Origin: Azolla caroliniana
Taxonomy: Eukaryota > Plantae > Polypodiophyta
Assembly (NCBI GenBank): GCA_043228905.1
Contig: JBHGNT010000001.1
Location: 21,142,001 to 21,206,000, forward strand
Direction of reading: 5' to 3'
Length of the DNA stretch: 64,000 bases
Shown: positions 1-64,000 of the stretch, piece by piece
Layout: the number at the start of each line of letters is the position of its first letter
Numbering within the stretch: position 1 is the stretch's first letter
Notes under the pieces: model-generated
Databases searched by the model: none
What the model was told of the DNA's origin: nothing
The model's input: the letters and a program-made list of their open reading frames with translations, nothing else
Translations under genes and position numbers: made by a program

Positions 1-609
1 GCGAGAAAATATCAAAGATAGATACAGACGAGAATTCTAATTCCTAGTTTGAACCTTTGACTTCAAAAAATTGAGGGACAATACACATTACCAATGAGAT
101 AACTAAGATGTGTTATTACTGTTATTGATTCTATACATTGCTTGATTTCCTTTCCCTTCCTTTCCTCCTTATATAGATGACCCCATGCATATGATGCATG
201 GAGTGTGTAAGACATGCATACAATGCATGAAATGCATGTGATGCATGATTTCCATTTGGCGCTCATGCATCACATGTGATGCATGATGACCATGTCTCTC
301 ATTCAAGCTCTCATGTACGAGTTGTTACATGTGAAAAGTACAATGAAGAAATAAACTTTAAAGAAAACAATCTAGCCCAGTGGTATGTCAATTGCCTCCT
401 ATCCTCGAGGTGTAAGGTTCAAAACCTTACCTGCACCTCATTGTATGCCATTAGGCCCTGGGCTTATTTTTATTTCTTATGTAATGAACACCTAAACACA
501 TATCACACGTGCACATTAACGTGCTAACATACATGTGTAACCATCACTCCTTTCATATGTGTGCACATTCCACGCGATTTTCACACTGTTGCTGAAAATC
601 TTCACGACA
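1..609 (-). repeat. 3' LTR of element A (truncated by the window edge)
   Basis: Minus strand reads PPT GTGGGGGTGGA then TGTCGTGAAG. Similar to ~19417-19865 plus 38872-39056. TATA (CTATATAAG on minus) near 168-176. Confidence 0.9.
373..430 (+). promoter_or_regulatory. tRNA-like Pol III A box/B box module inside LTR A
   Basis: TAGCCCAGTGG (373-383) and GGTTCAAAACC (416-426) start 43 nt apart. T-arm-like hairpin GTAAGG-TTCAAAA-CCTTAC. No full cloverleaf. Confidence 0.55.
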
Positions 610-679
610 TCCACCCCCACCAAACCGCATGTCCTCCAGTACGTGCCAAGAAGTGAGTGTGAGATTTTGGCTATGGTGA

Positions 680-3600
680 TTAATCAATTTCCTCCACGTC
701 CTCATTGACCTTGCCCACATTTGTGGGTCCCGTTGTACTATCTTCATTGTCGAGGTCATCGAGGTTAGGACCCTCATCTTGTCTTTTCTTGAATATCTTC
801 ACTCTTTTCCCCACAATGGGTATGGCAAGCCTTGATCCGTCTAGCTCCGCCAGTTGGTAAGTGGCGTTGTCGTTGGCACTCATCACTACATATGGTCTGA
901 ACCACCTTCTTGCGAACTTCCTTGTCGTCATGTGTTGGTTGTCAAGGCTGTTGTCATAGACCAATACCCAATCTCCTTCTTTGATCTTCTTCGAATGCAG
1001 TCGGTGTGTCTTATCGAACAGAATCTTATTCTTCACTCGGGTTGTCTTCATTATCCTTTGCATGTTCTCTAGATCTTCAGGTCTTCTTTCGAGCTGCTTT
1101 ATCCGTGCCGCCAATAATTCGTCCCGGCTCATCTCGTTCTCCCATGGTATTGCTACCCATGAGGCGATTGTCCTCTTGATGGGCATTACTGGTTTATGTC
1201 CATATATGAGCTCTGCTGGCATATAGCCTGTCACGGAACTGTGCATAGTTCTATCGGCCCACAATGCATATGGTAATAATCGCGGTCAATTCCCAACTCG
1301 ACCATCGAATGCTCGTACGATGGCTTTGACTATCGGCCCATGCCCTCGCTCGATCTTCCCATTTGCTTCTGGATTATAGGCAGTTATGAGGGGAGAGCAG
1401 TACACCTAGTCACTCGAACAGCTCCATTGCTTCGTGTGCATCTAACTCCCCTGATCGGCCACTTTCTTTCCCACACAACCGTATCGGTAGACGATCTCTT
1501 CGAGCAAAAATTTGCACACGGCTGTCGTCGTCTTATTTGCTAAGGGTCGTCCTTCTACTTGGTTTGTCAGGTCTTCCCTCGCTAGTACTAAGTACTTCAT
1601 TTGCCCCACTCCCATTGGCATTGAGACCAGATCCACCATCCATTTTAAGTGTATAGTGAGTGAGTATGTTGGCCACAACTCATCACGGTGACGTATGTTC
1701 GAATGTACTTGGCAGCTTTCGCATGTGGACACAAAACGTAGTACATTTTTATACATGCTCGACCACCAGTACTTCTCCTTTAGATTTTCAAATGTTGCCC
1801 ACATTCCTCTAGCAGTGGGCCCGGTTTCAGCTTAAACCGAACCGATCCGTTAAACCATGGTTTAAAGGTTTATAAGTTCCAAAATAATTAAATGGTTTGG
1901 TTTGGTTTTAATTAATAATAAACAGTTCGGTTTCAGTTCGGTTTGGTTTTGAAACTAGGGTCTATAGGTTTATAGGTTTATAGGTTTTTAGGCTACCTTT
2001 TTTTATCCATTAAATGTTTATGTAATTTAATGGTTTAATTAATATATTTTATTGGTTTAATTCACTTAACTTAATTGTTTATTTAATCTAATGGCTCAAT
2101 TAATCTTATTTATTTATTTATTTATTCATTTATTTATTTAAACATAAATGCTTATTTAATTTTCTGTATTTTATTGAATTATTTTTTAATTAACTTGGCT
2201 TAAATGTGGTTAGGTTTAAACTTTTTATTAAATGGTTCGGTTTGGTTTTAACTTTTCCCTAAACGGTTTTGGTTTAAATGGTTTAATTTACATTTTTTTA
2301 AAATGGTTTGGTTTAAATGTTCGAATGTTCATAAATGGTTTGGTTTCAAGGCACCGAAACCGAACCAAACCGGGCCCATTGCTATGTTCCTCTATGACCT
2401 ACCCATGGAATCTCGTGGAATTCAGACATCAACGTTGTTTGGTCCTCTTTCTTCACCACTACTCGTCGTGGTATCCCTGTCCTTCTCTTTGGGTGCCACC
2501 AGAGGAATCCTCCCTTCAAAAAGTACTGGTAAGCTTTCTTTCATATTTGTAGAGCCTCCTCCTTCGTCCACGAAGCATCCACCATCATTGTTCTCGAGAA
2601 TCTACCGATTAGTAACCTCTGTCTTCTTTCGACAATCGGGCTGCCTTGAAGAAGTTGAGGGCGACATCTTCATCTTCCGAAACCATGTCACCCTCATCCT
2701 CGAATCTTGCTCTTGACAACATGTCGGCCATGGCGTTGTTCTTCCCAACAATGTGGCGGATCTCTGGGTTCAAAGACTTGATATAAGCGATCCACCTCAG
2801 CATAAGAAGATCTGGTGTCGCACATCCGGAGATCATCCCAAGGATTGGGAGGCAATCCGTTTCAATTACCACCTCCGACCCAATCAGGTAGTCCTTGTCT
2901 ACCTTCACTACAGACATGATACCCCAGAGTTCCCGCTTTACTTGGGCATATCCTCATTGTCGTTCGCTAAGGAAATTTGCTCCGAACCGGATGGTGTACC
3001 GTGTGCTATCTTCTCCTTCTTGGTTGATGACCCATCCAATCCCTGTTGGACTCGTCGTATCTACCGTGACGTAGATGGGCATCCCTTCTTTGTAGACGAC
3101 TTTCCTTAAAGTTGGTGCTGCCACCAGTAGCCCTTTTAACCTCTTCATCGCCTCTGTGTGTACCGTTTCCCATTTAAACTTTCTCCCTTTTTACAGTAAG
3201 CTATACAAGGGTTTAACCACATGAGCATAGTGCGGAATCCAAATGTGGTAGAACGCACATGCTCCTAAGAATCTTTGAACCTCTCTCTACGTTCCACATT
3301 CCTCTCGCATCTCTTGAATAGCATTCACCTTCTCGGGAGAGGGTTTCTGTCCGTATGGTCCACAAAGATGTCCTACTACTAGGATCTCGCGTTGGCCAAA
3401 TGCTGATTTTTCTTCAGAGAATGTGAGCCCTGCACCTTCTAGTCTTTCTAGCACTCTTCTACAGTCTTCAATATGGTTTGAAACAAAGCTTCGACATCCA
3501 TCTTGATCTAAAGACTCGTCCTTCTCTGATTCAGGGCACCCCTTTATAGGGATATCATCGAGGAAGGGCATCGTAATATCTGGGATGCAATCTCTTAGTA

Positions 3601-4748
3601 CTTTGTTCATGGCATTCATCATGTGGGCCATTGAGTTAGTTGCCCCTTGCGGTAATGTACACATCCTCACTAGCCCAATGGGAGTCCGCATCGTTGTGAT
3701 GTCTTGACTATCCAAAGACAATTGAAATTGTTTGTATCAAGAATGCAAGTCTCCAATCGAGTAAATCGACCTTCCTGCAAAAGCTTCAACAAACTCATCA
3801 ACACTAGGTCCAATACCAACATTACGAATGGTGACCATATTTACCGGTTGTAGATCTTGGATAAATCGAAGTGCTCCATTCTTCTTCTGCACTGCTAACC
3901 ACCTATTTGAATAAGGTGCATTAGATGGCTCAAGGATTCCCATTCTAATCTTTTCTTTTAACCACTCTAGCAATCTTGGAATGTGAGCTCTTGGAACGGG
4001 AATTGGCTTCAAGTTCCATGGCACATGGGGTATTGTAAAGATAACCATTGGTTCCACATGCGTTGGGTCAACACATTCGATCTCTTGTGGGGAAAAGGCA
4101 AATGCTTTCCCGTCTTGCTCCAACATTTCCTAGAACTTGGACTCTATTTTGGGAAGCAAAAAGTCACCCCCACCAAATTTGAGCTTCCTCCGAGTTTCGT
4201 CGGGGAAGACATGTCCTACTCCTTTCGGGTCTCTAAGGCATGGATCTCGTGCTACCTCCTTTATTCGTTGCCAATTGTCTTCAGGCAAGGGAGCAGGCAC
4301 AGGTATGACCTTCTTATCTAGAGTCTTGTATTTGGTATTAACTTCGACTTCATCCGTTGCAACACCTTGTTCGTATTCGTCAATGGTGGTGTATAAGGTG
4401 ACAGAGTTGATTGGAATCATTATGTTGACTTGTAGTTTCGATTCAATGACTTTCTCCATTTCTCCAAGATTATCATCAAATGATATTATTTCCATGTATC
4501 CGTTTATTGCCTCTTCCTCGCTCATAATCCTGATTTCTCTAAGTTGTTCCACTAGGATTTCTATTTTAATATCTCCTCCATTAATGTTGCTAAATTTACA
4601 TATCCCATTTTCAGAAAACAAGACTTCATTTTCATTAATGGGGTGACAACTTTTATTACACTGATTTGGAGACATAGTTGTCCCGGACTATTGTTGTCCC
4701 TCTCCCTAATAGCCCGAATTAAAAATCCTCCCTAGATTCTTTCCCTAA
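680..4748 (-). pseudogene. Gypsy A pol remnant (RT, RNase H, integrase) with stops, frameshifts and a MITE insertion
   Basis: RT motifs LPQGATNS and PFLDDIPIKG; RNase H ETDCLP...NAMADMLSR; integrase CESCQ, WMVDLV, GYMPAELIYG and C-terminal RWFRPY. Confidence 0.9.
1810..2384. mobile_element. Non-autonomous hAT-type DNA transposon (MITE)
   Basis: TIRs TAGCAGTGGGCCCGGTTT / AAACCGGGCCCATTGCTA. Imperfect 8-bp TSD CATTCCTC/TGTTCCTC. Subterminal AAACCG/GGTTT repeats and AT-rich core. Interrupts the integrase. Confidence 0.8.
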
Positions 4749-5963
4749 GAATTGTGAGGTACACGTAAAAATACCTTCTGGCTAGGGTTAAATACACGAG
4801 GTTGCCTATTATGATCGGCATAAAAACGCGCTCTATTAGTGAGCTGTTTTTATATTATCTTGTGCAATACGCAACATATCTTGCATATCCCGAAGAAAGT
4901 TTTGCATACTTCGCAACTCATCATGATGTATATTAACATCATTCGGGGTTCGTGGCTGAAAACCATACATCAACATAAAAGGACTATATCCCGTCGACGT
5001 ATGCTTGGAGTTGTTATAAGCAAACTCCAAAATTGGGAGATAACGTTCCCATTTTGTTGGTTTTGCACCAATGTATACTCGAAGCATGTCCTCAATAATT
5101 TGATTTACTCGTTCTATCTGTCCATTGGATTGAGGATGATCCGTGGAACTCATGCTCAATGTAGTTTCTAACTTCTTGAAGACTTGCATCCAGAAGTCAC
5201 TAGTAAACTTTAGATCTCGGTAACCCATAAAAACGAAATAACTCATCAATGAATTGGTAAGCCAATTCAGGAGCTGTTATCGTGGTTTTAGTAGCAATAA
5301 ATCTGGCCATTTTAGTTAGTCTATCAACCACACCCCATATGGCATCATGGCCTTTTGGGTGCGAGGAAGGCTAACAATACAATCCATGGATATACTTTCC
5401 CACTTATTATTGGGAATGTCCAAGGGATGTAAAAGTCTTGCAGCTTTAAATCGCTCAGCTTTGTTAACCTGACATTGGTGACATTTAGTCACATAGCTAT
5501 GTATGTCGGGGTGCATCTTAGGCCAATAGAATTGAGTGGAGATGAGAACGAGTGTACGATGTATTCCAGGGTGCCCTACTGAGGGTGCATCATGGCATTC
5601 AAAAAGAATTCTCTTTTTGACCTCAGGCAAATCTGGAACACAAACCTTCCCATTACGGTAGAGCGGACCGTTAGCAATGTGGAAGTATTCCTTCGAGGAT
5701 GTGGTGGTATCTGTTCCAGACTCAACTATTGCCCAATATTTTGCAAAATAATTGTTATCAGGATACTTTCCTCGAAGGTGATTATAAAGATCTGATGATA
5801 TTTCAGTGAAGCTAAGCATGTTAACTTCACGGATGCGACTTAGTGCATCAACGACAGTGTTCATGGAACCTTTACGATATTGTATTGAAAAATCAAAGTC
5901 TTGGATGAGATCAGCCCATCGTGCCTTACAACCTTTCAGGTCTTGTTGGTCACAAAAATATTT
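4749..5963 (-). pseudogene. Gypsy B integrase and RNase H end fragment (chromovirus-like pol)
   Basis: ARWADLIQDFDF, HDAPSVGHPG..CHQCQ, WESISMD, HPQSNGQIERVN, GYSPFMLMYG. Confidence 0.88.
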
Positions 5964-6175
5964 GTTGATCATACGATCGTCGACAAGGAGTGCGTATGGT
6001 GTATCATCGGTGCACGGCTTAGAGAGCATGAGAGAGAGATTAAACCTTCATAACTTAAATTACTATAAGGATTAAAACTTAAATATAACTAAAATATCTA
6101 AAACTATAATGAGAAAGGGAGAGAAGGCTAGTCATTAGGTATTAATTCAAAAGACAAACAAATGTTACTAACATG

Positions 6176-6219
<44 letters not shown>

Positions 6220-6288
6220 GAGTGATTAAGAGCAAAGCTACTACTAATTATCTTTAAGATTAGGAAAGAAAAGAAATTACATGGGGAT

Positions 6289-6347
6289 ATGGTCATGAGC
6301 AAACTAGTTTCGCCCACTATGGGGCTCATCAGTGCTAAAATGACCAT
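6289..6347 (-). ncRNA. Minimal type I hammerhead ribozyme
   Basis: Minus strand AUGGUCAU-UUU-AGCA-CUGAUGA-GCCC-CAUAGU-GGGC-GAAA-CUAG-UU-UGCU-C-AUGACCAU. Intact core, stems I and II, palindromic ACUAGU stem III, NUH = GUU (cut between 6302 and 6301). Confidence 0.85.
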
Positions 6348-7401
6348 TAGGGTTGGATAGGTTTATATAAGGAGTTTTAGGAGAGGGTTTAGAGAAATGA
6401 CAATAGGGAGTGGGGGTGTGTGCTTATGGATATGCTTTGGAAAGGGGAAGATTTGGAGAAGAAGGAAAAAGATACTATGAGCTTTAATGTGACAAGGGGG
6501 AGGTTTTGGTAGAAGAAAATAGAGGTTATAATGTTAAGGAGGAATAAGAGAAGAGAGAGTTAGGATATGAAATGTAAAAAGAGGGGAAATATTAAAAGGG
6601 GAGTCAAGATTGAGGGGGAAATAAGGAAAATCAGTGAGATGATGAGAAGGGAAGGAAAGAGGAGAGAGAGAGAGAGAGAGAGGAGTAGACATAAGAGGAG
6701 TGAGTAGATCTACGAGGATCAAGGGTGGGAAAACGTGAGAAAAGTATGAGAGAGAAAGAGGGTAGAGAGAGGAGAGAGATGCACGTGTAACCTAGACAAA
6801 GCAAGAAAGAGAAAGGAAATAGGAGAGAGGTAGGGGAGAGAGACAAGTGTGGGGAAAGAGGAAAAAGAAAAAGGGGGAAGGTTATAGATTTAGGAAGAGG
6901 ATGGGGAGGGGTAGAGTAAGAAAAAGTAGAACATGGGTGAGGGTAGAAAAACAAAAATGGAAAGGTGGATAAAATAGGATAAGAAAAGATTTTGAGAGAG
7001 AGAAGGAAAACTAAGAGAGGGAGAAGTGATAGCTTAAGTGTGAGAGAGGAAAAGATTTATAGAGAGGAGGGGTGGGGGTAGGGTGTTTAGTTTTTAAGAA
7101 ATGAGGGGGGGTGTTTAGGGGAGGGGTAGAGTGGTAATAGGAAAATGTGGGAGGAGGGGTAGAAAGGTAAATTTGAGAAAGTGAGGGGGAAGTGTAGGAG
7201 GGTAATTAAGGGTAATTTAGGAAAAGTAATTTAGGAAGGTGAGGGAGGGGTACGGCGATAAATTGACAAAGTGGGGGTGAAGTGAAAAGTTCACCAAGAA
7301 CGATTTGAGCGCACCCAAACCGTTTGATACACTTGGTGTGAGCTAGGGAGGGTTAAGGTTTAGGGTAGGGTGGTAATATAAAAGTAAAGGGAGGGAGAGA
7401 G

Positions 7402-7454
<53 letters not shown>

Positions 7455-7524
7455 CAAGATATAAAAGTAAGAAAGATAGAGGAAGAGAGAGAGAGAGAGA
7501 CAAAAGAGGATATGAAAATAGGAA

Positions 7525-7566
<42 letters not shown>

Positions 7567-7869
7567 AATATATGGGGGAACCAAGAAGTCAAAGAGAGAG
7601 GGGAATGAAAAAGGAGAAGAGTGTTATGGAGAGAGAAGAGGGAGGGGTAGGAGATAATAATAAAAATAAAAAAAAATAAAAATGGTGAAACATGGGTGAG
7701 GGTAAAAACTACAAATAAAAGGAAATCGAGGTTGCATTAAAAAGCTACTAAAAGAAGAGTTAAGGGGAGGGCCAAAGTTAAACTATATAGAAATGGAGGA
7801 GATGGGTGGTGGGTAAATATAATCTAAAGATTAGGTTTTTAATAAAAGTGTAGGAGAGAAATATGAGTC

Positions 7870-8080
7870 AAAATATGAAAAAGTAGGGGAAGGTGTAGTG
7901 TTGAAATTACTAGAAAGTAGGAAGGGTAGGACTGGAAATAGGAAAAAGTATGGAGGGGTAGGGTTGAAAATAGAAGAAAGTAGGGGGGAATGGTAGGGCT
8001 CAAAATAGGTGAAAGTACGGGAAGGGTAGGGCTAAAAATAGGTGAAAGTACGGGAGGGGTAGGGCTAAAAATATGAAAAA
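7870..8080 (+). repeat. ~32-bp G-rich minisatellite (about 6 units) inside the ribozyme element
   Basis: Units like AAAATAGGTGAAAGTACGGGAAGGGTAGGGCT. Confidence 0.75.
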
Positions 8081-8702
8081 TCTAACACGGAGTGAGTGCA
8101 TATGTAGGGATGTGGGTGACGAGCATTGTGATTGGCAATTTTAGGGTTTGAGATACAAAATGAAAATAATGTCGGCTATCGAATGTAGTCCCGGACATAT
8201 ACAATGAAAAAGAGATAAGAAATGGGAAATGCATGGCTACCGAATGTAGTCCCATGCTTACAACATAATGGTGTGCAACATAATGATGTGCGAAAAGTAA
8301 GGTGGGGTGTTGAGAGCTTGTTATGTGAGAGGATATGAGAGACAACTTGATGACGCCATTGCATTGCCACGTAACGTTTTGTGGGGGCACTCGACACGAA
8401 CGAGGGCTCGGTGGTTGACGATGCTATCTCGCCGTGGGTGCCTATCCCCGATACGTGGGCCTCCATAGAAAATGCGGTATCCTAAGTTTTGTTGATCATA
8501 CGATCGTCGACAAGGAGTGCGTATGGTGTATCATCGGTGCACGGCTTAGAGAGCATGAGAGAGAGATTAAACCTTCATAACTTAAATTACTATAAGGATT
8601 AAAACTTAAATATAACTAAAATATCTAAAACTATAATGAGAAAGGGAGAGAAGGCTAGTCATTAGGTATTAATTCAAAAGACAAACAAATGTTACTAACA
8701 TG

Positions 8703-8746
<44 letters not shown>

Positions 8747-8809
8747 TTAAGAGCAAAGCTACTACTAATTATCATTAAGATTAGGAAAGAAAAGAAATTA
8801 CATGGGGAT

Positions 8810-8868
8810 ATGGTCATGAGCAAACTAGTTTCGCCCACTATGGGGCTCATCAGTGCTAAAATGACCAT
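8810..8868 (-). ncRNA. Minimal type I hammerhead ribozyme (second identical copy)
   Basis: Same sequence as 6289-6347, offset 2521. Confidence 0.85.
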
Positions 8869-9191
8869 TAGGGTTGGATAGGTTTATATAAGGAGTTTTA
8901 GGAGAGGGTTTAGAGAAATGACAATAGGGAGTGGGGGTGTGTGCTTATGGATATGATTTGGAAAGGGGAAGATTTGGAGAAGAAGGAAAAAGATACTATG
9001 AGCTTTAATGTGACAAGGGGGAGGTTTTGGTAGAAGAAAATAGAGGTTATAATGTTAAGGAGGAATAAGACAAGAGAGAGTTAGGATATGAAATGTAAAA
9101 AGAGGGGAAATATTAAAAGGGGAGTCAAGATTGAGGGGGAAATAAGGAAAATCAGTGAGATGATGAGAAGGGAAGGAAAGAGGAGAGAGAG

Positions 9192-12100
9192 AGATCCACC
9201 ATCCATTTTAAGTGTATAGTGAGTGAGTATGTTGGCCACAACTCATCACGGTGACGTATGTTCGAATGTACTTGGCAGCTTTCGCATGTGGACACAAAAC
9301 GTAGTACATTTTTATACATGCTCGACCACCAGTACTTCTCCTTTAGATTTTCAAATGTTGCCCACATTCCTCTAGCAGTGGGCCCGGTTTTAGCTTAAAC
9401 CGAACCGATCCGTTAAACCATGGTTTAAAGGTTTATAAGTTCCAAAATAATTAAATGGTTTGGTTTGGTTTTAATTAATAATAAACAGTTCGGTTTCAGT
9501 TCGGTTTGGTTTTGAAACTAGGGTCTATAGGTTTATAGGTTTATAGGTTTTTAGGCTACCTTTTTTTATCCATTAAATGTTTATGTAATTTAATGGTTTA
9601 ATTAATATATTTTATTGGTTTAATTCACTTAACTTAATTGTTTATTTAATCTAATGGCTCAATTAATCTTATTTATTTATTTATTTATTCATTTATTTAT
9701 TTAAACATAAATGCTTATTTAATTTTCTGTATTTTATTGAATTATTTTTTAATTAACATGGCTTAAATGTGGTTAGGTTTAAACTTTTTATTAAATGGTT
9801 CGGTTTGGTTTTAACTTTTCCCTAAACGGTTTTGGTTTAAATGGTTTAATTTACATTTTTTTAAAATGGTTTGGTTTAAATGTTCGAATGTTCATAAATG
9901 GTTTGGTTTCAAGGCACCGAAACCGAACCAAACCGGGCCCATTGCTATGTTCCTCTATGACCTACCCATGGACTCTCGTGGAATTCAGACATCAACGTTG
10001 TTTGGTCCTCTTTCTTCACCACTACTCGTCGTGGTATCCCTGTCCTTCTCTTTGGGTGCCACCAGAGGAATCCTCCCTTCAAAAAGTACTGGTAAGCTTT
10101 CTTTCATATTTGTAGAGCCTCCTCCTTCGTCCACGAAGCATCCACCATCATTGTTCTCGAGAATCTACCGATTAGTAACCTCTGTCTTCTTTCGACAATC
10201 GGGCTGCCTTGAAGAAGTTGAGGGCGACATCTTCATCTTCCGAAACCATGTCACCCTCATCCTCGAATCTTGCTCTTGACAACATGTCGGCCATGGCGTT
10301 GTTCTTCCCAGCAATGTGGCGGATCTCTGGGTTCAAAGACTTGATATAAGCGATCCACCTCAGCATAAGAAGATCTGGTGTCGCACATCCGGAGATCATC
10401 CCAAGGATTGGGAGGCAATCCGTTTCAATTACCACCTCCGACCCAATCAGGTAGTCCTTGTCTACCTTCACTACAGACATGATACCCCAGAGTTCCCGCT
10501 TTACTTGGGCATATCCTCATTGTCGTTCGCTAAGGAAATTTGCTCCGAACCGGATGGTGTACCGTGTGCTATCTTCTCCTTCTTGGTTGATGACCCATCC
10601 AATCCCTGTTGGACTCGTCGTATCTACCGTGACGTAGATGGGCATCCCTTCTTTGTAGACGACTTTCCTTAAAGTTGGTGCTGCCACCAGTAGCCCTTTT
10701 AACCTCTTCATCGCCTCTGTGTGTACCGTTTCCCATTTAAACTTTCTCCCTTTTTACAGTAAGCTATACAAGGGTTTAACCACATGAGCATAGTGCGGAA
10801 TCCAAATGTGGTAGAACGCACATGCTCCTAAGAATCTTTGAACCTCTCTCTACGTTCCACATTCCTCTCGCATCTCTTGAATAGCATTCACCTTCTCGGG
10901 AGAGGGTTTCTGTCCGTATGGTCCACAAAGATGTCCTACTACTAGGATCTCGCGTTGGCCAAATGCTGATTTTTCTTCAGAGAATGTGAGCCCTGCACCT
11001 TCTAGTCTTTCTAGCACTCTTCTACAGTCTTCAATATGGTTTGAAACAAAGCTTCGACATCCATCTTGATCTAAAGACTCGTCCTTCTCTGATTCAGGGC
11101 ACCCCTTTATAGGGATATCATCGAGGAAGGGCATCGTAATATCTGGGATGCAATCTCTTAGTACTTTGTTCATGGCATTCATCATGTGGGCCATTGAGTT
11201 AGTTGCCCCTTGCGGTAATGTACACATCCTCACTAGCCCAATGGGAGTCCGCATCGTTGTGATGTCTTGACTATCCAAAGACAATTGAAATTGTTTGTAT
11301 CAAGAATGCAAGTCTCCAATCGAGTAAATCGACCTTCCTGCAAAAGCTTCAACAAACTCATCAACACTAGGTCCAATACCAACATTACGAATGGTGACCA
11401 TATTTACCGGTTGTAGATCTTGGATAAATCGAAGTGCTCCATTCTTCTTCTGCACTGCTAACCACCTATTTGAATAAGGTGCATTAGATGGCTCAAGGAT
11501 TCCCATTCTAATCTTTTCTTTTAACCACTCTAGCAATCTTGGAATGTGAGCTCTTGGAACGGGAATTGGCTTCAAGTTCCATGGCACATGGGGTATTGTA
11601 AAGATAACCATTGGTTCCACATGCGTTGGGTCAACACATTCGATCTCTTGTGGGGAAAAGGCAAATGCTTTCCCGTCTTGCTCCAACATTTCCTAGAACT
11701 TGGACTCTGTTTTGGGAAGCAAAAAGTCACCCCCACCAAATTTGAGCTTCCTCCGAGTTTCGTCGGGGAAGACATGTCCTACTCCTTTCGGGTCTCTAAG
11801 GCATGGATCTCGTGCTACCTCCTTTATTCGTTGCCAATTGTCTTCAGGCAAGGGAGCAGGCACAGGTATGACCTTCTTATCTAGAGTCTTGTATTTGGTA
11901 TTAACTTCGACTTCATCCGTTGCAACACCTTGTTCGTATTCGTCAATGGTGGTGTATAAGGTGACAGAGTTGATTGGAATCATTATGTTGACTTGTAGTT
12001 TCGATTCAATGACTTTCTCCATTTCTCCAAGATTATCATCAAATGATATTATCTCCATGTATCCGTTTATTGCCTCTTCCTCGCTCATAATCCTGATTTC

Positions 12101-13526
12101 TCTAAGTTGTTCCACTAGGATTTCTATTTTAATATCTCCTCCATTAATGTTGCTAAATTTACATATCCCATTTTCAGAAAACAAGACTTCATTTTCATTA
12201 ATGGGGTGACAACTTTTATTACACTGATTTGGAGACATAGTTGTCCCGGACTATTGTTGTCCCTCTCCCTAATAGCCCGAATTAAAAATCCTCCCTAGAT
12301 TCTTTCCCTAAGAATTGTGAGGTACACGTAAAAATACCTTCTGGCTAGGGTTAAATACACGAGGTTGCCTATTATGATCGGCATAAAAACGCGCTCTATT
12401 AGTGAGCTGTTTTTATATTATCTTGTGCAATACGCAACATATCTTGCATATCCCGAAGAAAGTTTTGCATACTTCGCAACTCATCATGATGTATATTAAC
12501 ATCATTCGGGGTTCGTGGCTGAAAACCATACATCAACATAAAAGGACTATATCCCGTCGACGTATGCTTGGAGTTGTTATAAGCAAACTCCAAAATTGGG
12601 AGATAACGTTCCCATTTTGTTGGTTTTGCACCAATGTATACTCGAAGCATGTCCTCAATAATTTGATTTACTCGTTCTATCTGTCCATTGGATTGAGGAT
12701 GATCCGTGGAACTCATGCTCAATGTAGTTTCTAACTTCTTGAAGACTTGCATCCAGAAGTCACTAGTAAACTTTAGATCTCGGTAACCCATAAAAACGAA
12801 ATAACTCATCAATGAATTGGTAAGCCAATTCAGGAGCTGTTATCGTGGTTTTAGTAGCAATAAATCTGGCCATTTTAGTTAGTCTATCAACCACACCCCA
12901 TATGGCATCATGGCCTTTTGGGTGCGAGGAAGGCTAACAATACAATCCATGGATATACTTTCCCACTTATTATTGGGAATGTCCAAGGGATGTAAAAGTC
13001 TTGCAGCTTTAAATCGCTCAGCTTTGTTAACCTGACATTGGTGACATTTAGTCACATAGCTATGTATGTCGGGGTGCATCTTAGGCCAATAGAATTGAGT
13101 GGAGATGAGAACGAGTGTACGATGTATTCCAGGGTGCCCTACTGAGGGTGCATCATGGCATTCAAAAAGAATTCTCTTTTTGACCTCAGGCAAATCTGGA
13201 ACACAAACCTTCCCATTACGGTAGAGCAGACCGTTAGCAATGTGGAAGTATTCCTTCGAGGATGTGGTGGTATCTGTTCCAGACTCAACTATTGCCCAAT
13301 ATTTTGCAAAATAATTGTTATCAGGATACTTTCCTCGAAGGTGATTATAAAGATCTGATGACATTTCAGTGAAGCTAAGCATGTTAACTTCACGGATGCG
13401 ACTTAGTGCATCAACGACAGTGTTCATGGAACCTTTACGATATTGTATTGAAAAATCAAAGTCTTGGATGAGATCAGCCCATCGTGCCTTACAACCTTTC
13501 AGGTCTTGTTGGTCACAAAAATATTT
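9192..13526 (+). repeat. Copy 2 of the 4335-bp duplication (A pol remnant, MITE, B integrase)
   Basis: Matches 1629-5963 at offset 7563. Confidence 0.95.
9373..9947. mobile_element. Duplicate copy of the hAT-type MITE
   Basis: Same TIRs and flanks as 1810-2384, so it was copied with the segment rather than inserted independently. Confidence 0.8.
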
Positions 13527-15300
13527 CAAGGACCCATGGTCCGTAGTTATCACAAAGCGATTTCCATAAAGATAATGACGTCATGTTTTGAGCGCATGTA
13601 TAACTACAAATAATTACTTTTCTTGAATAGTATACTGACATTGAGCAGAATCAAGTTTCTTACTCTCGAATGCTATTGTTTTACCATCTTGATATAAGAT
13701 AGCACCTATAGCATAATCACTTGCATTGGTTTCAACCTCAAAAGTTTTTGAAGGATCGGGTAAAAGAAGTGAAGGAGCCTTGGATACCAGGTTCTTGGAT
13801 GAGATCAGCCCATCGTGCCTTACAACCTTTCAGGTCTTGTTGGTCACAAAAATATTTCAAGGACCCATGGTCCGTAGTTATCACAAAGCGATTTCCATAA
13901 AGATAATGACGTCATGTTTTGAGCGCATGTATAACTACAAATAATTACTTTTCTTGAATAGTATACTGACATTGAGCAGAATCAAGTTTCTTACTCTCGA
14001 ATGCTATTGTTTTACCATCTTGATATAAGATAGCACCTATAGCATAATCACTTGCATTGGTTTCAACCTCAAAAGTTTTTGAAGGATCGGGTAAAAGAAG
14101 TGAAGGAGCCTTGGATACCAGGTTCTTGGATGAGATCAGCCCATCGTGCCTTACAACCTTTCAGGTCTTGTTGGTCACAAAAATATTTCAAGGACCCATG
14201 GTCCGTAGTTATCACAAAGCGATTTCCATAAAGATAATGACGTCATGTTTTGAGCGCATGTATAACTACAAATAATTACTTTTCTTGAATAGTATACTGA
14301 CATTGAGCAGAATCAAGTTTCTTACTCTCGAATGCTATTGTTTTACCATCTTGATATAAGATAGCACCTACAGCATAATCACTTGCATTGGTTTCAACCT
14401 CAAAAGTTTTTGAAGGATCGGGTAAAAGAAGTGAAGGAGCCTTGGATACCAGGTTCTTGAGTTACTTAAAGGCGAGGTCTAGTGTAGCATTCCAGACAAT
14501 AGGTTTTGTAGACTTACGCGTTTGACCTTTTAGAAGATCAATAAACGACGTCGTCAATTGGGAGTAATTATGACGGGATTTTCGCAAAAGCCCGACAAAA
14601 CCAAGGAATGATCGAACTTCTTGAATGTTCCGAAGAGTGGGCCAAAGCTTGATTTTCTCGATGCGAGAAGGATCAATTTCAACTCCTCGTTTGGTTATGA
14701 GATGTCCAAGATAAGTAATTGATTTCTTGAAGAACTCGCATTTTGAAATCTTCGCATAAAACTGTTTGTCATGCAATGTTTGTAAAACAAAGCGGACATG
14801 TTTAGCATGCTCTTGTAATGTACGGCTATAAACTAAAATATCATCCAAGAAAATAACGACAAATTTTCAAGTTGTTCTCAGAAAATGTCATTCCTTTCTT
14901 GTTGAAATGTAGCCGGAGCATTGGTCAAACCAAAAGGCCTAACCAAAAACTCATAATGTCCATAGCGCGTACGAAATGCTGTTTTAGGAACATCGTCCTC
15001 ACTTATATGAATTTGATGGTAGCTAGTACGGAGATCAAGTTTCGTAAAATACCGAGCTCCTTGGAGACGGTCAATTAGATCATCAGCCAGGGGCAATGGA
15101 TACGAATTCTTGATCGTCACTTTATTCAAGCGTCGGTAATTAATACACATACGCCATGTGCCCTCTTTCTTTTTAACCAAGAGAATTGGTGCACCCCATG
15201 GAGATTTACTATAACGTATATAACCCATTCGTAAATAGTCCTTGAGTTGCTTTGATACCTCATCCTCTTCAGATCGACTCAAGCGATAAGGAGAAAGGCT
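12312..15300 (-). pseudogene. Gypsy B pol remnant (RT-RNase H-integrase)
   Basis: [49 protein letters not shown]; RNase H ETNASDYAIGA; integrase motifs. Confidence 0.9.
13462..14459. repeat. Three tandem copies of a 331-bp unit covering the RNase H domain of B
   Basis: Units start at 13462, 13793 and 14124, with TCTTG microhomology at the junctions. Confidence 0.95.
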
Positions 15301-15554
15301 ATAGTTCGTATCCGAGCTAATGTGCTAATGTTTCTTTTGTTGTCTTTTGTTTTGTTGATTGATGGTAATCGATTGATGTGCGGTCGGCCTTGATCCAGAC
15401 AACGATCAACATAGGAACTTCGGTAACTCTTTCCCTATTTTTATTTTTTTTTCTATTTTTTTTTCTCCCATCTAATCATGTGTATAGTCTATATGTAATT
15501 GTTTTCATTAATTCAATGATGTTGTAGTGGTAATTAATTCGTTGTATAAAACGT

Positions 15555-15820
15555 TTACATATGTGTATGAGGTCAATACCTCATTTGACATATATTTAAT
15601 ATGTGATTAGTGTCGTATGCGTACGAGGTTAATACCTCAATTGCGTATTACGCTCACATACCTATGTTACGTATGCGTATGAGGTCAATACCTTGATTTC
15701 ATTGTAAATGATATGCGTTTGGTGTCGTATGGGTATGAGGTCAATACCTCAATTGCATATTACGATTAACCCTTATTTTTTGATGTTTCATGTGCGTAGA
15801 GGCTACATGCCTCAATTACG
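15555..15820 (+). repeat. Array of five GAGGT-CAAT-ACCTC hairpin motifs with a 56-bp period
   Basis: GAGG cores at 15569, 15625, 15681, 15737 and 15799, with variable spacers. Confidence 0.8.
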
Positions 15821-17012
15821 TGTCTCGATTTCATCATATGTTGGCTATTTGATGTTACGATTTTTTTAATATACACATATGTGGTCACATGTATACGTAT
15901 TTGATCGTATATATGTGACAAAATAAACATATATGTATATTTGATATTATGTTATCTTTATATCGAATGTTTTCCTTCTCGGGGAAAGGATCTTGGTGAT
16001 CGTCCTCACATTTTTGTGAAAATGGCGTTGTCACCATCCCTTTTTCAACAATTTTTTATTGTTGACATTCCCGTTGGTGACTTCGATTTTATTACGTAAA
16101 GAAATGCATGTAGCCACAATGATGTCGAGAACGTAGGGCTTGACCCACATCATGTGAGGTCGCTCCTATGACACACATATCCAACATCCCTCCCTCGTTA
16201 CATGGATACGATGCCACCATGAGATCATTCTTATGAGAGGCATTCGTAATGACGTAACCATGTGGTGGGCCACTTGGGCTTACTACGAAAAGAGGGCTCA
16301 TTTGGCTTGACCATTAGGTTGCACTTTGGCGTATGCCATCGTAATTACGAGATTTGAGGTTAGGTAATGTACGAACATATTTTGTAGTAAACAAGGGGGA
16401 AATAAGGACTCTTGACATATACGTTTCTTTTAAAAAAACATATATGGGCAAATGCCTCGCATATCTCTTATACGCATGAAACATTAAACATTCAAGAAGA
16501 GCAACCTACTTGGTTGGCTCAAGTGTTTAATGCATTTGTTCTCGAGGTCTCGAGTTCAAATATAACCAAGATCATACAACAATATCGTTGATACATATGA
16601 CTATAACACATGTCTAGACTTGAGGTCTAAGTGCACTTCGGGGTCCTCGTAATAGGACTTAAAGAACCGAAACCACATATGTGGGCACAAAAATATAGTT
16701 TATTGTTAACATTTTTTTCGTGTATAAACTACTCATGACGCGAACATACATGATTGAGCCTCGGGGAGCCGCCATGAAAAAATCAATATAGAGATCAGGG
16801 AAAGACATTTATTTGTCACTCCCATGGTTTTTAAAACACCTTTGTGTTACCGTAGTAACCTGATCTTGAACCTCATCTCATATGTCTAGAGGGGTATTGA
16901 CGTGAGATCATGATATCGATTAATGTTTGCCCATGATATGTTTGCATCACGACATGATGTTATGACTATTTTTCTGACCTTATCCTATTTCTTTGTCAGA
17001 AATAATCATTTA

Positions 17013-18293
17013 ATGGCTCAAAATAACGACCCGATGTCATCTGCTCAAGCGGAAGGAACTCAAGGAAATCCTCCTGGACAAATGTCCATTGAGATGTAGT
17101 TTTCGTAAATAACCCAATACCTTAGTTTCACCGCTCAATAGATGACTGGACTTCGGCAATCTCAAAGTGCTCTCGAGGCACGTGTCATTAGTTTACAACG
17201 TGAGACTAATAGACCTGATGAGCGACATGGTGAACCATCGTTTGTTGTTAAGCCATTTACGAGAGAAAAAAAGGAAAGAATCGAAGAAGCAATTTGCATG
17301 TGGCTGGGCTGATGGGAGTCTCATTTTGAGCTCTATCCCACGCCAGATAGTACGAAGATTGCATATGTCAGCCGAGAACTAGGGGGTAAGGCCACCGCCC
17401 AGTGGCGTGGGCTCCGTACTTTGGGGAAATTGCCCGATACCTGGACAGATTTTGCCACAGTTTTCAAGGGCCAATTTCGACAACCTCCCTCTCGAACCGA
17501 GGCAGCACAAGCTTTAATGAACCTCTCTAGCAGGAAGTTTTCCTCGCTAGAAGACTATGTCCACCATCCTAGAACCCAAATCCAAAAATCGGGTCTAGAA
17601 GGGGACAATTGGTTAATAGCTTGTTTTGTCAATGGCATCCCCAATTCGGACTATCACTGGATAGTGCACGATAAGGATCCAAAACCCTTTGAAGAGGCCG
17701 TTGAAATAGTTCTTCGCTATCAACGCACTTCGAAGGACCACAACAAACCCAACGAAGCGCCTAGCACTAAGCAATCGCAATTTTCTGGGAAACACAAGAC
17801 ACCCAATGAATTCATGGATCGCGATTGTAAGCGACAACATCCTTTTTGCGTATTCTGCAAAAAGAAGGGTCATACAAAAGAGCAATGTCGAAAGCTTCAA
17901 CGGAAAGAGCACGACAACAAAGCTAAAGCTACAGACCATAAAGGTCAGATTCCTAATGTCCTTCAGGTCTATACACATCATTTAAATAATTGTCAATGTT
18001 CTTTCCCTCACTATTTATTGGGTCCCAATGATTTACTACGTGCAAACGGGAATCTGAATGGATCTCCTATACAATTTTTATTTGATTCGGGAAGCTCACA
18101 AAACTTTGTGAATGATCATTTGGTTCAGATATGGGGAATCCAACACACAATAAGTGATCACACCTATACAGTGCACTTGGCTGATGGAAGAGTACAATAC
18201 ATCAACGGGGCGATTCTTTCATTAGGAATTTCTATTGATACTTACATAGAGGAAGTAGACTTCCATGTAATGAATCTTTGTAAACGTGGATAA
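17013..18293 (+). pseudogene. Gypsy gag-protease remnant (probably B, inverted relative to its pol)
   Basis: Gag core (WTDFATVFKGQF), zinc knuckle CVFCKKKGHTKEQC, protease LFDSGSSQNFV; stops in the 5' part. Confidence 0.8.
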
Positions 18294-18350
18294 GTGTGAG
18301 GGTTAAACGAGAGTGTAAAGAATACTACGGTAAATTCTCACCAAGGGATA

Positions 18351-19172
18351 TTATATGGTCATGCCCATAACATCTTCCTTTCTAATTTGAGAAATTCTTA
18401 TCTCTCGAAGTATGTCTACAAGTTCATCCATTGTGGCTTCGTCCGTGGGCTGAGCCACTTCAGCATCCCTCGGTCTTTGGGCTTGTGGTTCTTGTCTTGC
18501 GTTATAAGTTTGAGTTGCAATACTCGATCTTGTCTCATTGTCCCATTGTCGACGCTTATCGAACCGCCAACATGCTCTCTTCACTACTGCCCAATCAGAA
18601 ATGAGGCCTTCATCGTTTTCTAGTAGTAGTCCAAGATCTCTTCGATCTTTCTCATCTACTGATTTGATAAATAGGAGCACCTTGCTGGAATCGAGAATCA
18701 TTTTGTCAAGTGCAGGCAGATGATCAAATCTTTGCTCGAACTCGTGGAGCGTCGCACTCGCACTCAACTCTTTGTTAGAAGACTCCACCCAGTCCATTAA
18801 ATCTTTCTTCGTCATTTGAGATGAGTCACCAAACCCATATTCTTCAAGTAAACTTTGTTTCAAAAATGACGATTTAGGAGTGGTCTCTTGTAGCTCTAGG
18901 ACCCGGGAGTAAAGAGTTGAAGTTACAATCCATGAGAAGCTTGTCACTTGTCTTGCCATAGGAATACCCTTTTTCCGCATTTTTGTTTTGTAGGTTTCAA
19001 GGTATCGTGTCACATCTCTACTATCAAAGCATCCGTTGGTATCCACTATCCTATCGATGGCAACGTCAAGGCCTACGACATTGTCCCTCTCCTGAAGCAT
19101 TTGGTCCATCATCCTCGCCATTGCTTGTGCTAGACTATCATTAGAGTCTCTAGCACTCGAAGTTCCGGACAT
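18351..19172 (-). pseudogene. gag of element A (3'-truncated)
   Basis: Starts just after the PBS; FDSRDVTRYL motif; homologous to the gag of D at 40703. Confidence 0.75.
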
Positions 19173-19187
19173 CTCCCTTGCCGTTCT

Positions 19188-19204
19188 TCACTTTGGATTC
19201 ACCA
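19188..19204 (-). promoter_or_regulatory. Primer-binding site of A, degenerate tRNA-Trp type
   Basis: TGGTGAATCCAAAGTGA versus the complement of the plant tRNA-Trp 3' end, TGGTGAACCCGACGTGA. Confidence 0.6.
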
Positions 19205-19210
19205 AATCTG

Positions 19211-19865
19211 TGTCGCGGAAATACGCGCTTGCGGGTCGGTCGAACGGGACCACCGGGGTCTTTGACCAAGGAGGATGAATTGGGTGACTTGTGCTTGTAA
19301 GGAATCGACCGTCGTTGAGGTTTACAATCGGGTCGTTCTTGTTTTCGAAGATGCGTGTGTGGGTTGACTAAGAGAAAGAGAAAGAGAGAGAGTTCTGGGC
19401 CGGAAGAACTAGCGCAAGCAAGAAAATATTAAAGATAGATACGGATGAGAATTCCAATTCTAGGTTTGAACCTTTGACTTCAAAATTGAGGGACAAGACA
19501 CATTTCCAATGAGATAACTAAGATTTATTATTATTATTATTATTGATTCTATATATTGCTTGATTTCCTTTCCCTTCCTTTCCTTCTTATATAGAGGCCC
19601 CCATGCATATGATGCATGGAGGGTGTAAGACATGCATATAATGCATGAAATGCATATAATGCATGATTTCCATTTGGCGCTCATGCATCACATGTGATGC
19701 ATGATGACAATGTCTCTCATTCAAGCTCTCATGTACGAGTTGTTACATGTGAAAAGTACAATGAAGAAATAAACTTTAAAGAAAACAACCTAGCCTAATG
19801 GTATGTCAATTGCCTCCTATCCTCGAGATGTAAGGTTAAAATCCTTACTTGCACCTCATTGTATG
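19211..19865 (-). repeat. 5' LTR of A, left part (continues at 38872-39056)
   Basis: Homologous to 1-447; split by Copia-1 with TSD GTATG. Confidence 0.88.
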
Positions 19866-20374
19866 TGTAAAAAAGAAGGTGCGGAAGGATTAAACAATCA
19901 ACTTAGCCAGATAGCAACAGAGAAAGAGATAGATTAACACACAGAAGGTACACAGAAGAGACAGAGAAAGAGCAGAACAACTTAAATCTATTATGAACAA
20001 CTCTGTAAAAGTGTTTGTTCCTACAACGTGCTCAACAACATTACTTATACAAGTCCTAAGAGGACTGATAGAAGTATGGTGTACTTCAATGCTCACACAA
20101 GCGTCTAACACTAACTATGAGACATTAACTACCTAGTAGTCTAGGTTGCTACTAGGCTTCCGATTAATGCTTGATCCGGCTAACTAGCTCCCCAACTCAC
20201 TGGCTCACTTACTCACCGGCTCACCGACCCAGCTCATCCTTCTGGATGCCGATCTAGATCCAGTTGAGCTTGCCTCTCAACACTCCCCCTCAAGCTCAAT
20301 TTGAGGTCGGATTGTAGTGTCAGTCTCCATAGCAGCGGGTCCTTCCACCTGGCTCCTTTTGGCGTCACTCCGCC

Positions 20375-21740
20375 TCACTCGCGCTCCTTGTCCCGTCTAA
20401 TCCCGTTTCCCGTGATCCTTCTGATTGTGCGCACCTCGACCTCCTCAGTCAGCTTGTCTGTTGAACATGCCCAATTCAGCTCCCTCGCTGTTGTGACTTC
20501 GGCGCTTGCCGATTCGCCGATTCCTTCGTGTTGGCGACGACTTCGCTGCCTTTTCATCCTCTTGGCCTTGAATTGATCCGGTTCTTCCGAATCGGTTGTC
20601 TCTGATTCGTTCCAGCTCTTGTCTGAATCGTTCGCTCCCGATTCGTCTTCCGGTTCCAGGCACTTCACCACATTGGACCATGTCCGGGTCTCGGCCTTCT
20701 TCTTCCGGTCGGCTCTATCCTTCTTGACTCTACCGCCACTACCACTTGTTCCGACTTGTTTGGATGTGTCAACTTCCTTTGTCGACTCAGCTCCTTTCTT
20801 CTTCTTGTCTCTCCCTTTGTTGGTTCTTCCCTCACCAGCGCAATCGGCAGCTTCTTTGCCTTTGCCCGTTTCGGTGTCTTTGTTCGTTCTCCCCCTCGAG
20901 TGTGGCACGTCGAGATGTTGAACACCAAGCATTTCGGTGAAGTGTTGCAACTTGTCCGATCCGAGCAGTTTGGTGAAGATGTCGGCAACTTGCCGATCCG
21001 TATGAACATACCGAAGTTCAACTTCACCACTCAGGACACGCTCACGCACGAAGTGGTAGTGCACTTCTATGTGCTTTGTCCGAGCATGGAATATAGGGTT
21101 CTTGGCGAGCTGCATGTTGCTTATGTTGTCGCAGTAGATCAGGATCGGGGTCGGCACCTCGATCCGCAATTCTTGCAGCACTTGCCGAAGCCAAATGGCT
21201 TCACAGGTGGCAACGTTACCGCCCCAATATTCAGCCTCAGTGCTCGAAAGGGCCACTGTTGGCTGCTTTTTGCTGCTCCACGCAACAGTCGCGCTACCGA
21301 GAGAAAACATATAGCCGGAGGTGGATTAGTGATCCGATGCATCGCCGGCCCAGTTGGCATTGGTGTAGCCGACTAGCTCTTCGGTTATACCATCCCGGTA
21401 TAACAGTCCCCGTTCCTTCGTGCCGCTCACATATCGCAAAATTCGATGCGCGCACAGAAGGTGCTTCTACATATATTGGCTGATCAGCCGACCGGATAAC
21501 TTATGTCGGGTCGGGTGATTGTCAAATATATAATGCTTCTGACGATTTTTCGGAACCTCTTCTCATCGAAGGCCGGTCAGGAATCGGGATGGAGCTTCTG
21601 GTTCCGGTCCAGGGGTGTGGAGATCGGTCGGCATTCTATCATACCAAACTAGTATAGCATATTGAACACATAGTATCTTTGTGAGAGCAATATGCCGTCA
21701 GGGGTTCGGATCACCTCGATCCCAAGGAAATAGTGAAGGT
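20375..21740 (-). pseudogene. Copia-1 RT end and RNase H, with an in-frame charged C-terminal extension
   Basis: WSSKKQPTVALSSTEAEY, HARTKHIEVHYHFVRE, ADIFTK. Confidence 0.9.
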
Positions 21741-22295
21741 TGTTACTCCTAAGGGCCGGACAATAACCTAACACAAGGTGTCTACGGAAGACACTTCACC
21801 AAAGGGTGTTACGGTGAGATAGAGTTAGATCGACGATTAATCAGACCTATATCGGTTACTTAAGCAACATATCATGAATCTTAATACACGTGTAAGATAG
21901 GAAGTAATTAGCATAGAATTGTAAATCAATATAGAGAGATAAGACAATAGAGCTTTTATTAATTATCCATCGTCATTTACAATGTAACCAGGCCTTTTTA
22001 TAGATCATTGGCTCTGCATACAAAATGGTGCCAACGGCACACTAATATGAACCGGTCCGGGTTCGGATCGGCATACCGATTCCGGTCCGTCCATTCACTT
22101 CTCAAAATACACTTAATTACTTAATATCCTAATAACAGCTTCCGATATACTTAATTAGTTAATTACTTAATATCCTAATATACTTAATTACTTAATTCCT
22201 GCCCTTTCGCATTCTAGACTGTCCTGCACTCCTTGCTGGCTGGATAACACATGGCACGCCCATGGGACAGTACGTCAAATCCTACTATCCGGTCT

Positions 22296-25200
22296 TCAAT
22301 CCTCATCTAAAATGTCCAGAATGCTCTGATCGAGGGGCTCTAAGGGTTCTTTGGAAGGCTGATCGGACTAATGTTGCTGCTCCTGTGGCTGCTCCATTGG
22401 TTGTGGCCGTTGCTCTGGTTGTTGTGCGGTTGACGGCTCTTCTGGGCGTTGCTCCTTGGATAGCTGTCGTGTGGTCGCCGACTCTTCTGGACGTTGCTCC
22501 TCCGATAACTGCTCACCGGTTTTCGGTGCCGGAGGTTGTTGCGCGGACATTCCTCCCTTGGTTGCTCTTCCTAAGTTAAATTTGGTTGGCTTGTCCCAGC
22601 CTGGTCTCTGTCCGTCCTTTGCTCCGACGATGGCTCTTCATCACTGAGATTGATTGTTGTCGTGCTCTTCGTCACCTCTTGTCGTAGCCTCTCCTTTTCG
22701 TAACTTTCAAGCTGGATTTGGTTATCCACTCGATCATCGTCCAGCTGTGCCACTAGTTGCCGGAGCACCATTATCTGTTCCTCAGCCAATTCATTTTTCA
22801 CGACAGCAAAGTCTTCCTTGTCCAGTTTATAGAACTCATCACCTTTTATTTGCCGGTTTTCCGCGTCCGCCCTCAGCAACTGTAGCTCGGCAGCATGCTT
22901 TGCCCATTTTGACCACCATAATGCTGAGTTGTCTTCAATCAAGAGCTTCGTTCGATTCTCCCATGCATGTACAATGCATCGGATCCGCTCCACCCCCATC
23001 TTTGATTTGTCTTCTGCGGCCTATCGTTCATCTTTCAACTGTTTGATCAGGTTGGCACTTACCACCTCCTGGTCCTTGTAGCGCACCAGTTGATTCTTAT
23101 AGGTTGTCTGCACTCTTTGTAAGACCATGGTGGCACATTCCGTTTCCACCTGATGGTACATCTGGAGTTCTAGGCGTTCCAGTGCCACTTCAGCTCGTAT
23201 GGTTTCCTTCTCAGCCCGTTCTTCCGCTAGTGTCGTCTCTGCCCGTTGCACTTCATTTGGGAGCTCTAACATCTTTTCCTGCTGCAGGTCGTTGTCGGTG
23301 ATGAGCTTCTTCTATTCCGTCTCGACATGTTTATAATCCCGGTGCGGGCGGTCAAAATCTTCTGTTTTTTGCTTCAGCTTCTAATTGATTTGGTGGCGAG
23401 CTCGTTCTTCCCTATCCTTTTGCTGCCGAAGCTCTTCTTTGAGCCTCTCTATCTCTGTTTCTGCCATCCTTCGGAATTTATCCTTCTCTTGCAACACTTT
23501 TTCTTTCTCTTCCTTAAGCCGGTCATAGGCTTGGTGTCCCTTCCGTAGACTTTCTTCTGTTCAGCGGAGGTTGTCAGCAGTCTTCCATTGTTCTCTTTCC
23601 CTGGCCTGTAATGCTTCTTGTGCGGCTAGGTCTTCTTTGAGAACGACAAGCTCTTGTGCTTGCACTGTAATTATATCCAGGTTTATTCCCATCATCGGGG
23701 TCGTATTATTATGTACAGTTGTCGGTGTTTCATTATTCTGTACATGTACCGGAGCCACCCGTTCTTGTTCCTGGGGTCCTATTATTACCATCTTAACCAA
23801 ATCTTCCTTGGCTATACCCAATTCTTGTTCCAAGCTCCGGACCCTTGACCGGGCCTTCTCTAGTTCTCCGATTGTGGCTAGCCACCGGTCCAATTGTGCT
23901 CTCTCCTCTGCCTCCATGTAATGGACCACTCCGGCTATTTGCTCACCGATCCACCGCAGCCATTGGCTGCCGGTGCCTTGTTGCTGTGTCGGCGCGGAGG
24001 GTTGGCCGATTTTTGCGCTTGCTAGTGGCTGATCTTGTCTGGTTGGCAACTCTAGCTCCGGTTCGTTACCACTTGGCAGTTCCGGCTCTGGTTGGTCCTG
24101 GTGTGCCGGTGGTGTAGGCAACTGAATCACCAACACCTGACTCACGGGTCTTGTTATGTTCTGACCCGCGGACGTAGCCGACGGCACAAGGACCTCTATG
24201 ACCGGTTCTGTTTGAACCAGTTCCGCTTCCGCCCTTGGCTCTGGTCCCTCAGTGCGGGGTATTGGCGTCCTATCCTTCTCTCGACCCGATTGCTTCCCGA
24301 CATGGTCTGCAGTGCTCTTCTTCTGGCGCTGCTGGAGGTGCTCGCTGGCCTCCTCCGCCGTTTCCTCCTTCTGAGTCCCAAGATTGATTTTCATTGCCAA
24401 GGGATCTGGCTCCTGTTGACCTGGTCGGTGAAATGTAATCTTTATGGGCCGTGCCGGTGTTGCCTCCTGCGTCTCCACCTAGTTAGGCCGCGCTTTCGCC
24501 GTTTTTTTAGTGTCGGCCTCCTTCCCTTTGGTTGCCTTAGCAGCCAATAGCTGCTGCCGTTTTGAAGCCGTTTTGGAGGTTCCTTTGGTTGACCTTCCCC
24601 GCTTCTTCTTCATGATGGGCTCCACTAGTGGTGCTAACAACGTGAGCCATTGCACCATTGCCAACCATATTTTCCTGCCATCCTTCCCTCTTACCGAGTC
24701 AATGGCCGCGCGCAGTCCGTCGGCGATCAACACCGATTAGTCCACCTGTATACCCTCATATGTCGCCATAATTAATCCAGCTCTGTTCCTAGGCATTGCC
24801 GGGGGTCGAGGGTACACATGGCCAAACTCGTGGAGTACACGAGCAATCTCTTGGAATAAGCCATCCTCACCGCCCAGTGTGCGATATGCCTTGCTGGCCA
24901 GAGAGTACTCACCGAAGTATTTTGTGAGCTGCTCCAGGGTAGGGTTGTCGATGGTGAAGATGTCGCCTTCGGGTAGGCCCGTAAGGGCATGGATGGTCTC
25001 CTCTGTGATTATTTCTGTGTCGATGTCTTTGACAACCCTTTCCGCCTCTTTGTATGGTGGCACCTCCATGATCCTCAAGAATCCTTCCAATCCGTGTTGC
25101 TTTAACCACTTCTTGGCTACCTCAAAGAGCGTCATGCAGTCCATTTCTCCTTTTAAGTCGGTGGTTGCTGGTGAGGTAGGTGCGTTAGGGGGCTCTAGGT

Positions 25201-25297
25201 GTTCGCGTATGATTATCTTTAATCGCCTGTGTGCGTTTGCAATTCTCTGTTTGCGAAATGAGAAGGCCTCCATGCGGTGTAGGTTTTCTTTCTGCAT
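22296..25297 (-). pseudogene. C1 extra ORF downstream of integrase (PMD/transposon-like domain, coiled coil, acidic tail)
   Basis: Fragmented ORFs homologous to 48280-51256 and to 58857-61760. Confidence 0.75.
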
Positions 25298-25551
25298 GTT
25301 GGCGCCTTTCTCGATTCTTGAGCATGTGCACGTCGTGTACTATAATAGCAATGAAGTGCCACGTGGCAGCGTTTTAATGTGCTATAAATAGCCCACTACT
25401 TGGCTTTTCATAGTGCCCATTCATTCTTCCCTTTTCATTGCATGTGGCCGTTCACTCCTCGCCATCGCATGATTTGGGTTTGATTGGATCTGATCCCTTT
25501 TCTTTTCTTTTCAATCTTGTTAATCCGTAACCGGCCCAAACAGACTCTTCT

Positions 25552-28500
25552 CTAGATTGTGGTCCCTTTCTCCGGTTTCGTGCTTGCGATTGCTTGACCG
25601 GTTATCGTCTCGTCGTGCTTACCGGTGTCCGGTGTGGTGTCAGCCTTTGTCTGCTCAAACGAGTTTCTTGGCGTGGGTCCATAGTATGGTTTCAGTCGAA
25701 ACCCATTGACCCATTTACCCACAACTTCTCCAACGAGTGTCCCTAGTTGGTAGGAACCGTTGAACTCTCGTGTAATCCAATATGGTCTGGTCCACCGAAA
25801 CCATAGCTTCCCCTGCATCTTAGCCATCCGGGTCTGGAATACAAGTACCGGTTTGCCGATCCCGAACATTTTTTCGTTACCTTTCCGGTGTTGATCAACG
25901 AACGCTTTACTTCTCCGTTGCTCCAGTTCCATGTGCATTAGGATGGTTGTTCGGTGTCCTCCAGTTCGCATAGTGCTGCTAGCCAGATTGTTTCCGACTC
26001 CTTCTCATTTAGGCGTTCCCGAACCTGTAACCGCAAACTAGGAACCTGGAATTCAATCGGCATTATTGCTGCCAATCCGAATGCCAATCGGAAAGGCTTT
26101 GTCCGGATACTTGTCTTATATGCTATCCGGTAGGCCCAGAGTGCACTGTGCAGCTTTGTATCCCAATCCGTTCGATTCTCATTGACGATTTTCCGCAGGA
26201 TGTTTTGTAGCGTCTTATTTGTGGATTCAGCTAATCCGTTCGCTTGCGGATAATACGGCGTGCTTCGCTTGTGCACCACCGCATAGAATGTCGTCAAGCT
26301 CTCCACCACTTGTCCTAGGAAATGCCCACCTTGGTCACAAATTAGCTCAATCGGACATCCATACCGACACCAGATATATTCATATAAAAACTTTGTCGTC
26401 GATGCCGTGGTGTTGTCACATAGTACTTTGGCCTCCACCCACTTGGTGCAGTAGTCCGTAGCGACGATCACATATCGGTTGCCGGTTCTCATTGCCGGTG
26501 GTTTAAATGGGCCGACGAGGTCCAGCCCCCATTTCTGAAATGGTTCCAATGGTAGCACCGACTGGTGAGGCATTCTTGCCTATTCCGTTGGTTGGCCCAT
26601 CCGCTGACATAAATCGCATTCTTTAGCATACCGGACAGTGTCTTTTAATGTTGTCGGCCACCATAGGCCACTCTGCCATATTTTCCTTGCCGTAGCATCC
26701 CCAGCATAATGCCCTCCGGCAACGCCGCAGTGTGCTTCGCGCAGTATTTGGTCCTTTTCGTCGTTGTGCACCACGTTGAGTAATTACGTTCCGCCTGGGA
26801 CAGCTTCCGGCTGGTATAATACACAGGCCGGTACCACTTTGGTTCGGTAAGCTACATTAATGCGCTCCCAATTGCTATGTCGGACGCATCTACGAATACG
26901 TGGAATTCTTTAGACCAATCTGAAGGTTGCAACACCAGTGCTTGTGATAGTAGTACTTTTAATGCCCGGTAAGCCTTATGTTATGTGTCCGTCCACTGAA
27001 ACGGTGTCCGATGCACCGTAGCATGCAATGGTGTGGCTAGGTCTGGCAGATACCGGAGCATCCAGCTATGCCACCGGATTTCTCCTAGGAACCGACTCAA
27101 TGCTTTCGCTGTGGTGGGTGCCGGTGCCTCCAAAATTGCTTTGACCTTGTCCGGGTCTACTGCAATACCGTCCTTGCTAACGATGTGGCCTAGCAATGCA
27201 CCGCTTGACACACCAAACACGCATTTTGCCGAGTTAAGGCATAACCGATAAACCCTGCATTTCTCAAGACATAGTCGGAGTTATTGGAGGTGTTCCCCTT
27301 CTTGGTTGTACACGGCGAAATCGTCTCGGAACACCTGCAGGAATGCTGGAATAAATTCTCCAAAAATCTCCATGATTATCCGCTGGAAGGTTGCCGGTGT
27401 CGTTTTAAGTCCAAACATCATGACTACGGCGACGAATACTCCCCATTCGGTAACAAAAGCGGTTTTCTCCGCATCTGATTGTAGCTGTTGAACCCGTCCA
27501 AGAAACTATAAACTTCGTGACCGGCTACCGCATCCAGGACTCCATCCGTAAAAGGGAGTGAGAAGGCGTCGGTTACTGTTGCTGCATTCAACTTCCGGTA
27601 GTCGACACATACCTTGATTTTTCCGTGCTTTTTCGGTAAGACGATTATCGGACTCAGGCATGTCGCCTTCTTGACCGGTCGGATGAACCCTACATGTAAC
27701 AATTTGTCGATTTCATCCTTTACTTTTACTGCATAGTTAGGGTTCATCCGGTAACGCCATTGCGCCACCGGCTTGGCATCCTTACTCAGATGTATCTGGT
27801 GTTGATACAACTGAGGATCTAGCCCTCGCATGTCCTCGTAAGACTACGCGAACACGTCCCGGAACTCCTTTAATAAGGTGATCATTGTCATCTTCCTTCC
27901 TAGGGTCATTTCTTTGGCGATGTGAACTGGTCTTGCGTCTTCTGCGGTGCCTAGGTTTACCTCTTCCAGCTAAGAGGCTTTTAAGCGTTGAGATACTGCC
28001 AATTCCTTCTCCAAAGCTTCCTGCACTTGTCGTAACTCTCTGATGGCTTCTTTATCGGGTTCTTCATCGGCATCCTCTAGTTGCATTATATATGGTGCCA
28101 CTGCTTCGGCGACATCAATTTCAAATAAAGGTACAATTTTCGGATTCTCCTGCAAGTACTGATCGACCTCTTCATCAACCAATCCTTCAAGCATGTTGAC
28201 ACATTCTGCATACAGCGGTGTCAGCTCCTTTCCGGTACTCGAACGTGGTTGTCTAGGTACTTGTACTTTCGCTTTGCCGCATCGGAAAGTAATTATGTTT
28301 TTCCGCCAGTTTTGCTTGATGTGCGCTGTTTTTAGCCATGGGCGGCCCAGCAATAGTGGGTAGGCCCCTTGTGCATTGAGCTGGAGGACTACTACCGAGA
28401 TGCGGAATGCATGACCTCTAATAGTCACTTCCAAATCTCGTATCAATCCAGTAGGTCTTACTAAACTTGTGTCCGCCATCCGGGCACGGCTCCCAAGGTA

Positions 28501-29440
28501 TTACAAGTTCGGAGGCTAATCACGTTCACGCCGGATCCTCCGTTGATAATCGTTCCAAGTAGCTCTCGTCCCTTGACGATGGCTGTGATAGCCAGACTGC
28601 TCGTATCCACTACCGTCAGTCCTTCCTCCGGATTAGAAAAGAACATCGGAGCTGGTGGCGTACCGACTGCAGTCATTCTCGTCTTTAGTCCTTCCGTAAA
28701 CCGAGGTACTAACTACAATAACCGACCTAATGGCAACATGATTTGGCATTCTTGCAACGCCTGCCATGTTGGGTTTTCCGCCTGGCTATTACCGGTGGGC
28801 TCCTTTGGATTCTCCTTTTGTTGTTCCAGTTCAACCACATTCCGCTCATTTGCCTTCTTTACCCATTCGGCGGCCTGCTTCCAGATGGCTTCTTGGGTTT
28901 CCCACTTCGTGGCTTTTCCTTTTGACCTCGTGGTCACTTGTTGTATGTCCTCGACTTCCGCTACCACCATGTTTACAGTTGGTCGTTTATCGTAGCTTTT
29001 CACCGAACATTGGTTACTGTAGTGTCCCTCTTGTTGGCAATAGTAGCAGTAAGCCTTCCGGGTGTTGCTGGATTCTGCTTTTGCTCCGGCACCCGGTTGA
29101 GGTCCTGTAGTAAGTGCTTGGCCTTGGTCTAGTTGGGTGTTTGGTGTACCCTTTTCCGACTCCCGTTGGTGATACCCTTTTATATTGAAATGCCATTTTT
29201 TGTTGAAATGCTTTTTGTTCCGGTAATCCTGTCGGGGCCGGTCGTCATACTTGCCCTAGTCCTCCCTTCGTGGGTTGTAACCGGGGGAGTGATCCCCGTT
29301 GTATCGCTTATTCCGTTCCCCATTATAGTCCCGATATCTATTACATCTATCATACCGGTCGTGGTCATAAGTGTCTCTTCGATCGCTGTACTGGACATCT
29401 TGCGCCGGCCAGTAACGCTCCTCTCGCCGCCAACGCTCTT
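25552..29440 (-). pseudogene. C1 gag-pol remnant (gag end, PR, RT, RH, IN)
   Basis: FLDGFNSYNQ, FQKWGLDLVGP, YPQANGLAE; deletion between RH and IN near 26776. Confidence 0.9.
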
Positions 29441-29941
29441 CTAACTCTATCTCACCGTAACACCCTTTGGTGAAGTGTCTTCCGGAGACACCCTGTGTTA
29501 GGCTATTGTCTGGCCCTTAGGAGTAACACACTTTTTGGCGACCACGATGGAATAGAGTTAGACCGACGATTAATCAGACCTATATCGGTTACTTAAGCAA
29601 CATATCACGAATCTTAATACACGCGTAAGATAGGAAGTAATTAGCAAAGAACGGTAAATCAATACACAGAGATAAGACAATATAGCTTTTATTAATTTTT
29701 CATCGTCATTTATAATGTAACCGGGCCTTTTTATAGATCACCGGCTCAGCATACAAAACGGTGCCAGCCGGCACACTAATATGAACCGGTCCGGCTCCAG
29801 ATCGGCATACCGATTCCGGTCTGTCCGTTCACTTCTCAAAATATACTTAATTACTAAATATCCTAATAACAACTTCCGATTATTCCTGCCCTTTCACATT
29901 CTGGACTGTCCTCCACTCCTTGCCGGTTGGCTAACAAAGGT

Positions 29942-31790
29942 CCCCTAGGTCCTTCACCTTAAATGCGTCTGACAGCTGGGACTTGACTCGGCTGATTTCA
30001 TCGAGTCCGGGTCCAGTGATGACTAGATCATCAACATAGAACAAGATGCAAACCGAACCGTTCAGACCTTTCCGTATGAACAAGAAAAGTCAAACTTGGA
30101 GGCCGCAAACCCCATCTTACGCAACCGGTGCGTGATCTTCGCATTCCAAGCTCAGGGGGATTGCTTCAGGCCATAAAGTGACTTCTTCAGCCGACATACA
30201 GCCGACTTGTTCATCTCCGACTAGAAGCCGGGGGCTTGGGTCATAAAGACTTCTTCTTGAAGATCACCTTGAAGAAATGCATTCTTCACGTCCATCTAGT
30301 GAAGATGCCACCCCCTTGCTGCAGCAATCGCTAGCACCACACGAACCGTCGTCATCTTCACTACCAGAGTGAAGGTCTCGTCGTAGTCGATTCCATAGGT
30401 CTGCGCGTATCCCTTCGCCACTAACCGGGCCTTGTAATGGTTAATTGAACCGTCGGCATTGTACTTTACCTTGCACACCCATTTACATCCGATCGATTTA
30501 CAGTGTTGGGGAGGGTCAACTAGGTCCCATGTGTCGTTGGCATCAAGTGCCCGCATTTCATCCTCCACAGCGACACGCCAATTTGCATCCTTTGCCGCTT
30601 CTGCGTAGCTCTCCGGCTCACGCACTTTGGTCATGTACGCATAATGATGCGCCATGTACTCATGCTACCCGTACCGCCTCACTGGGTTCTTCTGGCGGGA
30701 AGACCGGCGTAGCCTATCGTTACCCGATTTGAGGCCCTTCTTGGCAAGTTCGGACTTTGTTCCCGAAGATCCGCCTTCAACCTTTCCGGAGTCAGATTCG
30801 CTTCGATCCGACTCAACGTTGCCGGTTTCGTATTCCGGCATCTTCTTCTTCCCCTTCTCTTTGCGCATGAACCGTCTCCTCGGTTCCTTGCACAGGGGCA
30901 GCACTGCAGAGTCTCCACTACTCGCCGGTTCCTCATCCGACTGGTCATCCGGACTCAGCCGCTCATTCGGTCTGTTCAACCAAAGCGATTCCGGACTCAT
31001 ATCTAGAGTCTCGAACCCCTCGTATTCTAATTGGACCGGTTTAGGCTCACTAGCCTCATCCTCCGGTATCAGGTCGGGGTCGGAAGTTGGAGCTGGTAAG
31101 GCATACCATGATGTCGTCTCATCAAACTCAACATCCCGGCTAACTCGGACCTGCTTCATTCGGGTGTTATAACACTTATACCCCTTTTGCTCATGCGAGT
31201 AACCGACCAGGATGCCATTCTCCAGCTTTGCATCCAACTTCCTCCACTTCTCATCTGGTACATGCACATATGCAATGCTACCGAATATCCGAAGGTGTCT
31301 CAAATTCGGCTTTCGCCCGAAATACAGCTCATGCGCGGACACCTTGTCACCGATCCGGTTTTGGATATAGACAGCCGTCCAGACCGCCTCAGCCCAGTAG
31401 AATTTGGGCATGCTCTTCTCCTCCAGCATCGCCCTTGCCGTGTCGATAATCGACCGGTTCTTCCTCTCGGCCACACCATTTTGCTCCGTTGTGTATCTGC
31501 AACTGAACTCTCTACGAATTCCTTTTTGCTGCAGATAACTATTGAATTGGTTGGAAAAAAATTCTTTTCTGCCATCTGACCGCAGGCACTTGATCTTCCT
31601 CTTTGGTTCCTATTCAACCAGGCTTTCCAGGTTCCGGAAACACTCGAAGACTTCGCTCTTCCATGTGTGCCGGTTGTAGTCATCAATGAAGGAGACGAGG
31701 TATCGACTCCCGCCAAGACTAACGTTCTGTGTCGGTCCCCATACATCTGAAGGAATAAGGTGGAGCTTGTTACGGCTACGGTTTCATTTG
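29942..31790 (-). pseudogene. Copia-1 integrase and RT (middle part)
   Basis: AERKNRSII, YWAEAV, YKARLVAKGYAQ. Confidence 0.9.
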
Positions 31791-31795
31791 GTGGG

Positions 31796-31974
31796 TGTTG
31801 AGAATCGAACTCAACTTCCCATAGATAGGTTTCACACTACCTCATGGAAATTCCATCCTAGTTTTGTAAATAGTAAAAAGGGCGCTTGCCCTAGCTTAGT
31901 TGATATATAAACCAACTCATTGTAACTTAGTCATGGTTGGATGTATCTCGTTTTGTTAATATCATATATAATTT

Positions 31975-32016
<42 letters not shown>

Positions 32017-35000
32017 GCATTACAACCACTCTAGCCATTCCATTTCTTCACATGGTATTAGAGTGTGTGGTTGCCTGATCAAGCATTTTTCGACTGTGTT
32101 GTGCTGCACACCGATGATCAACTTAACCATCCCATCGACAGGGGAGAAATCACCATGAATACTCAAATGGGAAGCGCTCTTCCTACCAAGAAGCTCGATA
32201 GAACGAACTTTGCATCTTGGGAATACAAGATGCATCAATATCTTGTTGGACAAGGCTATTGGAGCTACATCGAAAGAGCTCACGAATCATACCCCAACCC
32301 AACACACGCTGACTATCCCACTTGGGAGCAGGCCGCAAGCTGTGTGTTGTATTGCCCTGCATCATTCGTTCATGATCATATGCTTGGCTACATTCAGGTG
32401 GCTGAAACGCCGAAGCAGGCGTGGGAAACCCTCAAGAAGATCTTCGCAGCCAATACGGCCGCACGAAAGCTCCAACTTCGACAGGAGCTGAAAATTCTTC
32501 AACAAAGGGACATGTCAATCGGCAATTATACCTTGAAGATCAAGGAGCTATGTGACGCCCTCGGATCCATCAACGTCGTTATTGACGATAACGAACTGGT
32601 GCAAATATGCCTCGGAGGCCTAGCACCGTATTTCAGCACGACTAGATCGGCTATTCTCACAAGGGAGAACTCTCCCTCCTTCTTCGACCTTCAGTCGATA
32701 TTGCTGGTTGAAGAGAATCATGCCCGATAGAGGAACAACACATCATATGGTCATTTTCTCTACTCCCAGTCAGATAATAGAAGAGATTTTGGCTGTGGAA
32801 ACAGAGGTCATTTCGGACAAGGCCATAATGGTCGGCGGAATCAAGGGCGTAACTCCCACCAATGGCAAGCGGACAGGAACGGGCCCAGAGAGCTTGGTGA
32901 AAGGGGGGAGTCATAACGCCGGACCGAGCAATCGCCGAAACCTAGTCGAGTGCGGGTACTGCAGAAAACCTGACGACTACAAAGAAGAGTGCCGAAAGAA
33001 TAAACGTGAGGCAGGCCCACAACTCACGAACTACACCACAAACTCTGACTACGACGACCGTGGCGGAATGTTCATAATGAAGCACGAAGCACACTCGATG
33101 TCTGCATTTGCGACAACCAGCGCCTCCACTCCCAATAGTGAATGGTTTGTCAATTCGGGAGCTTCCAATCACATGACTTCCCATGAAGATTGGTTTCGGG
33201 AATTACGGAAGCCCGAACATCCCAGATATGTCGAAACAGGCGATGATACGACTCATCCAATACAGCATATCGGGAATGTCCCATTCAGAAACGACGGCGA
33301 ACAGACCTACCTCAAGAACATACTACATGTTCCCACGATCATGAAAAATCCAGTCTCGGTAGGCCAAATTGTAGAACAAGGAATGCATGTACGCTTCAAC
33401 GATGGGTGCTTCATTGAAAAAGGTGATCAAATCGTAGCTCACGGCAAACGAGAAGGTTGTATGTTCATTGTCGAGTCGAGCGAAGTAAAGTCGGCCATGT
33501 ACGCAAAAGGCCAGAAAGTCGAAACCAACTTAAAGTTGTGGCACAAGAGAATCGGCCACATCAATCTCCAGAAGCTTCAGAACATGCAGACAAAAGGAGT
33601 CGTAATCGAACTCTCGAACTTTACAGCAAAGGGATCACGGGCGTGTGCGAAGCATGCCAATTCGGAAATCAATGCCGTCATCCATTCCCAAAAGAGAGGA
33701 ATGTAAGAAAAGGGATCCTGGATGTCATACATTCAGACGTGTGGGGACCAGCCCAAACAGCTTATTTTGGTAGGTGTCGTTACTATGTCACGCTCATCGA
33801 TGACTTCTCCAGAAATACCTGGATCTATCCGATGAAGCAAAAGAGTGAAGTGTTCAGCCACTTCCAGAAGTTCAAAGCCGAAGTGGAAAAAGCCACGGGC
33901 CAGCATGTACGTTGCCTTAGATCAGATGGAGGCAAAGAATATTTTTCGAATGAGTTCTCGGCGTATCTCCACAAGGAAGGAATCCGACGAGAGTTCTCGT
34001 GTCGACATACACCTCAACAAAATGGCGTAGCTGAGCGTAAAAACCGCCACATAGTAGAAGTCGCACGAGCCATGATGAATGAGAAGAACCTGCCAAAATT
34101 GTACTGGGCAGAAGCGGCGAACACGGCCATATACCTCATGAATAGGTGCACAACATCAGGATTACACGACATAACTCCTCATGAGAAGTTCTTTGGAAAG
34201 AAGCCGGACTTATCGCATGTCCGCATTTTCGGTTCTATCACCTACGTACATATTCCTAACGATACGTGGCAAAAGCTTGACCCAAAGTAGGAGAAATGTA
34301 TCCTCATAGGATACTCAGTCAAACAGAAGGGGTACAAATGCTACAACCCATCTACCCGTAAGGTTCGAACAAGTCGAGATGTAGTCTTTGACGAATACAC
34401 ATCCTGGTACGCACCAGAGAACACTTCGACTCCAACCCCGCTCAACGCGGATGACACCAAAATAAGAATAGAAGCCGAAGATCGTCTCACGCATGTGCAC
34501 GAAGAAAGTACAAACTCGACATGGCTAAGCGGACCACAAGAGGCCCCAAGTGATCAAAGCACATCTCGGCCAAGTCCACTGCTAGACAAAGGCAAGGCGA
34601 AAATGCAGGAGTATGAAGATCATTTCGATCTCGACAGTAGGGTCGAAGGCCTTGACATCCACACAGACGGCGTGAAGAAACCCCGAGAATCCGAAAATGA
34701 CAAGCCACGCTGATCCACGCGCGAGAAGAACCCCATAAACCGCTACAACTACGACGAGTACATGGTGTATCATTACGTATTCATGATGAAGGTAGCGTCA
34801 GTACGGGAACCGGAAACGCCTTCCGAAGCCGCAAAGGATCCGCGATGGGTCAATGCAATGAATGAGGAGATGGAAGCGTTATGCAAAAACGAGACATGGG
34901 ATCTCGTTCCTCATCCCCCGAACAAGAAACCAATTGGTTGCAGGTGGATTTACAAGGTGAAGCACAATGTTGATGGTTCCGTAAATTGCTTCAAAGCACG

Positions 35001-36617
35001 GCTCGTTGCAAAAGGCTACGCACAGACACAGCGTAGACTATGAAGAAACCTTTGCCCCGGTGGCAAAGATGATGACAGTATGAACCGTAATCTCGCTAGC
35101 AGCAGCAAAAGGGTGGCACCTCCATCAGATGGACGTGAAAAACGCTTTCCTCCAAGGAGAGCTAGAAGAAGAGGTGTATATAACACAACCACCCGGATTC
35201 AAATCGCGTACTCATCCGCACGTCGTATGCCGACTCAAGAAGCCACTTTACGGCCTCAAACAAGCATCGTGTGCTTGGCATTCGAAGATCACGCAGTATC
35301 TTCATCAAGTCAGATTTCAGATGTCAAAATCCAACACTTCCCTGTACATCCGAAACGAGTTGGATAGCCCGATAATCATCATCTTGTACATGGATGATTT
35401 GGTCATCGGAGGAACGGATCTCGCCGAGATTAACAAAGTTAAATCACTTCTTCCTGGTAGATTCGAAATGAAAGACTTGCACGAACTTCATTACTTCCTC
35501 TATATTGAAGTAATTCGGACACCAGTTGGGATAATGATATCGCAACGACACTACGTCCTCAACCTACTGTACAAATTCGGAATGACAGAGTGCAAACTTG
35601 TGACTACCCCTCTTGATCGCAATATCAAAATTGATGCTAGTTTCGGCACGACCAAGACTGAACCGACTCAGTATCGCCAACTAATCGGTAGCTTGATCTA
35701 TCTCACCATTACGCGACCCGACCTAAGTTATTCAGTCGGCCTACTTAGCCAATCCATGCAGAATCCTCATAATCTTCATCTCGATTGTGCTAAGAGGATA
35801 CTACAGTATGTCAATACGACAACGGATCATGGCATCTTGTATAAGTCGAATACGACCATTCGACTTGAAGGGTACACAGACGTGGACCGAGCAGGATACA
35901 AAGTGGATAGACGATCCACATCCGGATTTGTCTTCTCCCTCAGCAGCGGAGCGATCTCCTGGAGCAGTAAGAAACAACCAACAGTCGCATTGTCGAGCAC
36001 GGAAGCCGAATACAGGGGCGCGGTAGTCGCCGCATGCGAAGCTGTATGGCTTAAGCGTATACTAAAAGATCTGGGCATACCCATCAAAGATCCAATACGC
36101 ATGTACTGCGACAACATGAGCAGTATCTACCTCGTGCGTAACCCCGTATTTCACGCGCAGACTAAACACATCCAAGTGCACTACCACTTCATCCGTGAGC
36201 GCGTCCAGGCCAGAGAAATTGACCTCCAACACATCAACATGCACCTACAAGTCTCTGATATCTTTACGAAGGCCTTAGGCATTGACAAGCTCGGGAAATT
36301 TGCGTCGGATCTTGGTCTCACGTCATCCACATTGCCGAGCTTGAGGGGGAATAAGCAAAGTACGCATTGATATGCAGATATGTACGCCGAACTTCAAACC
36401 GAACAGATGGAAGTTGTGTTCAAAGGGGCGTGTTGAGAATCGAACTCAACTTCCCATAGATAGGTTTGACACTAGCTCGTGGACATTCCAAGCTAGTTTT
36501 GTAAATAGTAAAAAGGGTGCTTGCCCTAGCTTAGTTGATATATAAACCAACTCATTGTAACTTAGTCATGATTGGATGTATCTCGTTTTGTTAATATCAT
36601 ATATACTTTTTTCTATA

Positions 36618-36679
<62 letters not shown>

Positions 36680-36750
36680 GTTACACACACACATAGATAC
36701 GCTCACCTTCCGTTGCATTACAACCACTCTTGCCATTCCATTTCTTCACA
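31796..36750 (+). mobile_element. Ty1/Copia element Copia-2, full length
   Basis: LTRs 31796-32052 and 36431-36750; TSD GTGGG; PBS TGGTATTAGAG at 32053. Confidence 0.95.
32155..36370 (+). pseudogene. Copia-2 gag-pol with stops and frameshifts
   Basis: gag LDRTNFASWEYKM; PR WFVNSGASNHMT; IN IHSDVWGP/LRSDGGKEY; [16 protein letters not shown]; RH KHIQVHYHFIRE. Confidence 0.92.
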
Positions 36751-36755
36751 GTGGG

Positions 36756-38316
36756 GTATGGAAGCCGGTGTTGCTTCCCGAGTTGGCAAGCTTCACATAT
36801 GTGGACCTTCCGGCCACTAAACTTTGGCAAACCGAAAACAACTTGTTTCGTTTGCAGGTCTTGAAGCCTTTGTAATTGACGTGGTCGATCCGCTTGTGCC
36901 AGAGATCAATATCCGATTAAATCTTTTCTCCTTTGGCAAACAAAGCAGTGCCGACATCATTGGTTTCGAGGATGAACATCCTCCTATCTCTGCGCCCTTG
37001 TGCAATAATCAGGCCCTCTTCCTCGATGAAGCACCCAAGGTGCGTAAACCGCACTTGCATCCCCTGGTCAATGATCTGACCGATTGACACCAAGTTCTTC
37101 GTGATAGTCGGAACGTGTAATACGTTCATCAGCTTCCCCCTCTATCCGACATGGCTCAAAGGGACTTCTCCGACATGCACGATTGGGTGAGGAGTGTCAT
37201 CTCTGGTTTCGACGACTCCCGGTTGTTCCGGTTTCTCGAAGAAAGAGAACCACTCCTTGTGGCTCGTCATGTGATTCGACGCACCGAAATCAAAGTAAAC
37301 ACTTCCTACAATTTGGAAGTGGTCTTCTTCATCGAGTTAGCCTCGTGTTTCATCACCAAGGATGGCCCCTTTACTGGCTTTTCCAATTTTGGATCCTCCC
37401 AATCCTTCTACGTAGTGCGAGTATTGCCGGTTCTCTTTGTCGGCCTTGCCACATCCAGATTTGTCCGAATCGGCGCGCTTCTTCTAGCACTCGCTTTCTC
37501 TGTGGCCCTTTGTACCACAGTACCAGCATTCTGTGCTAGCTTTTGTTTGTTAGCCTCCGGCGCCGCCTTGACTCCCCCTGCTTGTGGAGGGTCCGAAACT
37601 GCTACGGCACGTTCTCTGTGCCTTCGGTCCTGCTCTTGCCAGCCGCTACCATTGCGAGCCGACCCACCTCGTCCACCACACCCATGGGGCCGATCCACCT
37701 CCGTGTACAACATTCGGTTGTCGGTGGGTGCACTTGTTGATGAACCGGTGTGGTTCTCCTCTACAAGGAGCATCGATTTTAAGTCGAAAAATGACGACGT
37801 ATTCTCCCTTATACATACCGCCGTTCAGAACGCTCTGAACTTAGATGCTAGGCCTCCAAGACAGATCTGCACCATCTCATTTTCCTCTACAATGACATTG
37901 ATAGAGGCAAGTGAGTCACAGATCTCTTTGATTCGGGTTGTGTAATCGTCTACCGACATGTTCTTCTGTCGGACATTGCTCAACTCCTGTCGGAGTTGTA
38001 GCTTTCGGGCTGTATTGCTTGCCGCAAAAACCTTCTTCGGGTTTCCCCAAGCTTCTTTTGGCATCTTGGCATCTCGGACATGGCTTAGCAGCTGGTCTCC
38101 GACACTGGATGCAAAGCAGTACATCACTCTACTTGCCGCTTGTTCCCACACTAGGAATTCCTTGTGTGCCGCATCAGGTGTTGCATCGTTAGCTCCGTCG
38201 ACATAGCTCTAGTAACCATGCCCAAGCAGGTACTGGTGCATCTTGTATGACCAACATGCGTAGTTGGATCGGTCGAGCTTCTCCACCGGGAGCGAGCTAG
38301 CCATTCCTTTGTCCAT
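36756..38316 (-). pseudogene. Copia-1 gag, protease and pre-integrase region
   Basis: MASSLPVEKLDRSNYA.., ARKLQLRQEL, NVLHVPTITKNLVS. Confidence 0.88.
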
Positions 38317-38871
38317 CACTTCTCTTTATGTTCTTACCGGGTCTTAGGGTTTGTGTTGAGATGCTGATGTTGGATGTAGAGGTTCTCAACCCTCTCACTC
38401 TGATACCATGTAAAACCGAAGGTGTGGAAGCGTTAGACAACCAGCTTAGCCGGATAGCAATAGAGAAAGAGATAGATTAACACACATAAGGTACGCAGAA
38501 GAGACAGAGAAAGAGATAGATTAACACACAGAAGAGACAGAGAAAGAGCAAAACAACTTAAATCTATTATCAACAACTTTGTAAAATTCTCTGTTCCTAC
38601 AACGTGCTCAACAACACTATTTATACGAGTCCTAAGAGGACTAACAGAAGTATGATGTACTTCAATGCTCACACGAGCGTTTAACACTAACTACGTGACA
38701 TCAACTACCTAGTAGTCTAGGCTGCTACTAGGCTTCTGATTACTGCTTGATCCGGCTAACCGGCTAACCGGCTAACTGGCTCACCGATCCGGCTCATCCT
38801 TCCAGATGACGATCCGGCTCAGGCTTATTCAGTCGATCCGGATCCGGTTGAGCTTATCGCTCAACTGTATG

Positions 38872-39056
38872 CCACAAGGCCCTAGGCTTATTTTTATATC
38901 TTGTGTAATGAACACCTAAACACACATCACACGTGCACATTAACGTGCTAACATACATGTGTAACCATCACTCCTTTCATATGTGTCCACATTACACCTT
39001 CTCGATTTTCCTTGTTCCACGCGATTTTCACACTATTGCCGAAAATCTTCACGACA
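38872..39056 (-). repeat. 5' LTR of A, right part (outer end)
   Basis: Matches 448-609 and ends TTCACGACA. Confidence 0.88.
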
Positions 39057-39057
39057 C

Positions 39058-39490
39058 CGTTGGTGTTCTAGTTCCCAGTGAGGACCTAACATGGTCGCTC
39101 ATGTCCATTGGTGTTCCAATTCCCGGTGAGAATCACACATGGTCGATCACATCCGTTGGTGTTCCTATCTTCGGTGAGGACCACACATGGTCACTCACAT
39201 TGGTGTTCCAGTTTCTGATGAGGACGGTACATGGTCGCTCATGCCCGTTGGTGTTCCAGTTCCCGGTGAGGACCGTACATTGTCGCTCACACTCATGTTG
39301 GTGTTCCAGTCTTCGGTGAGGACCAAACATGGTTGCTCACACTCACATTGGTGTTACAGTCTCCGATGAGGACTATACATGGTCGCTCACGCCCGTTGGT
39401 GTTCTAGTCTCCGGTGAGGGCCACACATGGTCGCTCATGTTCACCCGTGCTCCTATTTCTGGTGAGCATTTCTCATGGTCACTCACTCAA
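39058..39490. repeat. ~48-bp minisatellite, about 9 degenerate units
   Basis: Consensus CGTTGGTGTTCCAGTTCCCGGTGAGGACCATACATGGTCGCTCATGCC. Confidence 0.9.
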
Positions 39491-40638
39491 CATACTTTGG
39501 TTTTCTCTTTTAGCTCACCCCTGGACCACGCTGTCGTGAAGATTTTCGGGAATGGTGTGAAAATAGCATAAAACATATGAAATCGAGTATTAATCATATA
39601 AAAAAATAATAGTGAAAATACTATTTTAAATAAGTTTAATATCTTAGTACAAAAAGATGGAGTTCTTCAAGAGCTTTCGAATGCACTTTACTACATAACA
39701 AAATGACATCTAAGTCTCAAGTTATGTGGGTAGGAAGTTTGCAAAGGAAAAGAGAAAGATAAAACTGTGAGATATCCCACATAGATAGGACAAATAAGGA
39801 TCTCACCATATATAAGGCAGAGCAAAATCTATTATCTTTGTGTTTATGTGTGGATCATAGAGAGTTCAAGGTGACTTGAATTAAGGTAATTGGATGAGTG
39901 GTTGTGGCCTAGCTACTTGTAAAGATTTATGCCAACCAAAACCGGCGACAGTGACCGGCATTCGGGGACCTCGAGATGCGGACCAAACCGAATGGATGTA
40001 AATCAAATGGATCGGTCGGGTCGGTTGATCGCGGTGCATGGTGTTTTAAAGATATTTGGTCCAAAAGCCTAATAGTATTTTGTGCTTTAAAAGGAATGTA
40101 AATAAGACTTGAACCTTGCACCTCCAAGATAGAAGGCAATATACTCACCACTAAGCTATATCATTTCCTTAGAGATTCTTCCTATCATTATAGTTTTACA
40201 TGTAAATTCTCATATTAGAGCTTGATTGAGTGACATGTGATGCATGAGCGCCAAATGGCAAACATGCATCACATGCATTCTAGGCATTGTATGCATGTCT
40301 TGTACCCTCACATGCATCATATGCATAGGAGCATCTATAAAAGGGTGGATGAAAAAGATCAAGGGGGAGCGATGTATTAATCAAGAAATTAAAAGTAAGA
40401 AACTCGTTATCCAATTGATGTATCAATCTTGTTCTTCAAATCTAAAGTCAAGAGTTCAATCTTAATCTCTCTCAATCTAAAGTGAAGTGTTCTATCTTAT
40501 CTCAATATCTCTCTTTCAATCTATCTTAATTCCTTTCTCGCTAAAGCTTGTGCAAACTTCGAGTCCTTCCGGTTCAGAACCCCGGCGGTTCTGCCCCACG
40601 ATCTGCACGTAGTGACGGATCTTCATGACATAATTAAG

Positions 40639-40655
40639 CGGTGAACCCGACGTGA
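40639..40655 (+). promoter_or_regulatory. tRNA-Trp primer-binding site of D
   Basis: CGGTGAACCCGACGTGA matches 16/17 of the complement of the plant tRNA-Trp 3' end (recalled sequence). Confidence 0.75.
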
Positions 40656-40702
40656 AAGAGGTGGCAAGAAGGATCAAGTCGAGGATCAACCGATACTTGG
40701 AG

Positions 40703-41603
40703 ATGGCATCCTCAAGCAATCAAGCGGGAGAATTCGAAAGGATGATGTTGATCGTCGAACAAATGATGAGATCTCGAGACAATGATGCGAGCAAGGAGAA
40801 GGCCGTTGACTTTGTCGTGGAGCCCGAGGGTCAATTTGACAGAAGGAACATTATGAAGTTCCTTGATGCATATAGAAGGGAGATGAATCAGAGGGACGTG
40901 TCTAAAGCGCATCAAATCACAAGTTTCAAGAGACTGGTCGCCAACAACATCCAAAGGCGTGTCATCTAGCTTCAACAAGGGAAGACAACGTGGTCGGAGT
41001 TCGAGAAAGCGATATTATCGGAGTTCTTGACGGAAGATTTGTCGAGGATGACTCGACATGCCTTGATGAAGTGGATAGCGAAGAAAAATAAGAAGATGAG
41101 CGCCTTGAGGGTGTACGACGAATTCAACCAAATGTTTCGTCATCTCCCTGCCACAGACCAAGTGCTACTTGAGGAGGACAAAACTTTGTACTTCCTAAAA
41201 GCTGTGGATATAAAGGATAGACGAGAACTGGGTACTCTCCTCGAAGATGATACCCAAGCAAACGGGCTTGTGGCGGGTTGGGTTACGGTGAAGCAAGCAT
41301 GCAACAAGATCCACAGGCTTCATCAATGGCTTGATGAAATTTACTTGGTAAGGCCGAGCGTGGGGAAAACAAAACCATCTAAAAAAGTCGAGACACTTAA
41401 ACAACGCATCCAACAGGAAAAGAAGATTGATGATGACTCAAGGATGATGATGGCCATTTCAAAGGAGGACAAATGTTTCGGAACATGCATCATGTTTGAA
41501 ACAACGAATGATGGAGCAAGCCAAATCGAAGCTTGCATTAAGGGAGATAAAGAGTGTGAGATCAACATCATGAAGGATCTCGCCACTAAAATCAACATCG
41601 AGG
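40703..41603 (+). pseudogene. gag of D
   Basis: FDRRNIMKFL and FLKAVDIKDRRELGTLLE, homologous to A gag; one internal stop. Confidence 0.75.
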
Positions 41604-42383
41604 AGGCGGGGGTGAGTCAACCGGAGTCAAATCCGGCAGAGCAGCTAATGGAGGAATCACCATAACAACCACCGGTACCGGGAGCCGAACAGACGCCATC
41701 TAAGGAGCAAAAGTCGGACGAGTCGAAGCCACAACAACAGCCACAACAACAGCCACAACAACAACAACATATTTCTGAAGAACCATTGGATACCTTGGAG
41801 CAGAGTATTCTCGATATCTTGGACAAAGGCTAAGGTCCGGATAGTGGGATTCGACGTACAAGGTATTGTCCCACGGGCGTGCCATGTGTTACCCGGCCGG
41901 CAAAGGAGTTAAAGACCAGAATGTGAAAGGGATTGTTATTCGGAATCTATTTTAATTAAGTAGAATAGTGGGACGTGAACGGACGGACCGGAATCGGTAT
42001 GTTGATACGGATCTGGACCGGTTCCGAACAGGTGTCGGTTGGTACCATTTTGTACTCAACACCGGTGACCTATATAAAGGCCCGGTTACAATGTAAAACT
42101 TTGATGGATAATTAATAGAGCTTCTTGTTTTATCTTTAAGTGTTGATTACCATTCTGTAATAATTGTTCTATCATACGCGTGTATCGAATTTAATGCCAT
42201 ATTGCGAAGTAACCAATTAAGTCTGATTAATCATTGTGTCTTAAGTTATCTCGCTGTAACACCCCTTTGGTGAAGTGTCTTCCGTAGACACCCTGTGTTA
42301 GGCCATCGTCCGGCCCTAAGGATTAACATAGTTTTTGGCGACCACGATACCTGCACAATTGCAGCAAACATCGGCACGAATGG

Positions 42384-45300
42384 ATGACTAGACCAACGAA
42401 CGACCTAGTTACAGAGCGAGCAAGGAGACTTTCTGAACGGTTGAGGAAACGAGAGGCTTTCCAACAAGCGGCAGAAGAAATCAGAGTGGATCGCTCATTT
42501 TCCAAGGTGATCCGGAGAGTGGCCAAGGAGTCACTTCGGTTACGACAAAACGACTACCCGGACGAAGGAAGCAACCTAAGCAGCCTTCGGGAAGCAGAAT
42601 CCCTTCTCCAGGCATTGGCAGCGGGCGAAGGTGAATCGAAAGCATTTTCGGCTTTTGAATCGGATTCAGAAGGGGAATACAGCGCGCATACGAACTACCG
42701 CAGCAGTAACGACACCCCAAACGGACCGGAGGACGACAAGTCGGATACCTTGCTGACACTGGAGCCAGAATTGACAAGGCTGGAACCTCCGGCACCGGAA
42801 GTCGAGCACACTCCAGAACCAGAAGTCGAGGAAGAGAGATCTCCAACACCGAAAGTCGAGGAGGAGAAGCCTCTAACACTGAAAGAGGAGCAAGAAAGAC
42901 CTCCGACGGTGACAGAGGACCGGGAAAGACCTCTGACACCGACAGAGTAGGAGGAAAGACCACCGACACCACCAGCCCACGTACCGACACCAGATGACGA
43001 TATGTCGTTCCAATATCCCAGATACCAGGATGATCCGGACGCGGAAGCTCATGTCCATGCGTTTCAGCAGACCTGGGAAGCAAACCATGTGTCCCAACGC
43101 TTAAATGCTGCCGAAGAGGAACGCTCAAAAAGGGCAGAGTTCGGCATGATCCTGGAGGGACCGACCGACACATGGCACCGAACACAAGATCCCAGCACCA
43201 TCCCCATGTTTGAAACATTAAAGACAAAATTCTTGCATTTCTTTCACAAGGAGATGGACCAACGGGAAATGGTAGGCTTATTTTACAGTATCCGGTAGGA
43301 ACCAACGGAGAACATTCAACAGTTTGTCATCCGGTTCCAGCGGATCCACAGTCAGCTCAGTCGAACAGCACCAGAGGAAGAAACAAAGGCCATATTCTTA
43401 GTAGCACTCTGGGAACCCTTACAAACGGTGTGCACCATCATTGATTTCCGCACCAGCAGCATAGATCAAGTGATCGACCTAGTTCGGGAAATGGAAAACT
43501 CAAGTTCATGGCTAACCATGGGCGCACTTCAGCGTGCACTACCGATAGATGAGGACCTCTGTTTCCGACAAGCAATTCAATGTACGACATGCCTGAATGC
43601 TAGACATTCGGCACTGGAATGCACCATGCGTTCCCAATGCTTGCTCTGCCACTCCAGAAGTCACACAATGGAACGGTGTGAGTATAACTTGTTAAATCGG
43701 CAAGCACCACCGGTCCGGCAAATTGAACCACGAAGCAACCGGGAGGAAGAAGAAGAACACTTGCGGCGAGAGGAGCGCTACCGGCCGGCACAAGATGTCC
43801 GGTACAACAATTGAAGAGACGCTTATGACCGGTATGACATACAGGATAGATACCGGGACTATAATGGATGGTACGAGAGATACAACCGAGATCACTCCCT
43901 TGGTTACAACCAACGACGGGACGACTATGGCAAGTATGATGACCAGCCCCGTCAAGGTTACCGAAACAAAAAGAATTTCAACTAGAAACATCATTTCAAC
44001 AAAAAGGGGGGTCATCCACGGGAACCGGAAAAGGGTGCTCCAAGCAGCCAACCGGACCAAAACCAAGCACTTACCATAGGACCTCAATCGCGGGCGGGCA
44101 CAAACGCCAAATCTAGCAACACTCGGAAGGCGTACTGCTATTATTGCCGACAATAAGGCCACTATAGTAACCAATGTTCGGCGAAGAGTGTTTGGCCCGG
44201 GGCAGCCCGAAAACCCAACAAGAATGCCAAATAACGCTGCCGTTAGGCCGGCTATTGCAACTGGTACCATGCTTCACGGAAGGACTGAAGACAGGAAGGA
44301 CGGCAGCCGACACACAACCGGCTCTGGCATTCTTTTCAAATCCGGAGGAAGGATCGGCAGTGGTAGACACGAGCAGTCCGGCAATCACATCCATCGTGAA
44401 AGGAAAAGAGCTACCCGGCACGATTATCAATGGAGCATCCGGCGTGAACGTGATCAACCTCCAAACGGGTAACACTCTAGGATTCCATGACTGGGAACCA
44501 TGCCCATTTTGGCTTTGGATGGCGGACACAAGCTCAGTACGGACGACTGGGTTAATACGTGATCTGGAAGTGACCATCGGGGGTCACACATTTCGCATTT
44601 CCGCAGTAGTTCTCCAGCTACAGGCTCAGGGAGCTTACCCTCTATTGTTGGGACGCCCTTGGTTAAAAACAATACACATCAAGCAAAACTGGAGGAAGAA
44701 TATAATTACGTTCCCGCATGGAAAAGCGAAAGTATGAGTACCGACTCAACCACGGTCTGGTACCGGCAAGGAATTGACGCCGCTATATGAAGAATGTGTC
44801 AACATGCTGGAAGGATTGGCGGACGAAGAGGTCGATCAATACTTACAGGAAAATCCGAATATCGTACCGTTGTTCGAAATTGATGTAGCCGAAGCAATAT
44901 CACCGTACATGCTGCAACCGGACGGAACCAACGAGGAACCGGATAAAGAAGCGATCCGGGAGTTACGGCAAGCACAGGAGGCACTGGAAAGGGAAATGGT
45001 GGTGTCACAGCGCGTAAAAGCATCCCAACTAGAAGAGGTAAACCTAGGTACCACAGAGGACACAAGACCGGTTCACATCGCCAAGGAAATGACCCCGGAG
45101 AACAAAACGACAATGATCACACTCCTAAAAGAATTTCGCGTTGTGTTCGCCTAGTCCTATGAGGACATGCGGGGACTCGATCCTCAGTTGTATCAACACC
45201 AGATACATCTGAGTAAAGACGCCAAACCGGTAGCACAACGACGTTACCGGATGAACCCGAATTACGCAGCAAAAGTCAAAGAAGAAATCGACAAGTTGCT

Positions 45301-48052
45301 AAGGGTTGGCTTCATCCGACTAGTAAAGAAAGCCACATGGCTCAGTCCGATAGTCGTAGTACCGAAAAAGAACGGTAAGATAAGAGTTTGCATCGACTAC
45401 CGGAAATTGAATGCGGCTATGGTAACGGACACCTTACCACTTCCATTCACGGATGGAGTCCTGGATGCTGTCGCCGGTCATGAGGTGTACAGTTTTCTGG
45501 ACGGTTTCAGCGGCTATAATCAGATCCGGATGCACCCCGACGACCAGGAGAAAACCGCTTTTGTCACCGAATGGGGAGTCTTTGTTGCCATAGTGATGAT
45601 GTTGGGACTGAAAACGGCGTCGGCAACCTTTCAGCAGATCATCATGGAGATTTTCGGAGAATTCATTCCGGCATTCATGCAGGTGTTCTTGGACGACTTC
45701 GCTATTTATAGCCGAAAAGGGGATCACCTTCAGCACCTCCGACTATGTTTGGAGAAATGTAGGGTTTACCGACTAAGCCTGAACCCGGCAAACTGCGGGT
45801 TCGGAGTGGCCAGCAGAGCGTTACTTGGCCACATCGTGAGCAAGGACGGTATTGTAGTGGATCCGGACAAGGTCAAAGCTATTTTGGAGGCACCGACACC
45901 AACCACGGCAAAGGCATTAAGCCGGTTCTTAGAAAAAATCGGTGGCATAGCCGAATGCTCCGGTATCTGGCAGACCTGGCTACACCATTGCATGCCGCAG
46001 TACATCGTACACCATTCCAATGGACGGACACAGAAGACCAGGCTTACCGAGCATTAAAAGTACTGTTGTCACAAGCATCGGGGGTGCAACCCCCGGATTG
46101 GTCTAAAGAGTTCCATGTGTTCGTTGACGCGTCCAACATCACAATCGGGAGCGCGCTTATGCAACTTACAGGACCGACGTGGTACCGGCCAGTGTATTAT
46201 GCCAGCCGGAAGTTGTCACAAGCAGAACATAATTATTACACAATGGAAAGGGAGGCCTTGGGGTATGATCTACAGTGTCACCAAGTTTAGACACTATTTG
46301 TTGGGAAGGAAATTTTCCTTTCACGTAGATCATTTGGCGCTCCTCTACTTGGTGTCCAAAGCATCACTCACTGGTAAGTTGGCCCGGTGGACGTTACTAT
46401 TACAAGAATTTGAGTTCGAGATATTCCACCGACCCGGCATACAACATGCGGTAGCAGACTATTTGAGCCGATTAGATTCCGACGAAACTGGTGACGGCGT
46501 CCCAGACGACTTCCCGGATGCAGAGCTGTTTAGAGTCACATTAGAAATGGCAACGAATTGTACGATCGTAGAGGAAGACAAGTGGCTCACTAACATGCAC
46601 CAATTTCTAATCACCAGTTTACCTCCAGAGGAGATGAATAGAGACGAAAGGAAACGCTTAGCGGTTCAAAACTGGCACTTCTATCTATTAAAGGACACCT
46701 TGTACCACAAAGGTGCAGATGGCATATGGCAGCGTGTAGTGCGCATCGACGAAAAGGAAATAATATTGCGCGAAGCACACTGCGGAGTGGCTAGAGGACA
46801 TTATGCCGGAGACGCTACGGCAAGGAAAATATGGCAGAGTGGACTATGGTGGTCGACAACATTGAAGGATGCAGTCTGATACGCTAAAGAATGCGACCTA
46901 TGTCAGCGAATGGGCCAACCAACTGAACAAGCCAGGATGCCTCACCAGCCTGTGCTACCGTTATAACCATTTCAGAAATGGGGGCTGGATTTTGTCGGTT
47001 CATTCAAACCACCGGCAATGAGAACCGGCAACCAGTATGTGATTGTCGCTACGGATTATTGCACAAAATGGGTGGAAGCCAAAGCACTACGCAACAACAC
47101 CGCGGCATCCACGGCAAAAATTTTATATGAAAACATCTGGTGCCGGTATGGATGTCCGATAGAGCTAATAAGTGACCAAGGTGGGCACTTTTAAGGGAAA
47201 GTAGTGGAAAGTTTGACGACATTCTATGCGGTGGTGCACAAACGGAGCACTCCCTATTATCCACAAGCCAACGGATTAGCCGAGTCAACAAATAAAACAC
47301 TACAGAACATCCTTCGAAAAATCGTCAATGAGAACCGGACGGATTGGGATACAAAGCTACACAATGCACTCTGGGCCTATCGAACGGCATATAAGACAAG
47401 TATCCGCACAACACCGTTTCTCCTAGCATTCGGATTGGAAGCAATGATGCCGGTCAAGTTCCAGGTACCGAGTTTACGAATATAGATTCGTGAATGCCTA
47501 AATGAGAAGGAATCGGAAGCGATCCGGTTAGCCGCGCTGTGCGAATTGGAAGAACACCAGCTAACCAGCATCATGCACCTAGAACTTGAGCAGCGGCGAA
47601 GGAAAGCGTTCGTGGACCGTCACCGAAAAGGGAACGAAAAGATGTTCGGAATCAGTAAGCGGGTATCAGTATTCCAGACCCGGATGGGCAAGATGCCGAG
47701 GAAGCTACGGTTTCGGTGGACCGGACCATACTGGATCACGCGTGAGTGCAACGGTTCCTACCAGTTAGGGACACTCGCCGGTGAGGTTCTGGGTAAATGG
47801 GTCAATGGGTTCCGACTCATATCATACAATGGACCCATGCCAAGAAACCCATTTGAACAAGTAAAGGCCGACACAGAACTAGACACCGGTAAGTCGGAAG
47901 AGACGGCAACACGTTTAGCAATCGGCAAGCGTGAAGCCAGTAAGAGGGAGCACGAGCCGGCAAACGGCAAGAACGTCGCAACGGCAAGCAGTCCAACGGC
48001 CGGCAAGTCCCACAATTCGGATAGGGGTCTAGTGGGACTGGATGCAAATTAA
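42384..48052 (+). pseudogene. C2 gag-pol with many stops and frameshifts
   Basis: CCHC knuckles; PR; RT FLDGFSGYNQI/VFLDDF; RH ARWTLLLQEF; IN. Confidence 0.92.
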
Positions 48053-48279
48053 CCAAACCAAAAATAAATAAAAATTTCAAATCAAATCAAATCAAATCAC
48101 AGTAAATCATGCAAGGGCGAGGGGTGAACGGACACATGCAAGAACAAGGAGTTAACAGGCACTTTGAAAAGGTACGTAGTGGGCTATTAATAGGATATTA
48201 AACCGCCGCCACATGGCATGTCATTCTTTTTTAGTACACGACGTGCACACGTGCGAGTCAAAAAAAAGGTTCCAACATA

Positions 48280-51256
48280 CATCAAGAAAACTCCCACCGC
48301 GTGGAAGCCTTCACATTTCACGAACAGAGGAGCACAAATGAGCACAGGGGATTGAAGATCATCAGATGCGAGGCCACGCACACAGAGCCTCCTCAAACAC
48401 ACCCCTCACCAGTGCTCACCGACCTCGAAGAAGCCATGGACTGCCAAGCACTCTCTGAAGGAGCCAAGAAGTGGCTAAGGCAACACGGGTTAGAAGGTTT
48501 CCTCACAATCATGGAGGTGCCACCGCACCGGGAGGCGGAGAAGATAGTAAAGGAAATCGACACGGAACTGATCACGGAGGAGGCCATCCATGCTTTGATT
48601 GGCCTTCCGGAGGGGGGCATCTTCATTATCGACAACCCTACACCGGAGCAGCTTCGAAAATATTTTGGGGAATACTCTCTGGCCAGCAAGGCTTACCGGA
48701 CACAGGGCGACGAAGATTCACTATTTCGAGAGATTTGTCCGTGTGATTCATGAATTTGGACATGTATACCCTCGACCCCCGTGCATGCCTCAGAACCGAG
48801 CCGTCTTAATCATAGCAACATATGAAGGCGTGAAGGTGGATTGGCCAGTACTGATTGCGGATGGCCCCTATGCGGCCATCGACTCTATAAGAGGCAAGGA
48901 GGGTCAGAAGATATGGACGGCAGTGGCGCAATGACTCACCCTATTGCCGCCACCTATCGAGCCCGTCAAGACCACGAAGCGGGGAAGAACAACCGAACGC
49001 ACCCCGAAAACAACCTCAAAACGGTAGCAGTTGTTGGCCTCTAAGGCAACCAAAGGGAAGGGGTCGACACAGACCAGGCAGCAAAGGAGCGCGCTTATAG
49101 GAAGCGGCAGGCGGAAACACAAGAGGAGCCACCGGCATGGCCAATCAAGATCAGACTTCACCGACCAGTTCAACAAGAGCCGGACCCCTTGGCAGCAAAA
49201 ATCAACATTAGGACCCAAGAGGAGGAAGTAGAGGAGGAACCGTTAGAGCACCTCCAGAGGCGCCAGAAGGCAAGCACCTCCGAACAGGCTAGGGAGCGTT
49301 CGGACCCAAAGAAGGATGGAACGCCTCTACCCCGCACTGAGCATCCCGCACCAAGGGTGGAACCGAAATCAGTTCGGACAGAACCGGTCACAAAGCTCCC
49401 TGCACAACAAACTATACCGGCGGATCAGGATACGGCAAGCGTCGGAAGTACAGTTGCCTACCCCACCGGCAGGTCAAGAGCAATCAGAGGCGGAGCGGCC
49501 AACGGAGCCGCAACCGGAACCAGAACGGCAAAGTGGTCCCCAACCAGAGACAGAGTTGCAGCTCGACGCAACCGGACAAAACCGACCACTGGCCAGCGAC
49601 ACCAACAGCCAACCCTCCGGGCAGACGCAACAACAGGGCACTGGCAACCAATGGCTCGGGTGGATTGGAGAACAGATTACCAGAGTGGTGCACTACATAG
49701 AGGCGGAAGAGAAAGCGCAGATGGACCGGTTGCTCGTCACAACCGGAGAACTAGAGACGGCCCGGTCAAGGATCCGGAGCCTAGAACAAGACTTGGACCT
49801 GGCCACAGAAGAATTGGCCAAAATGTCCTTAACCGAACCACCGATCCAAGCACTAGTGAATCTGTTAGATGTATAGAATAAAGACACACCAACACATGTA
49901 CATAGCAATAAGACCCCGGAGACGGAACCAGTCCCGCAGATAGTGGCGGCGCAAGCAAAAGAGCTTGCTGAATTGAAAGATGAACTGGCCGCGCAAGAAG
50001 CATTATGCACCCAAGAAAGGGACTTGAAGAAAGTGGCAGAAGAAGAACAAAGGAAGACTGCTAAGAACCTCCGCCGGGCAGAAAACAATCTGCTGAAAGG
50101 ACATCAAGCATATGACCGGCTTAAGGAGGAGAAAGAGAAAGCGTTGCAAGAAAAGGAGAAGCTACGACGGATGGCAAAACGGAGATTGAAAGACTTAAAG
50201 AAGAACTCCATCAACAGAAGGATCGGGAAGACCGCGCTCGTCGGAAACTCAACCAGAAGCTAAAGCAGAAGATCGATGATTTTGAGCACCTGCATCGAGA
50301 CTACAAGCACCTGGATACAGAGCATAAGAAACAGCAGGAGAAGATGGCAGAGCTCCGACAGGAGGTGCATCAAGCTGAGACGGCGCTAGCGGAGGAACGG
50401 GCTGAAAGAACCACGCTACTGAAGGAAGCCACGCAAGAACGTATGGAGCTCCATAAGCAGCATTATGAAGAGAAGGAAAGAGTGACAATGGTATTGCAGA
50501 GGTTGCAGAACACCTACCAACACCAATTGTCACATTACCGGGAGCATGAGGCGGACACGGTGGCGCTGATCAAGCAATTGAAGGAAGAACGGCAAGCCAC
50601 AGAGGACAAATCGAAGATGGGATTGGAGCGGATCTAGTTCATTGTCTAGGCATGGAGGAACAAGACAAAACGCTTGATTGACGAAAGCTCCGCGCAATGG
50701 TGGGACAAATGGGCAAAACACACAGCCGAGCTCCAGTTGCTAAGGGCGGACGCGGAAAACTGGCAGAAGGATGGCAGCGACTGCTACATGCTAACAAAGG
50801 AGGACTTCACCGCCGTAACAGATGAGTTAGCAGAAGATTTTGTAACTCTGGCGGAGGAACAGTCAGCAGTGGTTTGGCAACTAGTAGCACAGCTGGACGA
50901 TGATTGACTGGATGCTCAAATCCAGTTTGAAAGCTATGAGCGGACCAGGCTACGGAAAGAAGACACAAAGCAGGCGGCGACCGTCAACCTCAGCGATGAG
51001 GAGCCATCGCCGAAGCAAGGACCGGACGGAGACAAGGCCGGGGGTGAGTCAACCGGAGTCAAATCCGACAGAGTAGCTAACGGAGGAATCACCGCCACAA
51101 ACGCCGGTACCGGGAGCTGAACAGACGCCATCTAAGGAGCAACAGTCGGACGAGCCGGAGCCACAACAGCAGCCACAACAACAACAACAACATATTTCTG
51201 AAGAACCATTGGATACCTTGGAGCAGAGTATTCTGGATATCTTGGACGAAAGCTAA
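48280..51256 (+). pseudogene. C2 extra ORF (~1000 aa ancestral)
   Basis: WLRQHGLEGFL, ITEEAIHALIGLPEG, coiled coil, ends LEQSILDILDES. Confidence 0.75.
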
Positions 51257-52896
51257 GGGCCAGATAGTGGGATTCGATGTACAAGGTACTATCCCACGGA
51301 CGTGCCATGTGTTACCCGGCCGACAAAGGAGTTAAAGACCAGAATGTGAAAGGGATTGTTATTCGGAATCTATTTTAATTAAGTAGAATAGTGGGACGTG
51401 AACGGACGGATCGGAATCGATATGCCGATATGGATCCGGACCGGTTCCGAACAGGTGCCGGTTGGTACCGTTTTGTACTCAGCACTGGTGACCTATATAA
51501 AGGCCCGGTTACAATGTAAAACTTTGACGGATAATTAATAGAGCTTCTTGTTTTATCTTTAAGTGTTGATTACTGTTCTGTACTAATTGTTCTATCATAC
51601 ACGTGTATCGAATTTAATGCCATATTGCTAAGTAACCAATTAAGTCTGATTAATCGTTGTGTCTTAAGTTATCTCGCCATAACACCCCTTTGGTGAAGTG
51701 TCTTCCATAGACACCCTGTGTTAGGCCATCATCCGGCCCTAAGGATTAACAGGGCAGTTGCATCAAAGAACCAACGTGACACCTAAGAGATGGAAGGTGT
51801 CAGCGAGGAGCTAAAGGTCGAAAAGAGTACATGCGATGAAGAGAGAAGGATAATCGAAGCTTGCTCGATCAAGAAAGTCAATGGGTGCGAGGCCCATGAG
51901 ATTGAAGATATAGACACGAAAAAAAACATCGAGTTAGAGATGGCTATGGACGAGTCAATGGCGGATGGTCATGTGGAGACTTTCCTAACACTTCATCTAG
52001 AGACTTGGGCAATTGCGTCCGAGGACCGACATGGGACCCAAGAGATGGATGGTGGCGAAAAGGAAGAGAAGGACCAAGATAATACAGACATTGACAATGG
52101 CCAAATTTTCTCCAAACTTGTTCCAGAGACTTGGGCAATTGTGTCAGAGAACCGATGTAAGACCCAAGAGACAGGAGGTAATGGTGAAGAACCGAAGGTG
52201 GAAACTAATACATGCGGCGAAGAGAGAAGCATAATAAAGGATTGCTCAATAAAAAGGATCGATGGGTACGATGCCCATGAGTTTGAAGGAATAGCTATGG
52301 AAAATTACGTCAAGGTGAAGATAGTGAATGGTCATAAAGAGCTTTTCCCTGCACTAGTTCTAGAGATTTGGGCATTAACCGATGTAAGACACAAGAGATG
52401 GAAGCTAGTGTTACCGGCCGGCAAAGGAGTCCAGAGTGGGAAACGAAGAGCTAATTAAGTAGTAGGAATGTGGTTGTAATTAAGCTATGAGTGTGGACGG
52501 ACGGACCGGAAACGGTATGCCGTTCCGGATCCGGACCGATTCCGAACAGGTGCGGATGGCACCGTTTTGTAATACAGACCGGGAACCTATTTAAAGGCCC
52601 GGATACAATGTAATAGTGAGCGATGAATTAATGAAAGCTTAAGTGTGGTTATCTCTCTGTGTTAATTGTCGTTCTGTCTTAATTGTTATATCTTACACGT
52701 GTGCTATGAAGACGATCATAATAAGTAACTTAACCAAGTAGGATTAAGCGTTGAAGTCTAATCCGGTGGCCGTAACACCCTTTGGTGAAGTGTCTCCCGT
52801 AGACACCCTGTGTTAGGCCATTGTCCGGCCCGAAGAGTTAACACAGTTTTTGGCGACCACGATTCCTGTTTTTGCAGTGAACGACGGCACGGATGG

Positions 52897-55800
52897 ATGT
52901 CTAGATCAACGCACGACCTGGTTATAGATCGAACTCGACGCCTTCCCGAAAGGCAAAGGAGACGCGAGGCTTTCCAGCAAGCGGCGCAGGAAATTAGAGC
53001 GGATCGCTCGTTTTCCAACGTAATCCGGAGAGTAGCGAAGGACTCCCTCTGGTTACAGCAAACATCGCACCCTGACGACGGCAGCAGCCTAAGCAGCCTC
53101 CGGGAAACCGAATCCCTTCTCCACGCGTTGGCAAACGGAGAATGCGAAGCAGAAGCCTTTTCAACATATGAATCAGACTCCGAAGGGGAATACAGCGTGC
53201 ACACGAACTACCGTAGCAGTAACGAAACCCCGGGCGGACCGGAGGACGAAGGATCGGATACTTTACCGACACCGGAACCGGAAGTGCTAACGCTAGAAAC
53301 CCCGGAACCAGCTGAGGAAGAACGACCTCCGACACCGGAAGTCGAAGAGGAGAGGCCTCCGTCACCAAAGGAAGACAAAAAACAACCGACGCCGGAAACA
53401 AATCGGGAAAGACCACCGACGCCGGAGAAAATTCCGGAACGAGCACCAACATTACCAGCCCACGCACCAATACCGAACGACGACATGTCGTTCCAGTACT
53501 CCAAGTATAGAGATGATCCGGACGCGGAAGCTCATGTGCACGCCTTTGAACACACATGGGAAGCCAACCATGTGTCCTAGCGATTGACACCGGAGGAAGA
53601 AGAACGCTCTAAGGTAGCGGAATTTGGTGTCACATTGGAGGGACCCGCAGCAAGATGGCGCCGGACGCAGGACCCGTCTACCATCAACACCTTTGCAGAT
53701 TTAAAAACTAAATTCTTGCATTTTTTTCAAAAGGAGGTGGACCAGACCGTAATGGTAGGCTTATTTTATACCATCCGGCAAGAGGTAGGGGAGAGCATTC
53801 CCCAATTTGTCATCCGGTTTCAACGGATGCATAGTCAACTTGCCCGCGCACCTCCGGAAGAGGAATTACGGACTATATTCCTAAACGCGCTCCGGGAACC
53901 CCTACGCACGGTTTGCATGGTAATCGACTTCCGCACAAGTACCATCGACCAGGTCATTGACCGGGTGAGAGAGATGGAAAAGACAAGCTCCTGGCTCACA
54001 CTGGGAGCACTTCAACAGGCGTTACCGTCCGATGAAGACCTCCGGTTTCGGCAAGCAATACAGTGCACAACCTGCTTGAATTCCGGACACTCGGCTCTAG
54101 AATGCACTATGAGGACGCAATGTGTAATCTGTCAATCCAAGAGCCATACGACGGATAGGTGCGAGTATAATCTGTTGAATCGGCAAGCACCGCCCGTCCG
54201 ACCAATTGAGCCACGCAGCAGCCGGGATGAAGAAGACGAACGCTGGCGGCGAATGGACCGTGACCGACCGTCACAGGATGTCCGGTATGGCGAGCGACGG
54301 GAAAATGATGTCCGGTATGGCGATCGACGGGAAAATGATGTCCGGTACGGTGATCGGCGGGATAACTATGACCGGCATGATCGGTACCAGGATTACAATA
54401 GACGATACGAACATTACGACCGGGAGCACTCCCCCGGGTATCGTCAGCAACGGGAGGAATACGGCAGATATAACGGGCAACCCCATCAAGAGTACCGTAA
54501 TAAGAAGAGCTATAACAAAAAACGGCATTTTAAAATAGGCGGCTACCCCCGGGATCCGGAACAAGGAGCTCCAAGTAGCCAACCGGTACAAAACCCCGCG
54601 CGTGCCGTAGGACCTTCCCCGGGTACAACAGACAATGCCGAATCTAGCAATACCCGGAAGGCCTACTGCTACTACTGCCGACAGGAAGGCCATTATAGTA
54701 ACCAATGCCCGGTGAAGAGCATGGTAGTCCCTGAGGTGGTAAATATGGTAAATATGGTAGTCCCTGAGGTGGCGGATCTGCAGCAGGTGACCACAAGGTC
54801 GAAGGGCATGGCCAAAGAATGGGAGACACAGGAGACCATCCAGAAACAAGCAATGGAATGGGTAAAGAAAGCAAACGAGCAGAATGTCATAGAATTACAG
54901 CAGCAAAAGGAGAACACCACAGGGCTTGCCGGCGGTAGTCAGTCCGAGAACGAGACATGGCAGGCGTTGCAAGAATGCCAGATTACGTTACCACTAGGAA
55001 GACTCCTACAACTCGTGCCAAGATTCACGGAAGGACTGAAGATGGCCATGACGGCAGGAGAACCATCACCGGCACCGGTACTCTTCTCGAATCCGGAGGA
55101 GGGACCAATGGTGGTGGACACCAGCAATCCGGTAATCACTGCCATTGTGAAAGGGAAAGAACTCCCCGGCACAGTTATAGACGGAGGCTCTGGGGTGAAT
55201 GTAATAAGCCTCCGGATGTGTGATGACCTAGGAATCCACGAGTGGGAGCCGTGTCCGTTTTGGTTGCGGATGGCCGATACAAGCTCAGTGCGGCCGACAG
55301 GATTAATACAGAAATTAGAAGTCACCGTCGGCGGTCATACATTTCACATCTCGGCCGGAGTGCTACAATTACAGGCACAAGGCGCATACCCGCTATTGCT
55401 GGGGCGGCCATGGTTGAAAACGGCACATATCAAACAGAATTGGCGAAAACATATAATTACCTTCCGGCGAGGAAAAGCCAAGGTACGGGTACCAACACAG
55501 CCAAGGACGAGCACTGGCAAGGAATGTACACCGTTGTATGCGGAATGCGTCAACATGCTAGAAGGGTTAGCGAACGAAGAAGAAGCTCAATACCTGCAGG
55601 AAAACCCGAAGATCATACCCCTCTTCGAAATTGACATTGCCGAAGCAGTAGCACCATACTTACCGCAACCGGAAGAGGCGGAAGCAGAACCGGATAAAGA
55701 CGCAATCCGGGAGTTACGGCAAGCGCAGGAAGCGTTGGAACGGGAAATGGCCGTTTCACAGCGCGTAAAAGCATCGCAACTAGAAGAGGTGAATTTAGGC

Positions 55801-58695
55801 ACCACAGACGAAGCAAAACCGGTGCACATCGCCAAGGAGATGAAGTCCGGAGACAAAACGGCGATGATAACACTTCTCACGGAATTTCGCGACGTATTCG
55901 CCTGGTCATACGAAGACATGCGAGGACTCGACCCTCAGTTATACCAGCATCAAGTGCACTTGAGCAAGGACGCAAAACCAGTGGCACAAAGACGGTACCG
56001 GATGAATCCCAATTATGCCGCCAAGGTCAAGGAAGAAATCGACAAACTGCTAAGAGTTGGCTTTATCCGTCCGGTAAAGAAAGCGATATGGCTGAGCCCG
56101 ATCGTAGTCGTACCAAAGAAGAAAGGGAAAATTCGAGTTTGCGTGGACTACCGGAAACTCAATGCGGCTACGGTAACGGATGCGTTTCCACTTCCGTTCA
56201 CAGATGGAGTGTTGGATGCCGTCGCCGGCCATGAGTTCTATAGCTTCTTAGACGGATTCAGCGGGTATAATCAGATCCGGATGCACCCCGACGACCAAGA
56301 GAAAACGGCATTCGTCACTGAATGGGGGGTCTTTGTGGCCGTGGTGATGATGTTCAGACTCAAAACGGCACCGGCAACATTTCAACGAATCATCATGGAA
56401 ATCTTAGGTGAATATATACCGGCTTTTATGCAGGTTTTCCTTGACGATTTCGCCGTCTATAGCCGGGAGGAGGACCATTTTCAGCACCTCCGTCTTTGTC
56501 TAGAAAAGTGTAGAGCGTACCGGCTAAGCTTGAATCCGGCAAAGTGTGTATTTGGCGTGTCCAGTGGAACTTTATTAGGACATATTGTGTGCCAGGAAGG
56601 TATTGCAGTCGACCCGGACAAAGTGAAAGCCATATTAGAAGCACCGGCGCCGGCAATGGCAAAGGCATTAAGCCGGTTCTTAGGCCAGATCCGGTGGCAC
56701 AGCCGGATGCTCCGATACTTGGCCGACCTGGCTACACCGTTGCATGTCGTCGTACATCGGACACCATTCCAGTGGACCGACACTGAGGATAGGGCGTATA
56801 AGGCCCTCAAGGTACTATTGTCGCAGGCACCGGTAGTACAACCTCTGGATTGGAGTAAAGAATTTCACGTGTTCGTGGACGCCTCCGACATCGCAATCGG
56901 AAGCGTACTTATGAAACTTACGGAGCCAAAGTGGTACCGGCCAGTGTACTATGGCAGCTGAAAGCTATCCCAAGCAGAACGAAACTACTCTACCATGGAA
57001 CGGGAAGCTCTAGGGATGATCTACAGTGTGACAAAGTTTCGTCACTATTTATTGGGAAGGAAGTTTTCCTTCCATGTAGATCATTCGTCACTCCTTTACC
57101 TGGTGTCCAAGGCGTCACTCACCGGCAAATTGGCCCGGTGGACCTTATTGTTACAGGAGTTCGAGTTTGAAATATTCCACCGACCTGGTATACAACATGC
57201 CGTAGCGGATTACTTAAGCCGATTGGAGTCCGGAGAGACAAGTGACGGAGTACCGGATGCGGAGCTATTTCGAGTCACTACGGAGACGGCAGCAGATCAG
57301 ACGGTGGCCCAGGAAGACAAGTGGCTCACAAATATGCACCAGTTTCTGAGCACAGGACTGCCTCCGGAAGAGCTGAATCGGGACGAACAGAAACACCTGG
57401 CGGTGCAAAGCCGACATTTCTGCTTACTACAAGACACACTGTACCACAAGGGCGCGGACGGCATATGGAGACGGGCGGTGCGCAGCGATGAAAAGGAACT
57501 GATCTTGAGGGAAGCCCACTGTGGAGTTGCCGGAGGTCACTATGCCGGAGATGCGACGGCCAGAAAAATATGGCAAAGTGGCCTATGGTGGCCAACGACA
57601 TTAAGAGATGCGGTACGGTACGCAAAAGAATGTGACCTATGCCAGAGAATGGGCCAGCCAACGGAGCAGGCTCGTATGTCACACCAGTCGGTACTACCAC
57701 TCGAGCCATTCCAAAAGTGGGGGCTGGACTTTGTAGGAACGTTCAAGCCACCGGCAATGAGAACGGGTAATCGGTACGTTATCGTTGCTACAGATTACTG
57801 CACGAAATGGGTGGAGGCCAAAGCTTTACGGGATAACACCGTTGCATCAACGGCAAAGTTTCTATATGAGTACATCTGGTGTCGTTACGGATGCCCCATA
57901 GAATTGATAAGTGACCAAGGGGGGCACTTTCTCGGCCAAGTAGTGGAAAGCCTGACGACATTCTATGCCGTTGTACACAAACGGAGCACACCTTACTATC
58001 CACAGGCGAACGGTTTAGCGGAATCAACAAACAAGACGCTCCAGAATATCCTCCGGAAGATCGTCAACGAAAACCGGACGGATTGGGACACAAAGCTACA
58101 TAGCGTGCTTTGGGCATACCGGACGGCATACAAAACAAGCATCCGAACAACACCGTTCCGGTTGGCGTTCGGACTCGAGGTGGTCATGCCGGTAGAATTC
58201 CAAGTACCTAGCTTACGGATCCAGCTACGGGAAAGGCTGAACGAGAAGGAGTCGGAGGCAATAAGGTTGACAGCGTTGTGTGAGCTCGAGGAACAACGAC
58301 TGGCCAGCATTCAACATTTAGAATTGGAGCAACGCAGATGGAAAGCATTTGTCAACCGACACAGGAAAGGTAACGAAAAAATGTTCGCAATCAGCAAACC
58401 AGTGTTAGTATTCCAAACTTGGATGGGGAAGATGCCAGGTAAACTACGGTTTAGATGGACCGGACCATATTGGCTAACACGGGAGTATAATGGTTCCTAC
58501 CAGTTAGGGACACTTGCCGGCGAAGTGCTAGGCAAATGGGTCAACGGATTCCGGTTAAAGGCATATAGAGGACCGATGCCTAAGAACCCGTTTGAGCAAA
58601 GGACCGACGGCAACCACCAAGACGGCAGAGACGGCAAGCTGGGAACCGGAGAGAATGAGGCTGGTAAGGGTTCGAGAGGACCAACGGACAAGTAA
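52897..58695 (+). pseudogene. C3 single-frame gag-pol with only two in-frame stops
   Basis: ORFs 52810-53580, 53584-56961 and 56995-58695 share one frame. Three CCHC knuckles; PR IDGGSGVN; RT, RH, IN with GPY motif. Confidence 0.93.
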
Positions 58696-58856
58696 CGTCA
58701 CACTAATAATAATAATAACGAAAAAAGAAAAAAAAGAAAAAAAAAACAATCATGCAAAAGCGAGGAATGAATGGATGAAAGAGCGTGGAGCGAAAAGGTA
58801 CGTAGTGGGCATTTAAAGCACCACCACAGGACATAATGCTATTTTAAGTACGCGAC

Positions 58857-59420
58857 ATGCACACACTCGAAAAAGGCGCCAGAATGCACAGACAAAAACC
58901 ATTGCGCGTAGAGACCCTCTACTTTCGCGAACCCAGGAGCACAGAAGCACCAAGACGTTGCAAGATCATCAGACGAGAACCTGCGCACATAGAACCCCCG
59001 CCTTCTGAACTCTCTCTTTCTCAACCCCACTCTCATCACCATCCATCCTCGCCACCGCAATCTGACCATGACACAGAGATGGACCCGCAAACGCTGTCGG
59101 AAGCCGCCAAGACATGGCTGAAGCAACACGGGCTCGAGGGCTTCTTGATGATGATGGAAGTACCGCCACACAAAGAAGCCGACAAAGTGATCAAGGAAAT
59201 CGATACAGAGGTCATAACGGCAGAGGCGATTCGAGCGTTAACAGGCCTTCCGGAGGGAGGCATACTCACGATCGACAATCCAACCCCGGAGAAACTCATC
59301 AGGTATTTTGGTGAGTACTCACTAGGCAGCAAGGGCTACCGGACACAGGGCGGCGGAGATATGTTGTTCCGCGAGATTGCTCGTGTGCTCCACGAATACG
59401 GCCACGTGTACCCTAGACCC
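58857..59420 (+). pseudogene. C3 extra ORF, N-terminal part
   Basis: WLKQHGLEGFL...HEYGHVYPRP, then the inversion breakpoint. Confidence 0.78.
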
Positions 59421-59442
59421 CGGAATCCACAACCGACCCTTG

Positions 59443-61760
59443 CTATTCTTCGTCCAAAATGTCCAGAATGCTTTGTTCGAGAGGCTCCAATGGTTCATCT
59501 GGAAGTGGTTGTTGTTGTTGTTGTTGTTGCTGCTCTGTTGCTGTCTGCTGCGGTGTGTCCGTTGGTGGTTGTTGCGGCTGCTCCTCCGTTTGTGGCTCTG
59601 ACACCGGCGTCTCCGTCGTTGCTCCCTGCGTCGTAGTGGTTTCCGGTTGACTGGTTCCTGACAGGCCCTCAGCCGGCGACGGTTCCTCATCACTAAGGTT
59701 AATCGTTGCCGCTTCCCGTGCTTTTTCTTCCCGCACCCGGGACCGCTCGTAGCTTTCAAACTGGATTTGAGTGTCCAGCCTATCATCGTCCAGCTGAGCT
59801 ACGAGCTGCCTGACCTGGGCCAGCTGTTCATCTGCCAGGACTTGGAAGTTGTCGGCCAGCTCGTCCCGTATGGCGGTGAAGTCTTCGGAAGTCAACGTAT
59901 AACAATCATCTCCTTCCTTCCGCCGGTTTGCCACATCCGCCCGTAGCAACTGGAGTTCCGCCGCGTTTTGTGCCCACTTTGTCCACCATTTTACGGAGCT
60001 TTCATCAATCAAGTGTTTTGTCTGATTCAGCCATGCCCAGAGGATGGACTGAATCCGGCTCGTTCCCAATTGCGATTTGGTTTCCGCCGCTTGCCGTTCC
60101 TCCTTCAGTTGTTTGATGATTTTGACGTTGTCCTCCGCCTGAGCCTTGTAATGCGTCAATTGCCTTTGATATGTGCTTTGTAATTTCTGCAATACTATTG
60201 ACGCTCTCTCTTTGTCTTCCTGCTGCTACCTCTGGAGCTCCATCCGGACCTTCTCCGCCTCGTCCAAGCGTCTTGTATTTTCTGCCCGTTCGTCGGCAAT
60301 TGCCGTCGCGGCCCGATCAACTGCCTGCTGGAGCTCGGCCATCCGTTCTGTATGCTCCGTTTCCAGCCGTTTGTAGTCCCGGTGCAAGTGCTCAAAATCA
60401 TCCGTCTTTTGCTTGAGCCGTGCGTTGATCTGACGACGGGCCCGGTCCTCGCGGTCCTTCTGCTAGCGGAGCTCTTCCTTTAGCCATTCAATCTCTGTTT
60501 CCGCCGTTTTCCGCAGCTTGTCCTTTTCTTGCAGCACTTTGTCTTTCTCCTCCTTTAGCCGGTCGTACGCTTGATGGCCTTTCCGGAGGCTCTCCTCTGC
60601 CCGACGGAGGTTCTCAGCAGTCTTCTTTAATTCGGCTTCGGCTGCCGTCTTCAATTCTCGTTCACGGCTCCTTAGCGCCTCTTGGGCGACAAGTTCATCT
60701 CTCAATTCCGCAAGCTCCTGGGCTTGCGCCGCATCTCTCGCCGGAACGGTTTCCGTTGCCGGGGTCTTATTGCTATGTACAGGTCGTTCCGTTTCTTTAT
60801 TCTGTACACTTACCGGAGTCATCGGTGATTGGATCCGTATTTTGGCCATCTCTATCGTGACCTGATCCAAGTCTTTTTCAAGGCACCGGATTCTGGACCG
60901 GGCCGTCTCTAGTTGTTCGGTTGTGACGAGCAATTGTTCGCTTTACGCTCTTTCTTCCGCCTCAATATACCCCACTACTCCGACTATCTGTTCGCCTATC
61001 CACCGGAGCCACAGGCTACCGGTGCCTTGTTGTGCTTGAACGGAGGTATGACAGATGGGCTCACTTGTAGAGGGGTGGTCCTGCCTGGTCGCGCCGAGTT
61101 GCAGTTCCGTTTCTGCCCGTGGACCATCCTACTGTCCTGGTTCCCCTTGCGCTTCTTCTTGGCTGACCGAGGGAGGCTGCAGTGACCTTTCCGGCTCTGG
61201 CGGGATGGGACTCGCCGGTGTTGTCGGTGGTGCCGGGGCTTCTGTTTCCGGTTCCTTCCTTGGCGTGGGAGTCTCAGTATGGGGAGCCGGTGTTCCCTCC
61301 GTCAGAGGGTCCGAACGTTTCCCGGCTGTCTCAACGGTCCTTGCCGACGACCGTCGCTGGAGGTGCTCCGTAGGCTCCTCCTCTATTTCCTCCTCCTGAG
61401 CTCCGGCATTGAGTTTTGCCGCCAAGGGGTCCGCTTCTCGATTCACCGGTCGGCGGAGTGTGACCTTTATGGGCCGTGCCGGTGGTTCCTCCTGCGCCTC
61501 CGTTGGGCGCTTCCGGCTGCCGCTTCCTGCTGCCGCCTGTTCTGTATCCGCTGCCTTTCCCTTAGTGGCCTTAGAGGCCAATAGCTGTTGCCGTTTGGAA
61601 GCCGTCCTTGGGGTGCCGTCCGCCACTCTTCCTCGCTTCTTGGGTTGGATGGTCTGAACGGGTGGCACCAGCAAGGTGAGCCACTGCGTTACGGCGTGCC
61701 ATATCCTTCGTCCGTCTCGGCCTTCTTTGCCGTCTTTGCCTCTGACGATCTCGATCGCGA
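59443..61760 (-). pseudogene. C3 extra ORF, remainder (inverted)
   Basis: KKRGR..SKRQQLLASKATKGK, coiled coil, polyQ, EPLEQSILDILDEE. Confidence 0.78.
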
Positions 61761-62073
61761 TTGCGTATGTGCATGTGCCGAAAGAGAAATGGAGGAAGTT
61801 GGACGCGAAAGCCGAGAAGTGTATCTTGGTCAGCTATGCATCCTGGTACTTGCCTCCGACTCCGGACCTCATCTCCAATCCGAGTTCTAACAATGAGGTC
61901 AGTGAGGCCGAGATGCCTCCGGATGAGCCTGAAATCGGGACCCGCGAAGAGAGTCCGATTTTGTTTTTGTTAAGCGGGCCGGATGGACGAATAAATCGGT
62001 TCAACCAGTTCGATGAAGAGCCAGCGAGTAGTGGAGACTCGGTCGTGCATTCCCCGCGTAGGCAGCCAAGGAG
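61760..62073 (+). pseudogene. Copia (Copia-1 family) integrase C-terminal fragment
   Basis: IAYVHVPKEKWRKLDAKAEKCILVSY and DEEPASSGDS. Confidence 0.8.
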
Positions 62074-62602
62074 CCTTGGTGGTCTTGACTGGAATGTAGC
62101 TCTGTTATGCTTTCTGACCAAGCAGTCGAGACACTCAGATAATGGATGAAAAAGAAGCTCTACAGAAAATATAGGTCTTGCTTTTGCAAATAGTCTTGAG
62201 AAAATAAAAGCCTTAAGGTCTCTAATAATTCCTTCTATAATGGGTTCTCTAATCCCTTCATGCTACTTGGACTCAACCTTTTAATAGCTCTCAAAAGTGA
62301 AGGTAATAACAACTTGATAGCATACTCTCTATTAGCATCTTCATTTGCATCTGAAATGGCTGTCAACACGGGATGAAAAAATAGTGTAACAACATTTGCA
62401 CAGAACATTTCTCCTGAGGTTGTAGCAACTCTTTCATTTCACAAGTTTACATTTGTGTTACTTGATGCATTCGACAAAAGAATAGAAACAATTTGACAAG
62501 CTATACAGAAATCTAATGGTTCCTTTGACACATGTCTTGTATTCCTCCCAGACTTTGTCATTGTCACAAACACACCAACCGCGGATTCGGATGGAGCAAG
62601 GA

Positions 62603-63213
62603 TGATGGGTCTAAGAGTGCAGAACTTGAGAAGCTGGGAATGACACAAGAGCATGAAGACAGAGATGAAGAATGAGACAAGATGGAATGGAACAAGAATA
62701 CTAGATTGATATGTCAATGACTGACGTTGAATCCCTTGAAAGGGATCAAGGAGGTTACAAGTATTTATACAAGTTCTGAGATTCAGTATCTCTAGAATAT
62801 ACTTGACAAATATCTCTAGAATATACCCGTCTAGAATACACCATAGAATATTTCTAGAATACACTAAAGGCTCTAGAATATTCTAGAATGTATATATACT
62901 AGAATATACAATAAAATACTTTACTATATTATACATGATCATATCTAGATGGTTGAGCATGATGTCTTGTAGATGTGAGGTTGCAGGTTCAATCTTCACT
63001 AACTACGCATTTGACGTCACTGTGTTGTGACATTATCCTCCCCTTTACAACCGCCTTTTCGAAAGCGTGGTGTAGGGGTGGACGGGGATTGGAGCAATGA
63101 GGGGCATGAGGAAGCATATGTTGTCCTCCTTAGCTGACTCTGGACCGTTGGAGTGTCTCTTCACTCTCAAGGTGAGTTCACACACTAGACCAAGTTGAGC
63201 TTGATTCTCAACA
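62603..63213 (-). repeat. LTR with a heat-shock-element cluster (left boundary approximate)
   Basis: Minus strand starts TGTTGAGAATCAAGCTCAAC, like the Copia LTRs here. TATAAATA at 62762-62769 (minus). Repeated CTAGAATA. Confidence 0.65.
62791..62907. promoter_or_regulatory. Heat-shock element cluster
   Basis: Perfect nGAAnnTTCnnGAAn (AGAATATTCTAGAAT, 62875-62889) among about eight TAGAAT units. Confidence 0.65.
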
Positions 63214-63597
63214 GTCGGCATACCGCCGACTTGTTCATATCCGACTAGAAACCGGGGGGTTGGGTCATAAAGACCTCTTCTTCAAGATCGCCTTGAAGAA
63301 ATGCATTCTTCACGTCCATCTGGTGAAGATGCCACTCCCTTGCCGCAACAACTACCAGCACCACACGAACCATCGTCATCTTCGCTACCGGAGCGAAGGT
63401 CTCATCATAGTTGATTCCATGGGTATGTGCGTATCCCTTCGCCACTATCCGGGCCTTGTACCGGTTAACCGAACCGTCAACATTGTACTTTACCTTGTAC
63501 ACCCACTTACATCCGATCGGTTTATAGTGTCGGGGAGGGTCAACTAGGTCCCATGTGTCGTTGGCATCGCGTGCCCGCATTTCTTCCTTCATAGCGG
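63214..63597 (-). pseudogene. Copia RT fragment (Copia-1 family)
   Basis: [30 protein letters not shown]. Confidence 0.9.
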
Positions 63598-64000
63598 TGT
63601 CGTGGCGTGGCTCGCCTAGAAGCGTAGCGTTGCGTAGACAAAAGATATCGTGAAAGTGAGGAAGGAATCACTGGGATTATGGACGGAAGAGACGAAAGAG
63701 TAGAGATAGATAAATAGTGATCAACAAGATATGACAAGATAGGATATAGAATGATATTTGAAGCAATAAAAGAGATTTATAATTATTTGATGAAAGAGTT
63801 ACAAAAGTGGTTGTACACGTCGTTGAACCTCCGAACTTTGTCTTGCAAGGTAATCACTCTTCTCTTTCTTGATCGTAGACCACTACAATCTTCACTTCAA
63901 TATTTTGATGAAGATAAGGCTCGAACTGCCTCCTTCTTGTTGAGAGTTGACCACCACGACCGCCAAGCTAGAGCTCCACCTTTATGTTAAACTTCTTCCC
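63598..64000. repeat. Probable LTR of another insertion running off the window
   Basis: Copia homology stops abruptly at TGTCGTGG, followed by non-coding sequence. Confidence 0.45.

Follow-up and report, generated by a model that had tools for sequence, protein, structure and literature searches.

The question raised by this locus is what kind of element carries two identical hammerhead motifs in a non-coding insertion, and how such an element came to lie in a nest of gypsy and copia sequences. In our assessment, it is quite probable that the feature is an interstitial land-plant element, non-autonomous and devoid of genes, that derives from an endonuclease-deficient Penelope-like element (PLE); a route of insertion can also be proposed for it. 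The window considered here is the whole stretch of 64 kb that was analysed, and the insertion, its repeats and its flanks are arranged in it as follows.

5963..9191, minus strand: whole insertion, consisting of pseudo-LTR, body and pseudo-LTR; non-coding, 3.2 kb
8490..9191 (repeat to 9191/9194), minus strand: upstream pseudo-LTR, representing only part of the unit (truncated at its 5' side) and starting in a (CT)n tract
5963..6673, minus strand: downstream pseudo-LTR, with 3 substitutions in ~705 nt relative to the upstream copy
1629..5962, no strand assigned: flanking duplicated block S1, parts of two nested Ty3/gypsy elements
9192..13526, no strand assigned: flanking duplicated block S2, the element lying exactly between S2 and S1

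The junctions of the element were set by comparison with uninterrupted paralogous copies of both flanks, and microhomology leaves an uncertainty of 2-3 nt at either end (CT at 9192-9194, AAA at 5963-5965). Self-BLAST resolves the insertion into 1.28 head-to-tail copies of one unit of 2,521-2,527 bp. The direct repeats (5963-6673 and 8490-9191/9194), put at ~700 bp in the initial annotation, measure ~705 bp and are ~99.6% identical, differing by the 3 true substitutions and by changes in microsatellite length. On the ribozyme strand, the repeat starts in (CT)n and ends in ...AACA, and the terminal sequence of both copies is ...GATCAACA.

Twin hammerheads in direct repeats

8810..8868, minus strand: upstream minimal type I hammerhead, predicted cleavage at 8823/8822; 101.7 bits with the family model R1
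6289..6347, minus strand: downstream minimal type I hammerhead, predicted cleavage at 6302/6301; stem covariation across relatives

The two hammerheads (6347-6289 and 8868-8810) are identical and spaced 2,521 nt apart on the minus strand, with the core and stems that had been described for them. In the downstream copy, the core consists of CUGAUGA (6332-6326) and GAAA (6311-6308). Stem II is GCCC/GGGC, closed by the loop CAUAGU (6321-6316), helix III is the palindrome ACUAGU without a loop, and stem I pairs AGCA with UGCU, followed by AUGGUCAU/AUGACCAU beyond a UUU/C internal loop. All catalytic core positions are present in both copies, including A15.1-U16.1. The NUH triplet is GUU, which is among the listed active NUH sites (PMC3138052), so the cut is predicted at 6302/6301 (8823/8822). 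Since stem I is the open stem, the motif belongs to type I, and the combination of an open stem I, a closed stem II and a helix III cut to a short palindrome corresponds to the minimal dimer-type form. It had been suggested that the palindrome is too short for folding as a monomer, and no three-way junction was formed in the predicted monomer fold. In one relative, helix III reads ACAUGU, which is likewise palindromic. The dimer fold produced by ViennaRNA was a domain-swapped duplex, not the canonical dimer, and it was not used as evidence.

The search with Rfam hammerhead models, proposed in the initial annotation, yielded no match at the gathering score for either copy, while in a permissive search both copies spanned the whole Hammerhead_HH9 model (26.4 bits, E = 0.0014, cut-off 52). 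Such a sub-threshold score is expected, because the motif lacks helix III. A loose core pattern occurs 2 times in 64 kb, compared with 0.26 expected. Judged from these features, the two motifs are genuine minimal type I hammerheads of the dimer-dependent form, and self-cleavage is predicted for them.

Direct repeats of ~705 bp, each with a promoter-like TATA box and a ribozyme, resemble those of NbRZ1 (PMC12029980), and the position within a gypsy and copia nest would also suit a plant LTR-type retrozyme or a non-autonomous LTR element (TRIM/LARD) moved by Ty3/gypsy, in which the repeats would be true LTRs. This identity is, however, very improbable. Angiosperm LTR retrozymes (PMC4918200; NbRZ1, PMC12029980) are likewise non-coding, with direct repeats each bearing a hammerhead just downstream of a promoter, and unit-length RNA cut at both ribozymes is the predicted product here as in those elements. 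On the other hand, they are characterized by a type III hammerhead, a tRNA-Met primer-binding site (PBS), a polypurine tract (PPT), 4-bp duplications, a size of 0.6-1 kb and mobilisation by Ty3/gypsy, none of which was found here. The hammerhead in the window is of type I and the unit measures 2.5 kb. As the initial annotation had indicated for the PBS, the element contains no tRNA gene and no tRNA-Met PBS; PBS and PPT are absent in either orientation, as are TG..CA ends. No short target-site duplication (4-6 bp or 4 bp) was found, and the two flanks correspond to separate sites at a distance of 4.3 kb. Moreover, relatives are contiguous across the repeat boundary, which lies within a block homologous to the PLE 5' UTR. 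The direct repeats are pseudo-LTRs, not true LTRs, and the LTR retrozyme and TRIM/LARD identities are largely refuted by the type I hammerhead and the absence of PBS, PPT and target-site duplication.

Conservation of the ribozyme and its TATA box

Relatives of the element were metagenome contigs fetched by the exact hammerhead-core pattern, and the family model search gave 59 matches. Among 36 distinct relatives, 93.7% of cells were paired, compared with 80.4 +/- 1.0 in shuffles, and none of the 500 shuffles reached this value; controls in which the alignment was slid showed pairing of at most 42%. These figures come from an alignment fitted to the model, which leans towards the structure. Changes on both sides were found in 11 of the 16 stem pairs across the 36 distinct sequences. 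In distal stem I, whose positions lie outside the search pattern, all 8 of 8 pairs covary. The core, helix III and two stem I pairs are invariant by construction, because the loci were fetched by the core pattern, and the invariance of ACUAGU is uninformative for the same reason, being fixed by the scan pattern. RNAalifold applied to a MAFFT alignment gave a wrong consensus, with the core paired to helix III, and the model-based alignment was used instead. As judged by this covariation, stems I and II are maintained by compensatory change, and the motif is not a chance match; conservation of the stems above background, on which the original proposal depended, is therefore found.

These results also bear on the view that a chance or decayed motif lies in a DNA-level segmental duplication or an assembly artefact, with no retroelement involved. 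The Rfam scores are sub-threshold, and the element sits where the two halves of a 4.3-kb tandem duplication meet, in repeat-rich DNA, which is error-prone for assemblies. Against this, stem covariation extends over dozens of related copies, homologous copies occur in independent data sets under two species labels, 8 sites distinguish one 4.3-kb block from the other, and the junctions on both sides are precise, making such an explanation extremely unlikely. Nor is the element single-copy, an outcome that would have spoken against the initial annotation: many variant contigs occur in low-coverage DNA runs with two species labels, and the locus L022 is 93.5% identical over 1.8 kb. None of the 15 runs listed is recorded as RNA, and their contigs show neither RNA starts nor ends. 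As judged by these copies and by the two coding sequences that it interrupts, the element is mobile and multi-copy.

The hammerhead is part of a larger module, repeated in each pseudo-LTR.

8883..8890, minus strand: TATA box TATATAAA, 35 nt upstream of the CA preceding CUGAUGA
6362-6369, minus strand: second copy of the TATA box TATATAAA, invariant in alignment A6
8766..8778, minus strand: TAATGAWAAT-type motif followed by (CT)n, ~45 nt downstream of the hammerhead; conserved

The TATA box had already been recognized at 6362-6369, and its second copy lies at 8890-8883. It is invariant in all 11 sequences of alignment A6, and in most ribozyme families, autonomous PLEs included, a TATA box stands at -34 to -40. 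The second copy of the TAATGAWAAT-type motif (6245-6257) carries one substitution (6253); this motif may serve as a polyadenylation or recognition signal. Each repeat contains a TATA box, a minimal type I hammerhead ~35 nt further on, and a short A/T motif beyond it, a combination preserved in many families. Strong conservation of the stems and of the fixed TATA spacing is seen across otherwise unalignable families, which argues for selection on the ribozyme itself, and the fixed spacing makes promoter and ribozyme a unit that lends itself to direct testing. From the position of the conserved TATA box, transcription is predicted to start within stem I of the hammerhead next to it. RNA from that start would carry this ribozyme in incomplete form. 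With standard TATA-to-start spacing, stem I of the upstream ribozyme would be truncated, which counts against the interpretation favoured here; the start-site point had not been considered earlier.

Kinship with endonuclease-deficient PLEs

8300..8537, minus strand: block A, a homologue of the PLE 5' UTR and ORF1 start (nhmmer; alignment A8; protein view)
8490..8540, minus strand: 3'-terminal module, with invariant CGCACUCCUUG followed by a small hairpin
5963-6013, minus strand: second copy of the 3'-terminal module, forming the 3' end of the element
7259..7398, minus strand: conserved island, common only to other non-coding relatives

Three modules are common to the element and to protein-coding PLEs of the same contig set, namely a TATA box ~35 nt upstream of the core, the hammerhead, and the 5' UTR with the ORF1 start. 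The autonomous PLEs are metagenome contigs of a related or identical host, not sequences of this assembly; they encode ORF1 and a PLE-type reverse transcriptase without a GIY-YIG endonuclease, and those that match share their contig set with the copy L022. Block A (8537-8300) was compared with the 5' UTR/ORF1 start of 17 autonomous loci, giving E ~1e-6 in the single-sequence search and 1e-16 to 1e-37 in the profile search, and the start codon and an invariant motif align. In the autonomous relatives, ORF2 encodes a PLE reverse transcriptase, with homologues in Cryptomeria, Selaginella and Ginkgo at ~40% identity; the best protein relatives with a species name reach only ~40-45%. Animal ORF2 homologues combine RVT_1 with a C-terminal GIY-YIG domain, which is absent from the close homologues on metagenome contigs. 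For the PLE ORF1, neither a Pfam family nor a usable Atlas neighbour was found, and for ORF2 no relative among solved structures.

The unit had been described as lacking an ORF. This holds for PLE genes, as tblastn with PLE ORF1 and ORF2 detected no PLE coding sequence in the 64-kb window, and the copy is considered non-autonomous for that reason. It does not hold strictly, since the ATG of block A at 8466 opens a relic ORF of 96 codons (8466-8176, minus strand), without the rest of ORF1. The pre-hammerhead region matches non-coding relatives and no autonomous PLE, and the post-hammerhead region (5963-6285) has no match. The PLE homology of block A, together with the TATA-hammerhead module, upholds the proposal of a non-autonomous, non-coding retroelement on the Penelope-like side and not an angiosperm retrozyme. 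Likewise, the borrowing of a reverse transcriptase in trans is plausible, considering the modules shared with coding PLEs of the same contig set.

The same 3' terminus, by profile position, recurs in >14 partial copies, and this recurrence indicates that the 3' end is the true terminus of the element. Covariation of the terminal hairpin is weak and not significant (59 of 500 shuffles were as high). In six relatives (L006, L026, L033, L044, L084 and L023), the terminus runs into (CCCTAAA)n on the ribozyme strand. The element in the window ends at the very position where these telomere-attached relatives continue, and telomeric repeats are absent from its 3' end, where ...CAACAAA is followed by the flank. 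A degenerate stretch at 7352-7365, preceding the island 7259-7398, is the sole telomere-like sequence in the window, and it is not above chance.

These properties fit the endonuclease-deficient PLEs of the Athena/Coprina type, to which the telomere-associated PLEs of Selaginella moellendorffii also belong (Gladyshev and Arkhipova 2007, cited in PMC8557442 and PMC12477314). As in that type, the related autonomous elements have a GIY-YIG-free PLE reverse transcriptase, bear a hammerhead within their repeats, end on the 3' side in reverse-complement telomeric repeats, and form head-to-tail chains. The element in the window shares with them the hammerhead module, the 5' UTR/ORF1 start and the 3' terminus, but it differs from the Athena/Coprina type in being interstitial and in having neither ORFs nor telomeric repeats. 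Its ribozyme is of the minimal dimer-type form, whereas canonical hammerheads were reported in Selaginella PLEs (PMC4209133), and it lies 270-420 nt upstream of the terminal module, not directly beside a telomeric tract.

The claim of a new retrozyme/Penelope-like system is not sustained, as the element fits endonuclease-deficient PLEs with pseudo-LTRs, and non-autonomous PLE derivatives have already been described, such as MRC1 and similar elements in Chlamydomonas (PMC8557442; see also bioRxiv 10.64898/2026.07.22.740005). Like MRC1-type derivatives and animal non-LTR retrozymes, the element is gene-less, keeps PLE ends and forms pseudo-LTRs or tandems. In contrast, Chlamys elements are for the most part free of hammerheads and descend from PLEs that contain an endonuclease, while the element described here resides in a land plant. 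Animal non-LTR retrozymes (PMC7229834; bioRxiv 10.64898/2026.07.22.740005) share the minimal type I form of this hammerhead and its palindromic helix III, and movement through circular RNA was proposed for them. However, their units of 170-400 nt stand in tandem and are expressed as circular RNA, whereas the present unit measures 2.5 kb, occurs in 1.28 copies and is known from DNA.

The kind of element is already known, and in plants it is hardly described. In the papers searched, Selaginella is the literature example of a rare telomere-associated plant PLE, with canonical hammerheads reported. With this locus and its relatives, endonuclease-free PLEs of several families, accompanied by many gene-less derivatives, are seen in a second plant lineage. 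In all of them, the hammerhead has the minimal dimer-type form that is typical of animal PLEs and retrozymes, which brings animal retrozymes, PLEs and plant ribozyme elements closer together.

Insertion at the joint of a tandem duplication

The element lies at the exact joint of a 4,335-bp duplication, surrounded by a gypsy and copia nest, and it interrupts two coding sequences that are both intact in the paralogous block. Blocks S1 and S2 differ by 8 mismatches and 1 indel in 4,334 nt (99.82% identity), a value that, set beside the ~99.6% of the repeats, shows both to be of similar age. Its position is interstitial, one end of the sequence piece being 14 Mb or more away from the element.

The insertion probably arose at a DNA end, through copying of a template that exceeded one unit in length. 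In the proposed mechanism, two hammerheads would pair through ACUAGU into an active dimer, releasing unit-length RNA. A PLE reverse transcriptase acting in trans would copy an RNA of more than unit length. This RNA would have been either a 2.5-kb circle, cut by the hammerheads, ligated and read 1.28 times, or a read-through multimer that had escaped cleavage. A free 3' end of genomic DNA, annealed to the AAA that directly follows the terminal hairpin, may have served as the primer. The cDNA would then have been rejoined via the CT microhomology, with the 4,335-bp block duplicated in the same event.

A doubtful but tenable alternative, keeping the same PLE-derived identity, gives the hammerheads no part in mobilisation, the template being a linear, uncleaved read-through RNA from a tandem donor. 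The pseudo-LTR would then be a 5' truncation of the multimer, and the ribozyme a passenger or a factor with another role, such as 5' processing of co-transcripts. For a vertebrate PLE in vitro, catalytic hammerhead mutants had no effect on insertion and no reads ended at the cut site (PMC11167929), and minimal PLE hammerheads cleave poorly in vitro (PMC4209133). Moreover, both ribozymes of the inserted copy are intact and it includes sequence from upstream of the predicted start, so its template spanned more than one unit, and possible head-to-tail donors exist in the array L061 and the circularly permuted contig L029. However, a ligated circle would likewise give intact ribozymes in cDNA, and the conservation of stems and TATA spacing described above speaks against a mere passenger.

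A more specific scenario, which we regard as rather unlikely though worth stating, is that a 2.5-kb RNA, released by the paired minimal hammerheads and ligated into a circle, was copied in a rolling-circle manner by an endonuclease-free plant PLE reverse transcriptase from a stray DNA 3' end, for example, the nascent strand at a stalled fork. If true, this would account for the origin of the pseudo-LTR, explain how one event creates a kilobase-scale tandem duplication with cDNA at its joint, and represent an RNA-templated, endonuclease-free route to structural variation in plants.

Returning to the broader proposal of copying from a long template at a DNA end, an interstitial copy with precise boundaries, joined through microhomology on either side and flanked by a 4.3-kb duplication of the same age, would constitute a rare natural record of how an endonuclease-free element can enter and remodel a chromosome arm. 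The duplication might also have arisen by unequal crossing-over, but this is less economical than a single event, because it requires two independent insertions in the same orientation 4.3 kb apart.

The twin hammerheads and their family

The element, a non-coding insertion at 5963-9191 (minus strand), carries two hammerhead motifs, which were found to be identical when the minus strand was read from 5700 to 9500.

Hammerhead motifs of the element
8868-8810, minus strand: upstream copy, 59 nt, predicted cut at 8823/8822
6347-6289, minus strand: downstream copy, 59 nt, predicted cut at 6302/6301

The arrangement described in the initial annotation is confirmed: two identical minus-strand motifs with a complete core lie within direct repeats (5963-6673 and 8490-9191), each near a TATA box (TATATAAA at 6369-6362 and 8890-8883). 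The catalytic core is intact (CUGAUGA then GAAA), stem II comprises 4 bp with a loop of 6 nt, and stem I comprises 4 bp and 8 bp with a UUU/C internal loop between them. Helix III is the palindrome ACUAGU alone. The cleavage triplet is GUU, which is counted among cleavable triplets (PMC3138052). A loose core pattern detects only two sites in 64 kb, both of them these hammerheads. In the Rfam comparison proposed in the initial annotation, there is no match for either copy at gathering thresholds, while a permissive search aligns each of them over the full length of the type I model Hammerhead_HH9 (26.4 bits, E = 0.0014, cut-off 52); such a sub-threshold score is expected because the motif has no helix III loop. 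In the predicted monomer fold, part of the core is paired to helix III and the three-way junction is not formed, which agrees with the earlier expectation that a monomer should be inactive.

The related loci, 86 in all (L001-L086), come from a single scan of metagenome contigs in which the pattern constrained the core, helix III, one stem II pair (the first) and two stem I pairs and left the rest free. Most loci used belong to one ENA assembly series, ERZ10343xx to ERZ10344xx. Judging by sequence identity, the host sampled in this series is clearly the same as that of the element or closely related to it, because L022 is 93.5% identical to the element across 1.8 kb, and a dozen further loci are 79-86% identical across repeat and body.

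A covariance model built on six close relatives detected 59 hammerheads in the window and 52 loci. In an alignment of 36 distinct sequences, itself fitted to the model, standard pairs fill 93.7% of cells versus 80.4 +/- 1.0 in shuffles (0 of 500 as high). Both-side changes occur at 11 of 16 pairs (81 cells versus 24 +/- 5), and pairing falls to 29-42% once the partners are slid. All eight pairs of distal stem I covary, and all lie outside the scan pattern; variants include GGUCAU/AUGACC, GGCCAC/GUGGCC and GACCUAA/UUAGGUC. The third pair of stem II is U-A or C-G depending on the relative, and the invariance of the core and of ACUAGU is a consequence of the search pattern. Weaker signs in the same direction are the cleavable GUU triplet and the low-coverage DNA runs, in which the best-supported variants within the motif are single-base deletions in loop II. 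Another weak sign is a second hammerhead in L022 (4691-4772, minus strand), 2,156 nt from the first and of a different subtype, with core CUGAAGA, palindromic helix III ACAUGU and triplet GUA; two ribozymes in one element therefore need not be identical. At the level of sequence, the hammerhead family is real, and its catalytic activity is predicted.

Two further observations concern other loci. In L014, a tandem second hammerhead copy (5743-5815), 257 nt downstream of the first, has a core mutated to CUUAAGA and is presumably inactive. A separate, unrelated family on contigs JAAUYA01... (L001, L002, L004, L008, L019, L020 and about 20 more) shares the core and the ACUAGU helix III, and has a C-rich stem I, a long stem II and, in some members, a GUC triplet. 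It probably comes from a different host.

Direct repeats and kinship with Penelope-like elements

The two direct repeats, or pseudo-LTRs, differ by three substitutions in ~705 nt (~99.6%) and in microsatellite length. On the ribozyme strand, they start in a (CT)n tract and end ...GATCAACA. A reading as an LTR element was rejected: nothing after the upstream repeat resembles a tRNA primer-binding site, as the initial annotation had noted, no purine tract precedes the downstream repeat, both holding in the opposite orientation too, and no short target-site duplication is present at the element junctions. Comparison with related loci places the repeat boundary at 8490 within a block, 8540 to ~8280, that is contiguous in every relative. 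The element body also contains CCCT-rich tandem repeats of ~31-34 nt, ~78-83% identical (7870-8080, minus strand).

The N-terminal peptide of a small ORF at 8466-8176 resembles the start of a long ORF (ORF1) in several loci. As a single nhmmer query, 8560-8280 matched four protein-coding loci with E about 1e-6; a profile of the first-round matches reached 17 such loci with E = 1e-16 to 1e-37, in each case covering the sequence immediately before ORF1 together with its first part. In the alignment of this homologous segment (block A, 8537-8300), the CGCACTCCTTG motif is invariant, a small hairpin is present, the ATG GAG start is aligned and further codons are conserved.

Families of protein-coding (autonomous) elements
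L061:311-8692: head-to-tail tandem
L014:853-5561
L011, L047, L043, L069, L021/L051, L079/L058, L015, L086, L006

In these elements, ORF1 encodes ~650-850 proline/threonine-rich residues with no Pfam family and no Atlas neighbour. ORF2 (~660 residues) gives a weak RVT_1 match and has no GIY-YIG domain, and we take its sequence to contain motifs typical of Penelope-like element (PLE) reverse transcriptases. The hammerhead follows ORF2 on the same strand at a distance of 240-390 nt. Proteins of Cryptomeria, Selaginella and Ginkgo are among the homologues of ORF2 (~40% identity). Those from animals are more distant and combine RVT_1 with a C-terminal GIY-YIG domain, the canonical PLE architecture, and the close homologues on contigs are without GIY-YIG. 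By their sequence, the protein-coding loci are PLEs. No PLE coding sequence is present within the 64-kb window, and the element is therefore a gene-less derivative retaining PLE non-coding modules. It is multi-copy in low-coverage DNA runs under two species labels, and so is not the single-copy sequence that the initial annotation would have counted against it. A sister family may be represented by L029 (1,896 bp), a circularly permuted contig in which the same ~57-nt window stretch (6587-6643) is matched at both ends, which points to a unit of ~1.84 kb, tandem or circular, with the conserved island (7259-7398 in the window) after the ribozyme, not before it.

Eleven copies from families that are otherwise unalignable show an invariant TATA box at a constant distance from the ribozyme. 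Across about 30 distinct families, autonomous PLEs included, it lies 34-40 nt before the CA preceding CUGAUGA and usually follows a CT-rich tract, while a TAATGAWAAT-like motif with (CT)n usually occurs 14-58 nt after the ribozyme. At the usual plant TATA-to-start spacing of 25-35 nt, transcription is predicted to begin either inside the 5' arm of distal stem I or directly behind it. This is a complication, since RNA started at the unit's own TATA box would include only part of that ribozyme, and the first complete one would be the next downstream. The LTR promoter of NbRZ1 has a similar position, immediately upstream of a ribozyme that removes the 5' leader (PMC12029980).

Insertion, telomeric repeats and mobilisation

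Read on the minus strand, the element comes after the integrase zinc-finger region of one Ty3/gypsy element and before the RNase H end of another. Both interrupted frames are intact in a second copy 7,563 bp away. Alignment to the uninterrupted copies reveals a 4,335-bp direct duplication, with the element precisely at the joint of its two blocks.

Duplicated blocks flanking the element
1629-5962: block S1, parts of two nested Ty3/gypsy elements
9192-13526: block S2, parts of two nested Ty3/gypsy elements

Identity between the blocks is 99.82% (8 differences in 4,334 sites); set beside that of the repeats, this divergence is compatible with a single age. At the junctions there are 2-3 nt of microhomology, namely CT at the 5' joint and AAA at the 3' joint. 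In form, the duplication resembles either a target-site duplication of giant size or the outcome of a template switch. Priming would start from a free 3' end of the plus strand at 5962, paired with the AAA after the terminal hairpin; cDNA synthesis would continue for 1.28 units, and its product would be attached 4.3 kb behind the point of priming. For this, the block would have to be present a second time, for example on a nascent strand that switches templates at a stalled fork. Unequal exchange between two independent insertions might also yield the duplication, but it requires two insertions in the same orientation 4.3 kb apart. The eight differences between the blocks and the precision of the joints make an assembly artefact unlikely.

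Just beyond the duplicated block, two identical 72-codon ORFs 331 bp apart (13726-14275, plus strand) point to a short tandem duplication. Among long ORFs at 17421-62149 (10 of 43 scanned), all were Ty3/gypsy or Ty1/copia coding sequence or had no Pfam family; neither a host gene nor a PLE reverse transcriptase was among them.

The terminal module (8490-8540 and 5963-6013) is the first ~50 nt of block A. The end points of more than 14 partial copies fall at profile positions 48-62, where the window repeats stop as well. In L026, L033, L044, L084, L023 and the autonomous L006, this module is followed by (CCCTAAA)n, which is the plant telomeric repeat in reverse complement; in every case the tract is on the ribozyme strand.

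Arrays of (CCCTAAA)n, ribozyme strand
L006:2-64, directly after terminal module
L026:2408-2428, directly after terminal module
L033:658-678 and 3029-3049, directly after terminal module
L044:331-351, directly after terminal module
L084:2362-2382, directly after terminal module
L012:1257-1277
L025:632-652
L007:1-84

Such arrays on the ribozyme strand are a signature of telomere-attaching PLEs. At the L021/L051 tandem junctions, two telomeric repeat units lie between the hairpin and the ORF1 start. The Athena and Coprina PLEs are marked, according to published work, by a missing endonuclease and by reverse-complement telomeric repeats beside a hammerhead (PMC8557442). The window copy terminates 6-9 nt past the hairpin with no telomeric tract at its end, and the window's single telomere-like stretch (7352-7365) is no more than chance would give. 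Short tandem arrays of the terminal module with a conserved-island fragment occur at L053:2034-2296 (~148 nt) and L033:490-618 and 2861-2989; they may be chains of extremely 5'-truncated copies.

Mobilisation would rely on a PLE reverse transcriptase supplied in trans. In the upstream repeat, ~320 nt precede its own TATA box, so the RNA copied would be longer than a single unit. If the two ribozymes, paired via ACUAGU, both cut and the ends were ligated, a 2,521-nt circle could result and be read 1.28 times. The uncleaved, linear read-through RNA of a tandem donor fits too, and hammerhead cleavage was dispensable in vitro for a vertebrate PLE (PMC11167929). We lean slightly towards the circle, because it accounts for both the pseudo-LTRs and selection on a dimer-type ribozyme.

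Relation to known systems

The element is real and well supported, and it is of a known kind. Among its closest counterparts are endonuclease-deficient PLEs and non-autonomous PLE derivatives, namely MRC1-like elements in Chlamydomonas and animal non-LTR retrozymes. Angiosperm LTR retrozymes are close functionally, but the element fails every structural criterion for them. Putative tandem-hammerhead elements in early-diverging plants have already appeared in a review (PMC5680766). What is new is, firstly, the host lineage, a land plant; the nearest named relatives of the transposon proteins, in liverworts, ferns, conifers and Selaginella, reach only 40-45% identity. A minimal dimer-type hammerhead is also new in a plant PLE, those described in the literature consulted being canonical (PMC4209133). 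The fixed TATA-ribozyme spacing is a further novelty, as is an interstitial copy with kilobase-scale flanking duplication.
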